Assembly (NCBI GenBank): GCA_021829835.1 | Contig: JAKBPE010000005.1 | Coordinates: 1,700 to 65,699, forward strand | Length of the DNA: 64,000 nt | Source: a bacterium | Lineage (GTDB): Archaea > Micrarchaeota > Micrarchaeia > Micrarchaeales > CABMGC01 | Reading direction: 5' to 3' | Part shown: positions 1 through 64,000 of the stretch, one piece after another | Layout: the number at the start of each line of letters is the position of its first letter | Numbering within the stretch: position 1 is the stretch's first letter | Program-made: the position numbers and the translations under genes | The notes under the pieces: model-generated | Database searches by the model: none | Seen by the model: the letters and a program-made list of their open reading frames with translations, nothing else | What the model was told of the DNA's origin: nothing

Positions 1-250
1 AAGCAACCCATCCCATCACACGTCTGACTTGCCTTGGCTCCTTTTCAACGTCGTAATTGCTTATAAGCACTCTTCCTTTTGTTGGAGGGACAAGAGTGGT
101 AAGTACTTTTATTGTTGAGGTTTTTCCTGCACCATTTGGACCCAGAAGCCCAAATATCTCTCCTTTTTTTACATTAAAGGAAATATTGTCTACTGCGACA
201 AAGTCCCCATATCTCAATGTAAGGTTTTTTACTTCTACAGTATATTCCAT
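1..250 (-). CDS. ABC transporter ATP-binding protein (DrrA/CcmA-like), truncated by window edge
   Basis: Manual minus-strand translation MEYTVEVKNLTLRYGDFVAVDNISFNVKKGEIFGLLGPNGAGKTSTIK contains Walker A; not in the ORF track. Confidence 0.9.
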   Translation of the reverse strand, partial: MEYTVEVKNLTLRYGDFVAVDNISFNVKKGEIFGLLGPNGAGKTSTIKVLTTLVPPTKGRVLISNYDVEKEPRQVRRVMGWVA

Positions 251-434
251 ATGATTTACCATATTGCGTGATTATTATCCAATGAAACTGCGTAGCTTCC
301 CTTTTGAACATGTATCTCTGTGACCAGTATCTGGAAAGATACTGAATGGGATAAATATAAATGTGAAGGTTTTGTTTCGGATTCTGTTAGGAATAGAATT
401 TATAGTATTTGTATTTACAGGAATAATAGTAACT

Positions 435-902
435 TTACATTTTTCTGAGAATATCGTTATAGGACTTGATGCTTTTATCGAGTTCTTTTTGAGTTAATAA
501 TCCTTCAAAGACAAGGAGTTGTGCATCTCGATAGTAGCTTGAATTTACTCCTACAAATGATACAAATCTCAGGAGGGTTTTTAGATACTTGTCTTTCTCT
601 TGTTCAAATGTTTTTTCAGTTATCATGCGCGAAGAATGAAGACCTTCCAGATATTCGAATGTAAGTAAATCGTTGTCCCTATGCAGTTTCTCTATAACTT
701 TTGATACATAACTAGATTCTATGCGTTCAAGCAGGGTCTCGACGGAATGTGGAAATAATCTGAATTGGGTAGGTATGATCCCTATCCCAACCAGGTAATC
801 GTCTATACTCCTATATTTTTTATATGAAGATATATGATTAAAATGAAATAGTGTCCATGGAACTATATCATCGTTAAAGAGGCTATTCAGCTTTTTGTCC
901 AT
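435..902 (-). CDS. Hypothetical protein
   Basis: 155-aa AT-rich ORF with no recognisable motif. Confidence 0.5.
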   Translation of the reverse strand: MDKKLNSLFNDDIVPWTLFHFNHISSYKKYRSIDDYLVGIGIIPTQFRLFPHSVETLLERIESSYVSKVIEKLHRDNDLLTFEYLEGLHSSRMITEKTFEQEKDKYLKTLLRFVSFVGVNSSYYRDAQLLVFEGLLTQKELDKSIKSYNDILRKM

Positions 903-1079
903 TTCTTTGATATTTTCAGACGATCGCCTTATTTCCTGGAGCTCACTTCTGAAGACTGAAAACGGATATTTAAGGTTTTTAAAATTTTCCAGAGTTATCC
1001 CTTGTAATATTTGAGAATTTTATGATTTATAAGAATATCTATTTCAGTTATTGTCGCTGTTTGGAAAAATGCCTCTGGA

Positions 1080-2144
1080 CTATTTCATCCACAAACCAAT
1101 CCCCTTCTGGTTCTCCTTTTTCCTTGATTCGAAGATTCTTTCGGAAGACTTTGTTATTCTCTCTTTTGAGAATCCATAATCATCGCACATGAGTTTTATC
1201 ATTGAATCAATGTCAGGAGAGCTCCTTGCTCTAAGGTTCTCGAATTCTTGCACGCTTATCTCCCTGACATCCGGCTTTTCAAACACATTTATGACCTCGT
1301 AAGGATCCACATCGAACCAGGTTTCATATTTTTTCTTTACATACTCCATGATATTATCCATGGTTTTGTACTCTGAGACTATTTTCAATGCTGTTTTTGG
1401 GCCTATTTTTTCTATGCCTTCATTGAAGTCGGTACCTACAAGCATTCCCAGAATTATCAACTGTTCGCGATTCAGCTTGAGGCGCTCTAGGAGATCCTTG
1501 AGGTAGATTCGTTCCAGATCTACATTTACATATATATTTTGCCTTGGGAGCTTGCGCTTGCCGGTAATCGCAAAGTTCCTTATGACTGTTTCTGCGCCGA
1601 AGAGGAATGAGTCGTAATCTTGGCTTGTAAGGGCGTATGTTAATCCGCTTCTGACGAGATATGCTGCCTGTGCCTCGCCTTCTCCAGGTGCCTGTATGAA
1701 TGGTATGCCCATGTAGGTCAGAAGCAGTTTTGAGCTGTCTATTATCTCTTTGTTTATCTTGGTGCTTGCTGTGGCCTTTATTCTCGCCTCTTCAGTGAGA
1801 CCTTCTGCTTTTGCCTTTTCCCATGCTTCGAATGCCTCCTTTCTTCTGCTCATCCTGGCTTCAAGAGTTCTCCTTTTGAGATGAGGAGGTATGCCATCAA
1901 ACACATAGACAGGCTTTATCCCATGCTCTATAAGGTTTAGATTTCTGTAGAAAAGACCTGAGAGATGGCTGGTAGTTCTGCCTTTAAGATCTGTGAGCGG
2001 GGTTCCGTCTGGCTGGCGTATTATGGAGAGGAATTGGTATATCGTATTGAAAGCGTCTATAGCTATGCACTTTCCGGAAAGCTCCTCAAATGATATCTTG
2101 TGCTTGACTTCTGATATGAACTTGCCAAGATCTACTGCCATCAA
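1080..2144 (-). CDS. fen: Flap endonuclease 1
   Basis: IAIDAFNTIYQFLSIIRQPDGTPL, GEGEAQAA, SQDYDSFLFGA and GTDFN motifs; C-terminal PIP-like QKGIGLW. Confidence 0.97.
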   Translation of the reverse strand: MMAVDLGKFISEVKHKISFEELSGKCIAIDAFNTIYQFLSIIRQPDGTPLTDLKGRTTSHLSGLFYRNLNLIEHGIKPVYVFDGIPPHLKRRTLEARMSRRKEAFEAWEKAKAEGLTEEARIKATASTKINKEIIDSSKLLLTYMGIPFIQAPGEGEAQAAYLVRSGLTYALTSQDYDSFLFGAETVIRNFAITGKRKLPRQNIYVNVDLERIYLKDLLERLKLNREQLIILGMLVGTDFNEGIEKIGPKTALKIVSEYKTMDNIMEYVKKKYETWFDVDPYEVINVFEKPDVREISVQEFENLRARSSPDIDSMIKLMCDDYGFSKERITKSSERIFESRKKENQKGIGLWMK

Positions 2145-2629
2145 ATTTCATCTTTTGGTTTAGGTACCTTCTTTATCATTGCGTCTCCCAGAGTTATTGG
2201 GCCTGATCTGGATGTCTTGGGACCTTCAGGCTCTTCTTCTGCAGAAACAAGCTTTATGCCAAGAGCTTTCTCAAGCTTTGCCGTGAGATTTATATCAGGT
2301 GGCATCTTACCTTCTTCTACACGCAGAAGCGTGCTGTGCTTCTCGTTAATCATCTCTCCGAGGACCTTCAGATCTATCTTCATAGCTTCCCTTGCCTTCC
2401 TTATCCTCTCGCCGTAATCATCGACCAGTTCGTCTGATTCTATTAGCTTCTTTCTGCTGCTGAAAACCCTCTTGCCCCTTACTGTCTCCTTGTGCACTCC
2501 TATCTCGTCTATTACAGGGTTGCCCCTTGAACATGAAGCACATACGGAAAGCTGAGCGCCTTCCACATCTATGACATATAGTACCTCAGTCTTTTTGCCG
2601 CAGATTTCGCAGTCATACATAAAAACCAT
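2141..2629 (-). CDS. Archaeal multiprotein bridging factor 1 (Zn-ribbon + HTH)
   Basis: CEICG...CASC Zn ribbon, then ELVDDYGERIRKARE HTH. Confidence 0.9.
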   Translation of the reverse strand: MVFMYDCEICGKKTEVLYVIDVEGAQLSVCASCSRGNPVIDEIGVHKETVRGKRVFSSRKKLIESDELVDDYGERIRKAREAMKIDLKVLGEMINEKHSTLLRVEEGKMPPDINLTAKLEKALGIKLVSAEEEPEGPKTSRSGPITLGDAMIKKVPKPKDEI

Positions 2630-2907
2630 CCCTCAAAACGGGTTATGATAGTACAATTATCTTGAGAGTTTATAATACTGAGTGTAGTGGCTTTAGGCCA
2701 AGACATCAGATTAAGAAAGTATATGTTAATTCCTAATGAAATTTTCGAATCTTGAATATAACATGTTTAAATTAATATCAGTGCAATTATTATCAGATAT
2801 TAATTTTGAACAGGGAATTTCCCTGCAGGATATTTTTCAGTAGTTTATGCTATCACGGATATTGCTTGAGAATTCGCTTGTGAATATAGATTATAAGAAA
2901 TGATTAA

Positions 2908-4389
2908 ATGCCAGAAATGCCTAAAAAAAGAAGAGCCGAGAGAAATAAGCCTTTGCGCATATTCATAACGCTATTCTTCAGTGTTGGATGCCTGATTGGA
3001 ATCATCTTTCTTTATTATAGCGGCTTGCCATTGTTGTTCAGCCTGATAATCTCGCTTCTACTGCTTCTTGTTTCAGGCCAGGTCATCATGAAGGCGAATG
3101 GGCTTGATGGAAGTTATGGAGTTTATATGCTTAAAAGCAAGAGAGGGCTTAATTTTATAGACTGGCTTGCAAGAAAAGGAGGGAAGTTTTGGGAAGGAAT
3201 GGCTGACTGGGGAGCTGTTTTCAGTTTTGGATTGATGTCATATCTTATCTTCGATAAGAGAATAGGCAAAAAGACCCTTATCTTAGGGCTTGCCGCGATA
3301 GCGGTAATGGTGCTTGTAATTCTGCCCAACATGTGGCTGATCTTAAGCTTTCTGAATATTCCCGGAGTGAACCTGCCGAAGTTTTCAGGTCCCGGATTTC
3401 TTCAGCTGGGATTCTCATATGCAATACTGGCATTGCTTGTAATCAGCATATTCGGTGGAGTGCTCTTCTTCATGATAGCGCTGCTTGGCTTCTCCGCTTT
3501 TGATATAGTATACACCATAGCATCTGCCGTTTCAAAGGCAGTGGTTACTGGGAACACAAGCGGCTATGCTAGCCTCAGCAGCCAGGTTCCTGGAATTGCT
3601 CCGATAATCCCAGGGCTTACGCTTCCCCTATTTTCTGGGATACTTGCGCTTGCAGTGGTACTTGTAGTACATGAATTTTCACACGGAATACTGGCAAGAG
3701 TATCTAAGATAAAACTTAAGAGTATGGGAATACTGCCTTTTGGAATAATACCCATAGGAGCATTTGTAGAGCCTGATGAGAAACAGGTAGATAAGCTGGA
3801 GAAGAAGAAACAGAATGGAATATTCGTTGCGGGAGTCTCTTCTAATTTTATCATGACATTCCTCTTTTTCGCACTTACAGCGATCATGATAATATATGTA
3901 ATTCCGGTATTTTTCAAGCCCGGAGTGGTAATTGCAGGGACTATCCCGGGATACCCTGCATATGACGTAATAAAAACAGGTTCTGTCATAAATTCTTGGA
4001 ACGGATATCCGGTTAATAGCATTGAAAGCGTAGATTATGCAGCAAGAAACTTTACCCCTTACGCTGTTGTCAAGGTAAGCACGAATAAAGGAAATTATAC
4101 GTTCGATACAAATGCGACAGGAAAGATAGGAGTCTTAGTCCAGCAATCGCAGATACCGAGAAGCGGAGGAGTGCTTCCCGGAGTCGCAAATTTCCTCTAC
4201 TCTTTCTTCGTAATAACTTTCGTGCTTAATTTCTTTGTGGGCGGTATGAATCTTCTTCCGCTGCCTGCCTTTGACGGGTGGAGGGTATACAAAAACAGAA
4301 TTAAGAGCAAGAAGAAACTACACATAATAGGCTGGCTGATGGTAATAGCAATAATTGTCCTGATGCTGCCTTGGATATGGATTCTTTGA
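2908..4389 (+). CDS. Site-2 (M50) intramembrane metalloprotease with PDZ-like domain
   Basis: HEFSH zinc motif, GAFVEPD, NLLPLPAFDG, multiple TM segments. Confidence 0.93.
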   Translation: MPEMPKKRRAERNKPLRIFITLFFSVGCLIGIIFLYYSGLPLLFSLIISLLLLLVSGQVIMKANGLDGSYGVYMLKSKRGLNFIDWLARKGGKFWEGMADWGAVFSFGLMSYLIFDKRIGKKTLILGLAAIAVMVLVILPNMWLILSFLNIPGVNLPKFSGPGFLQLGFSYAILALLVISIFGGVLFFMIALLGFSAFDIVYTIASAVSKAVVTGNTSGYASLSSQVPGIAPIIPGLTLPLFSGILALAVVLVVHEFSHGILARVSKIKLKSMGILPFGIIPIGAFVEPDEKQVDKLEKKKQNGIFVAGVSSNFIMTFLFFALTAIMIIYVIPVFFKPGVVIAGTIPGYPAYDVIKTGSVINSWNGYPVNSIESVDYAARNFTPYAVVKVSTNKGNYTFDTNATGKIGVLVQQSQIPRSGGVLPGVANFLYSFFVITFVLNFFVGGMNLLPLPAFDGWRVYKNRIKSKKKLHIIGWLMVIAIIVLMLPWIWIL

Positions 4390-4447
4390 ATTTATGAATT
4401 GGAGAGATCTGATTTGCAGACATGCGCTGGAATTTGAAGAGGATTTT

Positions 4448-4948
4448 TCACCATGGGACTTTTTTTAGCTTCATCTTATGTGCACCCAGATTAGTGAGGA
4501 CATGCAACACTCCGGTAAGTATAAGTATGAATATTATGCCTGGAAGTGAAGGAGATTTTCCTAAAGGGAATGCAAACAGCATTGCAAATATGACAAATGG
4601 ATACTGATCCAGAAGAAGCATCTTGGTGCCTTCTCCGGTGCCTATCCTGCGCTTTATGAAGCTTCCGAAAAGGTCACCGAACATCGCACCAATACTTAGT
4701 AGTATTCCAGCTTCAAGCATATATGGAAGTGCAAGATGCTCAACGTAAGCCATTATGAAGCCTGCAGCAAGGCCTGCGAAGAGGCCGCGTATTGTTTTAT
4801 GGCTGCCGAATATGGGCCTGCCCTTAAACTTTCGGCCCATGTCGATTGGTTTTCCCCCTCCAAAGAGTACAGGTGCGCCGTTTGCTACATATGCAGGCCA
4901 TATGTATATCAGAGGATACAAAAATAGAGAGTATATATCCATTCCCAA
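4448..4948 (-). CDS. carS: CDP-archaeol synthase
   Basis: PAYVANGAPV, G-x-HKT-x-RG, GDLFGSFIKRR and LLDQ motifs. Confidence 0.93.
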   Translation of the reverse strand: MGMDIYSLFLYPLIYIWPAYVANGAPVLFGGGKPIDMGRKFKGRPIFGSHKTIRGLFAGLAAGFIMAYVEHLALPYMLEAGILLSIGAMFGDLFGSFIKRRIGTGEGTKMLLLDQYPFVIFAMLFAFPLGKSPSLPGIIFILILTGVLHVLTNLGAHKMKLKKVPW

Positions 4949-4961
4949 GAGAGACTCACCA

Positions 4962-7652
4962 TTATGTCAGAATGCCCTGGGCGAATGCCTTCGATCCGCC
5001 TCCCTTGAATTTCGTGCCGTGCTTTTCGCGTATCATGTCTATTGCGCTGCGCTTCGAATCGGTTCCTGCCATGCAGATTACTTCGCCCCTTCCATTTGCC
5101 GCCATTGCAGTTATGCCTGGATTCTTTTCTACAAGGATTGAGATTGCCTTTCTGATTATTTCGAGAGGTTCGTCTATCTCAACGGAAATTTCAGAAGCGC
5201 CTCTGTCTTTTATATGCTTTGAGTATATCTCTTCCGAGATTAGGACTGCAACGCGCTCATTTGCTTCTGCAAGCTCTTTCAGAAGTTTTTTGTTTTCCTC
5301 TTTCAGCTTTGAACTTTTCTCGGATATCCCGAAGAAATCCGAATTGAATATCTTTGCTGTTTTTGATAGTTCGTCCTGTTCCATTCTGAAATAATCCAGA
5401 GCCGCATTCCCAGCTGTGAATTCTATCCGGTCTACTCCGTCGTGTATTCTTGAAGTGTTTATTATCTTGACAATGCCTATGGAGTACTCCTTACCTGATA
5501 CGTGAAGTCCGCCACATGCCTCTGCATCTATCAGATTTCCATTCAGGTCGCGGATTATCACCATGCGCATTGTCTTAGTAGGCATACCGTGGCCCTGATA
5601 GATTGAGAATCCGAATTCACTTTCTGCCTTTCCTCTCTCCATGTATTCTATTGTTACTCTCATGCCGTTTGTTATTACAGAGTTCACATATTTTTCCATT
5701 GCGGATATCTGCGGCTCTTCAAGCTTGTCATAATGGGATACGTCTATATGTGCTTTGTCGAAGGATTTCCTTGTTCCTTCCTGCCATGCATGTTTGCCTA
5801 GTATCTGCCTTGCAGCTGCGCTCATCAGATGGGTTGATGTATGATGGGCCATGAGCCTATTACGCCTTTCTATCTCGACCTTGCATATCACAGTGGAGCC
5901 TTTTGAGAGCTTGGGATTACCTTCAACCGAATCTTTCATTATATGGACTATGACCCCACCAATCTTTTGGACATCTGTTACTTCAAAACTGTTTATTGTA
6001 CCATGATCTGCCTCTTGTCCTCCGCCTTCAGAATAAAAGGGAGTTGAGTCCAATACAAGGGTATTCTTTTCAGAATGCAGGATAAGCGATTCTGATTCGG
6101 TCGCCATTGAATAGTATAGCATCTCTGTTGCTGGAAGCCCTTCTATATTTGCAGATATCTTGGGTATCTTCTTTTTGTCGGCGAAATCGCTTTTTAGCAG
6201 GTCGGCATATGCTCCTTCAGGCATATCTATTGCTAAACCGCTCTCTGAAGCTGCCGATGCGAGCAGCTCTGGTGTTATCCCGTTGCTCTCATATAAGGTT
6301 TTCAGTTGTTCCCTGTCGATCTTAGCATTCTTCTGCAATAAATTTTGTATTATCCTGTTTGCATTCTCGGTTGTGTGAATATACCGCTTCTCTTCTATAG
6401 ACGCAACCTCCGATAGTATATCTAGATTCTCACCCAGTTCAGGATAAAGCCCTTTGAGATCCCGTGCATGTATTGCCGCTATATCTTCTATGCTGAAATC
6501 CATCTCATATTTTTTGATAAAGGATAAGGCCCTGCGCATTATTACACGGAGATTATAGCCTCCGCCTATGTTTGAAGGGAGTGCTCCGTCCGATATTGCG
6601 AATAGCAATGTTCTTGCATGGTCAAGCACTGCGTAGAAAGACTGCATCGGCTTTATCTTTTTCTCGTACTCTTTTTCTAATATGCCTGTCTTTGCAAGGA
6701 TTGCGGATACTTTCTTATTGTAATCTCCCTGTTCTGTGACGTCAAGTTCGCTTGAATACTCGGCAAATTTCTTGAAATGTTCTTTTTCGAGTTCAAATGG
6801 AAGCTTGGCCTTAGATTTCTCTATAACAGAATGAAATACAGCATCATATGCATTATCGAAACCGGTATAAAACCAGAGAAGTCTCTCGAAGCCCCAGCCT
6901 ACATCTACCACCATGCTTGGAAGCTCTTTGGCTCTGCCTTGATGTGCTTCAAATTGTGTGAATACGCTGTTTACCAGTTCTACGCCATTCGAGAAGCTTT
7001 CCAGGCATGGACCGAACTCTGAGAAGTCGCCCATTGCCCATACATCTTCATTGTATATTAGGTTTTCTTTTTTTACCCCTAAAGTTTCAGTAAGGAATTT
7101 GAAGTTAAGATCTGTTGTGCGGTCTCTCCAATACCCTTCTGCAGGATAATTGAAGGCATGCTGACCGGCCATCATGAAACTTGTGAAATGCCTTCCTGTG
7201 ACTCCGACATTTTCTATGTCCGGGAATCTCAAACAGATCTGTGGTACTATCAGTGGATTCGCGCCATACTCAAAAGACATTGCTCCGTTCTCTATGCGCT
7301 GAAAGTCCTGTATGCTTGCTATTGTGAAATAGAGATCCTGGCGCCACCTGCTTACAACAGGATAGCGTTCTATTACGGCATGGCCGTTACTGCTGAAGAA
7401 ATCTGCAAATTTTTTCCAGAAATCCACATAGCCTATGGGCTTTGGAGATTCCTTGAAAAAGGTATATGGAGTATGCTCTGGATCGTCACATTGGTCTCTC
7501 TCATTTATGCTCCAAAAGTTTTTTCCGCAGATCCTGCATGTCCTTCTTCTAAAACCCTCTTTCTTAAACAGCTCTGTAGAGTAATATGAATCGTAATCCT
7601 TCCCAAATGCCTTCCTGAGTTCTCCCTTATCAAGTTTCTCGATATTAAGCAT
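4962..7652 (-). CDS. alaS: Alanyl-tRNA synthetase, archaeal type
   Basis: RYPVVSRWR, QICLRF-DIENVGVTGRHFTSF, editing-domain HTSTH and CGGLH; start reassigned to ATG 7652, which overlaps the upstream stop. Confidence 0.96.
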   Translation of the reverse strand: MLNIEKLDKGELRKAFGKDYDSYYSTELFKKEGFRRRTCRICGKNFWSINERDQCDDPEHTPYTFFKESPKPIGYVDFWKKFADFFSSNGHAVIERYPVVSRWRQDLYFTIASIQDFQRIENGAMSFEYGANPLIVPQICLRFPDIENVGVTGRHFTSFMMAGQHAFNYPAEGYWRDRTTDLNFKFLTETLGVKKENLIYNEDVWAMGDFSEFGPCLESFSNGVELVNSVFTQFEAHQGRAKELPSMVVDVGWGFERLLWFYTGFDNAYDAVFHSVIEKSKAKLPFELEKEHFKKFAEYSSELDVTEQGDYNKKVSAILAKTGILEKEYEKKIKPMQSFYAVLDHARTLLFAISDGALPSNIGGGYNLRVIMRRALSFIKKYEMDFSIEDIAAIHARDLKGLYPELGENLDILSEVASIEEKRYIHTTENANRIIQNLLQKNAKIDREQLKTLYESNGITPELLASAASESGLAIDMPEGAYADLLKSDFADKKKIPKISANIEGLPATEMLYYSMATESESLILHSEKNTLVLDSTPFYSEGGGQEADHGTINSFEVTDVQKIGGVIVHIMKDSVEGNPKLSKGSTVICKVEIERRNRLMAHHTSTHLMSAAARQILGKHAWQEGTRKSFDKAHIDVSHYDKLEEPQISAMEKYVNSVITNGMRVTIEYMERGKAESEFGFSIYQGHGMPTKTMRMVIIRDLNGNLIDAEACGGLHVSGKEYSIGIVKIINTSRIHDGVDRIEFTAGNAALDYFRMEQDELSKTAKIFNSDFFGISEKSSKLKEENKKLLKELAEANERVAVLISEEIYSKHIKDRGASEISVEIDEPLEIIRKAISILVEKNPGITAMAANGRGEVICMAGTDSKRSAIDMIREKHGTKFKGGGSKAFAQGILT

Positions 7653-8542
7653 TACATCACATTTCCTATTTTTCCGCTCCATACCGTGCATTCTTTTCCA
7701 AAGAACCTGCATCTCCTGCATTTCCAGTTCTCGCTTTCCGGAACAGGCTCGGCATCACGCTCGCCGCTCCAGTATGCCATTGACTTTTGCAGCCAATTAG
7801 AGAGCATTGTTTCATCATAAGTTATCTTTATATTTGAGAGGAGCTCTCCGGTCTTATTGTCGAAATACCTCAATTCCAGGTTCTCGCTGATTTCGGGAAT
7901 GCTTAGCATCGCCTCAAACATCTTTTGATATATGGCTTTTGGTGATTGGAGCTCCTCCTTGATGCCTATGCTTCCAAGTCCTTGGAGAAATTCCTTTGAA
8001 AGAGACATATTGTCTATAGAATATGCGCTGCTGAAGTTTGCCATAGTGTAGCTTTTCTTTCTTATGTCTGAGATAAGCTTCCTGTAAAGCGATGCCTGAA
8101 TCTTGTCAGGACGAAGCCTTGCTTCGGTTATGTTCGCAATGTTTCCTACCGTTTTATCTTCCACCACGACGACTTTGCCTGCCTCAAGCCTCAACTCGTC
8201 TACCTGCCCGGATATCTTAAAGCCGTTTATTGAGCCGTAGACTTTAAGCTCCCTGCAGACTCCTTTTTCTACAAGGGATGATAGTGATGTGTAGTTTTCA
8301 TATGCGGATTTGTAGAACCTGTCCGGCCATGTTACCGGAGGCACTGTCAATGGTATAAATACCTCTGATTTCTGCGTTTCGTGGAAATCGCTCCCTTTTT
8401 TCATAGCGAATGTTTCAGGCATGGGAGTGCTTATGTATAGCTCCATCTGCTTCTCGCACCAAGCCTGGCTTGCTATATCCTTAGCGCTTATGCTGTTCTT
8501 TCTAAGCCGTTGGAGAGCACTCTGCCTTATTCCCATAACCAT
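7652..8542 (-). CDS. Exo5/Cas4-like PD-(D/E)XK exonuclease with four Fe-S cysteines
   Basis: WCEKQ, RELKVYG, GQVDEL, VEDKT, C-terminal WKCRRCRFFGKEC. Confidence 0.8.
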   Translation of the reverse strand: MVMGIRQSALQRLRKNSISAKDIASQAWCEKQMELYISTPMPETFAMKKGSDFHETQKSEVFIPLTVPPVTWPDRFYKSAYENYTSLSSLVEKGVCRELKVYGSINGFKISGQVDELRLEAGKVVVVEDKTVGNIANITEARLRPDKIQASLYRKLISDIRKKSYTMANFSSAYSIDNMSLSKEFLQGLGSIGIKEELQSPKAIYQKMFEAMLSIPEISENLELRYFDNKTGELLSNIKITYDETMLSNWLQKSMAYWSGERDAEPVPESENWKCRRCRFFGKECTVWSGKIGNVM

Positions 8543-8657
8543 TACCAGTTCTGCATTGACATTTTTTCAGACCGCCTACCTGTCTTCATCGCAAAAAGCT
8601 CAGCGATCACCTATGTCATCATATGTATTTTTATGGTTAGCCAAGGTTAATAATATT

Positions 8658-9284
8658 ATGTCAATCAAGGATTACGAACTCTTCATATTTGACTGGGACG
8701 GGACCTTGAGCACTTCTATGCTCATAGTCAGGATATCCAACCTTCTCAGGATAAGGTATAGGAAGAGCCACATGATGAAGCACAGGAAGGATTACATAGC
8801 CAGGGCTGGGCTGGAGATGAAGAGCATTGAAGAGAGGGACAGCCTGTATTCCAGGTTGTACGATTTCTATTCGCGGTTTGCCATGCCTAAGCTGAAGCCG
8901 CATTCGATGGAGATACTGAAGGAACTCAGGCGCCAGGGCAAGAAGATAGCCATATTCAGCGACTCGCAGAATTACAGGCTGATGCTTGAGGCCAAGATGC
9001 TTGGGGTACTGGACCATGTTGATTTCATACTCAGCGCAAGCAGCATAGACAGCTACAAGCCGGATCCTTCCGGCCTCATGTTGATAGCAAAGAAGTACAA
9101 GAAAGATGTTAAAAAATGCCTTTATGTAGGAGACATGCCTTCCGATATATTCACTGCGAAATTTGCAGGCATGGACTCCTGCGGCCTTGGAGATGGGCTC
9201 TCCCCTTACGAGAAGCTCAAAGAGGCAGAGCCTGAATACATCTTCAGGAATACCCAAGCATTGTTAAAGGAAATTTCTTATTGA
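8658..9284 (+). CDS. HAD-superfamily hydrolase (phosphoglycolate phosphatase-like)
   Basis: FDWDGTL motif I, KPDP, YVGDMPSDI; start reassigned to ATG 8658. Confidence 0.9.
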   Translation: MSIKDYELFIFDWDGTLSTSMLIVRISNLLRIRYRKSHMMKHRKDYIARAGLEMKSIEERDSLYSRLYDFYSRFAMPKLKPHSMEILKELRRQGKKIAIFSDSQNYRLMLEAKMLGVLDHVDFILSASSIDSYKPDPSGLMLIAKKYKKDVKKCLYVGDMPSDIFTAKFAGMDSCGLGDGLSPYEKLKEAEPEYIFRNTQALLKEISY

Positions 9285-10194
9285 GCTCCAATATTTCATA
9301 GGTCTGAATCTTCTTGCTTTTGTTTTCTAGCCATATTTTTATGAAGACGGAGAGCATTGTTTCCTGCCTTCTGAACGAATGTCCTGCTCCGTCGACTATT
9401 ACGCCTGTGAAGCTCATTGATGAAGTTTTTGATTTCAGAATTTTGAGATACTGTAGCACAGGTTTAACTGCATATTCCTCCTTGTTTCCGAATACAGCAC
9501 ATATGGGAATATTTATGTTTGAAAATTCTTTGAGATCCCCATCATAATTGAAGATTCTTGACTCTGGGCGCCTTGGATCCGTCAGGGAAAGGAATCTGTT
9601 TGGTGAGAAGTGCGAAGGGATTTTGGGGTTGGGTTCATTTCCTCTGCCGTCTTTCGCCATCTTTCTTGAGAAGGCAACCGTTTGATCGAATCTCTTTCCC
9701 AGCACCTTTTTCTGTATTGCGTAATCGTCGGCAGGTGCAAGGAGAATAATGCCTTTCACTTCTTTAGACTTTTTTTTGTATTGATAGTATGCAACCTTCT
9801 GGCATCCTGTGCTGTGACCTGCCAGAATTATCTCTGAGAATTTTAGATTTTTCATTGCCATTATAGCAGCGTCTATGTCCAAGAGTGAATCTTCAAATTT
9901 TTCCAAATCAGTGCCTGCAACGAATCTATCGCGTGAAGATCCCTTTATTCTCTTTATTACTGCGACTGCATCATGGCCTCTTGTATTGATTGCGAAGAGA
10001 GAGTATCCGGAAGAAGATATTTCCTTTGCTATATGAAACTGTAGATTGCTGCCATAAAAATTTCCTGTCATGCCGTGCACATATATGACGCATTTTTTTG
10101 ATTTTGTTGGGCCTGTGAGGAAACCATTAAGTGTTGAGCCGTCTTTTGCTTTGAACTCAATGAGCTTGCCTTCGATAAATTTTGATTCTGACAT
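9244..10194 (-). CDS. Alpha/beta hydrolase (DUF1749-like)
   Basis: YVHGMTG, GHSTGCQ nucleophile elbow, GAGHSF; start probably MSESK at 10194. Confidence 0.85.
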   Translation of the reverse strand: MSESKFIEGKLIEFKAKDGSTLNGFLTGPTKSKKCVIYVHGMTGNFYGSNLQFHIAKEISSSGYSLFAINTRGHDAVAVIKRIKGSSRDRFVAGTDLEKFEDSLLDIDAAIMAMKNLKFSEIILAGHSTGCQKVAYYQYKKKSKEVKGIILLAPADDYAIQKKVLGKRFDQTVAFSRKMAKDGRGNEPNPKIPSHFSPNRFLSLTDPRRPESRIFNYDGDLKEFSNINIPICAVFGNKEEYAVKPVLQYLKILKSKTSSMSFTGVIVDGAGHSFRRQETMLSVFIKIWLENKSKKIQTYEILELNKKFPLTMLGYS

Positions 10195-10548
10195 GCGTAT
10201 CGTATCTTTTGGATTCTGAAGTTCAAAATGTAACATCCTCTACAAGATGAAAGTTGGGAGCTTTCAATGTGTTTTTTGATTGATTATTTAGGAAGTTGAC
10301 AAATTAAATAACTTAGTGTTTTACAACATTTTGAGGTTTTCTATTATATCTTTGTCTCCTAAAATTATTTAGTATGAAGGTTCCTGTTCGGAGATTGATT
10401 GTTCTTACCTGAAGCTGTTGATTTAATATGAGATATTTGAGGGATTTGATTTTGACGAGGTGTTAGAAGGTAGATGTTAATTCCATATTTTAGATTATTA
10501 AGAAGATTATTAAATGGCTGCAACAATTAGTAATACGAAGATGAACTA

Positions 10549-11664
10549 ATGATAAAGGAAAAACCTGCGAATGCAGAAAAACATGGCAGGAAAGAAAAAA
10601 TAATCTTTAATGCTGATTTTGAAAAATATTTGGAAGAGATAGCAGAGAGGGTAGGAGAAAGTCGGGATTATGTTTCAAGAGATAAGCATGAAGAGAGAAG
10701 AAAAACAAGAAACAGAATCATAAATGTTGGGATGGCTATACTTGTAAACTTAAATTTTGTGATGTTGGGAAACGTTGCAAAGGCCTCTGATGAATCTTTG
10801 GATTTTAAGAATTCGGCAGGGATAGCTGTTACTAGAGGGGAAGAGACAAATGAGGTTTTGTCGATTATCAACATAAATCAGGCACCGGAAGGAAGATCAT
10901 ACGGGTTTGATGGCAGCAAAGTTAAAAATGGTTTTTCCCTCCAGTTGAACCTGTTTGCAAAGATAGGAGAGGGAAGAGAAGGGAAGTATCTCTGGCTGCA
11001 AAACGTAAGATACTTTGAAGAAGAAGTTGCAGGAAAATGGAAGAGTGGAGCTGCAAGTGAGATATTTAGGTTCACAAAAATTAGCCCAGAAGGCAATGAA
11101 CCAGAATCCGCACTGGATTCTGGAATTAAGCCTTATCTTCAAGCAGAAAAAATGAAGAAGAACCAGATAGAAGGAGGAAAGGGTACTGTTCTTGAAGATA
11201 TAGGTTCTGGACTTGGAGGCACATACAATTATCGTGGAAAGCTCGAGAAAACCTCATTCCCCATACATATTGCCTTGGATATAAAAGTAATGAAGATTGA
11301 CGCTTATACGGTAGAGGTAGATTATAACAGCTTGCCTATCGAAAATGGAATATTGGAATGGCAGAATGAAACGAGAATAGACTCGGTAAGGTATCATGAA
11401 AAAGATATAGGAAAGGTAAACATTGTGTTTGGAAATGATACAGATGCTGCAATGGTTGTTGCTGGAGAAGGCGGTTCAGGACATTTTGTTGCGAATAAAT
11501 TTGATGCTGAATTTAGCATGTATGCCGTAAATCGGAATAGGATTTTGACTCCACTGAAGATAAGCGGTACCACAGATCCCACTACAGGAGAAGGAATTGC
11601 AGGCGTTAATGTGCAGGAGATATCTAAAGATAAAGTAAGGATAACAGCTACCCATAATAATTAG
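10549..11664 (+). CDS. Thermopsin-like (peptidase A5) secreted or membrane-anchored protein, paralog 1
   Basis: FSLQLN, YLWLQNV, DAAMVVAGEGGS and TTGEGIAGV resemble the thermopsin motifs SLQLN, YWLQNV, DAELVFGG and DTAE; hydrophobic N-terminal segment. Confidence 0.65.
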   Translation: MIKEKPANAEKHGRKEKIIFNADFEKYLEEIAERVGESRDYVSRDKHEERRKTRNRIINVGMAILVNLNFVMLGNVAKASDESLDFKNSAGIAVTRGEETNEVLSIININQAPEGRSYGFDGSKVKNGFSLQLNLFAKIGEGREGKYLWLQNVRYFEEEVAGKWKSGAASEIFRFTKISPEGNEPESALDSGIKPYLQAEKMKKNQIEGGKGTVLEDIGSGLGGTYNYRGKLEKTSFPIHIALDIKVMKIDAYTVEVDYNSLPIENGILEWQNETRIDSVRYHEKDIGKVNIVFGNDTDAAMVVAGEGGSGHFVANKFDAEFSMYAVNRNRILTPLKISGTTDPTTGEGIAGVNVQEISKDKVRITATHNN

Positions 11665-11748
11665 TTTTTGAAGTATGGAAAACAGTAGGAAGATTTTGCA
11701 CTGATGAAGGTTTAATAATCTGAAAAAGCAGGTTGTATTGAAGAGTTT

Positions 11749-12909
11749 ATGATAAAACAGATTTATGGAGGAGTAAGCGGAGCGGCCTATACTTCTTACC
11801 AGAATAGGTTGGGTTTTACCTACAATCTACCAGATATCAGTGAAATTTCAACACAGATAAGAAAAGATGAGAGTAATAAAAAAAGGACACATAGCATTGC
11901 TAAAATATTCAGAGCCGCGCTCCTTTTTGGTTTTGGCTTTTTAAGCAACATGCCACAGGCGAATGCCGATGATAATGGAAAGGCTGATTCGGCAAAACAG
12001 ATAGATATGAAGAATTCTGCAGGGATAGTCATAACAGAAGGGAGACCTGCTGGAGAAGTACTGGCAATCGCAGAGATAAAGAGTTATCCCAAAGGGATTT
12101 CTTATGATAAGTATGACAAAAAATCATTAACATTAAATGGGTTTTCCTTCCAACTGAATCTTTTTGCACATGTAGAAATAGGAAATAATAAAAGGGAGCA
12201 ATATCTATGGCTGCAGAATAGCAGGTTATTTATAGATAAGGGAGAAGGGAAATGGGAAACCCTGAAAGGAGTCGACATATTTAAGGTAGGAAAGGTAATT
12301 GAGTATAAGGAGATACCTGAAAATATGAAATCGTATTATAAAAGGCTTAAGAATGTCAGAGGAGCAGAAGAAATGGAGGAAGGGGAGATTACAGCAGAGG
12401 CAGAAAACGGTGTAAAATTTGTCAGTGAACCACATACGAATTGTCTGGTTTACAATGGAGAGGCAGTAGCCACCGAATTTCCATTGAAGATAGCCTTGGA
12501 TATCTCTGTCAGAAAAGTTAACAGTGGAGTAGTTGAAATATATTTTAAGGATGTTCCAGTTAGGGATGGCATAATAGACTGGAAAAATCAGAAAATAATT
12601 GTCTCTGCAAGATATTATGATAAAAACATAAAGGATGTGGATATGGAATTCAGTAAGGATAGTAATGCAGCCATGGTAACAGGAGGATTGGGAAACGGCA
12701 ATTATTTTGTCGCTCAGCGTTTTGATGCTGAATTTAGCATGTATGCCGTAAATGGGAAAAGGGGAGAACTTGTCCCATTGAAGCTTGGAGATACTACTGA
12801 TAATTCAACAGCCGAAGGAATAACAGGAGTCCAGGTTAACCAGATATCACCCAATAAAGTAGAGATAACTTCTACTATAACCGCAGAATCTGTAAAAATT
12901 AGGAGATAG
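11749..12909 (+). CDS. Thermopsin-like (peptidase A5) protein, paralog 2
   Basis: FSFQLN, YLWLQNS, NAAMVTGGLGNG, STAEGITGV; colinear with 10549..11664; signal-like segment ending ANA. Confidence 0.65.
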   Translation: MIKQIYGGVSGAAYTSYQNRLGFTYNLPDISEISTQIRKDESNKKRTHSIAKIFRAALLFGFGFLSNMPQANADDNGKADSAKQIDMKNSAGIVITEGRPAGEVLAIAEIKSYPKGISYDKYDKKSLTLNGFSFQLNLFAHVEIGNNKREQYLWLQNSRLFIDKGEGKWETLKGVDIFKVGKVIEYKEIPENMKSYYKRLKNVRGAEEMEEGEITAEAENGVKFVSEPHTNCLVYNGEAVATEFPLKIALDISVRKVNSGVVEIYFKDVPVRDGIIDWKNQKIIVSARYYDKNIKDVDMEFSKDSNAAMVTGGLGNGNYFVAQRFDAEFSMYAVNGKRGELVPLKLGDTTDNSTAEGITGVQVNQISPNKVEITSTITAESVKIRR

Positions 12910-12999
12910 CGTCTGTACTAAGTTTATGGCTGTTTGCTGATTTTGTTCTGAATCGGAACCGGAAGCCAGATTATTTGTTGAAAGCCGGGAAGAAAGTAA

Positions 13000-13911
13000 C
13001 TATCTGCTTCCTGTAACAAATTCTTTTTCTGTCAGATATTCATCATTTATCCCGGAATTCACAAGAGGTATTATCCTATATCCAGATACATTCTTCCCAT
13101 TTTCGCTCATTTCTACTGGAACAAGCCTGATGTTGAGCCTTCTCATCTCCATTGACATACCGCTTCCTTTTTCAAGCAGGTAATCCTGGTATGGTTGTGT
13201 TGCAATTGGAAACTTCGAGATCTCTTCACTCATTATGCCAGTGAATGCCCCATTTCCAACTAACCCCCCTTTGAAGGTATGTTCGAGTGATGGGAATAAT
13301 GTTTTTGCTATTTCACCAGTGCGAAGATCTTTAGCCTCCGTTGAGATGTTATTTACCTCAACGCTTAGTGACAACGAAACGATATCTCCTTCTTTTATCC
13401 CTTTTTTCAGGACAATTTCAGAGCCATCATCTGATGAGAGCATCTTCCTGTTGTCTTTCCATACATTATAGACAAGCCTGAATTCATGTCTCTCCGGGAG
13501 ATAGCTTACTCCGAACTGATACCATAGGCCGATGGTTGCTCCGTTTACAAGATTGAGATATTCTATAGTATTGTTGTTTTTGGATGGAACAGCGGTTATT
13601 GTAGCCTCAACATGATTTGTATCGCTGCGATACATAGTATATAGCTGGTTATAGTATAAGGAATCCTTAGTTAGTGGATCGGCAGGCTTTTCCTGTGGAG
13701 TGTACGAGGTATAGCCTATGTATCCCAGAAGCAATGCCAATACGGTTACGGAAGATAAGAAGCCGTTCGTAGAAAAATCTTTCTTTTTTTCTACATTTTC
13801 TTCGGTTCGTTTTAGATTTGAGTAGTCGGTTACTCCTTCACGTTGAAGCGTTGTTGTCCCTCCGTATGTTGTCCGCTCTTCTGCCCCGCGATGGGGCTTT
13901 TTTACAAACAT
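13000..13911 (-). CDS. Membrane-anchored protein, possible G1/eqolisin-like glutamic peptidase
   Basis: One TM, then WYQFG, IKEGDIVSL and FTGIMSE; same motif order as 17591..18508. Confidence 0.5.
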   Translation of the reverse strand: MFVKKPHRGAEERTTYGGTTTLQREGVTDYSNLKRTEENVEKKKDFSTNGFLSSVTVLALLLGYIGYTSYTPQEKPADPLTKDSLYYNQLYTMYRSDTNHVEATITAVPSKNNNTIEYLNLVNGATIGLWYQFGVSYLPERHEFRLVYNVWKDNRKMLSSDDGSEIVLKKGIKEGDIVSLSLSVEVNNISTEAKDLRTGEIAKTLFPSLEHTFKGGLVGNGAFTGIMSEEISKFPIATQPYQDYLLEKGSGMSMEMRRLNIRLVPVEMSENGKNVSGYRIIPLVNSGINDEYLTEKEFVTGSR

Positions 13912-14164
13912 TTTCCCAACCCAGAATTAGTCGGAGGGGATGTTCTAAATATGTTTTCTACAACAATTATAATAGATTTTTGGATTGAAGATACACTGTT
14001 GCGCTATTCTCTCTCTTCGAGGCAACAATAGTATTTAGATTACATAGTATTCTTCCATCTCAGAATACAGATAAGAATAAGAATTAGAGACTTGCCTGGT
14101 CTTCAAACCGGGAACAGGTGTAAATATTAAAGATTTTGGATATAGATATCTTGAATTTACAAGA

Positions 14165-15322
14165 TTGTTCAGAAGTATAGCACTTATTTATACAACAATA
14201 GCGATGCCCTTGTATCTTGTGGCTCTTCATGTGAATATAGTTTACATAGGGCTTGTAGTATTAAGCGTTATGCTCTTCAATATAGGAGTGACGTTTACCT
14301 CAGGCATGGTAGGAGACAGAATAGGATACAAGTACTCTCTTCTGATAGCTGAGATACTCGCCTTTGCAGGAATAACAGTCCTTGCGTTTTCTACTAACGT
14401 ATACATGATAGTGATAGGCATAATTATAAGCGGAGTCAGCGGGTCGGGCGGTGCCATGAGAGGTTCAATGTCTGCTGGACTCAATGCATTCATAGCTAAT
14501 AATTGGAAGGAGAATGAGGAGAGAGCCAGGAAGCTTGCGGGCATTTTTATGTTCGGAGCGGTAGGAAGCGTAATAGGCAGTTCGCTTCTCTATTTCAATG
14601 CGCCTATAAAGGCATATTTCGGAACGCTTGGAGCATTCAGGGTAATTTTTATGCTTTCAGCGGTGCTTCTTCTAGTTTCCATAGTGCTCCTCATGAAGCT
14701 TGAGGATTCTGAGAGGCCGAGGAAGACAACCAAGGTTATGAAGATGGAGAGCCTTAGATATTCGCTTAGAGTGATTGGCTCAAACCTGATAACAGGCATG
14801 GGAATAGGCCTTGCCATACCGCTTATGCCGTTATGGTTCGAACTTTCCTATAAATTGAACACTACCCAGCTTAGCTATATATTCATAATTTATTACGCCG
14901 TAGCAGGAATAGGCTCTGTAGTTGCAAGAAGGATAGCACATAGGATTGACCTGGTTAACATGGCCTCGATTACTAGAACATTAAATGGGCTATTTCTGAT
15001 AGTTATGGCTCTCTCGCCGTTTGCCATATTATCCGCATTCATGTATGAGCTTTTCAGCTTCTCTTCATCACTTGGTGTACCTTCTAGATCTGCAGTTAAC
15101 ATACGGGGCATTAACAGGGAGGATTATGGAACCGCATCTACAATACAAGGCATCTCCATATCAGCTTCGCAGTTGACCAGCGGGCTGAGCGGTGCTTTAC
15201 TTGAATACTCACTGGAACTTCCTCTCCTGGCCGGAGGTGCTTTGCAGGCCATTGGAGGCCTGGCGTATAAGAGGCTCATGTCAAAAAGCTATGAGGAAAG
15301 CAATAGAAGAGATAAAACCTGA
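14165..15322 (+). CDS. MFS transporter
   Basis: GMVGDRIGYK motif A and ~11-12 TM segments; start uncertain. Confidence 0.9.
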   Translation: MFRSIALIYTTIAMPLYLVALHVNIVYIGLVVLSVMLFNIGVTFTSGMVGDRIGYKYSLLIAEILAFAGITVLAFSTNVYMIVIGIIISGVSGSGGAMRGSMSAGLNAFIANNWKENEERARKLAGIFMFGAVGSVIGSSLLYFNAPIKAYFGTLGAFRVIFMLSAVLLLVSIVLLMKLEDSERPRKTTKVMKMESLRYSLRVIGSNLITGMGIGLAIPLMPLWFELSYKLNTTQLSYIFIIYYAVAGIGSVVARRIAHRIDLVNMASITRTLNGLFLIVMALSPFAILSAFMYELFSFSSSLGVPSRSAVNIRGINREDYGTASTIQGISISASQLTSGLSGALLEYSLELPLLAGGALQAIGGLAYKRLMSKSYEESNRRDKT

Positions 15323-15427
15323 AAGGAGCCGGTTTAGAGGATAGATTCCCGTGATAACAGTATTGCCTCCGCAAACCATTTTAAATATTCACTGCCTAAG
15401 AGAATATAGACATAAATAAGCGGTAAA

Positions 15428-16273
15428 ATGAAGGTTTTCAAGCACAATAACAAACTTGCGGTATACTTATCAGGAGACGTTTCCAAAGCACTGGGAATAG
15501 AGGAGAATGATGAAGTCGATTTCTTTAAGTACAATGACAAGGCATTCCTGTTTTTAAAGAAGGACGAGGTATCTAGCTTGGTCTCTGGAAACATTCATGT
15601 TGCAAGCCCTGTAGTGCAGAAAGGCAATGATTACATAAGCAATGCGGAATTACAGGTTCTGAAGAAACTGGATACGGTAAGATATCAGCAGAGAACCAAG
15701 AAAAAGGTAGCCGAGATACTGGATAAAGAAGAGAGCAGACTTCTTGAGCAGCTGATAGAGAAGAAGGCAGTCAATACATTTAAGAAAGACAATCAGGAGC
15801 TTTATAGCATATCAAGGCAGATATACGACAAGTTTTTAATGAGAAAGAAGATGCCTGAACAGAGCACGGCTTCAAGGAAGGAGGCGGCGCCTCTCATGCC
15901 CAAGGTACAATTAAGCGGGCATATTGAAGGGCCTTATAGCCATCTCATAAAAATACTGGAGAATGATGGCTTCCTTGTAGTGCAGACTGAGGCTGAGGCA
16001 GGAGGAGTATCGCTTGCACTTGAAGACAGTATCAGACATGGAAAGGTGCTTGGAACCAGATCATTCAATAAGAAATTTTATATAGTTACAAGGCAGTTTT
16101 TTGACATGCATAATGGAAAGATAATAGCTGCAATGAGGGAAGGCATGGAAAAGACACAAGACATAGCCAAGAAGGCTAACCTTTCTGAGGAAGGGGCTCG
16201 CGCGATACTTCAGCTGCTTGCTGAGAGCGGCGATGCCAGGGAGAAGAAGAGGGATAGTTTTACCCTTGCATGA
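15428..16273 (+). CDS. AbrB/SpoVT-like N-terminal domain protein with probable winged helices
   Basis: LAVYLSGDVSKALGIEENDEVDF matches the AbrB pattern; C-terminus is HTH-like. Confidence 0.55.
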   Translation: MKVFKHNNKLAVYLSGDVSKALGIEENDEVDFFKYNDKAFLFLKKDEVSSLVSGNIHVASPVVQKGNDYISNAELQVLKKLDTVRYQQRTKKKVAEILDKEESRLLEQLIEKKAVNTFKKDNQELYSISRQIYDKFLMRKKMPEQSTASRKEAAPLMPKVQLSGHIEGPYSHLIKILENDGFLVVQTEAEAGGVSLALEDSIRHGKVLGTRSFNKKFYIVTRQFFDMHNGKIIAAMREGMEKTQDIAKKANLSEEGARAILQLLAESGDAREKKRDSFTLA

Positions 16274-16369
16274 TTGTTTAGGCATTTTGGCAACGGTAAA
16301 AACCTATTTCAGCTAAAAACGTACTGAATATGCGTATTTTAAATAATCGAATGAAGGATATTTTGAGTT

Positions 16370-16870
16370 ATGGGTAAAAAGCAGAAGAATGATACAAGTG
16401 CATTTGTGCATTACGGAAGATTTGTTATTGCAATATTTGCAATACTTATAGCTGCTGCACATCTGCCTTATGCTTCAATTTCTTCAGGAATGAATGCTCC
16501 ACATCAGACATCAGCCTCTGCATCTTCGCAACATGTGAATTCAATTCCATTCGGATTTCAGGCACTTGGCTTCTGGTTTGACATTGAGACAATCACATAT
16601 GCAGTGATAGCGGTTGTCTTCCTTTTAGGCATAAGAAGATGGTATGCTGCTGCGACAATATTCAACGGGTTCAACGTCGTGTTGTATTTCCTTTCAGGAT
16701 ATACTGCAATACCAGGCATAACCAGCATGGCTTTTGGCAGCAGGCTCAATGCCCTTACAAGCTCGCTTCCTAACGCAGTTATGATAATAAGCTGGATTGC
16801 ACTTCTTATTCTTAGCATAATCTTCTTGAAGTATGACAGAGGGTCAGAACTGGAAGATGAGTTATCATAA
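16370..16870 (+). CDS. Hypothetical membrane protein
   Basis: Four hydrophobic segments. Confidence 0.7.
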   Translation: MGKKQKNDTSAFVHYGRFVIAIFAILIAAAHLPYASISSGMNAPHQTSASASSQHVNSIPFGFQALGFWFDIETITYAVIAVVFLLGIRRWYAAATIFNGFNVVLYFLSGYTAIPGITSMAFGSRLNALTSSLPNAVMIISWIALLILSIIFLKYDRGSELEDELS

Positions 16871-16978
16871 AATATGAATGATCAGCTAATCATTAAAACT
16901 AGAAATTCATTTCCAATTGCCTAATCGTATATTTTATATATCACATATTTCCTTATAGTTTGCAATTGGGATTATGGT

Positions 16979-17500
16979 ATGCCTGAAGAGAAGATAATAA
17001 ACTTCCCTTATGATAGGGTCGCAAGTACGAAGAGATTAAATAGTAAAGAATATTCCTCCAATGTAGTAGATACATGTTCTAAAGATACATATCCGCAGTC
17101 TTTTTGTATTTCGAAGTTTTATTCCGTCAATAATAAACTTGATGTGTCTGTAGAGAAAATGCGTGATTTGGTATTACGGGCGATGCGAAACCAAGAAATG
17201 AGGACATTTGATACTAGATTGGCTTATGCGTTAATTAGGAACAGGTTTGATCCTGAAGAGATGTCCAAAAGTAATATAAAAATATTGGGCTATCTGATAG
17301 ATGGAAAAAGGTGTGATATTTACTATAATAGAATCTCCGGAGATATTGAAATCCGTGTTTCGAGGGGTATTGGCAGTGCTGAGGAAGATAGATCTGCGGA
17401 TATAGGTACGAAGATTTCTAGATCCATAGACAGAGTGGTGAGGAGTGAGATATCCAGGATAGAGTTTTTAGAGTTACTGAGAAGCAGAAGCCAGGATTAA
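16979..17500 (+). CDS. Hypothetical protein
   Basis: 173-aa ORF with an upstream TATA-like TTTTATAT. Confidence 0.55.
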   Translation: MPEEKIINFPYDRVASTKRLNSKEYSSNVVDTCSKDTYPQSFCISKFYSVNNKLDVSVEKMRDLVLRAMRNQEMRTFDTRLAYALIRNRFDPEEMSKSNIKILGYLIDGKRCDIYYNRISGDIEIRVSRGIGSAEEDRSADIGTKISRSIDRVVRSEISRIEFLELLRSRSQD

Positions 17501-17590
17501 AGTAGTTGTATGTGCCGTTAAACAAAATGAGGATGTTTATACAAAAACATTAAATATCTGGTCTTTATAACATTTAAGTGTGGGGATTAA

Positions 17591-18508
17591 GTGGCTATTG
17601 TAAAAGACGCAAGGTTGCAAATTCAGAGAGCTGAAAAGGATATTGCAGAAAGACGTAAAGATAGTGGTTTAAAGAAGATGGTCAGATCGTTTGTTCTGCC
17701 TGCAGCATTAGGTACTGCTCTTTTATTTCATCAGACTCACACCTATGCACAGACACCAAATCCGGAAGGAGATGCTGAACTTCAAGGCCCTTCAGCAAAA
17801 AATTATTTCACACATATAGCAGTAAAATATCTGAATCCTCAGTTGAAATTTCAAAAAATGAGCATTGAGCTCAAGGCTGTACCTGTCACGAACGTTTTGT
17901 GGGCAGGGTACGAACTTAACTGCCTTTTGGATAATCAGATGTGGGCACAGACAGGCTTGATTTACTTTGGGGGAAATTATTATCTGCTAAATCAATTGAT
18001 GGTTGAAGATAAGCCCCTTTATGCGCCTAATGGTGATGTAGGCAGAGAGCCCACCGTAGGAGGAACGATTAACAGCGGGGATTCGATTAAAATAGGACTT
18101 GAGGTAGATAAAGGCAAGGTTTATTTCAGACTCGATGATCTCAGCAACGCTGGAGTAAAGGCCGAAAAGGAGTTTGATGTGGGTTCAGCAACTGCATGTG
18201 TCGGAAAACAAAATTTCACATGGGGAACCTATACTGGAATCGCAGTAGAAACAGTAAGCTATACTTTAAGCATAACCACCCCAGGATTACCAGAACTTAA
18301 CATGCAGGAATTTAAGAATACATCGGAGGTGCTCCCATCAAAAGAGGATTTGGCCCTAGGTGCGAAATATTTTATTCCCAGGACAGGAAAGAGGATTTTT
18401 ATGGGAGATGAGATTCCACAAAGGCCAGTAGGTAATAAAGTAGGCCCTTTTAAAGTAGATATTTCTCCGGAGCTGGTTAGAATATATAGAGAATCGCCTG
18501 GAAGTTGA
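17591..18508 (+). CDS. Secreted protein, possible G1/eqolisin-like glutamic peptidase
   Basis: Signal-like segment, WAQTG, INSGDSIKI, YTGIAVE; paralog of 13000..13911. Confidence 0.5.
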   Translation: MAIVKDARLQIQRAEKDIAERRKDSGLKKMVRSFVLPAALGTALLFHQTHTYAQTPNPEGDAELQGPSAKNYFTHIAVKYLNPQLKFQKMSIELKAVPVTNVLWAGYELNCLLDNQMWAQTGLIYFGGNYYLLNQLMVEDKPLYAPNGDVGREPTVGGTINSGDSIKIGLEVDKGKVYFRLDDLSNAGVKAEKEFDVGSATACVGKQNFTWGTYTGIAVETVSYTLSITTPGLPELNMQEFKNTSEVLPSKEDLALGAKYFIPRTGKRIFMGDEIPQRPVGNKVGPFKVDISPELVRIYRESPGS

Positions 18509-18550
18509 ACATTATAAGTTAGGATTTCCGGAATTTTCTATAGTGGGAAG

Positions 18551-18615
18551 TATAACCCCGAATTTAAAATGCTCTGATCGGGATTTGAACCCGAGTTTGA
18601 GCCGTGAGAGGGGCT
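18551..18615. repeat. att-like direct repeat (displaced tRNA-Glu 3' fragment plus flank)
   Basis: Matches 21986-22050 except one substitution and two homopolymer indels. Confidence 0.95.
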
Positions 18616-18642
18616 GAGAAAGAGGTTGCATTATTTAACTTA

Positions 18643-19741
18643 TAGTAGATTAGATTAATAAATGAACATTTATATGCTTATTTATCCACATATCATATGG
18701 TGTATGTATGTGGGATTTACCAAAAGGTGAACGTTTTCTTCCGAAAACGGAACTGAGCAAATTGAAGAGCCTCTACTCTATCGAACAGAAAACAAAACCG
18801 AAGATAAGGTTGTTGTGTGCAATTCACCGCAAGAAAGGAGAAAGTATCGATGAAATTGCAGAAGAAACTAATCTGAAAAGGAGGACAGTGCATAGCATAC
18901 TTCATCGCTTCTGTGAAAGAGGTGTGGAAGCAAAAGACAGCATAAAACAGGGCGGCAGACCATCGTTTCTTACGGTTCGACAACGCAAAAGTCTTGTACG
19001 TTATCTGGAGGGACGAGGACCACCAAGAAACGAGGGCGGATTATGGACTACGAAAGAGGTAAAGGAGTACATCCGAAAAAGGTATGGTGTTAAGTACACT
19101 TCAGTACATGTGTGGGAGTTATTGCAGGCCTTAGGATTGAGTATGCAGAAACCTAGACCAAGGCACTATAGACATCCAAATGAGGAAGATATCGACAAAT
19201 TTAAAAAAAAGCTTCCAGGTTGGTACGCCATTACCGAAAGAGAGGCTTCGTAATTGGATGCGAAGACGAAGCGACATTCGGTCTTCTTCCGATAATACAA
19301 CGGGGTTGGGCGAAGAGAGGTAGCCGGCCAGTTGTGACGATAAACAGCAAGAATGTGTGCACAAACGTCTTCGGCGCAAGGAGCCACAGATCCTTTGTTT
19401 TCTCATTTTCGGAGAGGAAGAAACAGAGAGACTTTGTAAGGTTTGCTGCCAAATTCTCAAGACGCTGGGGTAAAGTATTGCTATTCGTAGATAACGGGCC
19501 TTGCCATCATGGAAAAATAGTAGACAGATTTTTGAGATTGCACGCAAAGACGTTCAAGTTGGCGTTCTTTCCTCCATATTCTCCGGACCTGAATCCGCAA
19601 GAACAGTGTTGGAAACCTGCACGGAAGAAACTCTCCAACCGTTTCCTCCCTTCTTTGCAATCGGCAAAGTACCACATCTCTACAGAATTCAATAAGCCAA
19701 ATTTTATGCCTAAAATGTTCAAATATTTATCTAATTAGCTA
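18643..19741 (+). mobile_element. IS630-family insertion sequence
   Basis: TA at both ends; imperfect TIRs (about 24/30 matches, 18642-18671 vs 19713-19742); split transposase. Confidence 0.9.
18708..19738 (+). CDS. IS630 transposase (ORFs 18708..19253 and 19220..19738 joined by -1 frameshift)
   Basis: HTH and winged helix (WTTKEV), A8G slippery run at 19203-19211, DDE triad EDEA / DNGPCH / DLNPQE. Confidence 0.9.
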
Positions 19742-19745
19742 TTAG

Positions 19746-19918
19746 ATCAAAATAAAAAGGGAAGACAACGTGACCTAAGGGAAAGGATGCTAAGTCTGAC
19801 GCCAGAAGACCGCAAGGGGTTAGGCATAAATAAGTCAATGTTGTGGTATATGCAGAAGAACATACGAGAGGGTAAGAAGATTAAGGTTTATGGAAAGGTT
19901 ATGGGTAAAATCAATTAG
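19746..19918 (+). pseudogene. Casposase (casposon Cas1) C-terminal HTH remnant
   Basis: Manual translation with one frameshift: IKIKREDN/DLRERMLSLTPEDRKGLGINKSMLWYMQKNIREGKKIKVYGKVMGKIN*; resembles the family-2 casposase tail as recalled, not searched. Confidence 0.75.
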
Positions 19919-19926
19919 TGTTGTTC

Positions 19927-20067
19927 ATGGATAAAGAGCAAATGAAAGCTGAGATAACAAAGCTTATCGAAAAGTATGCTCGTGAGAAGGGCAAAAAGTA
20001 CAACGAAGGGGCTACGATGGACATTAATATCGTCGTATATTATGGTATGTTTAATAATATACAGTGA
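19927..20067 (+). pseudogene. Truncated N-terminus of a type IIG/Eco57I-like restriction-modification enzyme
   Basis: MDKEQMKAEITKLIEKYAREKGKKYNEGAT resembles the start of N6-methylase/endonuclease fusions; lies directly after the cas1 remnant. Confidence 0.4.
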
Positions 20068-20072
20068 GCACT

Positions 20073-20107
20073 TAACTAGATTACATATTCCCGATGGGAA
20101 CAATCGG
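20073..20107. repeat. Imperfect direct repeat with TTCCCGATGG core, upstream copy flanking alkA
   Basis: taactagattacatattcccgatgggaacaatcgg vs 20992-21027 tgactggattgttatttcccgatggaagcatttcgg. Confidence 0.6.
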
Positions 20108-20994
20108 TGTTTACTATGAGGGTGGGTTCAAATCTTACACTGAAGCCAGTAGGTCCATTTGATTTACGGTTATCATTGAGAGTTATGGTTAATTTCTCGC
20201 CAGAACCAGCAATCGAAACAGATGTGTTACGGGAAGCTGTGCACATAGATGGTAAACCGTGCATCCTAGAAGCTAGGCAAATAAAGAAGACACCAGCCAC
20301 AATAGAGGTATCAAGTAGCGCAGGTAACACTACTAAAATTAGAGAACTAGCCGAATGGATGCTTTTTACCGATTTGAATTTACTGCCATTCTACCGTATT
20401 GCTAAAAGCCACAAGATACTAGGTCCTATAGCTAAGGAGTTATACGGTGTAAAGGCCTTGCGAACTGCTTCATTATTTGAGATGATGGTCATAGCAGTAA
20501 CAGAGCAGCAGATATCCCTAACCGCTGCGTACAGAATAAGAGACAGGGTGGTTCAGCGTTTCGGTGAAAAGATTGGCAGGCTATTTGTTTTCCCTACCGC
20601 AGAGTCCCTGTCAAAAGCATCAGAAAGGGAACTTAGATCTTGCGGCTTGTCCAAACGGAAAGCAGAATACATTATGGGCATAGCACAGCAGGTGTCAGAC
20701 GGATCGCTTGATGTTGATAAGCTTACAACGCTTTCGGATGATGATTTCAGGGAAACACTGACTAAGATTCGGGGCTTCGGACAATGGTCTGCAAATTACA
20801 TACTCGTAAGGGGGCTGGGACGTGTAGACTGCGTACCGGCGGATGACCTTGCGGTGCGCAGCATTGTTGGCAAGTATCTTGGCGATGGTAAGAGGATGTC
20901 GGAAGCACAGGTTTTAAATGACATAGAGCCATTTGCGCCATTCCGTGGGCTTGCCGTCTTCTACCTCTTGGCACATGACAGGCTATCAAGGTGA
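20107..20994 (+). CDS. alkA: DNA-3-methyladenine glycosylase II (AlkA, HhH-GPD family)
   Basis: FEMMVIAVTEQQIS, FPTAESL, GLSKRKAEYI, HhH LTKIRGFGQWSA, PADDLAVR. Confidence 0.9.
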   Translation: MFTMRVGSNLTLKPVGPFDLRLSLRVMVNFSPEPAIETDVLREAVHIDGKPCILEARQIKKTPATIEVSSSAGNTTKIRELAEWMLFTDLNLLPFYRIAKSHKILGPIAKELYGVKALRTASLFEMMVIAVTEQQISLTAAYRIRDRVVQRFGEKIGRLFVFPTAESLSKASERELRSCGLSKRKAEYIMGIAQQVSDGSLDVDKLTTLSDDDFRETLTKIRGFGQWSANYILVRGLGRVDCVPADDLAVRSIVGKYLGDGKRMSEAQVLNDIEPFAPFRGLAVFYLLAHDRLSR

Positions 20995-21027
20995 CTGGAT
21001 TGTTATTTCCCGATGGAAGCATTTCGG
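20992..21027. repeat. Imperfect direct repeat with TTCCCGATGG core, downstream copy starting at the alkA stop codon
   Basis: See 20073-20107. Confidence 0.6.
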
Positions 21028-21125
21028 CTAATTACCTTTTATAAACCTTTATTATGATAGTTACATTAAGAATTTATGGAAATCGGACCGGAGTTGAAGA
21101 GATACCTCCTTAACCCACGCAGAAA

Positions 21126-21443
21126 GATATAGGCTAGCTAAGAAGGAAACAGATCATTATCGGAGAGATAGAACATATCGGAAAAGAGTCGAATAACCTT
21201 GAAGAGAGTGAAGTTATCGGTGTTTCAGATAACGATTACGTTATCTATGATAACAAAACAAAGCAAAAGATAACAGAAGTTATCAAGAATATGACTACAA
21301 GAGATGCTAAACGCATCGGATTATCGAAAATGCAGATGTTCAGGTTGAAAAAAAAGATAAAAGAAGGAAAGAGGATAGTGTTAAAAAGGAAAACGTTAAA
21401 GAAGTTAATGAGAATGTGGGGATATGCCAAGACCTATGCCTGA
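21126..21443 (+). pseudogene. Casposon family-B DNA polymerase C-terminal remnant
   Basis: Manual translation DIG*LRRKQIIIGEIEHIGKESNNLEESEVIGVSDNDYVIYDN...RDAKRIGLSKMQMFRLKKKIKEG; the IGKESNNLE motif and HTH tail resemble casposon PolB as recalled. Confidence 0.75.
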
Positions 21444-21630
21444 GATAAGAAAAAAGGTTCTCGATGAATTATTTGGTGATTGGGAAGATTACAAACACCA
21501 TTTCAATTCAATTGATCTTAAAGTGGCTACGTTAGAGAAACTTATCAATAGGACTATAAAAGCAACTTCAGAAAAGCTAGAAGAGGAAAAGAAGGTAATT
21601 GAAAAGAGCCTAGTTGGTAAAAATAAATGA
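21424..21630 (+). CDS. Small hypothetical coiled-coil protein
   Basis: 68-aa ORF overlapping the end of the polB remnant. Confidence 0.45.
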   Translation: MPRPMPEIRKKVLDELFGDWEDYKHHFNSIDLKVATLEKLINRTIKATSEKLEEEKKVIEKSLVGKNK

Positions 21631-21813
21631 AAGTTGGTTTTATGAGTGAACAAGATTTAACTAAATGGTGTTGATTGAACCCAACACCGTGGTTTATATG
21701 TATATTCGTTCTACTAGGCATGTTCTCGTGTCTCCGGCAGAATTACTGGCGCGAAATTTTTGCGCTGGAGCTGCCGTTGATGAAATAACGATAAGAAAAC
21801 GTTTATTTCTGCG

Positions 21814-21871
21814 TTGGAGGGTTCAATTCATCTCCGTCCTAAAGGGCGGTCAGGTTTCTTGACCCCTCCAA
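21814..21871. repeat. Hairpin resembling an IS200/IS605 end or MITE
   Basis: Outer stem TTGGAGGGTTCAA / TTGACCCCTCCAA encloses CAATTCATCTCCGTCCTAAAGGGCGG. Confidence 0.45.
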
Positions 21872-21973
21872 ACCACCCACTACGCTAAAATTATGTTAGA
21901 ATCCTACCTCTAAGAAACACGGAATTTTACGACGACAAAATTTTACTTCGACGACAGAAATAGGGTAACATTT

Positions 21974-21995
21974 GGGGCTTCTATATATAACCCCC
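21974..21995 (-). repeat. Candidate casposon terminal inverted repeat
   Basis: Minus strand GGGGGTTATATATAGAAGCCCC (G-run, AT tract, C-run) begins 10 nt after the tRNA discriminator base. Confidence 0.5.
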
Positions 21996-22005
21996 GAATT
22001 TAAAA

Positions 22006-22080
22006 TGCTCCGATCGGGATTTGAACCCGAGTTTGAGCCGTGAGAGGGCTCCGTCCTTGACCGAGCTAGACGATCGGAGC
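22006..22080 (-). tRNA. tRNA-Glu(CTC)
   Basis: GCTCCGATCGTCTAGCTCGGTCAAGGACGGAGCCCTCTCACGGCTCAAACTCGGGTTCAAATCCCGATCGGAGCA folds as a cloverleaf; no encoded CCA. Confidence 0.96.
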
Positions 22081-22110
22081 AGTAGTAACCAATTTATTGA
22101 TTGCTTCCAT

Positions 22111-22118
22111 ATTTATAT
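22111..22118. promoter_or_regulatory. Possible shared bidirectional TATA box for tRNA-Glu and rfcL
   Basis: ATTTATAT lies ~31-38 nt upstream of the tRNA 5' end and ~20 nt upstream of the rfcL ATG. Confidence 0.35.
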
Positions 22119-22133
22119 GTTATTGTGGTTTTG

Positions 22134-23348
22134 ATGTTCTCGGAGAAATATGCGCCTGTAATGCTCAGCCAGATAATAGGCAATGATAGCGCTGTTTCTA
22201 TGCTTATGAACTTTGCGGAGAAGATCCATAAGGGAGAGAAAACAAAACCCATAATATTGGTAGGGCCTTCTGGCACAGGAAAGACATCTGCTGCAAGGGC
22301 TCTTGCTTATGGAAACAGCTTTGAGTTTCTTGAAACGACTGCAAGCGACTATCGCGATGCGGAAACGCTGAACAGAACCATAATACCCGCAGGGAGCAGC
22401 AGGGGATTGTTTGGCAAAACTACCGTAATACTTATGGATGAGATAGATGAGCTTTCCAAGAAGTACGATACGGGAGTTGAAAGAGCGGTAGACAAGTTTC
22501 TGAAGAGCACAAAACAGCCCGTTATATTCACAGCGGAGGATTACTGGGATCCTAGCATAAGATTTCTCAGGGGAGCTGTTGAAAAGATTGAATTCAAAAA
22601 AGTAAGCCAGGATGTGATTTTTGCTTTCCTGAAAAAGATAGCAGACAGAGAAGGAATCGGAATAGAAAAAGAGCTTCTGGAGATGCTTGCCAAAAGATCC
22701 AATGGCGATGTAAGAGGCGCCCTTAACGACCTTGAGGCACTTCTAGGCGCCAGCAGAGAGCTTATAGAGAACATAGGCATACGCGACACTAAGATGGAGA
22801 TTTTTGGAGTTCTTGACAAGATATTCACTTCTGCGAACTTCGATATATCGAGAAACGCAGTCATGAAGAGCTCTGTAGACACAGATATGCTCCTGAACTG
22901 GGTTGATGAGAATATACCAGTAAGGTACTCCTCAAAGGCGAGCAGGCGCGACGCTTACTATAATCTCGCCAGGGCAAGCAAGTTCTCCTCGAAGGCGAGC
23001 AGGACCAACTACTGGGGTTACCTCAGGTATTCGAGCGTATTAATGTCTTCAGGAGTTGCCGTCTCCAATGACGGCTATGTTAAATTGCTTAGGCAGTACA
23101 GCTTCCCTTCAAAAATAAGGCATATGAGCAGTACCAAGGAGGAGAGATATGCCATGAATGAAATAGCAGATAAGCTTGGCGAAAAACTGCATACCAATAA
23201 AAAGAAGATAATCAAGGATTATCTGCCGCTTATGAAGCGTATTTTCGAATCTGAAATCGATAAATTAGGTGAGGAAGAAGCACTCGAAAAGATAAAAACC
23301 AGTTATGGGCTTGAGACTGAAGATATTGAATTTATACGCTCTTCCTGA
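22134..23348 (+). CDS. rfcL: Replication factor C large subunit
   Basis: SEKYAP, GPSGTGKT, MDEIDE, GDVRGALNDLE, WVDENIP; start reassigned to 22134. Confidence 0.93.
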   Translation: MFSEKYAPVMLSQIIGNDSAVSMLMNFAEKIHKGEKTKPIILVGPSGTGKTSAARALAYGNSFEFLETTASDYRDAETLNRTIIPAGSSRGLFGKTTVILMDEIDELSKKYDTGVERAVDKFLKSTKQPVIFTAEDYWDPSIRFLRGAVEKIEFKKVSQDVIFAFLKKIADREGIGIEKELLEMLAKRSNGDVRGALNDLEALLGASRELIENIGIRDTKMEIFGVLDKIFTSANFDISRNAVMKSSVDTDMLLNWVDENIPVRYSSKASRRDAYYNLARASKFSSKASRTNYWGYLRYSSVLMSSGVAVSNDGYVKLLRQYSFPSKIRHMSSTKEERYAMNEIADKLGEKLHTNKKKIIKDYLPLMKRIFESEIDKLGEEEALEKIKTSYGLETEDIEFIRSS

Positions 23349-23356
23349 TTTTTGTT

Positions 23357-24121
23357 TTATTTCCTATTTCTGGCATCTTGGTCTTTGTCCAACGTATCTA
23401 CCATCATCTCTGCGGCTATAGTAACTGGATTTATTACATGTGCGACTTCGAGATCAGTGAAATGCGATGCTGCATCCTGGCTATATGCTATTACAGAGAT
23501 ATTGGCATTCTGTGCCAGCTTCTTTATCACTAAGACGACATATACTGCTTTGGTGCTCTCGTTTATATCCAGGATTATATCGCTTGCGAGATTAAATCTG
23601 AACTTTTCCATGTCGATTTTCTGAGTATAGTCTGCAAGATATGAAACATAACCCTTATCGCGAAGCGTGTCCGCATTGGTCTTGTCGGAAGTTATGATTA
23701 TAAAGTTCCTTCTCTGCGATTTCAGCTTTTCTGCTATGAGAGTATTTGTAGGACCGTAACCCACAAGTATTATGTGGTTTTTAAGATGCCTTTTTTCTAC
23801 CCTTGACAACCCTGAATAAAGTTTTTCGACTCGTTCGCTCAAAAAATCACTTGAAAGTACGGTAACTGCACTAAGAAATATGGTCAGCCCCGAAATTATC
23901 AGTATTATAGTAAAGACCCTGCCTATATTAGTAACAGGCACTATGTCCCCATAGCCCACTGTGGATATGGTTGTTATTGTGAAGTATAGTGCTTCTATTG
24001 AATTGGTTATAGGCACGTTGAAGTTGCCATACTGCCCTAATATGTAAGAGCCGGCTGTGCCGTATATTAAGACCGCTGCGATTGCGGAAGTATAAAGCAG
24101 AAGCTTCTGGTTTATATGCAT
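23357..24121 (-). CDS. Potassium channel with RCK domain (MthK-like)
   Basis: TISTVGYGD selectivity filter, two TM, NHIILVGYG RCK domain. Confidence 0.93.
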   Translation of the reverse strand: MHINQKLLLYTSAIAAVLIYGTAGSYILGQYGNFNVPITNSIEALYFTITTISTVGYGDIVPVTNIGRVFTIILIISGLTIFLSAVTVLSSDFLSERVEKLYSGLSRVEKRHLKNHIILVGYGPTNTLIAEKLKSQRRNFIIITSDKTNADTLRDKGYVSYLADYTQKIDMEKFRFNLASDIILDINESTKAVYVVLVIKKLAQNANISVIAYSQDAASHFTDLEVAHVINPVTIAAEMMVDTLDKDQDARNRK

Positions 24122-24206
24122 AGCTATCTATTTGACAACTCAATTTAAGAATTTATCTTTTTCCGATTGAGGATAAGGCATTGACAGGTTTTCCCATTAT
24201 CTGGAT

Positions 24207-25598
24207 TCATAAGGCAGCCAGACGTCCTCTCGCATCTTCTATTATGGATCTGAGTATCTCTTTTTTGTCCCCGTATATGCTTACTTTTATACTTGCAGCG
24301 TTCTTGTGCCCTCCGCCTGAATCTATTCCTGAAGAATAGATTTCTTTCATCTTCTTTATTATTTCAGGTATGTTGACAATTTCACTTACATTTCCAGCAG
24401 CTCGCATTGATATGAATTGGTTATAATGCACTATTGCCATGTAATGCTTTCCACCTCTTGCATCTGCTTCAGTAAGGAGTTTTGAGGCGAACCTTCCAGG
24501 CAGAGGATATTTGGTGTCTTCAGATCGTATCTCAGAATAATCTAGGACAAGAATCTCATGGCTTCCTGCTTTCAGATGTTTCATCTGCAGAAATGCCCTG
24601 TCTAGAACCTCATCAAGCTTTACCTTGGCGTAATTGAAGAATTCGGACTTTTTCTTTTTATCAGAAAGTATGCTTTCTATTTCAGAAGGCACAATATTTC
24701 CGTCTGCTTTTGAGATTATGATGGGATCGCTAGTCAGAAGGTCGAGAATTGCTGCTTCTTCCCTGCCTGTAGAAAGGTCAGATCCGTGAATGCTGCTGTC
24801 GCCTATAAGTGAAGCGCCTTCCATGTCTTTTGTATCCGAATCGTGGAAAGCATGGGCGAATGCACAGGTCAGGTATCCTGCAGTATAATCTGAGCCGCTT
24901 CCAAATTCCCATGGATTTATATAATTTTCAAGAGTTATGCCGCTGAAGTTTTCCTCGATTGGATGGTGATCCAGCCATATTATATCAAAATTATTACGCA
25001 AAGCTTCGATTCCCCTGTTGCTGTTTTCTGAAGTGCCGAAATCGGTAATAAGAAGAAGCGGTTTTTCTATTGTGCTGAAGTTGTTCGCGACTAAGGTATC
25101 CCATTCCGCGTCTGTTGCTGTATACATTACACTTCTATGCATTATCCAGATTATATTTGGTTTTAAACCCATTTTTTCTGATATGCCCTGTATTGACCTA
25201 TTAAGCGCCACTGCGCCGCTTGAGCCATCTGCGTCATTATGAAAGCGTATTATGACAGGAGCTCCCAGGATTAGCTTTCTTAAAAGAAGTTCTACAGGTT
25301 TCCTGAAGTGCTCCCAGAGCTTTGAAGTCGTAGTGTCTAATTCTTTTATGCCTGTAAGATAAGGAGTTTTTTTGAATATTTCTTTTGTGTTTGAGTCCAA
25401 TTCCGAGAGTATTGCGTTTGCTGCGAGTTTAGCAGCTTTGTCTTCGGAGGGCAGAGGCATGCCTTCTTCAATGACCATTCCTGCCTTTAGCAGTAATGCT
25501 TCCCTTGCCTCCCTGACTCTTATTTTCTTTTCGTATAAGGAGATGAGAATGGCCGGATTCCCTGAGCCGTGTTTTACTGATGTGACTAGCTCTTCCAT
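24207..25598 (-). CDS. RecJ-like DHH/DHHA1 phosphoesterase
   Basis: HNDADG, TDFG, LDHH and GGGHKNAA motifs. Confidence 0.88.
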   Translation of the reverse strand: MEELVTSVKHGSGNPAILISLYEKKIRVREAREALLLKAGMVIEEGMPLPSEDKAAKLAANAILSELDSNTKEIFKKTPYLTGIKELDTTTSKLWEHFRKPVELLLRKLILGAPVIIRFHNDADGSSGAVALNRSIQGISEKMGLKPNIIWIMHRSVMYTATDAEWDTLVANNFSTIEKPLLLITDFGTSENSNRGIEALRNNFDIIWLDHHPIEENFSGITLENYINPWEFGSGSDYTAGYLTCAFAHAFHDSDTKDMEGASLIGDSSIHGSDLSTGREEAAILDLLTSDPIIISKADGNIVPSEIESILSDKKKKSEFFNYAKVKLDEVLDRAFLQMKHLKAGSHEILVLDYSEIRSEDTKYPLPGRFASKLLTEADARGGKHYMAIVHYNQFISMRAAGNVSEIVNIPEIIKKMKEIYSSGIDSGGGHKNAASIKVSIYGDKKEILRSIIEDARGRLAAL

Positions 25599-25609
25599 GT
25601 ATAATGATC

Positions 25610-26749
25610 TTAATTGGTGCCGTTATAATATATATTGTCTACGCATGCCTGGTTTAGGGTAGAGTTGGTTATGTAGCCGCAGTACTGTGAGTCATTGTAT
25701 TCTTGAGCCAATGAGGCATAACATTGGTAGGATGCCAGAGTTGAATTTATAGCTCCGCATATGCTTGCGTTTCTTTCCACAACTGCGCTGCTTACCTTAA
25801 CTAAATCGTTACATGACTGGGAGTTTGTGGCATTGTATTTGCTGCATAACTGGTCCAATAGCTTTGAGATTGTCATATTGGAAGAATAGTTTTTTGACAT
25901 GTTTGAATAATATGAACCAGGAATGGATGAGTTGTAGCTGTATGTAACGCATAAGTTATACAGCGAAGGCACGTTTATTGAACTGCAGCTTGACTGGTTG
26001 CCTGTTATTTCAGATACAGAGAAGTAGCAGAGGTCCCTTGCCGAATATTGCTGCCCTGAGCTGGATTCTATATAGGATATAGGAGTTAGGCTGGAGGAGA
26101 ATACTGATAGATTCGAATATTTGGGTATCTCTTCCGATAGGGATATTATGTTTAAGACCTCACTCTGGTTTGTAGTATTTGGTATGTTAGAGCAGTAATT
26201 TGCATCCTTGCTGAATGCTGCCATACCCAGATATATTGCTGAAGCACATTCATCCGCATGTGTGCCATTGCCCATTTTTGAACATAGGGATAAGTTATCC
26301 CGGCTTATTGCGACTGATGCCATGCATGAGGATCTCTCAGATCCGTTTAGTATCATGCATGATTTTGAGGATAAGCCTAAGCTTGAGCTCTCGGTTATGC
26401 ATTGGTACCTTAATGTCTGGTTATCTATTCCACCGCATGCGAGTGTATTTGAAGTGAGGGAGGCTATTCCTGCGTAACATGAGGCTGAGGTCTGGCCCTG
26501 CATAAGGCCACATACAGAGGCATTCTTTGTAGAATATGCAAGGCGATATAGGCAAGCATACCTGTTCTGGGATAGCACTATTGAATTGCATTCTGAAATG
26601 CCGCTTGAAGGATGTATGCTTAACAGGTATCCTAATCCAGCAAGAAGAGCAGCAAAGGCAATCACCCCCATATATACAAGAAGCTGGTCCTTTCGCTCAA
26701 GAAGATTAAAGTTGCTGATTAGCTTTTCACGCATATTGTTTTTTCCCAT
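25610..26749 (-). CDS. Membrane-anchored Cys-rich repeat surface protein
   Basis: N-terminal TM, then repeated C-x2-(I/L)-x5-8-C(Y) units and many N-x-S/T sequons. Confidence 0.75.
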   Translation of the reverse strand: MGKNNMREKLISNFNLLERKDQLLVYMGVIAFAALLAGLGYLLSIHPSSGISECNSIVLSQNRYACLYRLAYSTKNASVCGLMQGQTSASCYAGIASLTSNTLACGGIDNQTLRYQCITESSSLGLSSKSCMILNGSERSSCMASVAISRDNLSLCSKMGNGTHADECASAIYLGMAAFSKDANYCSNIPNTTNQSEVLNIISLSEEIPKYSNLSVFSSSLTPISYIESSSGQQYSARDLCYFSVSEITGNQSSCSSINVPSLYNLCVTYSYNSSIPGSYYSNMSKNYSSNMTISKLLDQLCSKYNATNSQSCNDLVKVSSAVVERNASICGAINSTLASYQCYASLAQEYNDSQYCGYITNSTLNQACVDNIYYNGTN

Positions 26750-26855
26750 TTTCAGGCAACCCGTAAGGATTCATACCTTTGCAGAATTATCTTAGTTATC
26801 CGGATAAGCTTATTATTGTTTCTTTCTTTATAATGTTTCATATCGGGCTGCGTGG

Positions 26856-27650
26856 ATGAACAAGAAATTTGTTTCTTTGGGAGTGATCCTACTGATTGCT
26901 GGATTACTGGTAGCTTTCTCTTATTCTTCGCAGAGTGGAAAGCAGGCCGGTACACTGTCAAGGCAGAACATTATAATTGCGCCAAACAGTCTTGTCTACT
27001 CGCCTATAGTCCTCAATAAGACAGATGTGGTGTACGTTGTCTACACATCAGATAATGTGCCAATTAATTTTTATCTTGTAAACAGCTATGCATTTTCAGG
27101 AATAAGGCAGAATATCACCAAGGGATACCTTCCCGGAAATTTTATATCCGATTACTCAGGAAGGGGATTATACATTGCAATTAAAAACAGTTCCCATGGG
27201 ATCTTCCCGTATACGAGCAATTTTTCAAGTGATGGGTTTTCAGTGCCTACATATTACAATGGAACTGAGATCCTCGGCGTTGGAACTTATTATATGATAT
27301 ATGCAAACTCAGGCAATGTGCCTTCAAATATAACTTTCGGATATGTTCTGCCGAACACGGCTATAATCAATGAGACGCAGAACTTTGTCTCTTCAGGCAT
27401 GGGTGTTTATGGAAGTGTTTCTGCGCTCTTATTCATGGGAGGCATTATACTTATAGTGTGGGGAGTCATAGCAGAAGGAAAAGAGAAGGATGAATCTAAA
27501 TATAAAGAAGAAGAGATACAGAAGATGTATAAGCAGATAGAAGGAAGGCATACCTCAGAACAGGACAATTCCGGCACTAGAATAAAGACTAGAAATAAGA
27601 AAGCAAGAAGGAAAAACGGAAGAAGGACAAGCCGTAAAGATTTGGAATGA
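26856..27650 (+). CDS. Hypothetical membrane protein (two TM, extracellular domain, basic tail)
   Basis: Hydrophobic segments at both ends; Lys/Arg-rich C-terminus. Confidence 0.7.
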   Translation: MNKKFVSLGVILLIAGLLVAFSYSSQSGKQAGTLSRQNIIIAPNSLVYSPIVLNKTDVVYVVYTSDNVPINFYLVNSYAFSGIRQNITKGYLPGNFISDYSGRGLYIAIKNSSHGIFPYTSNFSSDGFSVPTYYNGTEILGVGTYYMIYANSGNVPSNITFGYVLPNTAIINETQNFVSSGMGVYGSVSALLFMGGIILIVWGVIAEGKEKDESKYKEEEIQKMYKQIEGRHTSEQDNSGTRIKTRNKKARRKNGRRTSRKDLE

Positions 27651-27723
27651 AGGCAAGCTTATTTTGATTTCCATATTTTCCATTAGCTATAAAAAGATTC
27701 AACTCTTATGATTAATTGATAAG

Positions 27724-28458
27724 ATGGCAAGAAACAAGGTTATCTCTGGCATTACAGGGCTTGACAAGATGCTAAATGGAGGCATACCGAAGTCCAACCA
27801 GATAATAATAGCTGGTGGGCCTGGAACAGGAAAGACCCTTTTATGCCTTGAGTATCTTTATAGAGGAGCCCTTTCTGGAGAGACTTCAATACTTTTTTCA
27901 CTTGAAGAAGAAACAGCCTTGCTTATAGAGAATATGAAGGAAGCTTTCCCTAAGTTTACCGAAATAGACAGGCTCATTGCCGAAGGGAAGCTGATTATAA
28001 AAGGGATGGATCAGGCATCTTCGCTGATACAGAAGGACAAGAAAGGCAACATATTCACGTTTACTACCACAATAGAAGACATTGAAGAGACAATAGTAGA
28101 ATCTGGAGCCACTAAGGTAGCGATTGATTCGATATCCGTAATGAAGCTTTTTGTCAAGGATCCGTATGAATACCGAGGGGTCTCTTCAAGTCTTGTAGGC
28201 ATGCTGAGGAGGCAGGGTATAACTGCCCTTCTCACAATGGAGATAGAGACCTCTGACAAAAGCAGGCTTATGTTTGAGCCTGAATTCTTTGTTTATGATG
28301 GAATAGTCATACTTTATCTGAGCGGAGGGAACGAGGAAAACAGAGTGCCTTCCATAGAAGTCATAAAAATGAGGGGCACGCAGCACAGTTTTTCTACAGT
28401 TCCATACGAGATAACCCCAGAAGGCATAAACCTTCTTCTCATACCACATAAGGAATGA
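27724..28458 (+). CDS. KaiC/RAD55-like RecA-family ATPase
   Basis: SGITGLDKMLNGGIP, GGPGTGKT, SLEE, IDSIS, KMRGT. Confidence 0.92.
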   Translation: MARNKVISGITGLDKMLNGGIPKSNQIIIAGGPGTGKTLLCLEYLYRGALSGETSILFSLEEETALLIENMKEAFPKFTEIDRLIAEGKLIIKGMDQASSLIQKDKKGNIFTFTTTIEDIEETIVESGATKVAIDSISVMKLFVKDPYEYRGVSSSLVGMLRRQGITALLTMEIETSDKSRLMFEPEFFVYDGIVILYLSGGNEENRVPSIEVIKMRGTQHSFSTVPYEITPEGINLLLIPHKE

Positions 28459-28536
28459 CTGATACTTTCATTCGGCATTAAAAAATGCGGTCTTTTGATT
28501 TTTAGCCGGAATTTTACTTATTCCGGAATAAACATC

Positions 28537-29226
28537 TCAGATATTATTTAGCCTCATCTTCAATTCTTCTGCTGAAAGTTTTGTAGTGAGGAGAGGCATG
28601 TGCTCTATCTGGGCTATTTTTATTGCAAGCTTGTCAACCTGGTCAAGGTTCTGTATTACGACAAGTTTTGGTTTTATAGGAGCTACACGGACTACAACCA
28701 TTGGCGACCTTCCCGTGCTAACCTGGTCGAAAATGAATGCCCTTTCAGTTGTTGTGCCGAACAGTCTTGGATAGTCGGAAGGTGATATCTCCAATATTAC
28801 CCTGAGACTGTCAAGAAGAGTGTATCCGAAAAGCTTCATTGAATCTAGATAGCCGGGATTTGCAACTATTTTAGCCTCTATTATCCTGGCAAAATCAACA
28901 CCGCTTATAGGTGTTGTGAAGTCTTTTAGTGAAAAGAATGTATTGTCTTCCTTTGGCTTGTTGAATTTTTGGAGGTTCCGGGTCACTTCGCCTCCTTTTG
29001 CAGCATCAATAGCCATTAATGCGGTTATGAATCTGCGTATTATCCCTACGCCAGGGCTTGCTCTTCTGTTGCCCTCGTAATCGCTTATTGTGGATGTGGA
29101 TATCTTAAGATATTTGGCAAGCTCTACTTGAGATATGCCAAAAAGCTCCCTCCATTTCTTCATTGTACTTCCAGGAGTATCGGAGAGGGCTATCTCACCG
29201 GCTATCCACTCTTGTATTGAATCCAT
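28537..29226 (-). CDS. Archaeal XRE-type HTH transcriptional regulator (COG1709-like)
   Basis: IAGEIALSD-PG-TMKKWRELFGISQ and STGRSPMV motifs. Confidence 0.88.
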   Translation of the reverse strand: MDSIQEWIAGEIALSDTPGSTMKKWRELFGISQVELAKYLKISTSTISDYEGNRRASPGVGIIRRFITALMAIDAAKGGEVTRNLQKFNKPKEDNTFFSLKDFTTPISGVDFARIIEAKIVANPGYLDSMKLFGYTLLDSLRVILEISPSDYPRLFGTTTERAFIFDQVSTGRSPMVVVRVAPIKPKLVVIQNLDQVDKLAIKIAQIEHMPLLTTKLSAEELKMRLNNI

Positions 29227-29557
29227 TGATTCACATCTTTATTATGTTTCCATAGATTATTATAACATTGCAAAAAAACAGACGAACTGCATTTCGTCAG
29301 TTTATATCAGTATCTATATGCTTATGCTTATTTGTTTGATTTCATGATGGCCCTGGAATAGTTGCAGAGGTGTTGAAAAATTTATACCTTACATTCTTAT
29401 ATGTCAGAGAATAGATTATAATATCTTATTTATTAGAAATTAATTAGTATTTTTTCCTTTTGGGTATAAATATTAAGAACGTAATTGATTTTTTTATGTT
29501 TTAAATACTGGAAAGGAATATAGAAATCCAGAGTGTAACTCTGCATTGGCATAGATT

Positions 29558-30331
29558 ATGGAGTATTATTTGAATAGAGATTATCCCACCGTACGTTTGG
29601 AACCGAATAAAGATAAATACGGGATGCGGAATAATAATGTTCAGCATACGCTAGGAAGTCCTTTTCGGATAAAGGAGATTAATTACCCAGTATCCAATGA
29701 GAGATATTCTGAAGAAACCCTTGAATTCCTAAGAAGAATAGAGAATATTGAAAGTTACATCGGGATATGCGGTGGTGGAAATCAGAATCTGGCTATTCTG
29801 TCATGCCTTCAGGAAAGAAATAAGTCATTTAGGGTTAAGCTCATAGATGATTCACCTGCACAAATAGAAAATTTTTATAGCATAGCCAAAATCTTTTCTA
29901 TTTCTTCGGATTCAATAGAGTACCAAGAAAACCTTAAGCATTGGCAATCTAAAAGATTTTCGAAAGAAATCATAGAAAAATTGGGATTTCATTTTCAGCA
30001 ATTGCCTATTATAAAAAATAGAGTGAATATAGATTTCCATGTTTCAGATATCAATTACTACCTCAGGAATCTCATATCTGAAGGAAGGCATTTTGTCTAT
30101 CTCTCGAATGTCTTCGGATATGATGCTGATAGACTAAATACGCCTTTAAACATAATATCCGAGGATAATAGATTCAGGAATGGCACTGTTATTATGTCTG
30201 TAGACACCAGATCGATAATAAGGCACGCTAATACGGTGGATGTGTCTTTTTTTGAGAAGCGAGGTTTGGATTTCATCAATCACGAATATAAAATGCCATC
30301 TGCAGCTGGCCTGAAAGAAGTTAGGAGATAG
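29558..30331 (+). CDS. Hypothetical protein, possible SAM-dependent fold
   Basis: GICGGG...LIDDSPAQ Gly-rich motif followed by an acidic strand; AT-rich. Confidence 0.45.
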   Translation: MEYYLNRDYPTVRLEPNKDKYGMRNNNVQHTLGSPFRIKEINYPVSNERYSEETLEFLRRIENIESYIGICGGGNQNLAILSCLQERNKSFRVKLIDDSPAQIENFYSIAKIFSISSDSIEYQENLKHWQSKRFSKEIIEKLGFHFQQLPIIKNRVNIDFHVSDINYYLRNLISEGRHFVYLSNVFGYDADRLNTPLNIISEDNRFRNGTVIMSVDTRSIIRHANTVDVSFFEKRGLDFINHEYKMPSAAGLKEVRR

Positions 30332-30383
30332 CATATACCGTATTCTTCCGGAGATTTGTAAAAGAGAGTAATTGTTTTCCCGC

Positions 30384-30989
30384 TTATTCTGTTCTTGCCT
30401 CTTTTAAGGCTTTTGCCATCCAGAGCAGATCGTTTATGAAATCTGCAAAGTGGTCTGGGCCCATGTTCTTTCTTAATGGAGTGAAGAGTTCGGAATTCGA
30501 GATTTCTTTATTGTTCCATGTCTTCATTATGAAATCCCAGCTTATATGTATGGATTTTTTTATGGGGACCATGTTTAGCTCTATCGCTACTTGGCGCAGC
30601 TGTTCTATAGCCCTTGCGCCGCTTGCACTTCCGTAGCTGACAAATCCTACTGGTTTTCTTGACCATTCGGGAAGAAGCCAGTCCATGGCGTTTTTTAATA
30701 CACTGGAGTATCCATGGTTGTATTCGGGTGAGATTATTATGAAAGCATCTCCATCATTTATTTTGTTTGACCATTTTTGCACTTTTTCGTCAGCATACTT
30801 CATGTTCATCATTGCAGGAGATGTGGGCGAATCGAAGAAAGGCATTGGATAATCCTTAAGGTCCAAAAGTTCTGCTTCTACGCCTTCCCAACTCTTCAAC
30901 TCTTCGTTTATCCAAGATGCAGGCCTCTGCCCGAATCTTCCCTGTCTTACGCTTCCCAGTATTATTTTTATTTTAATTTTGTTTTCCAT
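30384..30989 (-). CDS. NADPH-dependent FMN reductase
   Basis: ILGSVRQGR, SPEYNHGYSSVLKNAMDW, VSYGSASGARA; start reassigned to 30989. Confidence 0.93.
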   Translation of the reverse strand: MENKIKIKIILGSVRQGRFGQRPASWINEELKSWEGVEAELLDLKDYPMPFFDSPTSPAMMNMKYADEKVQKWSNKINDGDAFIIISPEYNHGYSSVLKNAMDWLLPEWSRKPVGFVSYGSASGARAIEQLRQVAIELNMVPIKKSIHISWDFIMKTWNNKEISNSELFTPLRKNMGPDHFADFINDLLWMAKALKEARTE

Positions 30990-31229
30990 GTTAATAGCCT
31001 TTAATTGAATGCAGATTGCAATTCGATAATATTTCACAGTTAAAGTATATAATAGTATATGTGATTCTGCTTTGATTTATTTCTTTATGATGTAAAAATT
31101 TTGTGCTGTGGATTTTGTATATATAGAATTTGGATGACACACATTAATATATATGATAAAAAAAGATTTACTTTTGTTTGATATGATGCACATGGATTTA
31201 ATACCGATATGTTATTATTATTTTGATAA

Positions 31230-31775
31230 ATGTGTTGGTTTCAGTTTGGGATTTTGATGATAAGCGAAGTTGGATTTGAATACAAATTTAGAGTTTACGA
31301 CAATGCAATACAACAGATAGTAGAATTGGCAAGATGCGGAAATCAGAATACGCATGAAGAACTTGATTACTTGCTTAAAGATTTGGATAGAGCAGATAGA
31401 ACTCCAGAGCCTTTTGCATATTTTGAAACAAATATAAGCCATGGTGGTTTAAAAGCAAGGGAGAAGGGTATTATAGCAGTTAGGAGGGGTGAGAATTTTT
31501 ATGAAAGAGGAATGGCAGAAAGCCTTAGAGAGCAGAAGCCAAGAATGCCTGTCACCAGTTTTGAGGATATTACCTTGGAACAGTTTTGTTTTAAGAGTTG
31601 GGAACTTAATAGAATAAGGACCCTTTATAATGAAGGAAGAGCCGATGATGCTGTAATTCGTTTTTGTAATTTTGTGAACTCTTTTTCTAGGGTTGAAATT
31701 AATTTAAAACTCGAAATAGGGAATGAAAAATTGAGGATAATTGACAGGCATGCCATAGGAATAATGAGAGGGTAA
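31230..31775 (+). CDS. Hypothetical protein
   Basis: 181-aa ORF with no recognised motif; start uncertain. Confidence 0.5.
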   Translation: MCWFQFGILMISEVGFEYKFRVYDNAIQQIVELARCGNQNTHEELDYLLKDLDRADRTPEPFAYFETNISHGGLKAREKGIIAVRRGENFYERGMAESLREQKPRMPVTSFEDITLEQFCFKSWELNRIRTLYNEGRADDAVIRFCNFVNSFSRVEINLKLEIGNEKLRIIDRHAIGIMRG

Positions 31776-31866
31776 GTAACTTTTATACAAAAATTAATGC
31801 TTGAATTCGACTTATTTAATTAAAGTTTATATATCTGAAACAGGAACTATTATTGTAGATGATAAG

Positions 31867-32295
31867 ATGAAATCGGTAGTAATTAAAACAGCAAGGGCAG
31901 CGGTTTTAACGACAGTTATTCTTGGATCTGGCATGCCTTTGCTTCGAGCTGATTCAGATAATTCGAAAATGGCAATAGACCAACAGACTGTGAAAGTGAT
32001 ATCGGAATTGATAGTTCTGAAGAGAGAGGAAGCTATAGAAAGAATAAATAAAGAATTGAAAAAAGATATTGGCAAAGCGTCCATACAGGATCTTGAGACG
32101 TTTGCTTCCAGATTGAAAAACAATACAATAGAGGAGCTTAATAAAAAGACATCTGATGCACAGAATGGTAAAGACAAAAAGGATTTGGATACTTCACTTG
32201 ATGATGTTGTAGGTATGATAGCAGGAGTTACAGGTATAATGGCAGGATTAACCTTAGGGATACTAACGCTTTCGTTAATAAGGAAGGATAACTGA
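31867..32295 (+). CDS. Hypothetical protein with signal peptide and C-terminal TM
   Basis: MKSVVIKTARAAVLTT...LRA signal-like start; hydrophobic C-terminus. Confidence 0.5.
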   Translation: MKSVVIKTARAAVLTTVILGSGMPLLRADSDNSKMAIDQQTVKVISELIVLKREEAIERINKELKKDIGKASIQDLETFASRLKNNTIEELNKKTSDAQNGKDKKDLDTSLDDVVGMIAGVTGIMAGLTLGILTLSLIRKDN

Positions 32296-32347
32296 TTGGA
32301 AAGGATGAAGAGGAAAGGAAGGTTTCCTTTTCCTTCCAGACAACCTG

Positions 32348-32518
32348 TTACGCTAAAAATCCGAAATGCTTATGAGAAAAATACTCAGTTAAGGATAACC
32401 CATAGGTATTATTGCAAATAAAACTTTTACGAGGCATGGGCCCGCGGAGAATCGAACTCCGTGTCTTCACGTTGTCAACGTGACGTCTTAAGCTTTTGTC
32501 GTCGTTTTCTAGCTCCAT
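32348..32518 (-). CDS. Integrase N-terminal fragment (intN), running on into host DNA
   Basis: MELENDDKSLRRHVDNVKTRSSILRGP aligns in frame with VRRLLHTEETRSPILRGP at the start of 35205..36152. Confidence 0.75.
   Translation of the reverse strand: MELENDDKSLRRHVDNVKTRSSILRGPMPRKSFICNNTYGLSLTEYFSHKHFGFLA
32437..32490 (-). repeat. attR: 3' three-quarters of a tRNA-Val(GAC)
   Basis: TAAGACG TCACG TTGACAA CGTGA AGACA CGGAG TTCGATT CTCCG CGGGCCCA; 44/54 identical to the tRNA-Val(CAC) gene; lacks the 5' acceptor strand. Confidence 0.9.
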
Positions 32519-32617
32519 TAAAACACCCATAAACAAAAATTCACAAAGCCTAAGCATTGTACATCTGAACACTAGCATTTGAATTTCTAGCTATATAAGC
32601 ACATAGTGTTCGGATTT

Positions 32618-33355
32618 CTAGCGCAATCCGAACCCATGTAAGAAATCCTTAATTCTATTCCAGAACGTTTCCTCAGGTGTATCCAATTCACGTTCTTCAG
32701 ATTCTTGTCCAGCAAAAGTATCCTCTTTGGTATCGAGTTTATGCCCTAATTTTCTGATAGTTTCCATAAAGAGATGTTTATCAAGAGCTTGCTTTCTATT
32801 CAATAACTTGTGTTGTAATAAGTCATATTCGTAAAGGATTTTGCTATTTTTTATTATTGTAACTCTCAACAAATGCTGCCTAAAGTTCGGCCTTTCTTTC
32901 CCGCTTATGTAACTCCATATATTCCTAAACTTATTGTCAATATCTTTGAATGCAATAGTAGAATGAAACTTGAACTCTGTCTTATTTTTACTATCCTCTT
33001 TGGATTTAGAATAAGTTAGTGGTATCAATGCGCTAGCCAAATCAGCCCTTAAATTTACTAATTCATCTGATGGCGCTATGTCCAAATATATTACTTTATT
33101 TGTAGAATTGTCAAAATAGTTGAAGCCTTTAAACGTGAACGGCACACGTTCATATTTAGAACATACTCTAACAACTTCCGCAACAACATTTCTTTGCCTT
33201 CTTGTAAAAAAAGGACCGTATAAAGAGATGTGCGGAACTACATGCCTTCTTGTCATGCCCCTAACTCTGAACTTTCTGCCCACTTCATAAATTAGCGTTT
33301 TTGCGTATTGTTTAGCATGACCTCTAATTCTAAACTCTATGTGGTAGACAGCCAT
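32618..33355 (-). CDS. 2H phosphoesterase (2'-5' RNA ligase-like)
   Basis: Two HxS/T motifs: PHISL and FHSTI. Confidence 0.85.
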   Translation of the reverse strand: MAVYHIEFRIRGHAKQYAKTLIYEVGRKFRVRGMTRRHVVPHISLYGPFFTRRQRNVVAEVVRVCSKYERVPFTFKGFNYFDNSTNKVIYLDIAPSDELVNLRADLASALIPLTYSKSKEDSKNKTEFKFHSTIAFKDIDNKFRNIWSYISGKERPNFRQHLLRVTIIKNSKILYEYDLLQHKLLNRKQALDKHLFMETIRKLGHKLDTKEDTFAGQESEERELDTPEETFWNRIKDFLHGFGLR

Positions 33356-33958
33356 CTAATCATTGAATAGCTCTTTTGATTTATACGTTTCTTGCTCGTC
33401 TTGGTTTTGCTTATTTCCTAGCGAAAGATATTCTAGTTTTTTGAACCCGTGAACTTTCGCCACAATATTTCTTGGAAATATTGATACACGCCTGTTATAT
33501 TGTTCGACTACCTCATTATATCCAAGTCTATATTTAGCTAGTTTATGTTCCATGTGCGATATGTTGCCACGCCCCATAATCTTCTCGTGCAACCTTTCAG
33601 CTTGCAGCTTGGGGTATCTCTCAAATACCGCTTGTATTTTCAAGAAGCTATTTTCTACATCTTGTGCAGCTTGCACTCTTTCGTTTAGCGGTGCGTCTTT
33701 ACTCCATCTGCTTCTCGCTTCAATGGTGTCCTTTAACGCCTTGTATTCGTGTATGTCGTATTTCTTTATGGCCTGAGCCAGAGCCGGCAGCATGTCTAGC
33801 CTTTGCTGCATTATAACATCTATACCAGCAAACCTCTTCTCAGCCTTGTTCTTCCAATATTGGAACTTGTTGTAGATGGTAATCCAGCTTCTAGCTATCA
33901 CTACAAACACCAATGCCACCACAGCAACTATCGCATACAAAATTATATCCATATTCAC
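33356..33958 (-). CDS. LemA family protein
   Basis: N-terminal TM, IDVIMQQRLDMLP, ERYPKLQA, YNEVVEQYN...FPRNIVA. Confidence 0.92.
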   Translation of the reverse strand: MNMDIILYAIVAVVALVFVVIARSWITIYNKFQYWKNKAEKRFAGIDVIMQQRLDMLPALAQAIKKYDIHEYKALKDTIEARSRWSKDAPLNERVQAAQDVENSFLKIQAVFERYPKLQAERLHEKIMGRGNISHMEHKLAKYRLGYNEVVEQYNRRVSIFPRNIVAKVHGFKKLEYLSLGNKQNQDEQETYKSKELFND

Positions 33959-33962
33959 ACCA

Positions 33963-34133
33963 TTAAGTAGAAAAATAATCTTTCTCCTTCACCTTCGTTG
34001 GTTTGATGCTTACCTCAAAATACAGTATCATCTCTTTAATAGCTTCTTGCTTAGTTTTAAGCTTCTTCGTGAGCTTGTAGACCTCAACAATCCTGTCCTC
34101 GTCTTCGGACAGGTCGATTTGAATCTTTACCAT
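33963..34133 (-). CDS. Small DUF2683/ribbon-helix-helix-like DNA-binding protein
   Basis: MVKIQIDLSEDEDRIVEVYK...KTKQEAI beta-alpha-alpha pattern; first gene of the operon. Confidence 0.65.
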   Translation of the reverse strand: MVKIQIDLSEDEDRIVEVYKLTKKLKTKQEAIKEMILYFEVSIKPTKVKEKDYFST

Positions 34134-34143
34134 AATAATGCCG

Positions 34144-34160
34144 TGATATAACATATATCA
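34144..34160. promoter_or_regulatory. Candidate operator (inverted repeat)
   Basis: TGATATA-ACA-TATATCA lies between the ATATATATA box (34166-34174) and the RHH start codon. Confidence 0.5.
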
Positions 34161-34197
34161 TGCACATATATATACCTTTCTGCCCCAAATAGATTAG

Positions 34198-34785
34198 ATG
34201 AATATGGCAGGCGATGATGAAACACCTGGATTGATCCCACAGCTACAAGCCTTGCTTGGGCCAGTAAATGCTCAATTCAAGAAAGACCTTGTAGGTTATA
34301 AAATCTCAGACCTTTACGGGATTTTTGTAGGGTTGGTGTTTCTGCTGAGCTTTGGTGTCGGAATACTCTCTGCTTACAGCCAAAGCTCGCCATCCAACAT
34401 AATCATGTTCGGCACTATAATAGCTGCTTGGGGCCTCATTGGCGGGATAGTGCTATTCTTCCTCTTCGTGTATGTTTTCGTGCATGTCTATACGGCAGCA
34501 TTCAAGCATACACCTTCTCTGAAAGCCACGCTTATCTGGCAGATAATAGCCATGATGGCAGCAATAATACTCACGTTCCTGAGCGGGTCACCTAGCTACA
34601 TCTATGCTGGTTACGCCATATTCTTCGTGCTTCTTTTCATCTACCCACTGGTCTGGGTATTGACAGAACAGCCAGCGGAATCCGAGAAGATAAAAGGCAC
34701 GCTGCACAGGACTTACCTAGCGATAACCATAATCATATACATAGTCCAGTTCGTGATACAGTTCGCCCACTTATCAGCACTTTAG
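34198..34785 (+). CDS. Hypothetical integral membrane protein (~5 TM)
   Basis: 195-aa hydrophobic ORF inside the element. Confidence 0.75.
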   Translation: MNMAGDDETPGLIPQLQALLGPVNAQFKKDLVGYKISDLYGIFVGLVFLLSFGVGILSAYSQSSPSNIIMFGTIIAAWGLIGGIVLFFLFVYVFVHVYTAAFKHTPSLKATLIWQIIAMMAAIILTFLSGSPSYIYAGYAIFFVLLFIYPLVWVLTEQPAESEKIKGTLHRTYLAITIIIYIVQFVIQFAHLSAL

Positions 34786-34894
34786 GTAACCCTAGCCCTT
34801 GAAACCACCACTCTATCGCTAATCTGGCTTCGCAGATTGCTCACGAGGGGGACGTCCCAACGGACTTTAAGCTGCCACCAGCGACGAAACTAGA

Positions 34895-35196
34895 GCCGAT
34901 TTTTCCCCGCCAAAAATCGGCCGCCTTTTGTGGACAAAGGACGTAGTTTCTAACGCCACCATGTCCTACAAAGTAGCCGCAGCAGCCGTAGCCCGCCGTG
35001 CGACACCCAAAGGTGTCTTAAAGGCGGGCGGAGGCTGCGAGGCTGGAGAGTCTCTACACGACTCTCTACATGGACGGCTCTAATATTACTGTGCAGTAGT
35101 GTAGAGAGAAAATGACCTATTTACGAGGATATCCCTCGTGGCGTTTCTCTACATGAATTTACCTCGCCGTGTAGAGAACTTTAGGGCATGTAGAGA
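34895..35196. other. GC-rich hairpins plus six TCTCTACAYK iterons (candidate origin or recombination control region)
   Basis: Stems at 34895-34921 and 34982-35038; motif copies at 35051, 35063, 35146 (+) and 35098, 35168, 35187 (-). Confidence 0.6.
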
Positions 35197-35204
35197 AAGC
35201 CTAG

Positions 35205-36152
35205 CTAATGGGGCTTGTAAAGCCTTGCCTTCAGGCCAACAGCTCGGCTCAGGCCGAAAGTGTTGTCAATCTCTTTGTAAAGCTCGTCTTTCCTTGTGCT
35301 AATGTAGGTCATGGTGGTGCTGGGGTCGCTATGCCTTGCAAAGCGGCTAGCAAGCACCACGTTCCCATTGGTCTGCCTTGAAAAGCTGGTTATGGCATAG
35401 TGCCGGAGGCTATGCGTGGTAAGCCTATGGAGCCGCCTTACCTGCCTCCCATCAGGCTCGTCGCTTATGCCATAGGATTCCGACAGCCCTGCTTTTGCCA
35501 AGTAGCGCGTAAACCTATTGCGCACGTAGTTCACCTCAACGTGCATCAGCTTGCTGTGGCTATGCCACTCTTTGAAGAATACGTAACCTTCTGAATTTTC
35601 GATATTTTCGGAATTGCGGTTTACGAATGCTATGGTTTGCTGGAATAATGGAACGGGTATAAGGCAAGTATCTATTACCTGCGCCTTCTCTGTCTTAACT
35701 GTAAGCTCCCTTGTGTCAAAGTTTATGTCTTTGACGTTTACGCTTACAGCCTCGCCTATCCGAAGGCCGAGTTGTGCCTGAAATGAGAACAATAACCTAT
35801 ACTTTTCACTATCTATTGCCCTAAAGAAGACATTGAGTTCCTGCTCCGTAAAGCCTTTATTCAGGTTTCCGTATTTGGGAATACGGCTCCGCTTGAAACG
35901 CTTTACGTAGTGCTGATGGATTACAGACCTGAGTTCCTCGACTTCATGTTTGGCGAGTTTGGGGAGCAGCAAATCCAGCCCGTTCTTGTAATCCAAGAAG
36001 TCGGATTTGCGTAGGGAACCGAACTCTGAACTAACTGCTTTTGCTAGCTTGTCAGTGTGTTCGCACACCACTTTTGTCATCGTATTTTTCAAAATGGGCC
36101 CGCGGAGAATCGGACTCCGGGTCTCCTCCGTGTGAAGGAGGCGTCTTACCAT
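35205..36152 (-). CDS. Tyrosine integrase, catalytic part (intC), overlapping tRNA-Val
   Basis: GLRIGEA (R), KTEK (K), THSLRH (HxxR), ARHSD (H), TMTYIS (Y). Confidence 0.93.
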   Translation of the reverse strand: MVRRLLHTEETRSPILRGPILKNTMTKVVCEHTDKLAKAVSSEFGSLRKSDFLDYKNGLDLLLPKLAKHEVEELRSVIHQHYVKRFKRSRIPKYGNLNKGFTEQELNVFFRAIDSEKYRLLFSFQAQLGLRIGEAVSVNVKDINFDTRELTVKTEKAQVIDTCLIPVPLFQQTIAFVNRNSENIENSEGYVFFKEWHSHSKLMHVEVNYVRNRFTRYLAKAGLSESYGISDEPDGRQVRRLHRLTTHSLRHYAITSFSRQTNGNVVLASRFARHSDPSTTMTYISTRKDELYKEIDNTFGLSRAVGLKARLYKPH

Positions 36153-36166
36153 TCGACTACGAGCCC
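36095..36166 (-). tRNA. tRNA-Val(CAC)
   Basis: GGGCTCGTAGTCGAATGGTAAGACGCCTCCTTCACACGGAGGAGACCCGGAGTCCGATTCTCCGCGGGCCCA; T-loop is atypical (TCCGATT). Confidence 0.92.
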
Positions 36167-36253
36167 ATATCTTGACTTGACATTTGATTTTGCTGCTTTC
36201 TCTTTTGTGCTTGATCTTAATTGCTTGTTTGTTATAAGGAGAATAGGTAGTGG

Positions 36254-36715
36254 CTAAACATTAAAATATTCTTTGAATTTGAGTGTGGTCTCTACTTTTT
36301 TGCTTCTTCCCTGCTTTACTGTCTTGACGAAATCCTTTTCTTCAAGTTCTTTCATGTACTCGTATGTGGAAGCGCCGAAGAGCTTCACTATTCTGCTCTG
36401 GAGTATTCCATTGTTCTTGTTTATGTAGGCGAGTATTCTCAGTGAACCCCTGCTCAGGTCCGGAGCGTTTGCGAGCCTGCCTACCTTTGAAGCATAAGGC
36501 TCTTTGAGGCTGAACATGTATTTGTCACTTATTCTGAGTATTTCCAGCGAGGTGTCTCCGCTTCGGTATTTTTCCACAAGCTTGTTTAATATCTCCTGGA
36601 GCGGGCCGAGCGATGCCATGCCTACAATGCTTGCTATTTCAGAGAGGCTCAGAGCCCTAGGAGACATGAAGAGAGCAGCCTCAACGAGTTTGCTGTATTC
36701 TGAAAAATCATCCAT
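36254..36715 (-). CDS. scpB: Segregation and condensation protein B
   Basis: LVEAALF...LS, LSRGSLRILAYI, TTLKFKEYF. Confidence 0.9.
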   Translation of the reverse strand: MDDFSEYSKLVEAALFMSPRALSLSEIASIVGMASLGPLQEILNKLVEKYRSGDTSLEILRISDKYMFSLKEPYASKVGRLANAPDLSRGSLRILAYINKNNGILQSRIVKLFGASTYEYMKELEEKDFVKTVKQGRSKKVETTLKFKEYFNV

Positions 36716-36738
36716 TTTTTAGCACCTGGGGCCCTGCC

Positions 36739-37437
36739 TCATTTTATCTTTATTACGACATCCTGGAAGAAGCTTTCCTGTATCAGGGATACTCTGCCTT
36801 TATTTGCAAGAAATAGCAATGGAATGAATAATTCCAGAAGAAGGTCGTCCATTTCTACAGCAGAGAGAAGATATGAGAGTGTTGTCATCTTTTCCTTATC
36901 TGCATGCTTTTTAATATGGCCATAGACAACCTCCATGTCTTCTTCTATGTTTGCGTCTTTGACAAATGTTGGAATCTGAATTGGAAGAGGTTTGGCTTTT
37001 GATGCCTTCTGTTCTGTTATCTTTATTGCTTCGTCTAGAGCCTCTATCAATTCATCTAGAGTGAGCCTGCGCTTTACAGGAGGGCGTATTCTGGGAACAA
37101 GCTCCTCAACTAAAGGAGTTACTCTCCCAAAATCTGCCGTCTCCTCAATGAACTCCTCTTCATTTGAGAATGTCAGCATGCTGCTCTTCATTCTCAGGAG
37201 AATAGAAGCAGCGAGAATTATGTTGGCAGGTATTCTGAGGTCCATCACTTTTAGAGCCTTGACTGCGCTTATGTAGCTGTTTACGAGCTCAGTTATGTCT
37301 ATGTTCCACGGATCAAGCTGCTGCTTCTCCACCAGTTCTATGAGAAGCTCCTTCCAGGTATCATAATTTACAAAACTGACTAGGTCTAGCTTTTTCTGCC
37401 CGGCTGGCAGTATCTCTTCCACCTGAATCGCCGCCAT
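36739..37437 (-). CDS. scpA: Segregation and condensation protein A (kleisin)
   Basis: LDPWNIDI, AASILLRMKS, FIPLLFLA...QESFF; start reassigned to 37437. Confidence 0.92.
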   Translation of the reverse strand: MAAIQVEEILPAGQKKLDLVSFVNYDTWKELLIELVEKQQLDPWNIDITELVNSYISAVKALKVMDLRIPANIILAASILLRMKSSMLTFSNEEEFIEETADFGRVTPLVEELVPRIRPPVKRRLTLDELIEALDEAIKITEQKASKAKPLPIQIPTFVKDANIEEDMEVVYGHIKKHADKEKMTTLSYLLSAVEMDDLLLELFIPLLFLANKGRVSLIQESFFQDVVIKIK

Positions 37438-37621
37438 GGATTTAGTATGAACTCTATAAATAAATATCTTTTGAATTTTCTCGAGGCATGAAAGAACCGG
37501 CTTCAGCATTATTGGATTGACTTCGTAGCATGTTGTATTACCTTAATATTATTTAAATTTAAGTGTTGTAAATAAAATTGTGTTTCTTTTTATGTGGGTT
37601 AATCCGAATAACTAGTTGTTA

Positions 37622-37948
37622 ATGATGAGCAAGATAGAAACTATTGATGAGGTCTTGGCGGCTGAAACCGAGGCTCAGGAGAAGATTGAGAAGGCCAACG
37701 CTGCCAAAATCTCCAAAATAAATAAGGCAGAGGAGGAGGCACGCGAGATCATAGAAAAGGCAGAGAAGGATAGCATTGCAATAAAGGAAGGCGCAGTGAG
37801 GAGTGAGAAAGAGAGGGTAGAGAGAGATAAAAAACATAAACTGCTTGAGGCAAGAAAGAGAGCCGAAGAGATAGAATGGTTAAAAATAGATGATGATGCT
37901 GCAAACGAGATTGCAGCTGAGGCAGTAAGAAAGATAATCGGTGAATAA
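37622..37948 (+). CDS. atpH: A-type ATP synthase subunit H
   Basis: Glu/Ala/Lys coiled coil, first gene of the operon. Confidence 0.8.
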   Translation: MMSKIETIDEVLAAETEAQEKIEKANAAKISKINKAEEEAREIIEKAEKDSIAIKEGAVRSEKERVERDKKHKLLEARKRAEEIEWLKIDDDAANEIAAEAVRKIIGE

Positions 37949-39811
37949 TTGCTTAGATCAGAACCAATGCAGAAAATCAGAATTATCTGCCTGAATTCCG
38001 ATAAAAAAAAGGTTGTTGCTGCTCTTCACAGGATGGGCATGCTTGATCTCAGGAAGAGTTCACTTTCTCTGGAAAACGATTCTCCCGAAGGATCTGTTTC
38101 TACGCTCTCCGACAGTATATTGAGCATTGAAGGAGCAATGAATGTCCTTGAAAAACAGAAAGTAACCAGGGAAAAGCACGGAAGTGTTGAGGAAGTGCTC
38201 GCCAGGGCAGATGCATGCAGAAAGACAACAGAAAAAATATACAGCCTTCTAAACAGAAAAAAGCAAGTAGAGGAGGACAACACGCTCTCCAATTATGCGC
38301 TCCGCGTCGCTGAACTTTTTAAAAAGATTAATATAGATTTTTCAAAGCTTAGGGGAGAGACTCTCGGATTTAAGGCCTTTGTCGGTGATGAGAGGCAGGT
38401 AGCCGTAGTAGAGTCAAATATAAGGAAGATGAAGGTAGAGCATGAATTCATAACTGAGAATGCAGGAAAGAAAGAGAAACTTATATTTATAGCTTATGAA
38501 AAAAACAGAAACATAGATGAAGCTTTCAAGAATGTGAAGCTTGAGGAGATTGACCTTCATGCAACATACATTGAAGGAAAACCCTTAAACATAATAGAGA
38601 AGATGAGTGATGCCAGAGAGAGAAATAAGAAGATTCTTGAAGGCATAGCTAATGAACTGAAAGAGATAAGCGTTAAGGAGTATTCAAAGCTTGCAAATAC
38701 CAAGGAAATGCTAGAAATAGAGAATTCTAGAGAGGAGGCTCTGCAGATGTTCAAAAAGACAGGCAAGGCAGTAGTGATAGAGGGATGGATACCTATCAAA
38801 AAGGAGGCAGAGCTCTCCAGAGTCGTCGGGCATGCTAGCGAGGGCAGATACGCCATAGAGAAGCTTAGCGGAAAGGATGAACTTGCCCCCACATATCTCA
38901 ACAGGCCCAAGATATTCAAGCCTTTTGACTTCCTCATGAATTTCTACTCTACCCCAAGAAGCGATGAGATAGACCCGACATGGATATTCATAATATCCTT
39001 CCCGATATTTTACGGATTGATGCTTAGCGATGTCGGATACGGACTTCTCTCCCTTGCTTTTGTAACATATGTGGCGAAGATAACCAATCCAGAGGGGCTT
39101 GTCCACAACACAGCAAAAATATGGCAGCTTACCTCCATATCCGCAATAATATTCGGTGTTTTGAGCAACCAGTATCTGGGTGTAGGATTGAATCAGTATT
39201 TCATACCATGGTTCCACGGATTCAACTGGTTCAGCAATGTGACCTCATTGATAGTAATAACAATATTGTTCGGAATAGTCCAGGTATGCCTTGGATTGAT
39301 GCTTGGATTCTTTAATAATATGAAGCATGGACATAGGAAACATGCACTTGCAAAGCTCTTCTCAATCGGAGTTGTCATACTTGGCACAGTAGCAATCGCA
39401 GGCGCATTCTTTGGGCTCTTTGCTGCAAATATAACAATAATTGCTGCAGTTGGGGCAGTGCTCTCAATAGTAGGCATTGTGGCATCAAACCCGGGAGAAG
39501 CAACAGAGATAACCAGCCTTGTAACTCATCCGCTAAGTTATTCAAGAATAATGGGATTCGGTCTTGCAAGTGTCATAATAGGCTTCCTTATAGACAAGGC
39601 ATTCATGCCAAGCCTGAGCCAGGGACCCTTTATAGTATTATACATAATAATATTCCTTGTGCTTCACTTCCTGAATATGATACTCGGAATATTTGAGGGA
39701 GCTGTACAGGCAGTGAGGCTTAATTTCATAGAGTTTTATACAAAGTTTTATACTGGAAGCGGAATAAAGTTCAACCCTTTCGCTTACAGAAGAGTTAATA
39801 CTGAAGAATAA
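37949..39811 (+). CDS. atpI: A-type ATP synthase subunit I (a)
   Basis: DEIDPT, FYGLMLSDVGYG, LSYSRI, RLNFIEFYTKFY. Confidence 0.95.
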   Translation: MLRSEPMQKIRIICLNSDKKKVVAALHRMGMLDLRKSSLSLENDSPEGSVSTLSDSILSIEGAMNVLEKQKVTREKHGSVEEVLARADACRKTTEKIYSLLNRKKQVEEDNTLSNYALRVAELFKKINIDFSKLRGETLGFKAFVGDERQVAVVESNIRKMKVEHEFITENAGKKEKLIFIAYEKNRNIDEAFKNVKLEEIDLHATYIEGKPLNIIEKMSDARERNKKILEGIANELKEISVKEYSKLANTKEMLEIENSREEALQMFKKTGKAVVIEGWIPIKKEAELSRVVGHASEGRYAIEKLSGKDELAPTYLNRPKIFKPFDFLMNFYSTPRSDEIDPTWIFIISFPIFYGLMLSDVGYGLLSLAFVTYVAKITNPEGLVHNTAKIWQLTSISAIIFGVLSNQYLGVGLNQYFIPWFHGFNWFSNVTSLIVITILFGIVQVCLGLMLGFFNNMKHGHRKHALAKLFSIGVVILGTVAIAGAFFGLFAANITIIAAVGAVLSIVGIVASNPGEATEITSLVTHPLSYSRIMGFGLASVIIGFLIDKAFMPSLSQGPFIVLYIIIFLVLHFLNMILGIFEGAVQAVRLNFIEFYTKFYTGSGIKFNPFAYRRVNTEE

Positions 39812-39821
39812 TGGTGAAAAC

Positions 39822-40064
39822 ATGGTAGTGTCATTATCGATAGGAACGGCAATAGCAGCAGTTGGAGCAGGCTTGGCGATACTCGGAGGGGCCATAGGTA
39901 CAGGAATGGCTCAGGCAGCAGTAGGATCTGCAGGTCTTGGTATGATAGCGGAGAAACCGGAGAGCACAGGAATTGCACTTCTCTTCTATGTGCTTCCTGA
40001 AACACTGCTCATATTCGGTTTCGTAGTCGCAATACTTATAATGCTCTCAGCAGGGCTCATATAG
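39822..40064 (+). CDS. atpK: A-type ATP synthase subunit K (c)
   Basis: Single hairpin, GTGMAQAAVG, LPETLLIFG. Confidence 0.95.
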   Translation: MVVSLSIGTAIAAVGAGLAILGGAIGTGMAQAAVGSAGLGMIAEKPESTGIALLFYVLPETLLIFGFVVAILIMLSAGLI

Positions 40065-40077
40065 CCAAGGTAGTAAG

Positions 40078-40683
40078 ATGCCTTTGGAGAATGTGAGAAA
40101 GAAGATCCTTGATGAGGCTGAGGAGACAGCTTCCAGAATAAAGGAAGAGGGCTCCTCAGAGGCTCACAGGATACTTTCCGAGGCTGAAGCGAGAGCCAAG
40201 GAGATAGAGCGCAAGGCACAGGAAGATGCCAATGCCGAAACAAGGAGAATGTTGAAAGAGCATGAGATTGCAATAGGGATAGAGATAGAGAGCATGCTTG
40301 CTGAGGCCAGGGGACTTGCTCTCGAGAGAGTTACAACAGATATTGCCTCAAGGATGAAAGGCATCCTTAAGGAGAAATACATGGAAGAGATGCTTGAATC
40401 TGGAATCTCCAAATTCGGTGAGGTTTACCCTGGCGAGATAGTTATTTTTGCATCTAAAAATAATCAGAAGCTTGTCGAGTCGCTGAAGAAAAAGGTAGTC
40501 GTCAAGAATCATGATGGAGAGGATATTCTCCTGAAGTCAAAGGATGGAAGCATGGCCTTAAGGATAAGCCCAGATGTCCTGATAGAAGATAACATAGATG
40601 TGGTAAGAAACATGGTCTCTGCAAGGCTCTTCGGTAACAAAAAAACCCGAAATGATGAAAGGACTGAAGAAGAAATGATATGA
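40078..40683 (+). CDS. atpE: A-type ATP synthase subunit E
   Basis: MPLENVRKKILDEAEE coiled coil; operon position. Confidence 0.85.
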   Translation: MPLENVRKKILDEAEETASRIKEEGSSEAHRILSEAEARAKEIERKAQEDANAETRRMLKEHEIAIGIEIESMLAEARGLALERVTTDIASRMKGILKEKYMEEMLESGISKFGEVYPGEIVIFASKNNQKLVESLKKKVVVKNHDGEDILLKSKDGSMALRISPDVLIEDNIDVVRNMVSARLFGNKKTRNDERTEEEMI

Positions 40684-40693
40684 TAGTGGTTTA

Positions 40694-41770
40694 TTGCCTG
40701 CAATTCTGAAGAATGCCAGAAAGTACGGATACTCTAGCGCTAGAGTAAATGCTATGAAATCCAGACTTCTTAGCCAGAAGAAACTGCAGGAGATATCCGG
40801 CAAGCGCGACATAAACGAAATAATATCCATGCTTTCTGATGAGGATTACAGGAAAGACCTTGAGGAATTCGAGGGAATGAAGTCAAAGTCCGAAATGGTT
40901 GAATTTGCTCTGAGCATGAACCTCGCCAGAAATCTCAGAAAGCTTGTAACGCTTGCCAAAGGAGATGACATAGAAATACTCAGAAGCATAACAGGCAGAT
41001 GGAGCATGCACAATATAAGGATAGCAATAGAGGCTAAGGATAGAAAGAAGGATTTTGATTCCATATCCAAGTATATGATAAATGTTGGGAGATATGGAAA
41101 CCTTGTCATAAAGGAGGCAATGCGCGAGGATTCTGTAGAATCTATGCTGCATAAGCTGATGATAAATTCACCATACAAGAAGATGCTTCAAGATGCCTCT
41201 GAGGCTTATGCAAAGACGCAGAATATCTTTGAGGCACTCTCAGCTATGGACAGGCGATACTACCAGAATATTGCAGAGCTCTCGGAGAAATTAGACAGTG
41301 AAGAACATTGGTCAGCTTCGAAAGTCATAAAGATGGAGATAGACATGAGGAATGTCCTTACAGCTATAAGGGCTAAAAAGGCAGGCATTAAACTGTCGGG
41401 CTTTTCTAGTCTGCTTATACAGAATGGAAACATCCCTAAGAATGAGATAGAGAACATTTACAACGGATCTAAGGATCTCTCGGAGATGGTCTTGCAGCTG
41501 AAGTTTTTCGACCTTGGGGATTCTTTGGCTTTTTACAATAACGACGAGTCGAAAAGGCTCCTTGTGTTCGAGGTAGGCATAAGAAGGGCGATGATAAAGA
41601 GCGCAGAGAAGTACACAGGACACAGGATACTCTCTTTTGCGACTATACTTTCCTACCTTTATATGAAGGAAGCTGAGGTTTATCTGCTGCGCATCATAGC
41701 CAATGGCAGCGAGTATGGCCTTGATAGTAAAGACATGAATATGCTGATAGGATGGAAAACGGCAGAATGA
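40694..41770 (+). CDS. atpC: A-type ATP synthase subunit C
   Basis: YGYSSARVNAMKSRLL, EIDMRNV, KEAEVYLLRII. Confidence 0.92.
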   Translation: MPAILKNARKYGYSSARVNAMKSRLLSQKKLQEISGKRDINEIISMLSDEDYRKDLEEFEGMKSKSEMVEFALSMNLARNLRKLVTLAKGDDIEILRSITGRWSMHNIRIAIEAKDRKKDFDSISKYMINVGRYGNLVIKEAMREDSVESMLHKLMINSPYKKMLQDASEAYAKTQNIFEALSAMDRRYYQNIAELSEKLDSEEHWSASKVIKMEIDMRNVLTAIRAKKAGIKLSGFSSLLIQNGNIPKNEIENIYNGSKDLSEMVLQLKFFDLGDSLAFYNNDESKRLLVFEVGIRRAMIKSAEKYTGHRILSFATILSYLYMKEAEVYLLRIIANGSEYGLDSKDMNMLIGWKTAE

Positions 41771-42099
41771 ATAGTAAATATAAGATAGCCGTGATAGGCA
41801 GGCCTGAGCTTACACTAGGATTCAGGCTTAGCGGCACACCCATATCATATGATGCGGAAGGAGGCGAAGATGCAGAAAATGCAGTAAGAGAGTTGATGCA
41901 GAATAATGAGATAGGCCTTGTGATAATACCTACAGTGCTTGCAAGAAAAATAAAAGACAAGAAGATACTGAATATTATAGAAAGCAGCATTTCACCCATA
42001 TTTGTCGAGATACCGGAATATGGAGATGAGAAGAGCGCAGACACATTGAGAAAGCTTATAATCAGGGCAATTGGAATAGACATAGCCGGTAAAAAATAA
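41767..42099 (+). CDS. atpF: A-type ATP synthase subunit F
   Basis: KIAVIG...GFRLSG, RAIGIDI. Confidence 0.93.
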   Translation: MNSKYKIAVIGRPELTLGFRLSGTPISYDAEGGEDAENAVRELMQNNEIGLVIIPTVLARKIKDKKILNIIESSISPIFVEIPEYGDEKSADTLRKLIIRAIGIDIAGKK

Positions 42100-42114
42100 T
42101 AAAAAGTGTATGTT

Positions 42115-43887
42115 ATGGGAGCAATCAAGAGAATTTCAGGTCCTTTGGTGATAGCCAAAGAAATGACGGGCAGCGGCATGTATGACGTAGTACATGTAGG
42201 AAACACAAACCTTATAGGCGAGATAATACAGCTCAAAGGAGACGATGCCGTAATTCAGGTATATGAGGACACTACAGGATTGAGGCCTGGAGAGAAAGTG
42301 ACTTCTACAGGACTTCCATTCTCTGTGGAGCTGGGTCCGGGAATACTCAGCAATATTTATGATGGAATACAGAGACCGCTCAGCGCTATAGAAAAGAGCA
42401 GTGGTATATTCATAGCAAAAGGAGTCATAGCTGCGCCTTTGGATAGAAAGAAGAAGTGGAAGTTTGAGAAGGAAGCTGGAATTAAAAAGGGTTCCAAGGT
42501 ATCTTCCGGAACCATAATAGGACATGTACAGGAGACAGAACTCATAAAGCATTATATAATGATCCCTAATGGAATAGAAGGAAGTATAGAGAGCATTGAA
42601 TCCGGAAGCTTTACAATAGAGGATATAATCGCTGAAGTTGATACTGGGAACGGGAAGAAGGCAGGAATAAATATGATGCAGACAAGGGCCGTGAGGATTC
42701 CTTCGCCTATAAAGAGCAAATATAGAGTGGATGAGGCTCTGAAGACAGGAACAAGAATAGTCGATACATTTTTCCCCATAGCGAAAGGAGGAACTGCGGC
42801 AGTGCCTGGGCCTTTCGGCAGCGGGAAGACTGTCCTGCAGCAGAGCTTGGCAAAATATTCTGATGCCGATATAGTCATATATACAGGATGTGGGGAGAGG
42901 GGCAACGAGATGACAGACGTTCTTGTCGAATTCCCTGAGCTTAAAGACCCGTCTACGGGAAGGCCGCTTATGGAAAGGACCATACTCATAGCAAACACCT
43001 CCAATATGCCAGTAGCTGCAAGAGAGGCAAGCATCTATGCCGGAATAACAATAGCGGAGTACTTCAGGGATATGGGATACAATGTTGCAATGATGGCAGA
43101 CTCCACTTCAAGATGGGCTGAGGCAATGCGAGAGATATCTGCAAGGCTTGAAGAGATGCCTGGAGAGGAAGGATATCCGGCATATCTGCCGAAGAGGCTT
43201 GCTGAGTTCTACGAAAGAAGCGGAAAGGTAGAAGCATTGAATGGAAAGACAGGCTCGGTTACAATAATAGGTGCAGTCTCGCCTACCGGAGGAGACATAA
43301 CCGAACCGGTATCACAGGGAACGCTTAAGGTAGTCAAGACCTTCTGGGCTCTGGATGCCTCACTGGCACAGCAGAAGCATTTCCCTTCAATAAACTGGCT
43401 AAACAGCTATTCGTTGTACCTTGATCCTCTTGAAAATTGGTATAAGGAAGAGATGGGTGAGGAATTCATAGAAGACAGGAAAGATGCTATGCGCCTCCTG
43501 CAGCGCGAAGCTGAGCTTAAGGACATAGTCCAGCTTGTAGGAGAAGATGCGCTGCCTGATTCCGAGAGAGTTATTCTTGAGATAGGGAAGATGCTCAGGG
43601 AGGACTATCTGAGGCAGAGCGCGTTTGATGAAATAGACGCATCGACAAGCCTGAAGAAGCAGAAAGTCATGCTCTCTACTATACTCCACTTCTCCAGATC
43701 TGCAGAAAACGCAGTGGAAAAGGGAGTTTCTGTTGAATCGATTGCAAAGATGAAGGTTAAGGCAGATATATCAAGAATAAAAGGAGTCTCTGAAAGTGAT
43801 ATAGAGAATGCAGGAAAGAAAATAAATGAGCACATAAAGTCTGAAATAGATGCACTCATTAAAGATGAATCAGGGGAGGGCAAATAG
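42115..43887 (+). CDS. atpA: A-type ATP synthase subunit A
   Basis: [27 protein letters not shown]; no intein. Confidence 0.98.
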
Positions 43888-43895
43888 GTGATATT

Positions 43896-45275
43896 ATGGA
43901 TTTCAAAGTAGAATACAATACAATAGAAAGCGTGGCTGGGCCCCTAGTAGTGGTAGGTAAGGTAGGGAATGCAAGCTATGGCGAGATAGTCAGGATAACA
44001 CTTTCTAGCGGAGAGAGCAGGCTGGGGCAGGTTCTCGATACTAGTGAAAAGTATGCGGTTGTCCAGGTATTTGGAAGGACAGACGGGATAAATATAAACA
44101 AGACATCGGTTACCTTCCTGGGCGAGACATTCAGGGTCGGAGTCAGCGATGATATGCTTGGCAGAATATTCAACGGACATGGAGACCCGATAGACATAAA
44201 GACAGGCATATCGTACAAGGAAAAGAGAGACATAAACGGGGAGCCTATAAATCCGGTTGCCAGAAGGATGCCGAGCGACTTTATAGAGACAGGGATATCA
44301 TCGATAGATGGATTGTTCACTCTTGTAAGGGGACAGAAACTGCCTATATTCTCAGGATCTGGGCTTCCGCACAATGAGATAGCCGCGCAGATAACAAGGC
44401 AGGCAAGCGTGAAGAACCAGAGTGAGGAGTTCGCAGTGGTCTTCGCAGGAATCGGGCTCATGAACGATGACGCTGCATACTTTATAGATGAATTCAGAAA
44501 GACAGGGGCGCTTTCCAGAACTGTGGCTTTCATAAATCTTGCAAACGACCCCAGCATTGAAAGAATACTGACGCCAAGGCTCGCCTTGACTGTTGCCGAG
44601 TATCTTGCATATGATAAAGGCATGCATGTTTTAGTCATATTGACAGACATGACTAACTACTGCGAAGCGTTGAGAGAATTGTCCAGCGCAAGGGAAGAGG
44701 TTCCCGGAAGGAGAGGATACCCAGGATACATGTACACAGACCTTGCAGGAATATATGAAAGGGCAGGAGTAGTAAACGGCAAGAAAGGAAGCATAACACA
44801 GTTAGACATATTGACAATGCCGAGCGACGACGTAACGCATCCGATACCTGACCTTACAGGATACATAACTGAAGGGCAGATATATGTAAACAGGGAATTG
44901 AAAAACAGAGGGATATATCCTCCGATAACCCCACTCGGATCTCTTTCAAGGCTGATGAACAATGGCATAGGAAAGGGCAAGACAAGGGAAGACCATAAGG
45001 GAGTATCTGACCAGTTGTACGGCGCCTATGCAAGATCTCAGGAGGCAAGGAGCCTGAGTTCAATAGTAGGAGCAGAGGCCTTGTCTGAAAGCGATAGGAG
45101 ATATCTCAAATTCGGCGAATTGTTTGAAAGAAAGTTTATAGGCCAGGGACTTTATGAAAGGAGAACAATAGAAGAGACGCTCTCAATAGGATGGGATCTT
45201 CTCTCACAGCTTCCCGAATCCGAATTGAGCAGAATAAAGGAAGAATACATCAAGATGTATTACAAGAAAAAATAG
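43896..45275 (+). CDS. atpB: A-type ATP synthase subunit B
   Basis: [41 protein letters not shown]. Confidence 0.98.
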
Positions 45276-45285
45276 CAGTGGAAAA

Positions 45286-45912
45286 ATGGCAGAGAGAATA
45301 ACACCTACAAGAATGAATCTTATAGCCACGAAGAGAAGGACAGCGATAGCTAAAAAGGGCCATTCTATACTCAAGAAGAAGAGAGAGGTACTTGTGCTTG
45401 AATTCCTCAAGCTTCTCAAGAACACCGGGAATGATCGCGACAGAATGTATGATATACTCCAAAAAGCATACCAGATACTTGGCACTGGATATGCTTATGC
45501 AGGGAGCATCGAGCTTGAAGAGGCTGCAGATTATGTTAAGGAGTATGGAAGCATAGGCATCTCTGTCAAGAATATCATGGGCGTTAGGGTTCCCGAGATA
45601 GACAAGGGAGAGAGCGAAGTGGCAGTAATGCTCAATATGCTCTCGGCAAGCGTCGCGGTTGATGATATAAATGAATCGTTCACCAATGCGCTAGAATCGA
45701 TAATAAATGTTGCCCAGAGAGAACAGGGCCTAAGACGCATCGTATTGGAGATAGAGAAGACCAAACGCAGGGTGAATGCCATGGATTACATAGTTATCCC
45801 GAGGTATAATGCACAGGCTAAGTACATATCTACAAGGCTTGAGGAGATGAACAGGGATACCTTCTCTGCATTGAAGCACGTGAAAAAGAAGCTTTCGAAG
45901 GAGAGTAGATGA
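45286..45912 (+). CDS. atpD: A-type ATP synthase subunit D
   Basis: PTRMNL, GHSILKKKR, KTKRRVNA. Confidence 0.95.
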   Translation: MAERITPTRMNLIATKRRTAIAKKGHSILKKKREVLVLEFLKLLKNTGNDRDRMYDILQKAYQILGTGYAYAGSIELEEAADYVKEYGSIGISVKNIMGVRVPEIDKGESEVAVMLNMLSASVAVDDINESFTNALESIINVAQREQGLRRIVLEIEKTKRRVNAMDYIVIPRYNAQAKYISTRLEEMNRDTFSALKHVKKKLSKESR

Positions 45913-46577
45913 GCAATGCCTGCCTTTTTAGCGGAGGCAAAGATTCTACCCTTGCACTGCATAAGGTAATAGGATCAGGCATAGACATAGACTTATTGAT
46001 AACAATGCTTCCGGAAAGCAGGGAAAGCTACATGTTTCATTATCCTAATCTGAAATTTACAGGATTGCTTGCTGAAACTCTTGGAATAAAGCAGGTCTTT
46101 GCCGAGACTAAAGGCGTAAAAGAGGAAGAGCTTAATGATCTTGAAAAGGTTCTCTTTGATAATGATGTAAGAGTATTGGTGACAGGTGCGACATACAGCA
46201 GATACCAGTTGGACAGAATAAGCAGAATATGTGAAAAACTTGGTATAGAATGTATCTCGCCGCTGTGGCATATAGAGCCACTTAGAGAGCTTGAAGAACT
46301 CTCAAAAAATTTTGAGGTAATAATAACCTCAGTTGCGGCTGATGGCTTTGATGATTCGTATCTGGGAGCCAGAATAGACGACAAAATGATAGAAAAGCTC
46401 ATAGTCCTTAACCAGAAATACAACATAAATATGCTTTTCGAAGGAGGAGAAGCTGAAAGTTTTGTGCTTAATGCTCCGCTTTTCAAGAAGAAAATAAGAA
46501 TAGAGAAAGCAGAAAAGAAATGGGAAGGCAGCCGAGGTTTTTATAACATAGAGAAAGCCATACTTGTTTCCAAATGA
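45909..46577 (+). CDS. dph6: Diphthine-ammonia ligase (PP-loop)
   Basis: FSGGKDS, SYMFHYPN, PLWH, EGGEAES. Confidence 0.9.
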   Translation: MSNACLFSGGKDSTLALHKVIGSGIDIDLLITMLPESRESYMFHYPNLKFTGLLAETLGIKQVFAETKGVKEEELNDLEKVLFDNDVRVLVTGATYSRYQLDRISRICEKLGIECISPLWHIEPLRELEELSKNFEVIITSVAADGFDDSYLGARIDDKMIEKLIVLNQKYNINMLFEGGEAESFVLNAPLFKKKIRIEKAEKKWEGSRGFYNIEKAILVSK

Positions 46578-46619
46578 AAAAAATAGGTTTAGTTTCCAGG
46601 CGCTTTGATTAGATGACTC

Positions 46620-49600
46620 TTAGTATTTTTGATCAGACACACTTATATTGCTGTTTTCCGGATTGAGTTGTTCATTACCTGAAATGTTCTCCTTCTTTTT
46701 CTTATCCTTTAGCATTGTTATATGTATGACATATATTAGAATCGCTGCAATTGCTACAACCAAGATGGATATCTCAATCTTTTTCTTTTCTTGTGATGAT
46801 TGCGATGAAGGCGTACTTGTTGAAGAATTCATGGAGATATTGACTGAAGTTGTATTCACAGTCTTCTTTATTGCAGTAGTGTTGGTTTTCGACACATTCG
46901 TAGTAGATGGTTTCGATTTGGGCACATTCGACTTCATCAATGCAAGAAGAATATCCTTAGGAATCTGGAATGATATTGTGCAGAGCTTTGAGTTTATGGT
47001 GAAATTGGTTATCATCTTCCAGGAATTGCCTGAGTATTCGAATGGGAATGTCTCGTTCTGAGGCATGCCGCATGAGTAGTGGAGATTTGCATTTATTGAA
47101 ATGTTTGAGTATTGTGGATACGTAATATTGAGAACATATAGCTTCGTATATTCGGAAGGAGGAGCTGGAGATTCCTGTGTGGAATTCGTTATGGAGATTA
47201 ATGCGGATGAAGGGATTGCTTTGGTTGGATTTATTGCAAATACAGATGATTCCTTTTCGTAGTTTATTATGCTCTGATGGCCTTTCGTAGAATTGATTGT
47301 GATTGAGAGATTGCTGTTTGTTGAATTGTATAATGTTATAGATCTGCCTGTGTTTTCGATGTTTGGAAGCGTTGTTACATTTAGTATCTTCTTGCCTGGA
47401 AGCGGTACAACGCATACATTTGATGCGATTGTATGCACAGCAGGTATGTAGGAGATATTAAGCAGTCTTATTATGTAGTCGTATGATGCAGTGCCTCCTA
47501 TTATCTCTGTGGAGTTAGGCGAGAGAGTATACTGCAGGCCGTCTATTGTGATTCCCGTATCTGTAGGCGATATGTAATTGGCGCGTATGTTGAAGGATTT
47601 TCCGGTAAAGTTCACTATAGCGAAATCTGGGTTTGTAAGATTTGTTACCAGATAACATGTTGAATTTAGGTTTATTACAGATGGTTTGAATGTTCCTCCT
47701 CCACCTGCTCCGGCGGTCCCTGAGCCTGAAGAGCCACTGCTACCTGAACTGCCACTGCCTCCACCACCTCCTCCGCCGCCGTTGGATGGTGGAGGTGTAG
47801 ACGCACTACTTACTGTTATTTCAGTTGTCTGTGAATATGTGTTATAACCTGCAGAGTCAGTGACTTCTAGGCAATAATATGCAGTAGAGGATGGTGTTGC
47901 GGTATAACTACTTGTGTTGGTGCCGGATATCTGCGAATCAGATGTACATGAGGAAGATGGTCCTGAGATCCATGTGTATGTGTAAGGAGGTGTACCGCCT
48001 GAGACTGAAGATGTGAAAGTAAGGCTCTGCCCTGTTGTTATGGACTGTTGTGTAGATGGAGATATTGAGACAGATATGGGTGTGTCACTTGCATATACAC
48101 CTACAACAGGATCTGCGGTTACATTGAATTGGAGTGTACATGCAGTAGTATTTTGTTTGAAGGATGGGACGTTTGTCCATGAGCCCGATTCTAATAGATA
48201 AGGCTCTGGAGATATATCATTGCAGGTGTATGGAATAGTTATATTGTAATTAAATTGATAGTTCTGTGAGTTTGAACCACTTACATTTATTATAAGTATC
48301 TTTATTTTTTTGTCTGTTGGGAAAGGAATTGAAAGATATGAACTATTAAAACTCAGGTTTTGTATAGTTATCTTTTCAGATACTGAACCAGAGAATTTAG
48401 GCACCAATTTTATAATGGATTTTGCATCTGTATAATTAAATGCAAATGTAGTATTGGAATTTATATCTTCAGTGTAGGTGGAATTTTCATTTGAATCTGT
48501 TATAGGATGGACGTAGGTAGTGTATGTTGTAGAATTGAATTGGTAACCATTATTGCCATTGTCTACCGCGTCTGCTTTGAATGAGTATGTTCCAATTTGA
48601 TTTGGAAGATAGTAGAGAAGAGCTGAACCTCCTGGAGATGAGATAGTATTTGTTGAGACTACTACGCCGTTGTAGATTAGGTTTACAGTGAATGGGCCTA
48701 CCCCTGCCGATGATATCTGTGACTTCAGGATTATTGGATTTCCTATTTGTGTTCCTGATGCATTGGAAGTAAGAGTGACATATGGTGCAGTAGTTACTGT
48801 TACGGTTGCGGCCGAAGAACATTCCCTGTTAGGCAGTGTCGCGGAATCTGATACTTGATATGTATATGAGTTAGTAGTAGTTGGAGTTACAGTATAACTC
48901 TGCGATGAGACTCCAGGAACCAGATATGCCGAATTGCAGGATGGATTGGACCCTTCCTCTGAATACCAGGAATAAGAATATGGAGTTGTGCCTCCTGAAG
49001 GATTCGCAGTTAGGGTTACACTCTCACCTGGATTTATGCTTGATGCTGTTGAAGATATGCTTCCAGGGGACAATGCAGAATCAACAGTTATACTGTCAAC
49101 TGAAGAACATTTTGATGTTCCTGAAGAATCAGTAACTTCGTATGAATATGAAGATGCAGATGTTGGAGATATGGTGTATGTGCTTCCGGTTGCGCCAGAG
49201 ATAGGAGTTGAGCACGACGCGCCGGAATACCATTGATATGTATATGGAAACACGCCGCCTGAAGCCGTAGAGAAGAGAGTTATACTCTGGCCTAAGTCAA
49301 TTATTGGATTTGAAGGAGAGATTGGTCCTGCCGAGAGGGAGAGTGACTGGTTAAATCCAGTTATGGCAAAATCTTGCGGTTCGTCTGTAAATGCACTTCT
49401 GTTATATGCAGAGGATATTAGGGAATAGTTAGACATAAGCCAATTGTATGCCTGCAAGGCAGTTGCGTTTCCATCTACAGCATATATAGCTGCAGACATG
49501 CCTGCGGCAAGTTGTTCATAGCCGACTAGGTTTTCATTAGTCTGGTAGCCGTTGTATGTAGATGTACCTATACTTCCGTTAGATATGTCAGCATTCCATA

Positions 49601-52600
49601 CTGTAGCCCATGTAGGCAAGGCGTCAGTCATGTTTACCTGGTTTATCAGAGGCAGTTCATAGGTGATGCCAGCTCTCGGATTGAAACCCTCAGCACTTGC
49701 AGTAAATCTTCCAGATATGAAGTTTGTCATCCATTTCATGTATGTAAGAGCGCCTGGAATTCCCATCTCTGCTGCTGCTATTACAGTACTTGCGAAGTAG
49801 TCCTGTTGCCATGGAGCCTGTATACATACAGGTCCAGCACAGTTGAATGCACCATATGTTCCTATTATGTATCCATGAGGCTGTTTTTCATTGATGTAAT
49901 TTGGATAGGTTCCAGCTTGGTCACTATTGCTTACATAACTTGAGTTTATGTATTGGTCATATAAGTATTGGAACTCTGCTGCAGCATTATGAACAAAGAA
50001 TGATTTTAGGGGATCGTTGTTTGGATCTGAATATGCCGCTTCTATCACCTGTCTTAGTCCCCATGCATATCCTCTTACCTGATTCTGGACGAAATCAAGA
50101 ATCATCCTGTTGTTATTCCAGGTGTAGTATCCGGGATTGTCTACTAAGTATGGATATACTGCCTGTGCATCTTGCTGATTCAGGTAAGACCATCCTCCAG
50201 TAAGAATATATGGAAGGTAAGGAAGATCAGGCCAGTGGGCAGGATCTACACTTACAGGATCGCTAGAGTCAGATCCCTGTGTAAGGCAGTTGTTAGGTCC
50301 TGGATCGTTCTGGCAGAGGCCTCCATTAAGCATAAGCTCTGGAAATTGTGCAGGGTTTATGTAACTGTCATTTTGTGGATAGAAATAATCCCAGCCCATC
50401 GCTCCTGCCTGACTGTCTACCATCTGCGCGTAGTCTGCTGCAGATTGATTCTGGGACATAAGCCATGCTGCATTCCAGACAGGTTGTGGGCCTATGTCAG
50501 GTCTGCCCCCAGATGCAGGCATGTAAAAGGATATTCCGGTGCCTGTCATTATAGTATTTGCATCTATTGCAGTGGGGTTGTTGCCATAATTACTCAGACC
50601 CGAAGCATAGCCGGATAGAAGAGAAGCGCTTATTCCATCGGAAAGATTGAATGGAAGAAGGGCGCCTATACGCTCAAGTTCTGCAATGTCATGCACTATG
50701 TTTGATTGGGGAAATCCGTTGCTCCACATAGGCCAGTTCCATTCTGTATATTGAGGTTGAAACACATTATTCTTCTTGAGAGATACATTGCCGTTGTATA
50801 ATATAGTTAAATTGTAGTTTACATCTCCACCTACAGGCTGCATTGCATAGTCATCCGCAAACATTATATTCGTGTATGTGGAGCCATCAGCGTACTCTCT
50901 GATATCAAACATCACATGAAATGATCCGGAAACATTGTAATTTACCCTTCCCTCTGTTACAGTGCTTCCCTGGAGCCAATACGAAACAGTATTGGATGCG
51001 AGGGAATTGGATAGGAGTGATTGTAGGTTTATGGTATAATTTGGATTTGTCACATTTTCCAGAGATATTTTAAATACTTGAGAGCAATACCAGACGCTGC
51101 ACGAAATATAAAGGTATTTTTCTGAAGGGCTGAGGACCAACGGATAGCCGAGTCCGGGCTGGGATTGTGGTATGTTTGATATTGTCCTTACTGTTTTGTT
51201 TGTTTGGAGATTTACCACATCTAGCGTTGCGCCTGCATCGTCTAGATAACCATCTAGGACAAATGCCAGAGTTCCTTCCTTGTTTACGACCATTGCACCT
51301 GGACCGTATCCAATTCCAGTTATGTTATATAGCAAGGTATTAGTATAGGGGTTTACAACTCCTATTCTTGATCCTTCTGACTCTAGTACATAAAGTTTTG
51401 TACCGTTTGAATTGTAATATGCAGTTGTAGGGCCTACCTGCAGGTATGGACCAAGATTCAATGTACTAGAAACAGAAAAATTCAGAAGATTGACTTTGCT
51501 TATGCTTGTTCCTGAAGAAACCCCATCAACAAATGGGCCTATATTTGTAACAAAGGCAGTGGTTCCGTTTGGAGCAAAGGCCATATATGACGGATAATAT
51601 AAACCAGTTATGGTGTGGATAATTTGGTTAGTTGATGTATTAACCACGCTTATAGTTGAATTTGAATTTATTACATAAAGATCAGAGCCTGATGGATTTA
51701 ATTCTGTAAGGTTAGGATAGTAGAAACCTTTGATTATGCCTTGCACTTTATCTGTCGAGAGATTTATTATGCTTATTGTATTGTTGCTTCTTTGTGCGAC
51801 ATATGCGAGGCTTCCTATCTTATTTGTGACTATGCTTACAGGATTGCCGCCTATAATTATTTCATTCGATATGTCCATTGTTGAAGAATTGAAGACCATG
51901 AATGTGCTGTTTTCATAGGATATCGTATATCCGGTTGCGCCGGAAGGGCTGAATGCGGTTTCGTATTTATGCGTTGGTGATCCTGAGATATAATTAGAAT
52001 AATACCCGAAATAATTAGTTACAGTTGGTTCGGTAAGCATGTGAAGTTTTACGGTTATGTTATATGAAGGATTTGAAACCAGGTTTGAGAGAGATATGGG
52101 AGTACCTGCAGTTCCTGATACGGCGCGAAACATTCCATAATAGGTAGTATGTGCAGGCATGGCAGGCTCATCGAAGGAAACAACTACCATCTCCCCTGAA
52201 CCGTCGGAATAGTTGGTTTTTACGTCTGCTTGAGCAGTGTATATTGTTCCGTTTATTATTGCTTCAAGTTGGTCTCCCTGGGGGAATTTTCCAGGAGGGA
52301 ATATCTCCCCCATAGTTATGTAATGGGAAGGTATTGAATAGGGATTGTTATTTTGTATGTCGAAGCCCACTATGTCTCCGGACTGCGAAGGCTGTGGTAC
52401 ACATGGAAGATAGACCATTCCTGAGATTCTTGGAGTTGTGCTGTTTGTACAGGAATATATGTTATTTGGTGTGGTAAATACAGGTAGAGTTTTTGTAATC
52501 GTATTTCCAGTCTTAAATATGCTTGAAAAATTTAGGAATGATGAATTCTGAAAACCTGCAATTAGAAGCAAGATTGCGATTGATACTACTGCTATTATTA

Positions 52601-52721
52601 CATAAAGTAGGATAATCTTAATTGTCTTGAATAAGGAAGAGCGTTGAGTTCTGATATTAGCTGTATCTGATTTTTGAATAGTTTCTTTCGAAGATAGCTT
52701 TCCAGACATTAGACCAAACAC
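46620..52721 (-). CDS. 2033-aa mosaic surface protein (beta-propeller, PcRGLX-like domain, Ig-like repeats, Gly linker)
   Basis: TM at both ends; YVTN-type repeats (AFVTN, LYVIN); SGGxxPYTYxW repeats; poly-Gly/Ser linker. Confidence 0.8.
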   Translation of the reverse strand: MFGLMSGKLSSKETIQKSDTANIRTQRSSLFKTIKIILLYVIIAVVSIAILLLIAGFQNSSFLNFSSIFKTGNTITKTLPVFTTPNNIYSCTNSTTPRISGMVYLPCVPQPSQSGDIVGFDIQNNNPYSIPSHYITMGEIFPPGKFPQGDQLEAIINGTIYTAQADVKTNYSDGSGEMVVVSFDEPAMPAHTTYYGMFRAVSGTAGTPISLSNLVSNPSYNITVKLHMLTEPTVTNYFGYYSNYISGSPTHKYETAFSPSGATGYTISYENSTFMVFNSSTMDISNEIIIGGNPVSIVTNKIGSLAYVAQRSNNTISIINLSTDKVQGIIKGFYYPNLTELNPSGSDLYVINSNSTISVVNTSTNQIIHTITGLYYPSYMAFAPNGTTAFVTNIGPFVDGVSSGTSISKVNLLNFSVSSTLNLGPYLQVGPTTAYYNSNGTKLYVLESEGSRIGVVNPYTNTLLYNITGIGYGPGAMVVNKEGTLAFVLDGYLDDAGATLDVVNLQTNKTVRTISNIPQSQPGLGYPLVLSPSEKYLYISCSVWYCSQVFKISLENVTNPNYTINLQSLLSNSLASNTVSYWLQGSTVTEGRVNYNVSGSFHVMFDIREYADGSTYTNIMFADDYAMQPVGGDVNYNLTILYNGNVSLKKNNVFQPQYTEWNWPMWSNGFPQSNIVHDIAELERIGALLPFNLSDGISASLLSGYASGLSNYGNNPTAIDANTIMTGTGISFYMPASGGRPDIGPQPVWNAAWLMSQNQSAADYAQMVDSQAGAMGWDYFYPQNDSYINPAQFPELMLNGGLCQNDPGPNNCLTQGSDSSDPVSVDPAHWPDLPYLPYILTGGWSYLNQQDAQAVYPYLVDNPGYYTWNNNRMILDFVQNQVRGYAWGLRQVIEAAYSDPNNDPLKSFFVHNAAAEFQYLYDQYINSSYVSNSDQAGTYPNYINEKQPHGYIIGTYGAFNCAGPVCIQAPWQQDYFASTVIAAAEMGIPGALTYMKWMTNFISGRFTASAEGFNPRAGITYELPLINQVNMTDALPTWATVWNADISNGSIGTSTYNGYQTNENLVGYEQLAAGMSAAIYAVDGNATALQAYNWLMSNYSLISSAYNRSAFTDEPQDFAITGFNQSLSLSAGPISPSNPIIDLGQSITLFSTASGGVFPYTYQWYSGASCSTPISGATGSTYTISPTSASSYSYEVTDSSGTSKCSSVDSITVDSALSPGSISSTASSINPGESVTLTANPSGGTTPYSYSWYSEEGSNPSCNSAYLVPGVSSQSYTVTPTTTNSYTYQVSDSATLPNRECSSAATVTVTTAPYVTLTSNASGTQIGNPIILKSQISSAGVGPFTVNLIYNGVVVSTNTISSPGGSALLYYLPNQIGTYSFKADAVDNGNNGYQFNSTTYTTYVHPITDSNENSTYTEDINSNTTFAFNYTDAKSIIKLVPKFSGSVSEKITIQNLSFNSSYLSIPFPTDKKIKILIINVSGSNSQNYQFNYNITIPYTCNDISPEPYLLESGSWTNVPSFKQNTTACTLQFNVTADPVVGVYASDTPISVSISPSTQQSITTGQSLTFTSSVSGGTPPYTYTWISGPSSSCTSDSQISGTNTSSYTATPSSTAYYCLEVTDSAGYNTYSQTTEITVSSASTPPPSNGGGGGGGGSGSSGSSGSSGSGTAGAGGGGTFKPSVINLNSTCYLVTNLTNPDFAIVNFTGKSFNIRANYISPTDTGITIDGLQYTLSPNSTEIIGGTASYDYIIRLLNISYIPAVHTIASNVCVVPLPGKKILNVTTLPNIENTGRSITLYNSTNSNLSITINSTKGHQSIINYEKESSVFAINPTKAIPSSALISITNSTQESPAPPSEYTKLYVLNITYPQYSNISINANLHYSCGMPQNETFPFEYSGNSWKMITNFTINSKLCTISFQIPKDILLALMKSNVPKSKPSTTNVSKTNTTAIKKTVNTTSVNISMNSSTSTPSSQSSQEKKKIEISILVVAIAAILIYVIHITMLKDKKKKENISGNEQLNPENSNISVSDQKY

Positions 52722-52825
52722 ATTGAATATTCATACATTAAATTTATGATATAAAGACTAAGTATAAAAAGTATTGCTAGAGAAACATGGAATATCCCAT
52801 GAAAATGATGAACATTGTAAAACGT

Positions 52826-53047
52826 TTATTTGTTTGGATTTAATACAAAATGTTCGCATTTCTTGCATTGAATATTACCCTCAAAGTCAGTTAGGGTGCT
52901 ATTTTCACATTTACATTTGCACTTTGTGCGCTTCATGACGGGTTTGAGTTTGTTTACAACTGCAAGGAAACCTCCACCTTCAAATTCTATTTCGTAAAGA
53001 TAACAAAAAGCGCACATTTTATCATTGATATTGATATCGAAAGCCAA
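52826..53047 (-). CDS. Small Cys-rich, possibly Zn-binding protein
   Basis: CAFC, CKCKC and CKKC motifs. Confidence 0.45.
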   Translation of the reverse strand: MAFDININDKMCAFCYLYEIEFEGGGFLAVVNKLKPVMKRTKCKCKCENSTLTDFEGNIQCKKCEHFVLNPNK

Positions 53048-53146
53048 ATAATATATTACTTTTCAGAAAAATCGTATTCCGAACCTTTCATGATACATCA
53101 ATTTCTAAATCCGGATTTTGTTATAAGAGTTGTGATAGTTGTTTCA

Positions 53147-55825
53147 TTATGAGAGCTCTTGCTTTGTTATCTTATGGAGGAAACTTTGATCAGCCTGCCC
53201 GAGAAGTTTCGTTATGAATAATTCAGGATTTTTCTTATACTCTGCGAAATTGTTGATATGCCTCAGCACGGTTTCAAACTGCTGAGGCTTAGGCTGCTGG
53301 TCATCAAGCATATAATCAAGTTTTCCTGTGTTTATCTTTCCGCGGAGAGCTATGAAACAGATAGCAGTTTTGATATCCTTCTCTTCAATATTGTTTGCAA
53401 TTGAGTATAATTTCTTGTAAGTTGCAAGTTGTCTGCGGTGATTTGCAGCATTATCAGTGGTTTTGTCGGTCTTCCAGTCCACTATTAGATAATTTTTGTC
53501 TGCCTTGTATACTGCGTCAATTTTTGCTTTGAACTCCATTTCTTTAGAAACCCTCCCCTTTCCGATTATTTCCTCCAGAGGTAGAGTTATGGCAAGTTCT
53601 GCGTCTGTCTGCTTTGCGTTGAACTTCTTTTGTATCTCTTGGTCGAGTTTCTCTATGTTCTTTAGGAATGGTCTTTCATTTTCAGTTAATACATTCTCGT
53701 CCAGCATGCCTTTGTATCTGTTTTCTGCCATTGCATGTGCAATGTTACCCATGCTCAGGGATATGTTTTCTTCCCTGAGCCCTAATATGTTATGCTGCAA
53801 AAATTCGAAAGGGTTGTTTATGCTCTCTATCATAGTATAGGAGAGCCTGTTTGTTTTAGCAAAATATTCGTGTATGTGATTTCTAAGCCATGGGTCCTTT
53901 ACATTTAGTGCTTTTTTGGCATCTTCGTATCTTTTATTCACAAATAGACCATATGCTTCATCAAACTTCCTTGAGATAGGTTCAGGTTCATCTTCAATTG
54001 TCTCATATTTGTTTACATTGTAATTTCCAAATGCATAATCTCCGCTGTTGCTGTTATTTGCTATTATAGCAAGGCTGTCTCTTGCTCTTGTAAATGCCAC
54101 AAAATCTACACGTAGGGCTTCTTCTACTAATTCGTCTACGATGTCTATGCCTTTATCGCTTTTTATTATGCCATAGACTACTGCGTCTACAAAGCTGAAA
54201 CTGTCCCGCGTGGATCTTGGTACGTATATCACGTTTTCAAATTCCAGGCCCTTTGATTTGTGAACGGTCGTAAGCACTAGCTTCTCCTGCTGGCCCATTG
54301 GTTCGTAGCTCTCCTCTGTCACATCCAGATAATTGAAGAGGTCGGTTATCTGCGGTGTAGACACAGTTTCAAAAAATTCAAGGATATTCTTGCGTATTGC
54401 GACTGCGGTTATGTAGTAATCTTTGCCTATAGATACGCTTATTGGAAGAATAATCTCGTCGAACAGCCTTACCAAGGCCTGTTTTGAAAATGCGGATTCC
54501 TTCAATTTGATAAATGAAGGAGCTCTTTTTTTAAGTTCTTCCTTGCTTAGTTTCCTGTCATTGTATATTTTAGATATTTCAAACGCCTCCCTGAGCTTTG
54601 TACCTGAGAATGGAGTAAACAAGGCATTTATTATTGAAGAATAATCATCGTACAGAATTCCTTTGAGGAAGTTTACTATTGTACCTTTAGCCTCTGATGA
54701 TGTTGCATTGCTTATTGTTGTGGAATATTTTACGCCTTTTGAATCTAAGATCTTGGATATGCTTAATATCTGGCTGTTCGAACGTGTGATTATTGCAGTT
54801 GTTTTGCCGTCTTGCAGTTCAAGTGCAGTTTTTATCGCGAGAAGATCCTGATGGCTCCTTCCGGTCTCTATTATCTTTACAACACCTTCAGACTTTCTCA
54901 CCGGAGAGAAACCTTCGAGCTCGTCTGCATACTCATTGTAGACAGTTTTATTTTTGAAATGTCCGCTCGCATAATCGATAATCGCTTTTGCGCTCCTGTA
55001 GTTCTTTACAAGTTTTTCCTTTTCAGGTTTTAGCTTTTCCTCTATTATCCTGAAGTTTCTTACAGATCCTCCCTGAAATCCGAATATGGATTGCTTCCTG
55101 TCCCCTACAAGGAAGAGCTCCTCGCCGCTCTGGATGGCTATCTCTGCCTCAAGCTCATTGACATCTTGGAGCTCATCTACAAGTACAAACTTGAATTTCT
55201 TTTTATCCTTCAGCTTCATGAAATAAAGAAGCATGTCATTATAGTCTATGTGTCCCTTTTTCTTAGATTTCTCATAGTCTTGAAATGCTCCAAGGAAATA
55301 TTCGGCAAACTTTATTTGCTCCTCCAGTGTTATGTTGTTTATTTCTTCTTTGTAGTATATCGCTTCTATTTCCGGAATGCATTTTTTAATATGGATATCT
55401 TCAGGAGTTATGCCATAGCTTTTTATGTAGCGTATAGCATTCTCTACTTTTGGAACTATATCCTCGATTATATACTCCTTTGAATAATTTAGGGCATGGT
55501 TAGTTTCAAAGCTCTTGAATATGGAGTATCTTATTGCATTGTTTCCAAGCACGTTATAGTTGCCTTCTGTTTCTTCAAGGTAGGATAATGCATAGCTATG
55601 AAAGGTATGTATGCTTAACTCATGTAATTTGGCGTTTAGATTCTCTTTCTCTGCAAGTTCGCGAATCTTTTGGCTCATTTCGTTTGCGGCCTTTTCAGTG
55701 AAAGTTATGCAGAGAATTTCTTTAGGCTGTGCTCCTTCTTTCAATAGGTTTACTACTCTTGTGGCAAGCGCAGTAGTCTTTCCGGTGCCTGGATTAGCGA
55801 GAATCAATCTGTTCAAAATTACCAA
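53147..55825 (-). CDS. UvrD/AddA-like SF1 helicase fused to a C-terminal PD-(D/E)XK nuclease
   Basis: ANPGTGKT, TFTEKAA, VDELQD, VGDRKQSIFGFQG, TVHKSKGLEF, VAFTRAR; nuclease KIDAV...VDWKT...QLATY. Confidence 0.92.
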   Translation of the reverse strand: MVILNRLILANPGTGKTTALATRVVNLLKEGAQPKEILCITFTEKAANEMSQKIRELAEKENLNAKLHELSIHTFHSYALSYLEETEGNYNVLGNNAIRYSIFKSFETNHALNYSKEYIIEDIVPKVENAIRYIKSYGITPEDIHIKKCIPEIEAIYYKEEINNITLEEQIKFAEYFLGAFQDYEKSKKKGHIDYNDMLLYFMKLKDKKKFKFVLVDELQDVNELEAEIAIQSGEELFLVGDRKQSIFGFQGGSVRNFRIIEEKLKPEKEKLVKNYRSAKAIIDYASGHFKNKTVYNEYADELEGFSPVRKSEGVVKIIETGRSHQDLLAIKTALELQDGKTTAIITRSNSQILSISKILDSKGVKYSTTISNATSSEAKGTIVNFLKGILYDDYSSIINALFTPFSGTKLREAFEISKIYNDRKLSKEELKKRAPSFIKLKESAFSKQALVRLFDEIILPISVSIGKDYYITAVAIRKNILEFFETVSTPQITDLFNYLDVTEESYEPMGQQEKLVLTTVHKSKGLEFENVIYVPRSTRDSFSFVDAVVYGIIKSDKGIDIVDELVEEALRVDFVAFTRARDSLAIIANNSNSGDYAFGNYNVNKYETIEDEPEPISRKFDEAYGLFVNKRYEDAKKALNVKDPWLRNHIHEYFAKTNRLSYTMIESINNPFEFLQHNILGLREENISLSMGNIAHAMAENRYKGMLDENVLTENERPFLKNIEKLDQEIQKKFNAKQTDAELAITLPLEEIIGKGRVSKEMEFKAKIDAVYKADKNYLIVDWKTDKTTDNAANHRRQLATYKKLYSIANNIEEKDIKTAICFIALRGKINTGKLDYMLDDQQPKPQQFETVLRHINNFAEYKKNPELFITKLLGQADQSFLHKITKQELS

Positions 55826-55889
55826 ATAGAATAATTACAGGCTTAGGTATTAATTACTTGCTTGGCTGATATAATTATTTGAATAGTTA

Positions 55890-56567
55890 CTACTTGTTTA
55901 TTCCTTTATTTATTTCCTTGTTTAATTCTTTTATCACTTTGTCCGGATCTTTTTCATAGAATAATTCTAAATTATTTATCAAGAATTGTTTAGGCAGATC
56001 CCACCATTTGAGTTTTTTCAGTTTTTTTATAGTAATTCTGTCAAATCGATATTTTATTAATTTTACAGGTATACCTGCATAAATCCCATAATCGTCTAAT
56101 TTTTGTTTTGAAGTTATTAGGGATTTTGAGCCTATTACTACGCCGTCACCTATTTTTATGTTTTTATTCCCTCCCACAATAGTAACATCAGAACCAATCC
56201 ATACGTCATTTCCTATGTTTATGTTACCGGAAGAAAATGTTTTCATATTTTTTCTGAAGAGATATCTGAATGGATAAGTAGTAAGTAATTCATAGTTATG
56301 ACCACCAGACATTATTAAATTAAGTGAGTCTCCTATACTAGTATATTTGCCTATTGTTAAAGTTTGGTTTTTTTGTGAGGATATTTTTATTGGATAGAAT
56401 TTATTAGAATAGCTTCCTGAACCTACATATACTTTGCATTTTGGTCTTGTTACGAAATATACATGAGGGTATTCCCCATATCTATGTTGAATTATGGGGG
56501 TTCGTAACATATCCACTATTGTATCTAATATCTTGTCTTTTATATCAGAATTCATATTATTAACCAA
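55890..56567 (-). CDS. CatB/Vat-like hexapeptide-repeat O-acetyltransferase
   Basis: IGKYTSIG, TTYPF, IGNDVWIG, AGIPVKLIKYRF, KWWD; very AT-rich. Confidence 0.85.
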   Translation of the reverse strand: MVNNMNSDIKDKILDTIVDMLRTPIIQHRYGEYPHVYFVTRPKCKVYVGSGSYSNKFYPIKISSQKNQTLTIGKYTSIGDSLNLIMSGGHNYELLTTYPFRYLFRKNMKTFSSGNINIGNDVWIGSDVTIVGGNKNIKIGDGVVIGSKSLITSKQKLDDYGIYAGIPVKLIKYRFDRITIKKLKKLKWWDLPKQFLINNLELFYEKDPDKVIKELNKEINKGINK

Positions 56568-56840
56568 GAAAATTATATTTTAACTTAAGTTTACTACATT
56601 AAACCTTTAAAGATATTGTTGTCTTACCGTTTTAGGTAAATAAAATGAGAGACAACGTAACACTACCATTAGGTAGTTTATCCGCAGTGGATAAAATAAA
56701 GTAATATGTTAAAACCGCAAAATATTTTACAGCGTAGTTGAAGTAAAAGTCATCTCCATGTATTTGAAGAGTTTCGCAACACAGTAGTTTATAACGATTT
56801 TTCTGGAAACATTATTAGAGTTTGTAGTATATCTGTTATC

Positions 56841-58163
56841 ATGGGAGAAGACTCCAAAATCAGTGTTCGGGTTGCAATGGCGGTGGGGCTTGGAGCCATA
56901 ATAGGAGCAGGAATATTTGTATTGAGCGGTACAGCGATCGCACTTGCGGGCTCTGACGCCATAATAGCCTTCATACTGGTAGGTATTGTTGCCCTTCTCG
57001 TAGCTGTGGAACTTGGAGAGCTTGGCTCGATAATGCCGAAAGTCAAAGGAGCCTCGTATTCTTATATATACAACGCATTTGGAAGCGAATTGGGCTTCAT
57101 CTCAGGAATCCTCCTCTATTTCAGCTATGCGACATCCGTTTCAGCCATAGCGCTGGGATTTGGGTCTTATGCAGCTAGCCTTCTTGGGTTGAATGTTGCA
57201 GAGTTTTCAAGATACTTTTCCATTGCGATAATCGGTGTTCTCTCTGTTGTAAACCTTATAGGAATCAAGAAGGCAACTAAAGTGGACTCGTATCTTGTTG
57301 CAATAAAAATTACAATACTCTTGCTTTTCATTGCGTTTGCCATTGTCACTGTTTTTCTCTTGGGCAAGGGACTCTATGGAAAGATGAATCTTATAGCGCC
57401 TATAGGAGGCTTTGAAGGAATATTTGCGGCGAGCGTGGCAATCTTTTTTGCATACTCCGGATTTCAGGCAATAAGTACATTTACTTCAAGGATTAAAGGA
57501 GGCGCTAAGGGAGCCGCTAAGGCCATAATGTACTCCGTAATAGTCAGCATAGTCATCTATGTGCTTGTGGCTATAGCCCTTCTCATAATGATGCCTTCAA
57601 AGAACTACACCATAAATGCTGATCCGCTATCATTCGCACTTAAGGCAGTCAATGCGCCGCTTTCTCTTCTTGTAGTGGTTGACATAGGTGCCCTTATAGC
57701 AACCGCTTCAGCTACGCTTGCCATGATTCTCTCATCTTCAAGGATACTATATCAGATAAGCAGCGACAGGCTGCTTCCTGCAGTGCTTAGGAAGTATAAT
57801 AGCAAGACAGATGTGGCAATAAATGGAGTAATACTATCCGCAGTTATAGGGGTGGCTATGCTTTTCTCAGGAAATATATTCATAATAGCAGCAATATCGA
57901 ATTTTGGGCTTCTCTTTTCATATCTTCTGAGTTCCTTCGCTGTTATACATTTCAGAAGAATAAAACAGAAGGCTTCTTTCAGGATACCATTCTATCCCTA
58001 TCTTCCTGTTGTCACCATAATAGGGATAATGCTGCTTCTCATAGGAATGCCTAAAGAGTCGCTAGTTATAGGAGTAATGATAATACTTTCACTGATAATA
58101 ATCTATTACTTCCTTAGGGAAGCAAAAAGAAAGAAGGTAGTCAAGGTGCGTCTATTCAGATAA
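56841..58163 (+). CDS. APC-family amino acid permease
   Basis: GAIIGAGIF, FFAYSGF, ~12 TM. Confidence 0.93.
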   Translation: MGEDSKISVRVAMAVGLGAIIGAGIFVLSGTAIALAGSDAIIAFILVGIVALLVAVELGELGSIMPKVKGASYSYIYNAFGSELGFISGILLYFSYATSVSAIALGFGSYAASLLGLNVAEFSRYFSIAIIGVLSVVNLIGIKKATKVDSYLVAIKITILLLFIAFAIVTVFLLGKGLYGKMNLIAPIGGFEGIFAASVAIFFAYSGFQAISTFTSRIKGGAKGAAKAIMYSVIVSIVIYVLVAIALLIMMPSKNYTINADPLSFALKAVNAPLSLLVVVDIGALIATASATLAMILSSSRILYQISSDRLLPAVLRKYNSKTDVAINGVILSAVIGVAMLFSGNIFIIAAISNFGLLFSYLLSSFAVIHFRRIKQKASFRIPFYPYLPVVTIIGIMLLLIGMPKESLVIGVMIILSLIIIYYFLREAKRKKVVKVRLFR

Positions 58164-58249
58164 AAGGAGTTGTAATTTGAATATAAGATAGAACCTGAAC
58201 AAAACCTAAATGTCTGAAACAGTATTTAAGAATTCCGTGAGTAATTAGA

Positions 58250-58338
58250 GACATGGAAGTCTTTTAGACTGCCATACCCACACATACCCCGGATAAGAAA
58301 GCTGCTATTTCCATCTAATCGTCTTCTCCGGGGTTTTT
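58250..58338 (+). ncRNA. Candidate small RNA
   Basis: TATA-like box at 58223, two CATACCC copies, 13-bp stem (58286-58298 / 58322-58334) and a T-tract. Confidence 0.3.
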
Positions 58339-58425
58339 GAATCTGGGCCTGAACCGAAATAAAACCTAATATTTAAAAGGATGCTTTATCAAATAGAATT
58401 GGCTAATTCGTAAAAAAGGGATACC

Positions 58426-59958
58426 ATGGGAAGGACAGCTGAGACAAAAAAGAAAATATTGGCAATGTTGAAAAAGAATAACAGGAGGCTTATGGATATA
58501 TATCCGGAGCTTGGATTGTCAGCTGCTACTGTAAGCCAGCATCTAAAGGAGCTTAAGGAAATGGGATTAATTGAGGAACTTGACAATTCTCATTTCAAGA
58601 ATGAGAAATATTATAGCCTGAGGAAAGTTGAGGCACCAGAAGAGCTGAACATAGACAAGCAATGGAAGAGAGAGCTTATCAAAGTAGGGGCAGTAGGCAT
58701 CATGGCTATAATAGGTTTCTTCGGGATATTCATTCTTGCATTTGGAATGCATGGGGTTTCTGGAAGATATGTAACAGTTAATGTTCTTCTTACAGACCCG
58801 CCGCATGTGCCTTTGGGAACTGAGAGCCTTTACATAAATTATACATCAATAAGATTGCATGTAGCAAACACTACAAAATGGATATCTGTTAATGCTTCCG
58901 GAAGAATTGATCTTATGTCTTTGATAAATGTCAGTAAAATAATAGGCCTTGCAAGCATACCGGAAGGAACAAACATAGACAAGATATCATTCACAATACA
59001 GAACGGTTACATAAACATAGACAATAAGACATATGGGCTCTATATGGGAAGCAACCAGATAACAGGATCTATAACTGGCCTTAAAAAAATAAACAGTACT
59101 GAAGATATACTAGTTGATTTCTCTCCTGCGGTGCTTGCGCTTTACAATAACAATTCAGTTTCATTTGAGATGATACCTTCTCTGTCTGCAGAAGTAATAA
59201 ATGGCAGGCAGCTTATACCACACAAATATGGAAATGGGGATATGTTTGCTTTTTCGAATAATGCGGAATATAACTTATCTGCCCTAAGAAACGGATTGGA
59301 CATAACATCTGCCAAGATAGAATCTGAAGGAAACCTTACAAGAATAGTGGTGATTGTGAAAGACATATCTAACAGAAGCATAAATGTAAGCCACATAGAG
59401 GTCTTCGGCCAGGAGCCTGTATATCTTAATTCTAAAGTCCTGAATAGTATGTCAGATGGTGGTATAGTTTCCAGATTAGGTCAGAAGAATAGTTTTATCA
59501 ACTCGTATAATTGGACTTCTGGCAATATAAATTCTTCATGGTTTGTTTATCCTGGAAGGAGAGAGTATGGAAATGAGAATGGAATTGCTTGGGTAACAAT
59601 AGGAGGGTTTTTCAATATGCCCAGAATTATAAATTCGGATTCTGGAAAGTTTTCGAGCGAGGCGGTCCTCATAAACCAGGCTTATAATGTAAGTTATATG
59701 AAAGACAGGCTCGGGGTTGTAGATTTCATAATAGACAAAAATGAAACCCTTTCTGAACCTTTCTCTCCACTCTTTCAAGGAGGCAGTTTCGGCTATGTGA
59801 TAAATCCGGGACAGAGTGCTACGTTTGAATTCAATGGAACTGTCACTGTAGGAAAGACAGGATTGATGATAGTCAATTTTACCCCGGGAGAAATATACAG
59901 GATAGGTATAATAGGGAGCAATTGCGGGTATGCAGGCAATTATGTTATTGCAGGATAA
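58426..59958 (+). CDS. ArsR-like HTH + TM + DUF4382-like extracellular domain protein
   Basis: LGLSAATVSQHLKELKEMGLI HTH, one TM, then LLTDPPHVP. Confidence 0.8.
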   Translation: MGRTAETKKKILAMLKKNNRRLMDIYPELGLSAATVSQHLKELKEMGLIEELDNSHFKNEKYYSLRKVEAPEELNIDKQWKRELIKVGAVGIMAIIGFFGIFILAFGMHGVSGRYVTVNVLLTDPPHVPLGTESLYINYTSIRLHVANTTKWISVNASGRIDLMSLINVSKIIGLASIPEGTNIDKISFTIQNGYINIDNKTYGLYMGSNQITGSITGLKKINSTEDILVDFSPAVLALYNNNSVSFEMIPSLSAEVINGRQLIPHKYGNGDMFAFSNNAEYNLSALRNGLDITSAKIESEGNLTRIVVIVKDISNRSINVSHIEVFGQEPVYLNSKVLNSMSDGGIVSRLGQKNSFINSYNWTSGNINSSWFVYPGRREYGNENGIAWVTIGGFFNMPRIINSDSGKFSSEAVLINQAYNVSYMKDRLGVVDFIIDKNETLSEPFSPLFQGGSFGYVINPGQSATFEFNGTVTVGKTGLMIVNFTPGEIYRIGIIGSNCGYAGNYVIAG

Positions 59959-60001
59959 ATTGCAAGTATAGGAGGAATTTGATAATCGAGAATGTGGAGC
60001 T

Positions 60002-60715
60002 ATGGTAGCAAGAGAGAGCAGCGATGTGATAAAGGCTGAAGGTATAGAAAAAATATATTCTACTAAGAAAGTAGAGTATGTCGCTCTAAAAAACATCTCA
60101 GTTTCCATAAAAAGAGGAGAGTTTGTTACAATACTTGGGCCTTCTGGAAGCGGGAAGACTACACTTATGAACCTTCTTGGGACTTTAGACAGGCCGACTG
60201 AAGGGAAGATATACATAGACGGAGTGGATACCTCAGAGCTTGACGATAACCAATTGTCAGTGCTTAGAAACAGGAAGGTTGGTTTTATATTCCAGGCATA
60301 TAATCTTGTGCCTTATCTTTCGACTCTGCAGAATGTTATTCTGCCGTTGATGGTTGAGGGAAAGGATACGCCTGAAAACATAGAGAGGGCAAAAGATATA
60401 CTGAAAGAGATAGGAATAGGCAGTGAACTAGGAAAGAAGCCGAATGAAATGAGCGGAGGACAGCAGCAGAGGGTTGCTATTGCAAGAGCATTGGTTAATA
60501 AACCGCCTATAATAATAGGGGACGAACCGACAGGCAACCTAGACTCGAAGACATCCGATGCGGTGATGAGCCTTCTCATGCGCATGGCAAAGGAGAACAA
60601 TACTACAATGATAATTGCAACTCATGATCCTGAAATTTCAGAGCTCTCAGAGAGGAGCATATACATGAAGGATGGCCAGATAGAAAAGCATGTGAAAAAC
60701 AGGCAGCAACATTAA
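60002..60715 (+). CDS. ABC ATP-binding protein (LolD/MacB type)
   Basis: GPSGSGKT, MSGGQQQRVAIARAL, DEPTGNLD. Confidence 0.95.
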   Translation: MVARESSDVIKAEGIEKIYSTKKVEYVALKNISVSIKRGEFVTILGPSGSGKTTLMNLLGTLDRPTEGKIYIDGVDTSELDDNQLSVLRNRKVGFIFQAYNLVPYLSTLQNVILPLMVEGKDTPENIERAKDILKEIGIGSELGKKPNEMSGGQQQRVAIARALVNKPPIIIGDEPTGNLDSKTSDAVMSLLMRMAKENNTTMIIATHDPEISELSERSIYMKDGQIEKHVKNRQQH

Positions 60716-60718
60716 CGT

Positions 60719-62431
60719 ATGACAATAAAAAAAGGATATATTATGGAAACAAAATTGCGAATGTGGATTCTCGCCACCTTGATTCTCTTTATGGGATTCG
60801 GAGTAGTGAATGCGGCTTCTTGCCAGACTATCAGCAGTCCTAACATACAGGTAATAGGAGTTACATGGGGCAACAGCACCCATTACATTTCAGCTTATCC
60901 CGGAGACAGGGACGTTCCCCTGACTGTGACATTGGAGACATATGGCACAGATTGCCAATTCGAGAATCTTGTAGGAACTTTGCAGCTTTATGGCGGAGTG
61001 AGCAATTACGATGGAGGATCTACTTCCACATATTATCTGCAATCAACACAGCCTCCTTCGATGTTTAATATGGTTTTTTACTTGAATATAGCAGACAATG
61101 TAACTATGGGCCCTAACGTTACAGTATCCTACCCCCTTGTTTTGGAATGGGATTCTTCAAACGGAACGATAAACAACAAGCAGCAGATAAATTTGAATAT
61201 ACCCATGAATGGAGCTGCAAATCTTACATTTTCTGCAAAGAAGCCGCAGGTGACTGCAGGAAAAGTAACCAATGTCAGCATAACAGTATCGAATACGGGA
61301 AGCGGAGTCGCATCAGACATATCCACTACAATATCATCCCAGCAGGGAGTGAGCTTCATAAGCCAGCCGAATGAGATAAGCAGCCTTGGGCCAGGGCAAT
61401 CGAAGAACATGACATTCGGGATATATATAGCACCAAGCCAGGCAGGAAATTCGCAGGCAGGAGCATCGGTAATATTGAACCTTGATAGCCATTATATAAG
61501 TCCTTATGGCCATAATACCACACTGGAAAGCCAGGTGGGGCTCTTTACATCTTCGCCTTCTTCAGCTACTGCGATAGTTTCAGTACCAAACCAGACACTT
61601 GTTGCAGGAAGGATAACCAAAATGAACCTCACAGTATACAATTCTGGAAGCGACCCTATCACTAATCTTTCAGTGGTTCTGACTCCAGAATCGCCGCTTA
61701 GCATTATAGGCTCTGACAACCTGAATATAATACCTGTAATTAATGGAGGAGAAAAGGTAAACCTTCCAATAACATTATTCATGCAGTCTTCTTCAAGCGC
61801 AGTGTCCACACTTGACATAAGCCTCTCATATGTTCTTGACAACCAACAGGTAACCGCATCAAGAAGCATTAGTTTCCTGAATCCGGGAAATGTTAATATG
61901 AGCGTTGTAAGTACGGTAATATCTCCTTCTGTACCTTCACCTGGCGAGATATTCTCCATAACATCTACTCTGCAGAACACAGGCTCGCAGGAGGCTGTGG
62001 CAACATCCGTAACGCCGGAACCGCCTTCAGGCATAATGGTATTGGGAGAGAACAATACCTTTTTAGGCAATATACCGGTAGACACACCTACCGCACTGAC
62101 TGTAAGCTTTACAGTATTGCCTAGTACAAAAGCAGGAGAGTATACAATACCAGTCTTGGTATCATATCTCAACAACCTCAACCAGAAAGAGAATGAAACA
62201 TTTTATTACAATGTAAAGATAGGATCATCAGGAGAGATTTCCGGAGGCGCAGGATCCGGAGGATATAAAACAGGCAATTTTTCGAGTAGCGCAGGAAGCT
62301 ATCGCAGAAAGGCATCTGCAGGTAATGGAGAAGGTATTGCAATTATAATAGTAATTGCAGTAGTTGCCATCGGAGCTTATTACATATATAGGAAGAGGAA
62401 GGCTGGAGGCAGGGAAAGAAGCAAGAAATAG
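60719..62431 (+). CDS. S-layer domain (COG1361-like) Ig-repeat membrane protein
   Basis: Signal peptide, repeated (S/Q/Y)N(T/S)GS CARDB-like units, C-terminal TM; sits between ABC subunits; start may be M9. Confidence 0.8.
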
Positions 62432-62439
62432 TTGGCTGT

Positions 62440-63762
62440 ATGAAGCTCAAGGATACCCTATGGTTGGGGGTTAAAGGCATATCTGAAAGAAAGGTCAGAA
62501 CTCTTCTTACAGTGATAACTGTAGCCATAGGCGTAGCTGCGATAGTCGCATTGATATCATTGGTTGCCGGCAGCTCGGCAAGCATAACCAAGTCTCTAGA
62601 GAGCATAGGCCCTTCTTCGATATATATGATACCTGCAAGAGGACATATATTTACAGCTGCAGATGTTGCGGTTCTTGAGTCTCTTCCGAATGTAAGCACA
62701 GTAATACCCATGATAGAATCCAGCGGGACTCTTTCTCTTGACGGCCAGTCTGTTACAGCCACCATAATAGGAGTGAATAATTACAGCATTGTTAATGCAA
62801 TAGGATCGCTTAACATATATGAAGGAGTTCCATTCAACAACTCTGCGCTTCCTCAGGCACTTGTTGGCCACGGAATCGCATTTCCTACAACAACCCAGAG
62901 CACGTCTTCTGTTACGCTTGGAGAACCGATATACCTTACCCAGACAGGAAGCTCCGGTACAAGAACAATAACGTTGCTGCCTACTGGCATACTGAATTCA
63001 TATGGGTCTTCAATATATGTACAGCCTGACACGTCGATATTTCTATCTCTGCCTGAAGCTGAGAGCCTTCTTGATACATATTCGTACAATATAATAATAG
63101 TAAAGGCAAGAAACGCGAGCGACGCTTCCTCTCTGGATTCTCTGCTAACTACAATATACGGCAATAGTGCAAATATACTCTCAGTAGAAGCGATAGCGGC
63201 TACAATCTCTTCAGTCATAGGCTCAATAACTCTATTGCTTGGTTCTGTAGCTGGAATCTCGCTGCTTGTGGCAGGCATAAGTATACTTAGCATAATGATG
63301 GTATCTGTCACTGAAAGGACCAGAGAGATAGGCATACTGAAGGCTCTCGGATTCAAGAGGAGAGAGGTTCTGGCCCTCTTCCTTTCTGAAGCGTTTATAA
63401 TAGGGCTTATAGGAGGCGTGGCTGGAGTTGCCATTGGAGCAGCAGGAGGATATGCATTGCCTGCACTTCTCTCTTCGCATTCAGCGACAACAAGCAGCAG
63501 TTCACCAAGCAGCAGCGCTCCGGCTGGAGGTTCTGGATTTGCAGGAAGGGCTGGGGCTGGAGGGAGGGGAGGCGCGGGATTCGCAGCTGGAGGAGCGCCT
63601 GGAGGAGGAAGCTCATCAGGCCTCTCGATAACGCCGATAGTAAGCCCTGCTCTGGCATTGGAAGCAATTGTACTTGCAATAGTAGTAGCAATACTTTCGA
63701 GCCTTTATCCCGCGTGGAAGGCAGCAGGAATAGATCCGATAAAGGCCTTGAGATCTGAGTGA
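62440..63762 (+). CDS. ABC permease (MacB/FtsX family)
   Basis: RTLLT...[38 protein letters not shown]. Confidence 0.95.
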
Positions 63763-63845
63763 TGATTGCGAAAATCAGCTGATTTTAGTCTTTGAAAAAG
63801 CAGGCAGATAATCAACTTATAGATATCTGTTACAGAATATCTAAC

Positions 63846-64000
63846 ATGCGCCATAAGAAAGATCAGAATAGTTCTACAGTGATTCTGCCCACATTGAATG
63901 AAGCTGAGAACATAAAGCAGGTTATCTCAGGACTTCTGAAAGAGTGTCCTGATTCCGAGATAATAGTGGCGGATGACGGATCTGTTGACGGAACCGATGT
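63846..64000 (+). CDS. Glycosyltransferase family 2 (Dol-P-Man synthase-like), truncated by window edge
   Basis: Manual translation MRHKKDQNSSTVILPTLNEAENI...EIIVADDGSVDGT. Confidence 0.85.
   Translation, partial: MRHKKDQNSSTVILPTLNEAENIKQVISGLLKECPDSEIIVADDGSVDGTD

Follow-up and report, generated by a model that had tools for sequence, protein, structure and literature searches.

The window, a stretch of 64,000 nucleotides from a member of the Micrarchaeota (DPANN), contains a locus of about 3.4 kb (18616..21995) behind a tRNA-Glu(CTC) gene. Its features and those of its borders are listed in Table 1; the related elements discussed below belong to the same host group. Casposons are transposons which insert by means of a relative of the CRISPR enzyme Cas1. 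The preliminary description had interpreted the locus as casposon remains, which is supported by the present analysis. The tRNA gene and the sequence quoted behind it were both present as given.

Table 1 Features of the locus and its borders (window positions)
Feature	Position	Strand	Remark
TIR tip, 9 nt	18551..18559	-	same-genus G004, G005, G007 have comparable short scars behind tRNA-Glu
Far copy of 14-bp target duplication	18560..18573	-	identical to 21996-22009
Copy of tRNA-Glu 3' half, from anticodon stem	18570..18612	-	one mismatch at 18575
Inner part of casposon TIR	18604..18628	+	overlaps tRNA copy in common GAGAGGG stretch
Short cas1 piece before IS630 insertion (weak)	18629..18642	+	nucleotide alignment to L076 and L078 cas1
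IS630-family insertion sequence	18643..19741	+	two overlapping frames (HTH, DDE)
Casposase cas1 3' end, frameshifted, C-terminal HTH	19742..19918	+	77% over 47 aa, L076 Cas1
First ~31 codons of Eco57I-type restriction-modification gene	19927..20067	+	recurrent cargo behind cas1
AlkA-like HhH-GPD DNA glycosylase, intact, passenger	20107..20994	+	Pfam 3.5e-16
Casposon polB 3' end, C-terminal HTH	21125..21443	+	76% over 96 aa, L076 PolB
68-aa ORF, follows polB in other elements too	21424..21630	+	85% (L076) and 95% (L094) over 53-56 aa
120-nt segment abutting TIR inner end	21770..21889	.	95% copy on contig C25
tRNA-proximal TIR, long subtype, ~112 nt	21884..21995	-	aligned to L011 TIR
14-bp target duplication	21996..22009	-	last 4 tRNA bases + 10 nt, 8 nt behind TCAAATC
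tRNA-Glu(CTC), intact, target gene	22005..22081	-	confirmed

The cas1-like fragment reads IKIKREDN in frame from 19746, is frameshifted into DLRERMLSLTPEDRK... and stops at 19918. The PolB-like fragment is interrupted by an in-frame TAG at 21135-21137. Both fragments, described before as casposon-derived, are far above chance, since tblastn against the intact proteins of a relative gave E values of 8e-20 (Cas1) and 1e-33 (PolB). The best matches were not non-casposon proteins, but Cas1 and PolB of TIR- and TSD-bounded elements at tRNA-Glu. The restriction-modification start right behind the cas1 fragment was found as well. Of 247 other genomes, 13 contain matches to it, several of which lie immediately behind a cas1 end, and a homolog of 945 aa contains HSDR_N, N6_Mtase, Eco57I and TaqI_C. 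The two IS630 frames were assigned by Pfam (HTH_33 1.6e-19, DDE_3 2.4e-22), and this insertion is bounded by imperfect inverted repeats of 38 nt. For the glycosylase, NCBIfam PRK10308 matched with 6.5e-19, which is under the cut-off of that model; as casposon cargo, the best match among the relatives' loci examined was only 22%. An Rfam search of the locus returned the tRNA only and no family for the 120-nt segment. Intact cas1 or polB was not detected elsewhere in the own genome (89%-complete assembly), which holds only the tails described here and a polB tail on contig C4.

Membership of family 2 was examined with the proteins of relatives. The cas1 gene lies outside a CRISPR-cas locus and beside polB, as tails in the window and as full-length pairs in six bounded elements. 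For L076 Cas1, the best PDB match was the Methanosarcina structure 6OPM (E 1.8e-78, residues 2-400 including the C-terminal HTH tail), which we take to be the M. mazei casposase; the window fragment corresponds to this tail. With the CRISPR-type Cas1 of L079 the identity was only 27%. The putative PolB of the relatives contains motifs, including IDFTSMYP, KIIAN and YCDTD, which presumably belong to the exonuclease and polymerase parts. No match was obtained for it in sequence searches of Pfam, NCBIfam and PDB, and a PHROG DNA polymerase match (E 1.8e-6) was found for one of two proteins (L082). The assignment as PolB thus rests on the motifs and this one match. From its sequence, the polymerase is predicted to be non-protein-primed with a C-terminal HTH like that of Cas1; the tails of both proteins match each other with 33-41%. 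Furthermore, in relatives a conserved ORF of 93-96 aa precedes polB (PHROG HNH family, weak E 0.003) and two conserved ORFs have weak HTH matches (E 0.01 and 0.05). All three are absent from the window.

Six whole family-2 casposons of 8.5-13 kb with Cas1, PolB, TIRs and a 14-bp TSD were identified in relatives. Four of them are located at tRNA-Glu, to which the preliminary description had pointed: L076 (8505 bp), L077 (9778 bp), L078 (10308 bp) and L143 (10738 bp). The others lie at tRNA-Ser (L085, 13085 bp) and tRNA-Pro (L227, 10753 bp). In all six, cas1 and polB are divergent, and either orientation relative to the tRNA occurs; the intact L223, unlike this layout, has both genes convergent. 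Ten near-full-length, stop-free cas1 genes (predicted casposases) were found in nine of 248 genomes. L224 and L225 were ruled out as solo intact cas1 genes, polB being located just beyond the stretches examined first. L075, L081, L098, L099, L126 and L146 contain elements that are gutted or hold only cargo, with perfect TSDs and a TIR at either end; tandem junctions of the form TIR-TSD-TIR occur in L078, L092 and L069. The 14-bp TSD is common to the six whole and several gutted elements; the 15 bp given before have to be corrected.

The exact TIR 13-mer was detected in 98 of the 248 genomes of the order (about 40%), with 171 matches compared to 17 for the reversed control. The long TIR subtype of the window has matches in 28 of 61 genomes. 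At 95 of 107 tRNA-adjacent ends the T-loop motif TCAAATC ends exactly 22 nt before the TIR, and at 101 it does so within 21-23 nt; the remaining six have TCGAATC (four) or TCAATTC (two). The spacing agrees with the geometry established in vitro for the casposase of A. boonei, with TCAAATC 8 bp upstream of a TSD of 14-15 bp in the excerpt of PMC6614799. In the own genome, TIR starts lie behind 5 of 16 tRNA calls with TCAAATC and behind none of 18 without it. Nine tRNA families are targeted, mostly Glu and Pro. As these two account for 80 of the 107 ends (from kin genomes, hence not independent) and about half of the host's tRNAs carry TCAAATC, the motif is not sufficient. The range over several tRNAs is well supported, and the casposons of this order likely find many tRNA genes via one shared short sequence. 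Thus, invasion of a DPANN lineage at tRNA-Glu by a Cas1 element was rightly proposed, but in place of a single invasion there is an order-wide family with many tRNA targets.

The GGGGTTATATATA motif could also be ordinary host sequence behind tRNAs, a terminator or TATA-like, and the protein fragments unrelated debris. Three of four readable same-genus genomes carry it behind tRNA-Glu with no intact element, an occurrence which corresponds in part to what was named beforehand as evidence against a casposon. These TIR starts are read as solo-TIR scars, because 13 of 29 readable tRNA-Glu loci are without the motif and because whole elements carry it again in inverted orientation at their other end, up to 13 kb away and with the 14-bp TSD. 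The motif is moreover the start of TIRs of 30-155 nt, and solo TIRs are described as casposon scars in section 9 of PMC4779613. With TIRs that are paired and have TSDs, an origin from host sequence is refuted, and we regard it as extremely improbable.

The far boundary is more complex than one element with two ends, as assumed before: an inverted TIR tip is missing and the locus is composite. A direct repeat (18551-18612 and 21986-22048; 63 columns, 62 bp) with one mismatch and one gap comprises 43 nt from the tRNA 3' half, the next 10 bases downstream and 9 nt of the TIR. The TSD 14-mer occurs twice, yet within this longer repeat, which rules out a plain 15-bp TSD as far boundary. The 9-nt tip was likely left as a scar by an older casposon that had used the same site. 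The copied tRNA half occupies the position expected for the outer far TIR and shares the GAGAGGG stretch of the Glu(CTC) anticodon arm with the TIR interior. It resembles an att site. At a distance of 14 kb, the window also contains a tyrosine-integrase element whose att repeat is 55 bp long. The segment 18604..18628 is identical to the TIR interior of L098 at 18 of 18 nt, and resembles L011, L016 and L051 too (local score 36; maximum of 100 shuffles, 30). Hence 18616-18642, suggested as a continuation of cas1 past IS630, is not wholly cas1 but mostly TIR interior (18616-18628). Only about 18629-18642 aligns weakly, and at the nucleotide level this alignment to L076 and L078 cas1 continues across the IS630 position. 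Contigs of run X7, which may be the source sample, bridge the far junctions (18508-18597 and 18583-19912) with zero differences. In run X12, a near-identical strain has another TIR subtype behind the same TSD. A contig end at 21996 (X1, X11) was set aside as an empty allele, since it was absent in a narrower contig comparison. Contigs from four of the 20 listed runs entered these comparisons.

Integrase att sites often begin at the anticodon arm. The 62-bp repeat, which starts there and covers the tRNA 3' half, could therefore represent attL and attR of a tyrosine-integrase element in tRNA-Glu, with casposons inserted afterwards behind the restored tRNA and the integrase element lost in a deletion that extended from the interior of the TIR to where attR begins. 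The genome encodes four tyrosine recombinases, one of them in the window, where the att repeat at tRNA-Val (32436-32490 and 36094-36148) provides an example, and the TIRs of L088 and L080 have tRNA 3' fragments in front of them. For M. mazei, the available part of PMC4779613 reports tRNA-Leu as a site common to casposons and tyrosine-integrase elements. However, the sequence between the repeats contains neither an integrase gene nor a remnant of one, and all four PF00589 matches of the genome are located elsewhere. At tRNA-Val and in L088 the att repeats extend 0-3 nt beyond the tRNA, whereas the 62-bp repeat takes in 10 downstream bases which vary among same-genus genomes, and its end coincides with the casposon insertion point plus TIR tip. 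We consider such an att origin unlikely, though worth keeping in mind; it would change only the origin of the far boundary, and the casposon pieces would remain casposon pieces.

Both boundaries would be explained by one event if a single rearranged, non-autonomous mini-casposon had been mobilised in trans, joined normally at its tRNA-proximal end and resolved aberrantly at the anticodon arm at its far end, with a duplication of about 50 bp in one step. The gutted or cargo-only elements of the relatives, bounded by TIRs and perfect TSDs, are in line with this, as is L106 at tRNA-Glu(CTC), which shows the same layout of cas1 tail and polB tail. No second copy of the composite was found among the relatives' loci examined, and the parts of the literature examined report no such long duplication for casposases; this course of events appears rather improbable.

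With high probability, the locus behind tRNA-Glu(CTC) consists of family-2 casposon pieces which deletions have fused into a dead stack, likely from at least two insertions and an older TIR scar. Both tails point toward the tRNA, which one divergent element cannot give unrearranged; thus, more than one insertion or a rearrangement is needed, and inversion in a single element could also align them. As suggested by A. boonei biochemistry and the matching genomic spacing, the casposase would read TCAAATC in the T-loop DNA and join the element 8 nt past it, duplicating 14 bp, so that the tRNA stays whole and the site reusable. The cas1 tail and the restriction-modification start may stem from an insertion with its cas1 end toward the tRNA, and the polB tail, 68-aa ORF and long TIR from a later one with its polB end in that position. 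Internal deletions would have removed both cores before IS630 inserted, and a template switch or unequal exchange at GAGAGGG probably put the tRNA 3' half in place of the outer far TIR. We infer the order of these events, the number of insertions and the origin of the copied tRNA half. Beside one complete TIR, a second is preserved only in its inner part, which is in keeping with a remnant; with one TIR tip and no enzyme the locus is predicted to be immobile.

The Micrarchaeota elements were compared with known casposons as far as these are described in the excerpts of the cited papers. With AciBoo-C1 of Aciduliprofundum boonei (family 2; PMC5137440, PMC6614799) they share insertion at the tRNA 3' end, TCAAATC 8 bp before a TSD of 14-15 bp, a TIR whose 3' end lies in a run of C, a C-terminal HTH on both Cas1 and PolB, and a CDTDS-type motif C in PolB (PMC7544198). 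In contrast to AciBoo-C1, the host is a DPANN symbiont lineage and the copy in the window is dead. At least nine tRNA families, mostly Glu and Pro, are used instead of tRNA-Pro alone, the TSD starts with AG at Glu targets where A. boonei needs CC, and the TIR ends with ACCCC instead of TCCCC. Methanosarcina family-2 casposons (MetMaz-C1, tRNA-Leu elements; PMC4779613, PMC10359463) likewise have a 14-bp TSD, tandem reuse of one site, both orientations, solo-TIR scars and tRNA sites common with tyrosine-integrase elements; their excision in vivo leaves a single empty site. The Micrarchaeota casposons differ from them in host phylum, TIR sequence and a wider tRNA range. NitNCS1-C1 of Ca. Nitrosotalea okcheonensis (tRNA-Pro; PMC6563490) has the family-2 gene set and a tRNA 3' target too, but is a single thaumarchaeal element. 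L076 Cas1 shares 56-59% identity with casposases named Nitrosotalea and Nitrosopumilus, and proteins of this type lie outside the clade holding the Micrarchaeota casposases. No casposon described for Micrarchaeota or DPANN was found in a literature search; the preliminary description likewise knew of no report on the combination of host and target.

In L143 and L150, an 18-bp palindrome of two TIR tips lies between two copies of the target repeat behind tRNA-Glu. The array of L143 consists of tRNA leader, repeat, 10.7-kb element, repeat, 18-bp insert and decayed repeat. TSD-flanked TIR-only inserts of this size were not found in the parts of the Methanosarcina casposon literature examined (PMC4779613, PMC10359463). 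Short TIR palindromes occur in 4 of 248 genomes, fewer than for the reversed control (7 genomes). Since the palindrome of L248 is an ordinary TIR start and the two flanks differ in L141, both were ruled out, and only L143 and L150 count, by context. It is conceivable, though doubtful, that one casposase clade spread through this DPANN order via the T-loop motif and sometimes integrated very short TIR pieces. The weak point is formation of the insert by the enzyme, as an identical 18-mer results from slippage between the self-complementary TATATATA of the two TIRs.

In general, the window contains a dead casposon of known kind; new are the radiation in this host group and the target range, and its value is that of a pointer to a casposon radiation in Micrarchaeota. 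The element set is a natural test of an in-vitro rule derived from one enzyme: motif and 8+14 spacing hold at 95 of 107 ends, whereas the CC requirement fails at Glu targets. Hence, Micrarchaeota casposases could reveal how site choice drifts between tRNAs. Furthermore, the elements bring restriction-modification cargo into symbiont genomes of less than one megabase. The tandem stacks and 18-bp inserts are relevant to the casposon-to-CRISPR model; if a casposase made these inserts, they would be natural leader-repeat-spacer arrays of the kind proposed for the origin of CRISPR.

Outward from tRNA-Glu(CTC), on the minus strand, ten variable bases are followed by a terminal inverted repeat (TIR) of about 112 nt, an ORF of 68 aa and a polB tail. 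Next come an intact AlkA-like gene, the first part of a restriction-modification (R-M) gene, a cas1 tail and IS630. Past IS630 stands a short piece of TIR interior, then the 3' half of the tRNA in a second copy, with the ten bases again behind it and finally nine TIR bases. The gene fragments of the preliminary description were recovered at their positions, and their assignment to casposon Cas1 and PolB was borne out, as the closest comparisons were Cas1 and PolB of whole elements in relatives. Against five intact Cas1 proteins of relatives the cas1 tail shows 53-77% identity, and the polB tail 44-76% against five relatives' proteins of 880-918 aa; Pfam gave no match in either tail. An intact Cas1 of a relative resembles PDB 6OPM, an entry labelled Cas1, along its whole length (E 1.8e-78; next match 1e-26). 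We take 6OPM to be the M. mazei casposase. Motifs of exonuclease and polymerase are present in the 880-918-aa proteins; four of the five alignment rows have YCDTD. For the large PolB-like proteins, Pfam, NCBIfam and PDB searches yielded nothing; one of two tested matched a PHROG DNA polymerase family. The available part of PMC7544198 ties a YCDTD-type polymerase group to the A. boonei casposon. The R-M stub matched in 13 of 247 other genomes, and its 945-aa homolog is an Eco57I-type enzyme. Family 2 is defined in PMC4046053 (accessible text) by a C-terminal HTH on both Cas1 and PolB, together with an HNH protein and two proteins of the HTH type. The locus is genuine, a dead remnant of a family-2 casposon. 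Positions 18616-18642 had been put up for testing as a continuation of cas1; with IS630 left out, a weak cas1 alignment extends to about 18629, whereas 18604-18628 matches TIR interiors. A 120-nt segment of the window has a 95% copy on contig C25 of the same genome, beside transposase-like frames, and is possibly a small mobile end. Left of the locus lie a Thermopsin-like gene (Pfam 4e-10) and two unannotated proteins, probably secreted.

Positions of features in the window, in relatives' loci (L) and in the own genome (G000)
Feature	Position	Strand	Remark
tRNA-Glu(CTC), one end of the locus 18551-22081	window 22005-22081	-	
Far copy of tRNA end	window 18551-18612		repeat of 21986-22048
120-nt segment	window 21770-21889		
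Thermopsin-like gene, two unannotated proteins	window 11749-12909, 13000-13911, 17591-18508		
Tyrosine-integrase element	window 32436-36152		at tRNA-Val(CAC); att repeat 55 bp (82%), 32436-32490 and 36094-36148
Integrase frame of this element	window 35205-36152		overlaps tRNA
Whole elements L076, L078, L143			tRNA-Glu TTC
Whole element L077			tRNA-Glu CTC
Whole element L085			tRNA-Ser
Whole element L227			tRNA-Pro
18-bp palindrome, two TIR tips	L150:9632-9649		behind tRNA-Glu; order tRNA, TSD, palindrome, TSD
Same 18-mer	L143:451-482		past whole element, between TSD and one-mismatch TSD copy
Same 18-mer	L141:1501-1518		behind tRNA-Glu; flanks unlike
polB-cas1 deletion fusions	L106:9881-10207, L099:9634-10570		
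CRISPR-Cas locus and array	L079:3929-13853		genome G039; within 12 kb behind tRNA-Glu(CTC)
tRNA-TIR arrangements	L080:7245-7340, L088:2427-3211		
Second casposon graveyard	G000:C4:2960-6101		tRNA-Pro(CGG)

Whole elements were reached by a TIR search of relatives, after which the loci were fetched. The TIR matched in 28 of 61 relatives' genomes and Cas1 (PF01867) in 13 of 61. Six elements of 8.5-13.1 kb have both TIRs, an exact 14-bp target-site duplication (TSD), and full-length Cas1 and PolB. Intact elements at tRNA-Glu, as sought in the preliminary description, are represented by four of them (L076, L077, L078, L143), bounded by TIR and TSD. Gutted elements retaining both ends include L075, L081, L098, L099, L126 and L146. 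By record title, 18 of 20 loci in a named collection belong to Micrarchaeota, Micrarchaeaceae or Micrarchaeum, with Nanoarchaeota and Nitrosopumilaceae given once each. The window is placed in this lineage through its kinship, at family or order level, to these genomes. In the complete genome of Ca. Micrarchaeum sp. A_DKE (L111) a cas1 tail lies near tRNA-Pro. Among the close proteins, P0003 carries the NCBI label Marsarchaeota, at odds with the rest. Deletions fusing polB sequence to a cas1 tail were seen in L106, with an open 96-codon hybrid frame, and in L099. Cas1 from the CRISPR-Cas locus of L079 shares just 27% identity with the casposase.

Across the order, 98 of 248 genomes carry the exact 13-mer TIR tip, with 171 occurrences in all (reversed control, 17 occurrences). 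Cas1 matches were found in 65 of the 248, some being CRISPR Cas1 with 21-33% identity; nine genomes yield ten matches to near-full-length, stop-free cas1. Within the order's three families the PolB core matched in 14 of 177 other genomes, and in none of 223 sampled from other families of the phylum. A FastTree phylogeny was built from 120 casposase-like sequences (top matches of at least 340 aa and six from the loci), with a pair of CRISPR Cas1 proteins serving as outgroup. The ten distinct Micrarchaeota proteins all fall, with one named Parvarchaeum, into a single clade of 72 (support 0.966), next to a clade containing Methanocella. The donor cannot be named, because most tips are nameless, the outgroup is long and resemblance to a Micrarchaeota query decided which sequences entered.

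Targeting was surveyed with 155 distinct exact tips in fetched loci, covering part of the 171 and including some from other searches. Directly behind a tRNA call lie 107; of the others, one is truncated and 47 are for the most part far ends, tandem junctions or tRNA fragments. The targets of the 107, which are not independent events since old insertions are common to related genomes, are Glu (41), Pro (39), Arg (9), Ile (7), Gln (4), Ser (3), Gly (2), Cys (1) and Val (1); tRNA-Lys is also targeted, with inexact tips. Casposon targets tRNA-Pro and tRNA-Leu are already described in the literature available. From the end of the T-loop motif TCAAATC to the TIR the distance is 22 nt in 95 of the 107 and 21-23 nt in 101; six lack the motif. 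The motif-to-TSD spacing agrees exactly with the A. boonei casposon, for which the accessible part of PMC6614799 gives TCAAATC 8 bp upstream of a 14-15-bp TSD. The CC required there at the TSD start holds for the Pro targets surveyed, but not for 38 Glu targets starting AGCA. Of the own genome's 34 relaxed tRNA calls, 16 contain TCAAATC. Behind five of these 16 stands a TIR start (exact in three, decayed in two), behind the 18 others there is none; thus, the motif is nearly necessary, but not sufficient.

Element-free relatives with the same sequence behind tRNA-Glu had been named as evidence against a casposon. Three of four readable same-genus genomes do have the TIR start and no intact element, whereas G006 has none. 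A query containing the TIR was used to pick 29 readable tRNA-Glu loci; in these the tip was exact in 11, decayed in four, doubtful in one and absent in 13. We read such starts as casposon scars; solo TIRs of this kind are described in 43 M. mazei strains (PMC4779613, section 9, as far as available). On contig C4 of the own genome lies a second casposon graveyard; besides a long TIR it contains two cargo ORFs, a pair of polB tails and a short TIR piece that has no matching TSD. Its assembly has two different tRNA-Pro(CGG) genes. Short TIR scars also lie 10 nt behind three further tRNA genes (C30:37953, C25 tRNA-Arg(TCG), C38 tRNA-Pro(TGG)).

The six bounded elements carry cas1 and polB in divergent orientation, with one end or the other toward the tRNA; L223 is an exception with convergent genes. 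In the window both tails point to the tRNA. Two stacked insertions in opposite orientation, fused by deletion, would fit, because both tails face the tRNA while the genes diverge in bounded elements; an inversion is a possible alternative for this orientation. Tandem TIR-TSD-TIR junctions are present in L078, L092 and L069, and such junctions are also described for Methanosarcina (PMC4779613, available part).

A plain TSD, expected as far boundary in the preliminary description (15 bp), was not found; instead the tRNA end is repeated there, and the 63 aligned columns contain a single mismatch and a single gap. Both junctions of this copy are spanned by contigs of sequencing run X7 with zero differences, the inner one also by an X1 contig; four of 20 runs were compared, and the assembly may derive from X1 or X7. 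The outer 55-115 nt of the far TIR are missing, and the tRNA 3' half stands in that place, joined at GAGAGGG, which TIR interior and anticodon arm have in common along with some flanking likeness. A template switch or unequal exchange, to which we give an even chance, may have replaced the outer part and is favoured over integrase and one-step readings. That a deleted integrase element left this boundary is less likely: the window does hold such an element at tRNA-Val, but the repeat at tRNA-Glu contains the ten species-variable bases and stops at the casposon site. A one-step aberrant insertion appears improbable. In L080 and L088 a tRNA is followed by a short stretch like the reverse of the TIR interior, a tRNA 3' fragment and a TIR; runs X11 and X12 have loose ends similar to this. 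Turnover at the locus looks recent, because in an X12 contig with two differences from the window in 836 nt the TSD is the same but the TIR behind it is of another subtype, and X1, X7 and X12 contigs stop or diverge at 18537, where contigs of other strains diverge.

The 18-bp palindromes are explained simply by slippage between two TIRs; the count of short TIR palindromes is no higher than its control. Their layout matches the leader-repeat-insert-repeat order predicted for reused sites in the available part of PMC5137440.

No casposon in Micrarchaeota or DPANN was found in the available text of the literature searched, where supplementary tables or subscription papers may list some; the accessible parts of PMC9939771, PMC9755687 and PMC9966878 (with one supplement of the last) name none in DPANN. 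The weight of the finding lies in how these elements have radiated through an order of DPANN hosts and in the range of tRNA targets, rather than in the window locus itself.

Follow-up and report, generated by a model that had tools for sequence, protein, structure and literature searches.

Why should a small mobile element end in two different valine tRNA sequences? The window, by which we mean the whole stretch of 64,000 nucleotides analysed here, comes from a micrarchaeote of family f1 (f3 being its sister family) and holds a 3,658-bp element whose integrase gene is interrupted by the att site that it contains. The two att copies, at 36095-36148 and 32437-32490, are offset by 3658 nt and align colinearly along 54 nt with exactly 10 differences, eight of them in the anticodon arm (tRNA positions 27, 29, 31, 34, 38, 39, 41 and 43) and the remaining two at positions 48 and 55; three stem pairs, 27-43, 29-41 and 31-39, are changed on both sides, and the T-loop reads TTCGA in the distal copy and TCCGA in the intact tRNA gene. 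The repeat starts at TAAGACG, its last 19 nt are identical (32436-32454 vs 36094-36112), and the 31-nt tail match has an E value of 8e-7 against the whole genome. The integrase frame is open through both copies and shares its phase with an ATG at 32518, which lies upstream of the distal copy; the layout is of the suicidal type, with att inside the integrase gene, Int(N) in frame at attR and Int(C) at attL. An initial annotation, made from the sequence alone, had claimed the split-integrase element, these counts, the compensatory stem pairs, the two T-loop forms and the open frames, and our recount and ORF check agreed with it throughout.

Parts of the element and its surroundings

From the scpB side to the distal end, the locus contains:

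36254..36715, minus strand: scpB, the host gene marking the locus (PF04079)
about 36094-36167, minus strand: host tRNA-Val(CAC), intact, native allele, downstream of scpB (ARAGORN)
36095..36148, minus strand: attL, made up of the tRNA's 3' 54 nt and in frame with the integrase (ORF reading and repeat comparison)
35205..36094, minus strand: Int(C), tyrosine recombinase body (PF00589, E 1e-13)
35044..35198, no strand: cluster of short direct and inverted repeats with a TCTCTACA core, a cluster that the sister element has too
34890..35039, no strand: G+C-rich structured non-coding stretch, conserved in the element family (fold z -6.5 against 200 shuffles)
34198..34785, plus strand: cargo, 195-aa hydrophobic protein, no confident family
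33963..34154, minus strand: 63-aa ORF with 82% identical counterparts in two further family elements
33356..33958, minus strand: cargo, LemA-family protein (PF04011, E 3e-30)
32618..33355, minus strand: cargo, 2'-5' RNA ligase superfamily protein (PF13563, E 1e-20)
32592..32633, minus strand: integrase promoter predicted from its layout, an inverted repeat (32608-32633) and then a TATA-like box (32592-32598)
32491..32518, minus strand: Int(N), about 9 codons (MELENDDKS), in frame into attR (motif survey)
32437..32490, minus strand: attR, 54-nt copy of the 3' part of an f3-type tRNA-Val(GAC) (54/54 identity)

Several figures given here (motif counts, the 24 loci, the 84 cargo ORFs, the position numbering, the 59/68 frame count and the tree) draw on rows of an earlier family survey of 96 matches, 70 with a tRNA and 26 with a copy, which favoured short loci and missed locus L128; the counts of 33 copies come from a later survey that supersedes the earlier one's counts.

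The Val(CAC) gene has a cloverleaf-like fold (z -2.1). Six residues of Int(C), R131, K156, H247, R250, H274 and Y283 in the numbering of the 315-aa ORF 35205-36152, are invariant in 27/27 aligned homologues, and we take their catalytic roles from the known R-K-H-R-H-Y motif; Int(C) also has its own in-frame ATG at 36080, which is absent from most homologues' N-termini. The repeat cluster is likely a set of protein-binding sites and the neighbouring structured stretch likely a cis-site for mobilisation or replication; blastn with 34786-35205 matched 24 further distinct loci once duplicates had been merged by eye. The 195-aa cargo product is probably a membrane protein, and the 63-aa ORF, with zero matches in Pfam, PHROG and NCBIfam, is a possible regulator. 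Neither the window element nor 84 cargo ORFs of 18 relatives contained replication or capsid families. Matches to the Int(N) motif run into tRNA copies of Glu(CTC), Glu(TTC), Gln, Pro or Val(GAC) in 11 of 15 cases, the other four being chance, and those 11 Int(N)-att junctions, as judged by eye, show a promoter-like layout ahead of Int(N) similar to that of the window; a sigma-70 scan for promoters, ill-suited to archaea, stayed at chance level.

Provenance of the two tRNA copies

The distal copy is identical over 54/54 nt to the intact f3 Val(GAC) genes of L001, L210 and L211 and to attR in L233, and its anticodon arm occurs in 79/129 f3 genomes and in 0/117 other f1 genomes. The match to intact genes bears out the earlier claim that the copy derives from a real tRNA-Val(GAC), and rules out random decay. 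Derivation from the host's own Val(GAC) is ruled out as well, by a different body: the host genome encodes Val(GAC) at C19, Val(TAC) at C25 and Val(CAC) at C22, and the genome-wide tRNA check that had been proposed thus did find another Val(GAC), intact and adjoining RNase Z as in 28/29 other arm-pattern loci fetched.

The scpB-side tRNA is Val(CAC) in 22/22 relatives showing one (7/29 loci have no tRNA in the fetched flank), and in two congeners, G004 and G007, its anticodon arm is identical to that of the window. As the window scpB is 90% identical to that of G004 and at most 58% identical to those of the f3 genomes searched, the contig belongs to the host genus. The anticodon at the empty scpB-adjacent site, which the initial annotation had proposed to check, is CAC: a 10.5-kb contig of run X7, from another study, tracks the flank of the host up to and into the T-arm, differing at 2 positions, presumably 48 and 55 to go by their number alone, and continues past the T-arm into a CAC arm and then the D-loop of an intact gene. 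The target gene in the window is likewise whole after insertion.

A close relative of the element resides in f3. In genome G037, an intact Val(GAC) precedes an Int(C) that shares 91% identity with the window's. A second G037 contig holds an attR that matches the window's at all 54 nt and carries the same Int(N), with 92% identity to 32437-32633; in the tree the two integrases are sisters with support 100/99. The two G037 ends sit on different contigs. The element family is present in 106/401 genomes searched, and the frame is open through the tRNA tail in 59/68 of its elements vs 40/140 off-frames. Many of the family's repeats extend back to the D-loop; 17/33 downstream copies include the anticodon arm and 16/33 lack the anticodon loop. 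A metagenome scan gave 2 loci and a viral scan 1, none informative; phage and plasmid collections gave no match (the plasmid set may not include pT26-2), and a PDB search gave only XerA-like matches and one weak integrase match.

Readings of the insertion

Our comparisons establish that the gene is split, that attR is of f3 identity and that the CAC allele is native. From these, it is very probable that an f3-derived element, formerly on Val(GAC), inserted into the host's native Val(CAC) through a predicted crossover in the T-arm or acceptor tail. On the incoming circle, a single gene would have comprised Int(N), the 54-nt GAC-type att and Int(C). The last 25 nt of that att match Val(CAC) at 24/25 positions and the next best sites at 18/25; with one mismatch there and at least 7 against the other host tRNAs, Val(GAC) included, Val(CAC) was the sole good target. 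Strand exchange would have taken place 3' of position 55, in the last 19 nt, or alternatively across the T-loop, with the single mismatch settled at replication. The host would thereby retain the whole CAC gene, its anticodon likely unchanged by the insertion, and the foreign arm would stay at attR as a fossil. The far end being a different Val tRNA, typical of the sister family, the element likely changed both host and target. Since the insertion parts the predicted promoter and first ~27 codons from the enzyme body, excision probably relies on the intact integrase of an incoming relative; no attP junction of the window element is among the matches listed in the Logan contigs, which is uninformative on excision.

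Where the strands were exchanged can be bracketed, as a prediction from sequence, to the T-arm or tail. Hybrid anticodon stems are lacking in both the window and L128; together with the 16/33 copies without the loop, this upholds the earlier claim that the crossover lay outside the anticodon loop. In the attR T-stems of L124, L136 and L154, the 5' strand is of the element type and the 3' strand of the host type. A T stem-loop core fits the window, L124, L128, L136, L147 and L154, while L005, L145 and L152, in which attR and attL differ at position 66, require either an exchange further 3' or a later change of the host gene. The host tail allele stands at both ends in L124, L128, L136 and L154 and so does not come from one reciprocal crossover, unless attP was pre-adapted or attL later corrected. 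Read from its sequence, L128 in genome G256 is a second target-switch case, Glu(CTC) against Glu(TTC): its attL is a Glu(CTC) identical to that of four congeners, and its attR combines a foreign Glu(TTC) arm with a tail of the CTC type, the tail base being found in 0/108 TTC vs 28/42 CTC matches among those listed (150 of 265; counted by eye).

Of the three origins offered by the initial annotation, the f3-identical attR and the 24/25 tail match favour the target switch at the T-arm or acceptor end. An anticodon swap on entry, by which an original Val(GAC) host gene became Val(CAC) through exchange within the shared TAAGACG, would suit the start of the repeat at that very motif and the open frames of both copies, but we consider it close to untenable: the host has its own Val(GAC) elsewhere, the relatives carry CAC at the site, two congeners with an identical arm, the empty site of X7 keeps CAC, and the GAC arm is foreign to f1. 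The joining of ends from two tRNA loci of the host genome has little to recommend it either, as the host's Val(GAC) is intact beside RNase Z and has another body, and the distal copy thus does not come from a second locus of this genome. This rearrangement and a chimeric assembly with a co-occurring f3 genome are, taken together, highly unlikely. The same runs do contain intact f3-type Val(GAC) genes (loose ends at 32490) from which a mis-join could have arisen, and our assembly check was made on Logan contigs, not raw reads, with X1-X4 forming one study that may be the source of the assembly. Nevertheless, zero-difference unitigs cross both distal-side junctions, from the host flank to the GAC-type T-arm (31590-32465/6) in 4/4 runs and from the GAC arm to the element interior (32461-33133) in X1, with a further 58-nt unitig over 32461-32518 in X3; no single unitig or contig piece spans the whole element in X1-X4. 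Depths in X1, a rough guide, are 30-37 at the junctions vs 39 on the scpB side, and Int(N) is fused to the same arm independently in G037.

A two-step history is less remote, although we regard it as unlikely. Under the hybrid-integrase model of Badel et al. 2020 (PMC7253208), a CAC-adapted element would already have resided in the tRNA and a GAC-type relative would have replaced its distal part by homology. Such a history is made conceivable by a co-occurring population, in which a 2,029-nt contig has flank-like sequence linked to both a CAC-type att and a start resembling Int(N). The integrase also has relatives at Val(CAC) (P0043, L003 and L049); over its first 90 nt, Int(C) shares only 80% identity with the G037 element, and along residues 20-60 the better match is P0002 (34/41 vs 29/41 for G037). 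Against it, both ends are nearest to the G037 element (92% on the Int(N) side, 217/230 over residues 61-290 of Int(C)), and Int(C) is without a lower-identity block indicating a second parent. Moreover, as the host flank adjoins the GAC copy directly, an exchange within the last 19 nt is required under this history as well.

Beyond the target switch itself, it is conceivable, if improbable, that such elements rewrite their own att and integrase N-terminus by entering via the T-arm and sometimes leaving via the D-stem. If excision used the shared TAAGACG for its crossover, the CAC arm would go with the circle and the Val(GAC) arm would remain in the chromosomal Val(CAC) gene, an anticodon swap on the way out and not on entry. 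If true, this would account both for the fusion of one Int(N) start, at the D-loop, to at least 5 tRNA types and for the CAC-type att at the homologous flank in the co-occurring population, and it would mean that a mobile element can bring about the exchange of anticodon arms between tRNA genes. The absence of the foreign arm from the 117 other f1 genomes speaks against such a host scar, and the same facts follow from gene conversion of attR by attL, which leaves no scar. The window locus does not demonstrate recoding of a host tRNA. What the target switch does offer is an intermediate preserved in place, for which the old and new targets, the donor lineage, a sister element and the empty site are all known, and the step is thus directly testable; it also points to recent gene flow between two Micrarchaeota families and narrows the exchange point of a common element family to the T-arm or tail.

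Relation to known systems

The initial annotation had likened the element to SSV1 and pTN3-type integrases, and the likeness holds for architecture but not for sequence kinship. As in SSV1 and SSV2 of the Fuselloviridae, the gene is split into Int(N) and Int(C) in a tRNA, with the catalytic tyrosine in Int(C); unlike them, the window element has no virus genes, and about 63 codons precede att in SSV1 vs 9 here. IntSSV1 and the window integrase show no likeness (best BLASTP E 0.33, hhalign probability 0.5%), and PF16795 (Phage_integr_3) matched 0/27 window-family homologues at E 0.05, whereas the control IntSSV1 gave E 1.5e-61. The review PMC8371274 places pT26-2-like, pTN3-like and SSV integrases all under PF16795 and the SSV1 cut site in the anticodon loop, an exchange that is excluded for the window element. 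A suicidal layout without the SSV domain would argue against the proposed single origin of suicidal integrases. Inactive split halves, and a full-length enzyme that recombines with no need of cofactors, are further traits of that class.

Conserved Int(N) starts and a predicted promoter at the far end distinguish the family from pNOB8-type (type II) elements, whose gene is whole after insertion. Islander class J islands generally leave their integrase whole. With those islands, whose crossover lies in the T-loop or at the T/acceptor junction (PMC4383910), the window element shares an exchange 3' of the anticodon arm, a restored host gene and a displaced fragment, but repeats of its family often reach the D-loop and encode the integrase N-terminus. 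The pT26-2 family is similar in having att within the integrase gene, in targeting tRNA 3' ends and in the presence of close relatives on different tRNAs (PMC7253208); Int(N), at about 9 codons, sets the window element apart from pT26-2 integrases, going by their description only. The same study surmised, without mapping it, that the T stem-loop is the core, and it already described target switching by suicidal integrases, including TspEXT12c_IV1 of that family, where a one-base T-loop mismatch between attL and attR was tied to two Arg tRNAs; PMC8371274 calls the mechanism of target change 'somewhat murky'. What is new relative to published switching is the retention in attR of a whole foreign anticodon arm, with 10 differences, and the identification of both the donor lineage and a sister element.

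The element and its two att copies

Our analyses make it very probable that the element is a target switch caught in place and that the host tRNA was not recoded. The feature described in the initial annotation, colinear att copies with 10 differences set in an integrase reading frame, is real. The 3' 54 nt of the tRNA-Val(CAC) gene (attL, 36095-36148) are repeated 3,658 nt away at 32437-32490 (attR, the distal copy); the 10 differences lie at tRNA positions 27, 29, 31, 34, 38, 39, 41, 43, 48 and 55, both sides are altered in three stem pairs, and the final 19 nt are identical. The integrase ORF (PF00589), which holds the enzyme body Int(C), runs from inside the tRNA gene to 35205, and an ATG at 32518 opens nine codons, the short start Int(N), which stay in phase with it as they enter the distal copy.

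36094-36167, minus strand: tRNA-Val(CAC), called by ARAGORN
Element interior: a repeat cluster, a structured non-coding stretch and four ORFs
Interior ORFs: 195 aa without a confident family; 63 aa without a family; LemA; 2'-5' RNA ligase-like

Both the repeat cluster and the non-coding stretch, which folds strongly, are conserved: 34786-35205 has matches at 24 further loci, and the metagenomes contain many related contigs. The structured stretch is a candidate cis-site. A 12-nt motif, at 32496-32507 and approximately 36075-36086, flanks att on both sides in differing reading frames; with up to two mismatches, it occurs in 13 of 70 attL flanks, against 0.2 expected, and in 8 of 31 attR flanks, against 0.1 expected, and the copies are possibly arm-type integrase binding sites. 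Past attR, 29300-32436 is low in G+C (0.30-0.41) and contains three ORFs without a Pfam family as well as an FMN reductase with a homologue in genome G005, about 6.5 kb beyond the same tRNA; this is possibly an older island.

A concern worth testing was that a mis-join in assembly had brought in the distal arm from intact genes bearing the same arm. Our check rests on Logan contigs: zero-difference unitigs connect the host flank with the GAC-type T-arm in four runs of one study, and another such unitig, in run X1, connects the GAC arm to the element interior. The same four runs also contain intact genes with this very arm, but the junction of Int(N) and arm is covered by separate unitigs of its own and is also present in an unrelated genome, G037 of the sister family f3 (2 of 248 genomes, G000 and G037), which speaks against the chimeric assembly that the initial annotation had kept in view.

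The native tRNA and the source of the distal arm

As one of three options, the initial annotation had proposed that a crossover in the shared TAAGACG exchanges the host tRNA between Val(GAC) and Val(CAC). The host genome, however, carries all three Val genes, its Val(GAC) lying at a separate locus (contig C19) directly after RNase Z and differing in body from the distal copy. Among 29 relatives' scpB loci, the scpB-side tRNA was Val(CAC) in all 22 with a tRNA in the fetched flank (21/21 without the unpublished genome G038), 12 of the 22 with the TCCGA loop; in congeners G004 and G007, the anticodon arm is identical to that of the host gene. A 10,503-nt contig of run X7, which belongs to a different study, shows 2 differences to 32380-32466, and its last 55 letters carry on into an intact gene, covering the CAC arm and reaching the D-loop. 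This contig is an empty site, and its differences match, in count only, those between attL and attR within that stretch; a similar 10.5-kb contig from run X5, also with 2 differences, stops short of the arm. With its own Val(GAC) present and CAC in the relatives and at the empty site, a swap on integration therefore fails, and the swap is left only as an improbable route of excision.

The distal arm, in turn, points to the sister family. The Val(GAC) arm of the host's family f1, common to 51 of 52 pattern matches (51 of 118 genomes matched), differs from it; with up to two mismatches, the distal arm occurs in 79 of 129 f3 genomes (78/128 without G038) versus none of 117 other f1 genomes. RNase Z adjoins 28 of the 29 other fetched loci with this arm, the remaining one being a CAC gene beside scpB, and over the distal 54 nt the intact genes of loci L001, L210 and L211 show no difference. 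In G037, which holds L001, this intact Val(GAC) gene precedes an Int(C) that shares 91% identity with the window's; contig C25 has an attR without a difference across the 54 nt, together with an Int(N) and upstream DNA that reach 92% identity over 197 nt. A 68-row tree groups the two integrases as sisters (support 100/99). The cognate element therefore has matching GAC ends, and the window's element is of the same kind, but with a different host and a different isoacceptor as its target. Val(CAC) was chosen as target because 24 of the last 25 att positions match it, versus 18 at the next best sites, host Val(GAC) among them.

Several observations concern variation among the Val genes. At the same RNase Z locus, f3 Val(GAC) has a Val(CAC)-like body and f1 Val(GAC) an unrelated one, which suggests a gene replacement in one lineage. 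The assembly holding L001 has a second Val(GAC) with a different body after an RNase Z end (L084, a 582-bp contig), probably from another strain or contamination. In its scpB-side Val(CAC) (L046:1754-1825), the anticodon stem contains a C-A mismatch, and the 5' strand of the stem is similar to that of the GAC gene. In genus g44 (L217 = G442:C21; also G412 and G169), Val(CAC) carries a GAC-type anticodon stem, which could reflect conversion between paralogues or the scar of an arm exchange; L217 adjoins scpB (1 of 3 loci checked). Runs X1-X4 contain a 2,029-nt contig of a co-occurring population, aligned to 31711-32047, 36065-36148 and 32436-32518; on it, a CAC-type att and an Int(N)-like start lie beside a homologue of the same flank, then come about 30 nt resembling the start of Int(C).

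Position of the exchange

Through position 55, attL is host-type and attR element-type; thus the exchange would have fallen either within the final 19 nt or across the T-loop, in which case the mismatch at position 55 would have segregated when the DNA was replicated; the window's sequence fits both alike. The family's att data agree with this bracket in the main. A tRNA adjoins 71 of the 100 integrase hits; of these, 51 have 4 kb or more of sequence downstream, and a downstream copy was present in 33. The anticodon loop is absent from 16 of the 33, some of which may belong to older elements, and 2 of the 17 arm-containing copies have the arm of another isoacceptor: the window's and L128 (G256:C3:11131-15446), whose ends are 4,263 bp apart. 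The attL of L128 is Glu(CTC), identical in four congeners, and its attR joins a CTC-type tail to a foreign Glu(TTC) arm, G256 having its own Glu(TTC); the tail base was counted by eye in 0 of 108 TTC versus 28 of 42 CTC matches among those listed (150 of 265), or 0/107 TTC without the unpublished genome G061, also one row of the phylum-wide integrase search. None of our conclusions depends on G038 or G061. At L124, L136 and L154, the attR T-stem is element-type in its 5' strand and host-type in its 3' strand.

Against a simple crossover, attL and attR disagree at position 66 in L005, L145 and L152, and the four hybrid cases (L124, L128, L136 and L154) have the host's tail allele in attL too, so either attP was adapted beforehand or attL was corrected afterwards. 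Stacked att remnants are seen at L185, L124, L126, L179 and L196; at L185, an Arg(TCG)-type tail immediately upstream of an Arg(CCT) copy is perhaps the fossil of an earlier target switch.

The integrase family and known systems

The split layout is a trait of the family, members of which turned up in 106 of the 401 genomes sampled from the phylum. The frame from tRNA tail to enzyme is open in 59 of 68 elements versus 40 of 140 off-frames, and 11 of the 15 hits to the Int(N) motif show this one start running into copies of five tRNA types, with a similar inverted repeat and TATA-like box in front. Within clades of the tree, different isoacceptors (Glu TTC/CTC, Ala TGC/CGC, Gln TTG/CTG, Arg, Val) and both host families, f1 and f3, occur together at short branch lengths. 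The cargo varies, with many genes for restriction-modification and other defence-type functions, and 84 ORFs from 18 elements gave no match to a replication or capsid family. In protein record P0064, a Leu-type Int(N) peptide, att peptide and enzyme body are continuous, likely an intact gene in attP form.

A literature search, mainly outside subscription journals, showed no paper that describes this family or any att pair whose anticodon arms differ, and the sections of PMC8371274 consulted make no mention of DPANN or Micrarchaeota. That review gives all three suicidal families the domain PF16795 and one common origin, and places SSV1 cleavage at the anticodon loop (PMC8371274). The family here resembles suicidal integrases in its mode of working but differs in that PF16795 matches 0 of 27 members, the IntSSV1 control matching; we found no likeness to IntSSV1. 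The subsites given by Islander include the T-loop and the T/acceptor junction (PMC4383910). For pT26-2-type integrases, target switching is reported, with the T stem-loop surmised as core; attL and attR of one element are described as differing by one T-loop mismatch, and hybrids are proposed to form via homologous recombination (Badel et al. 2020, PMC7253208).
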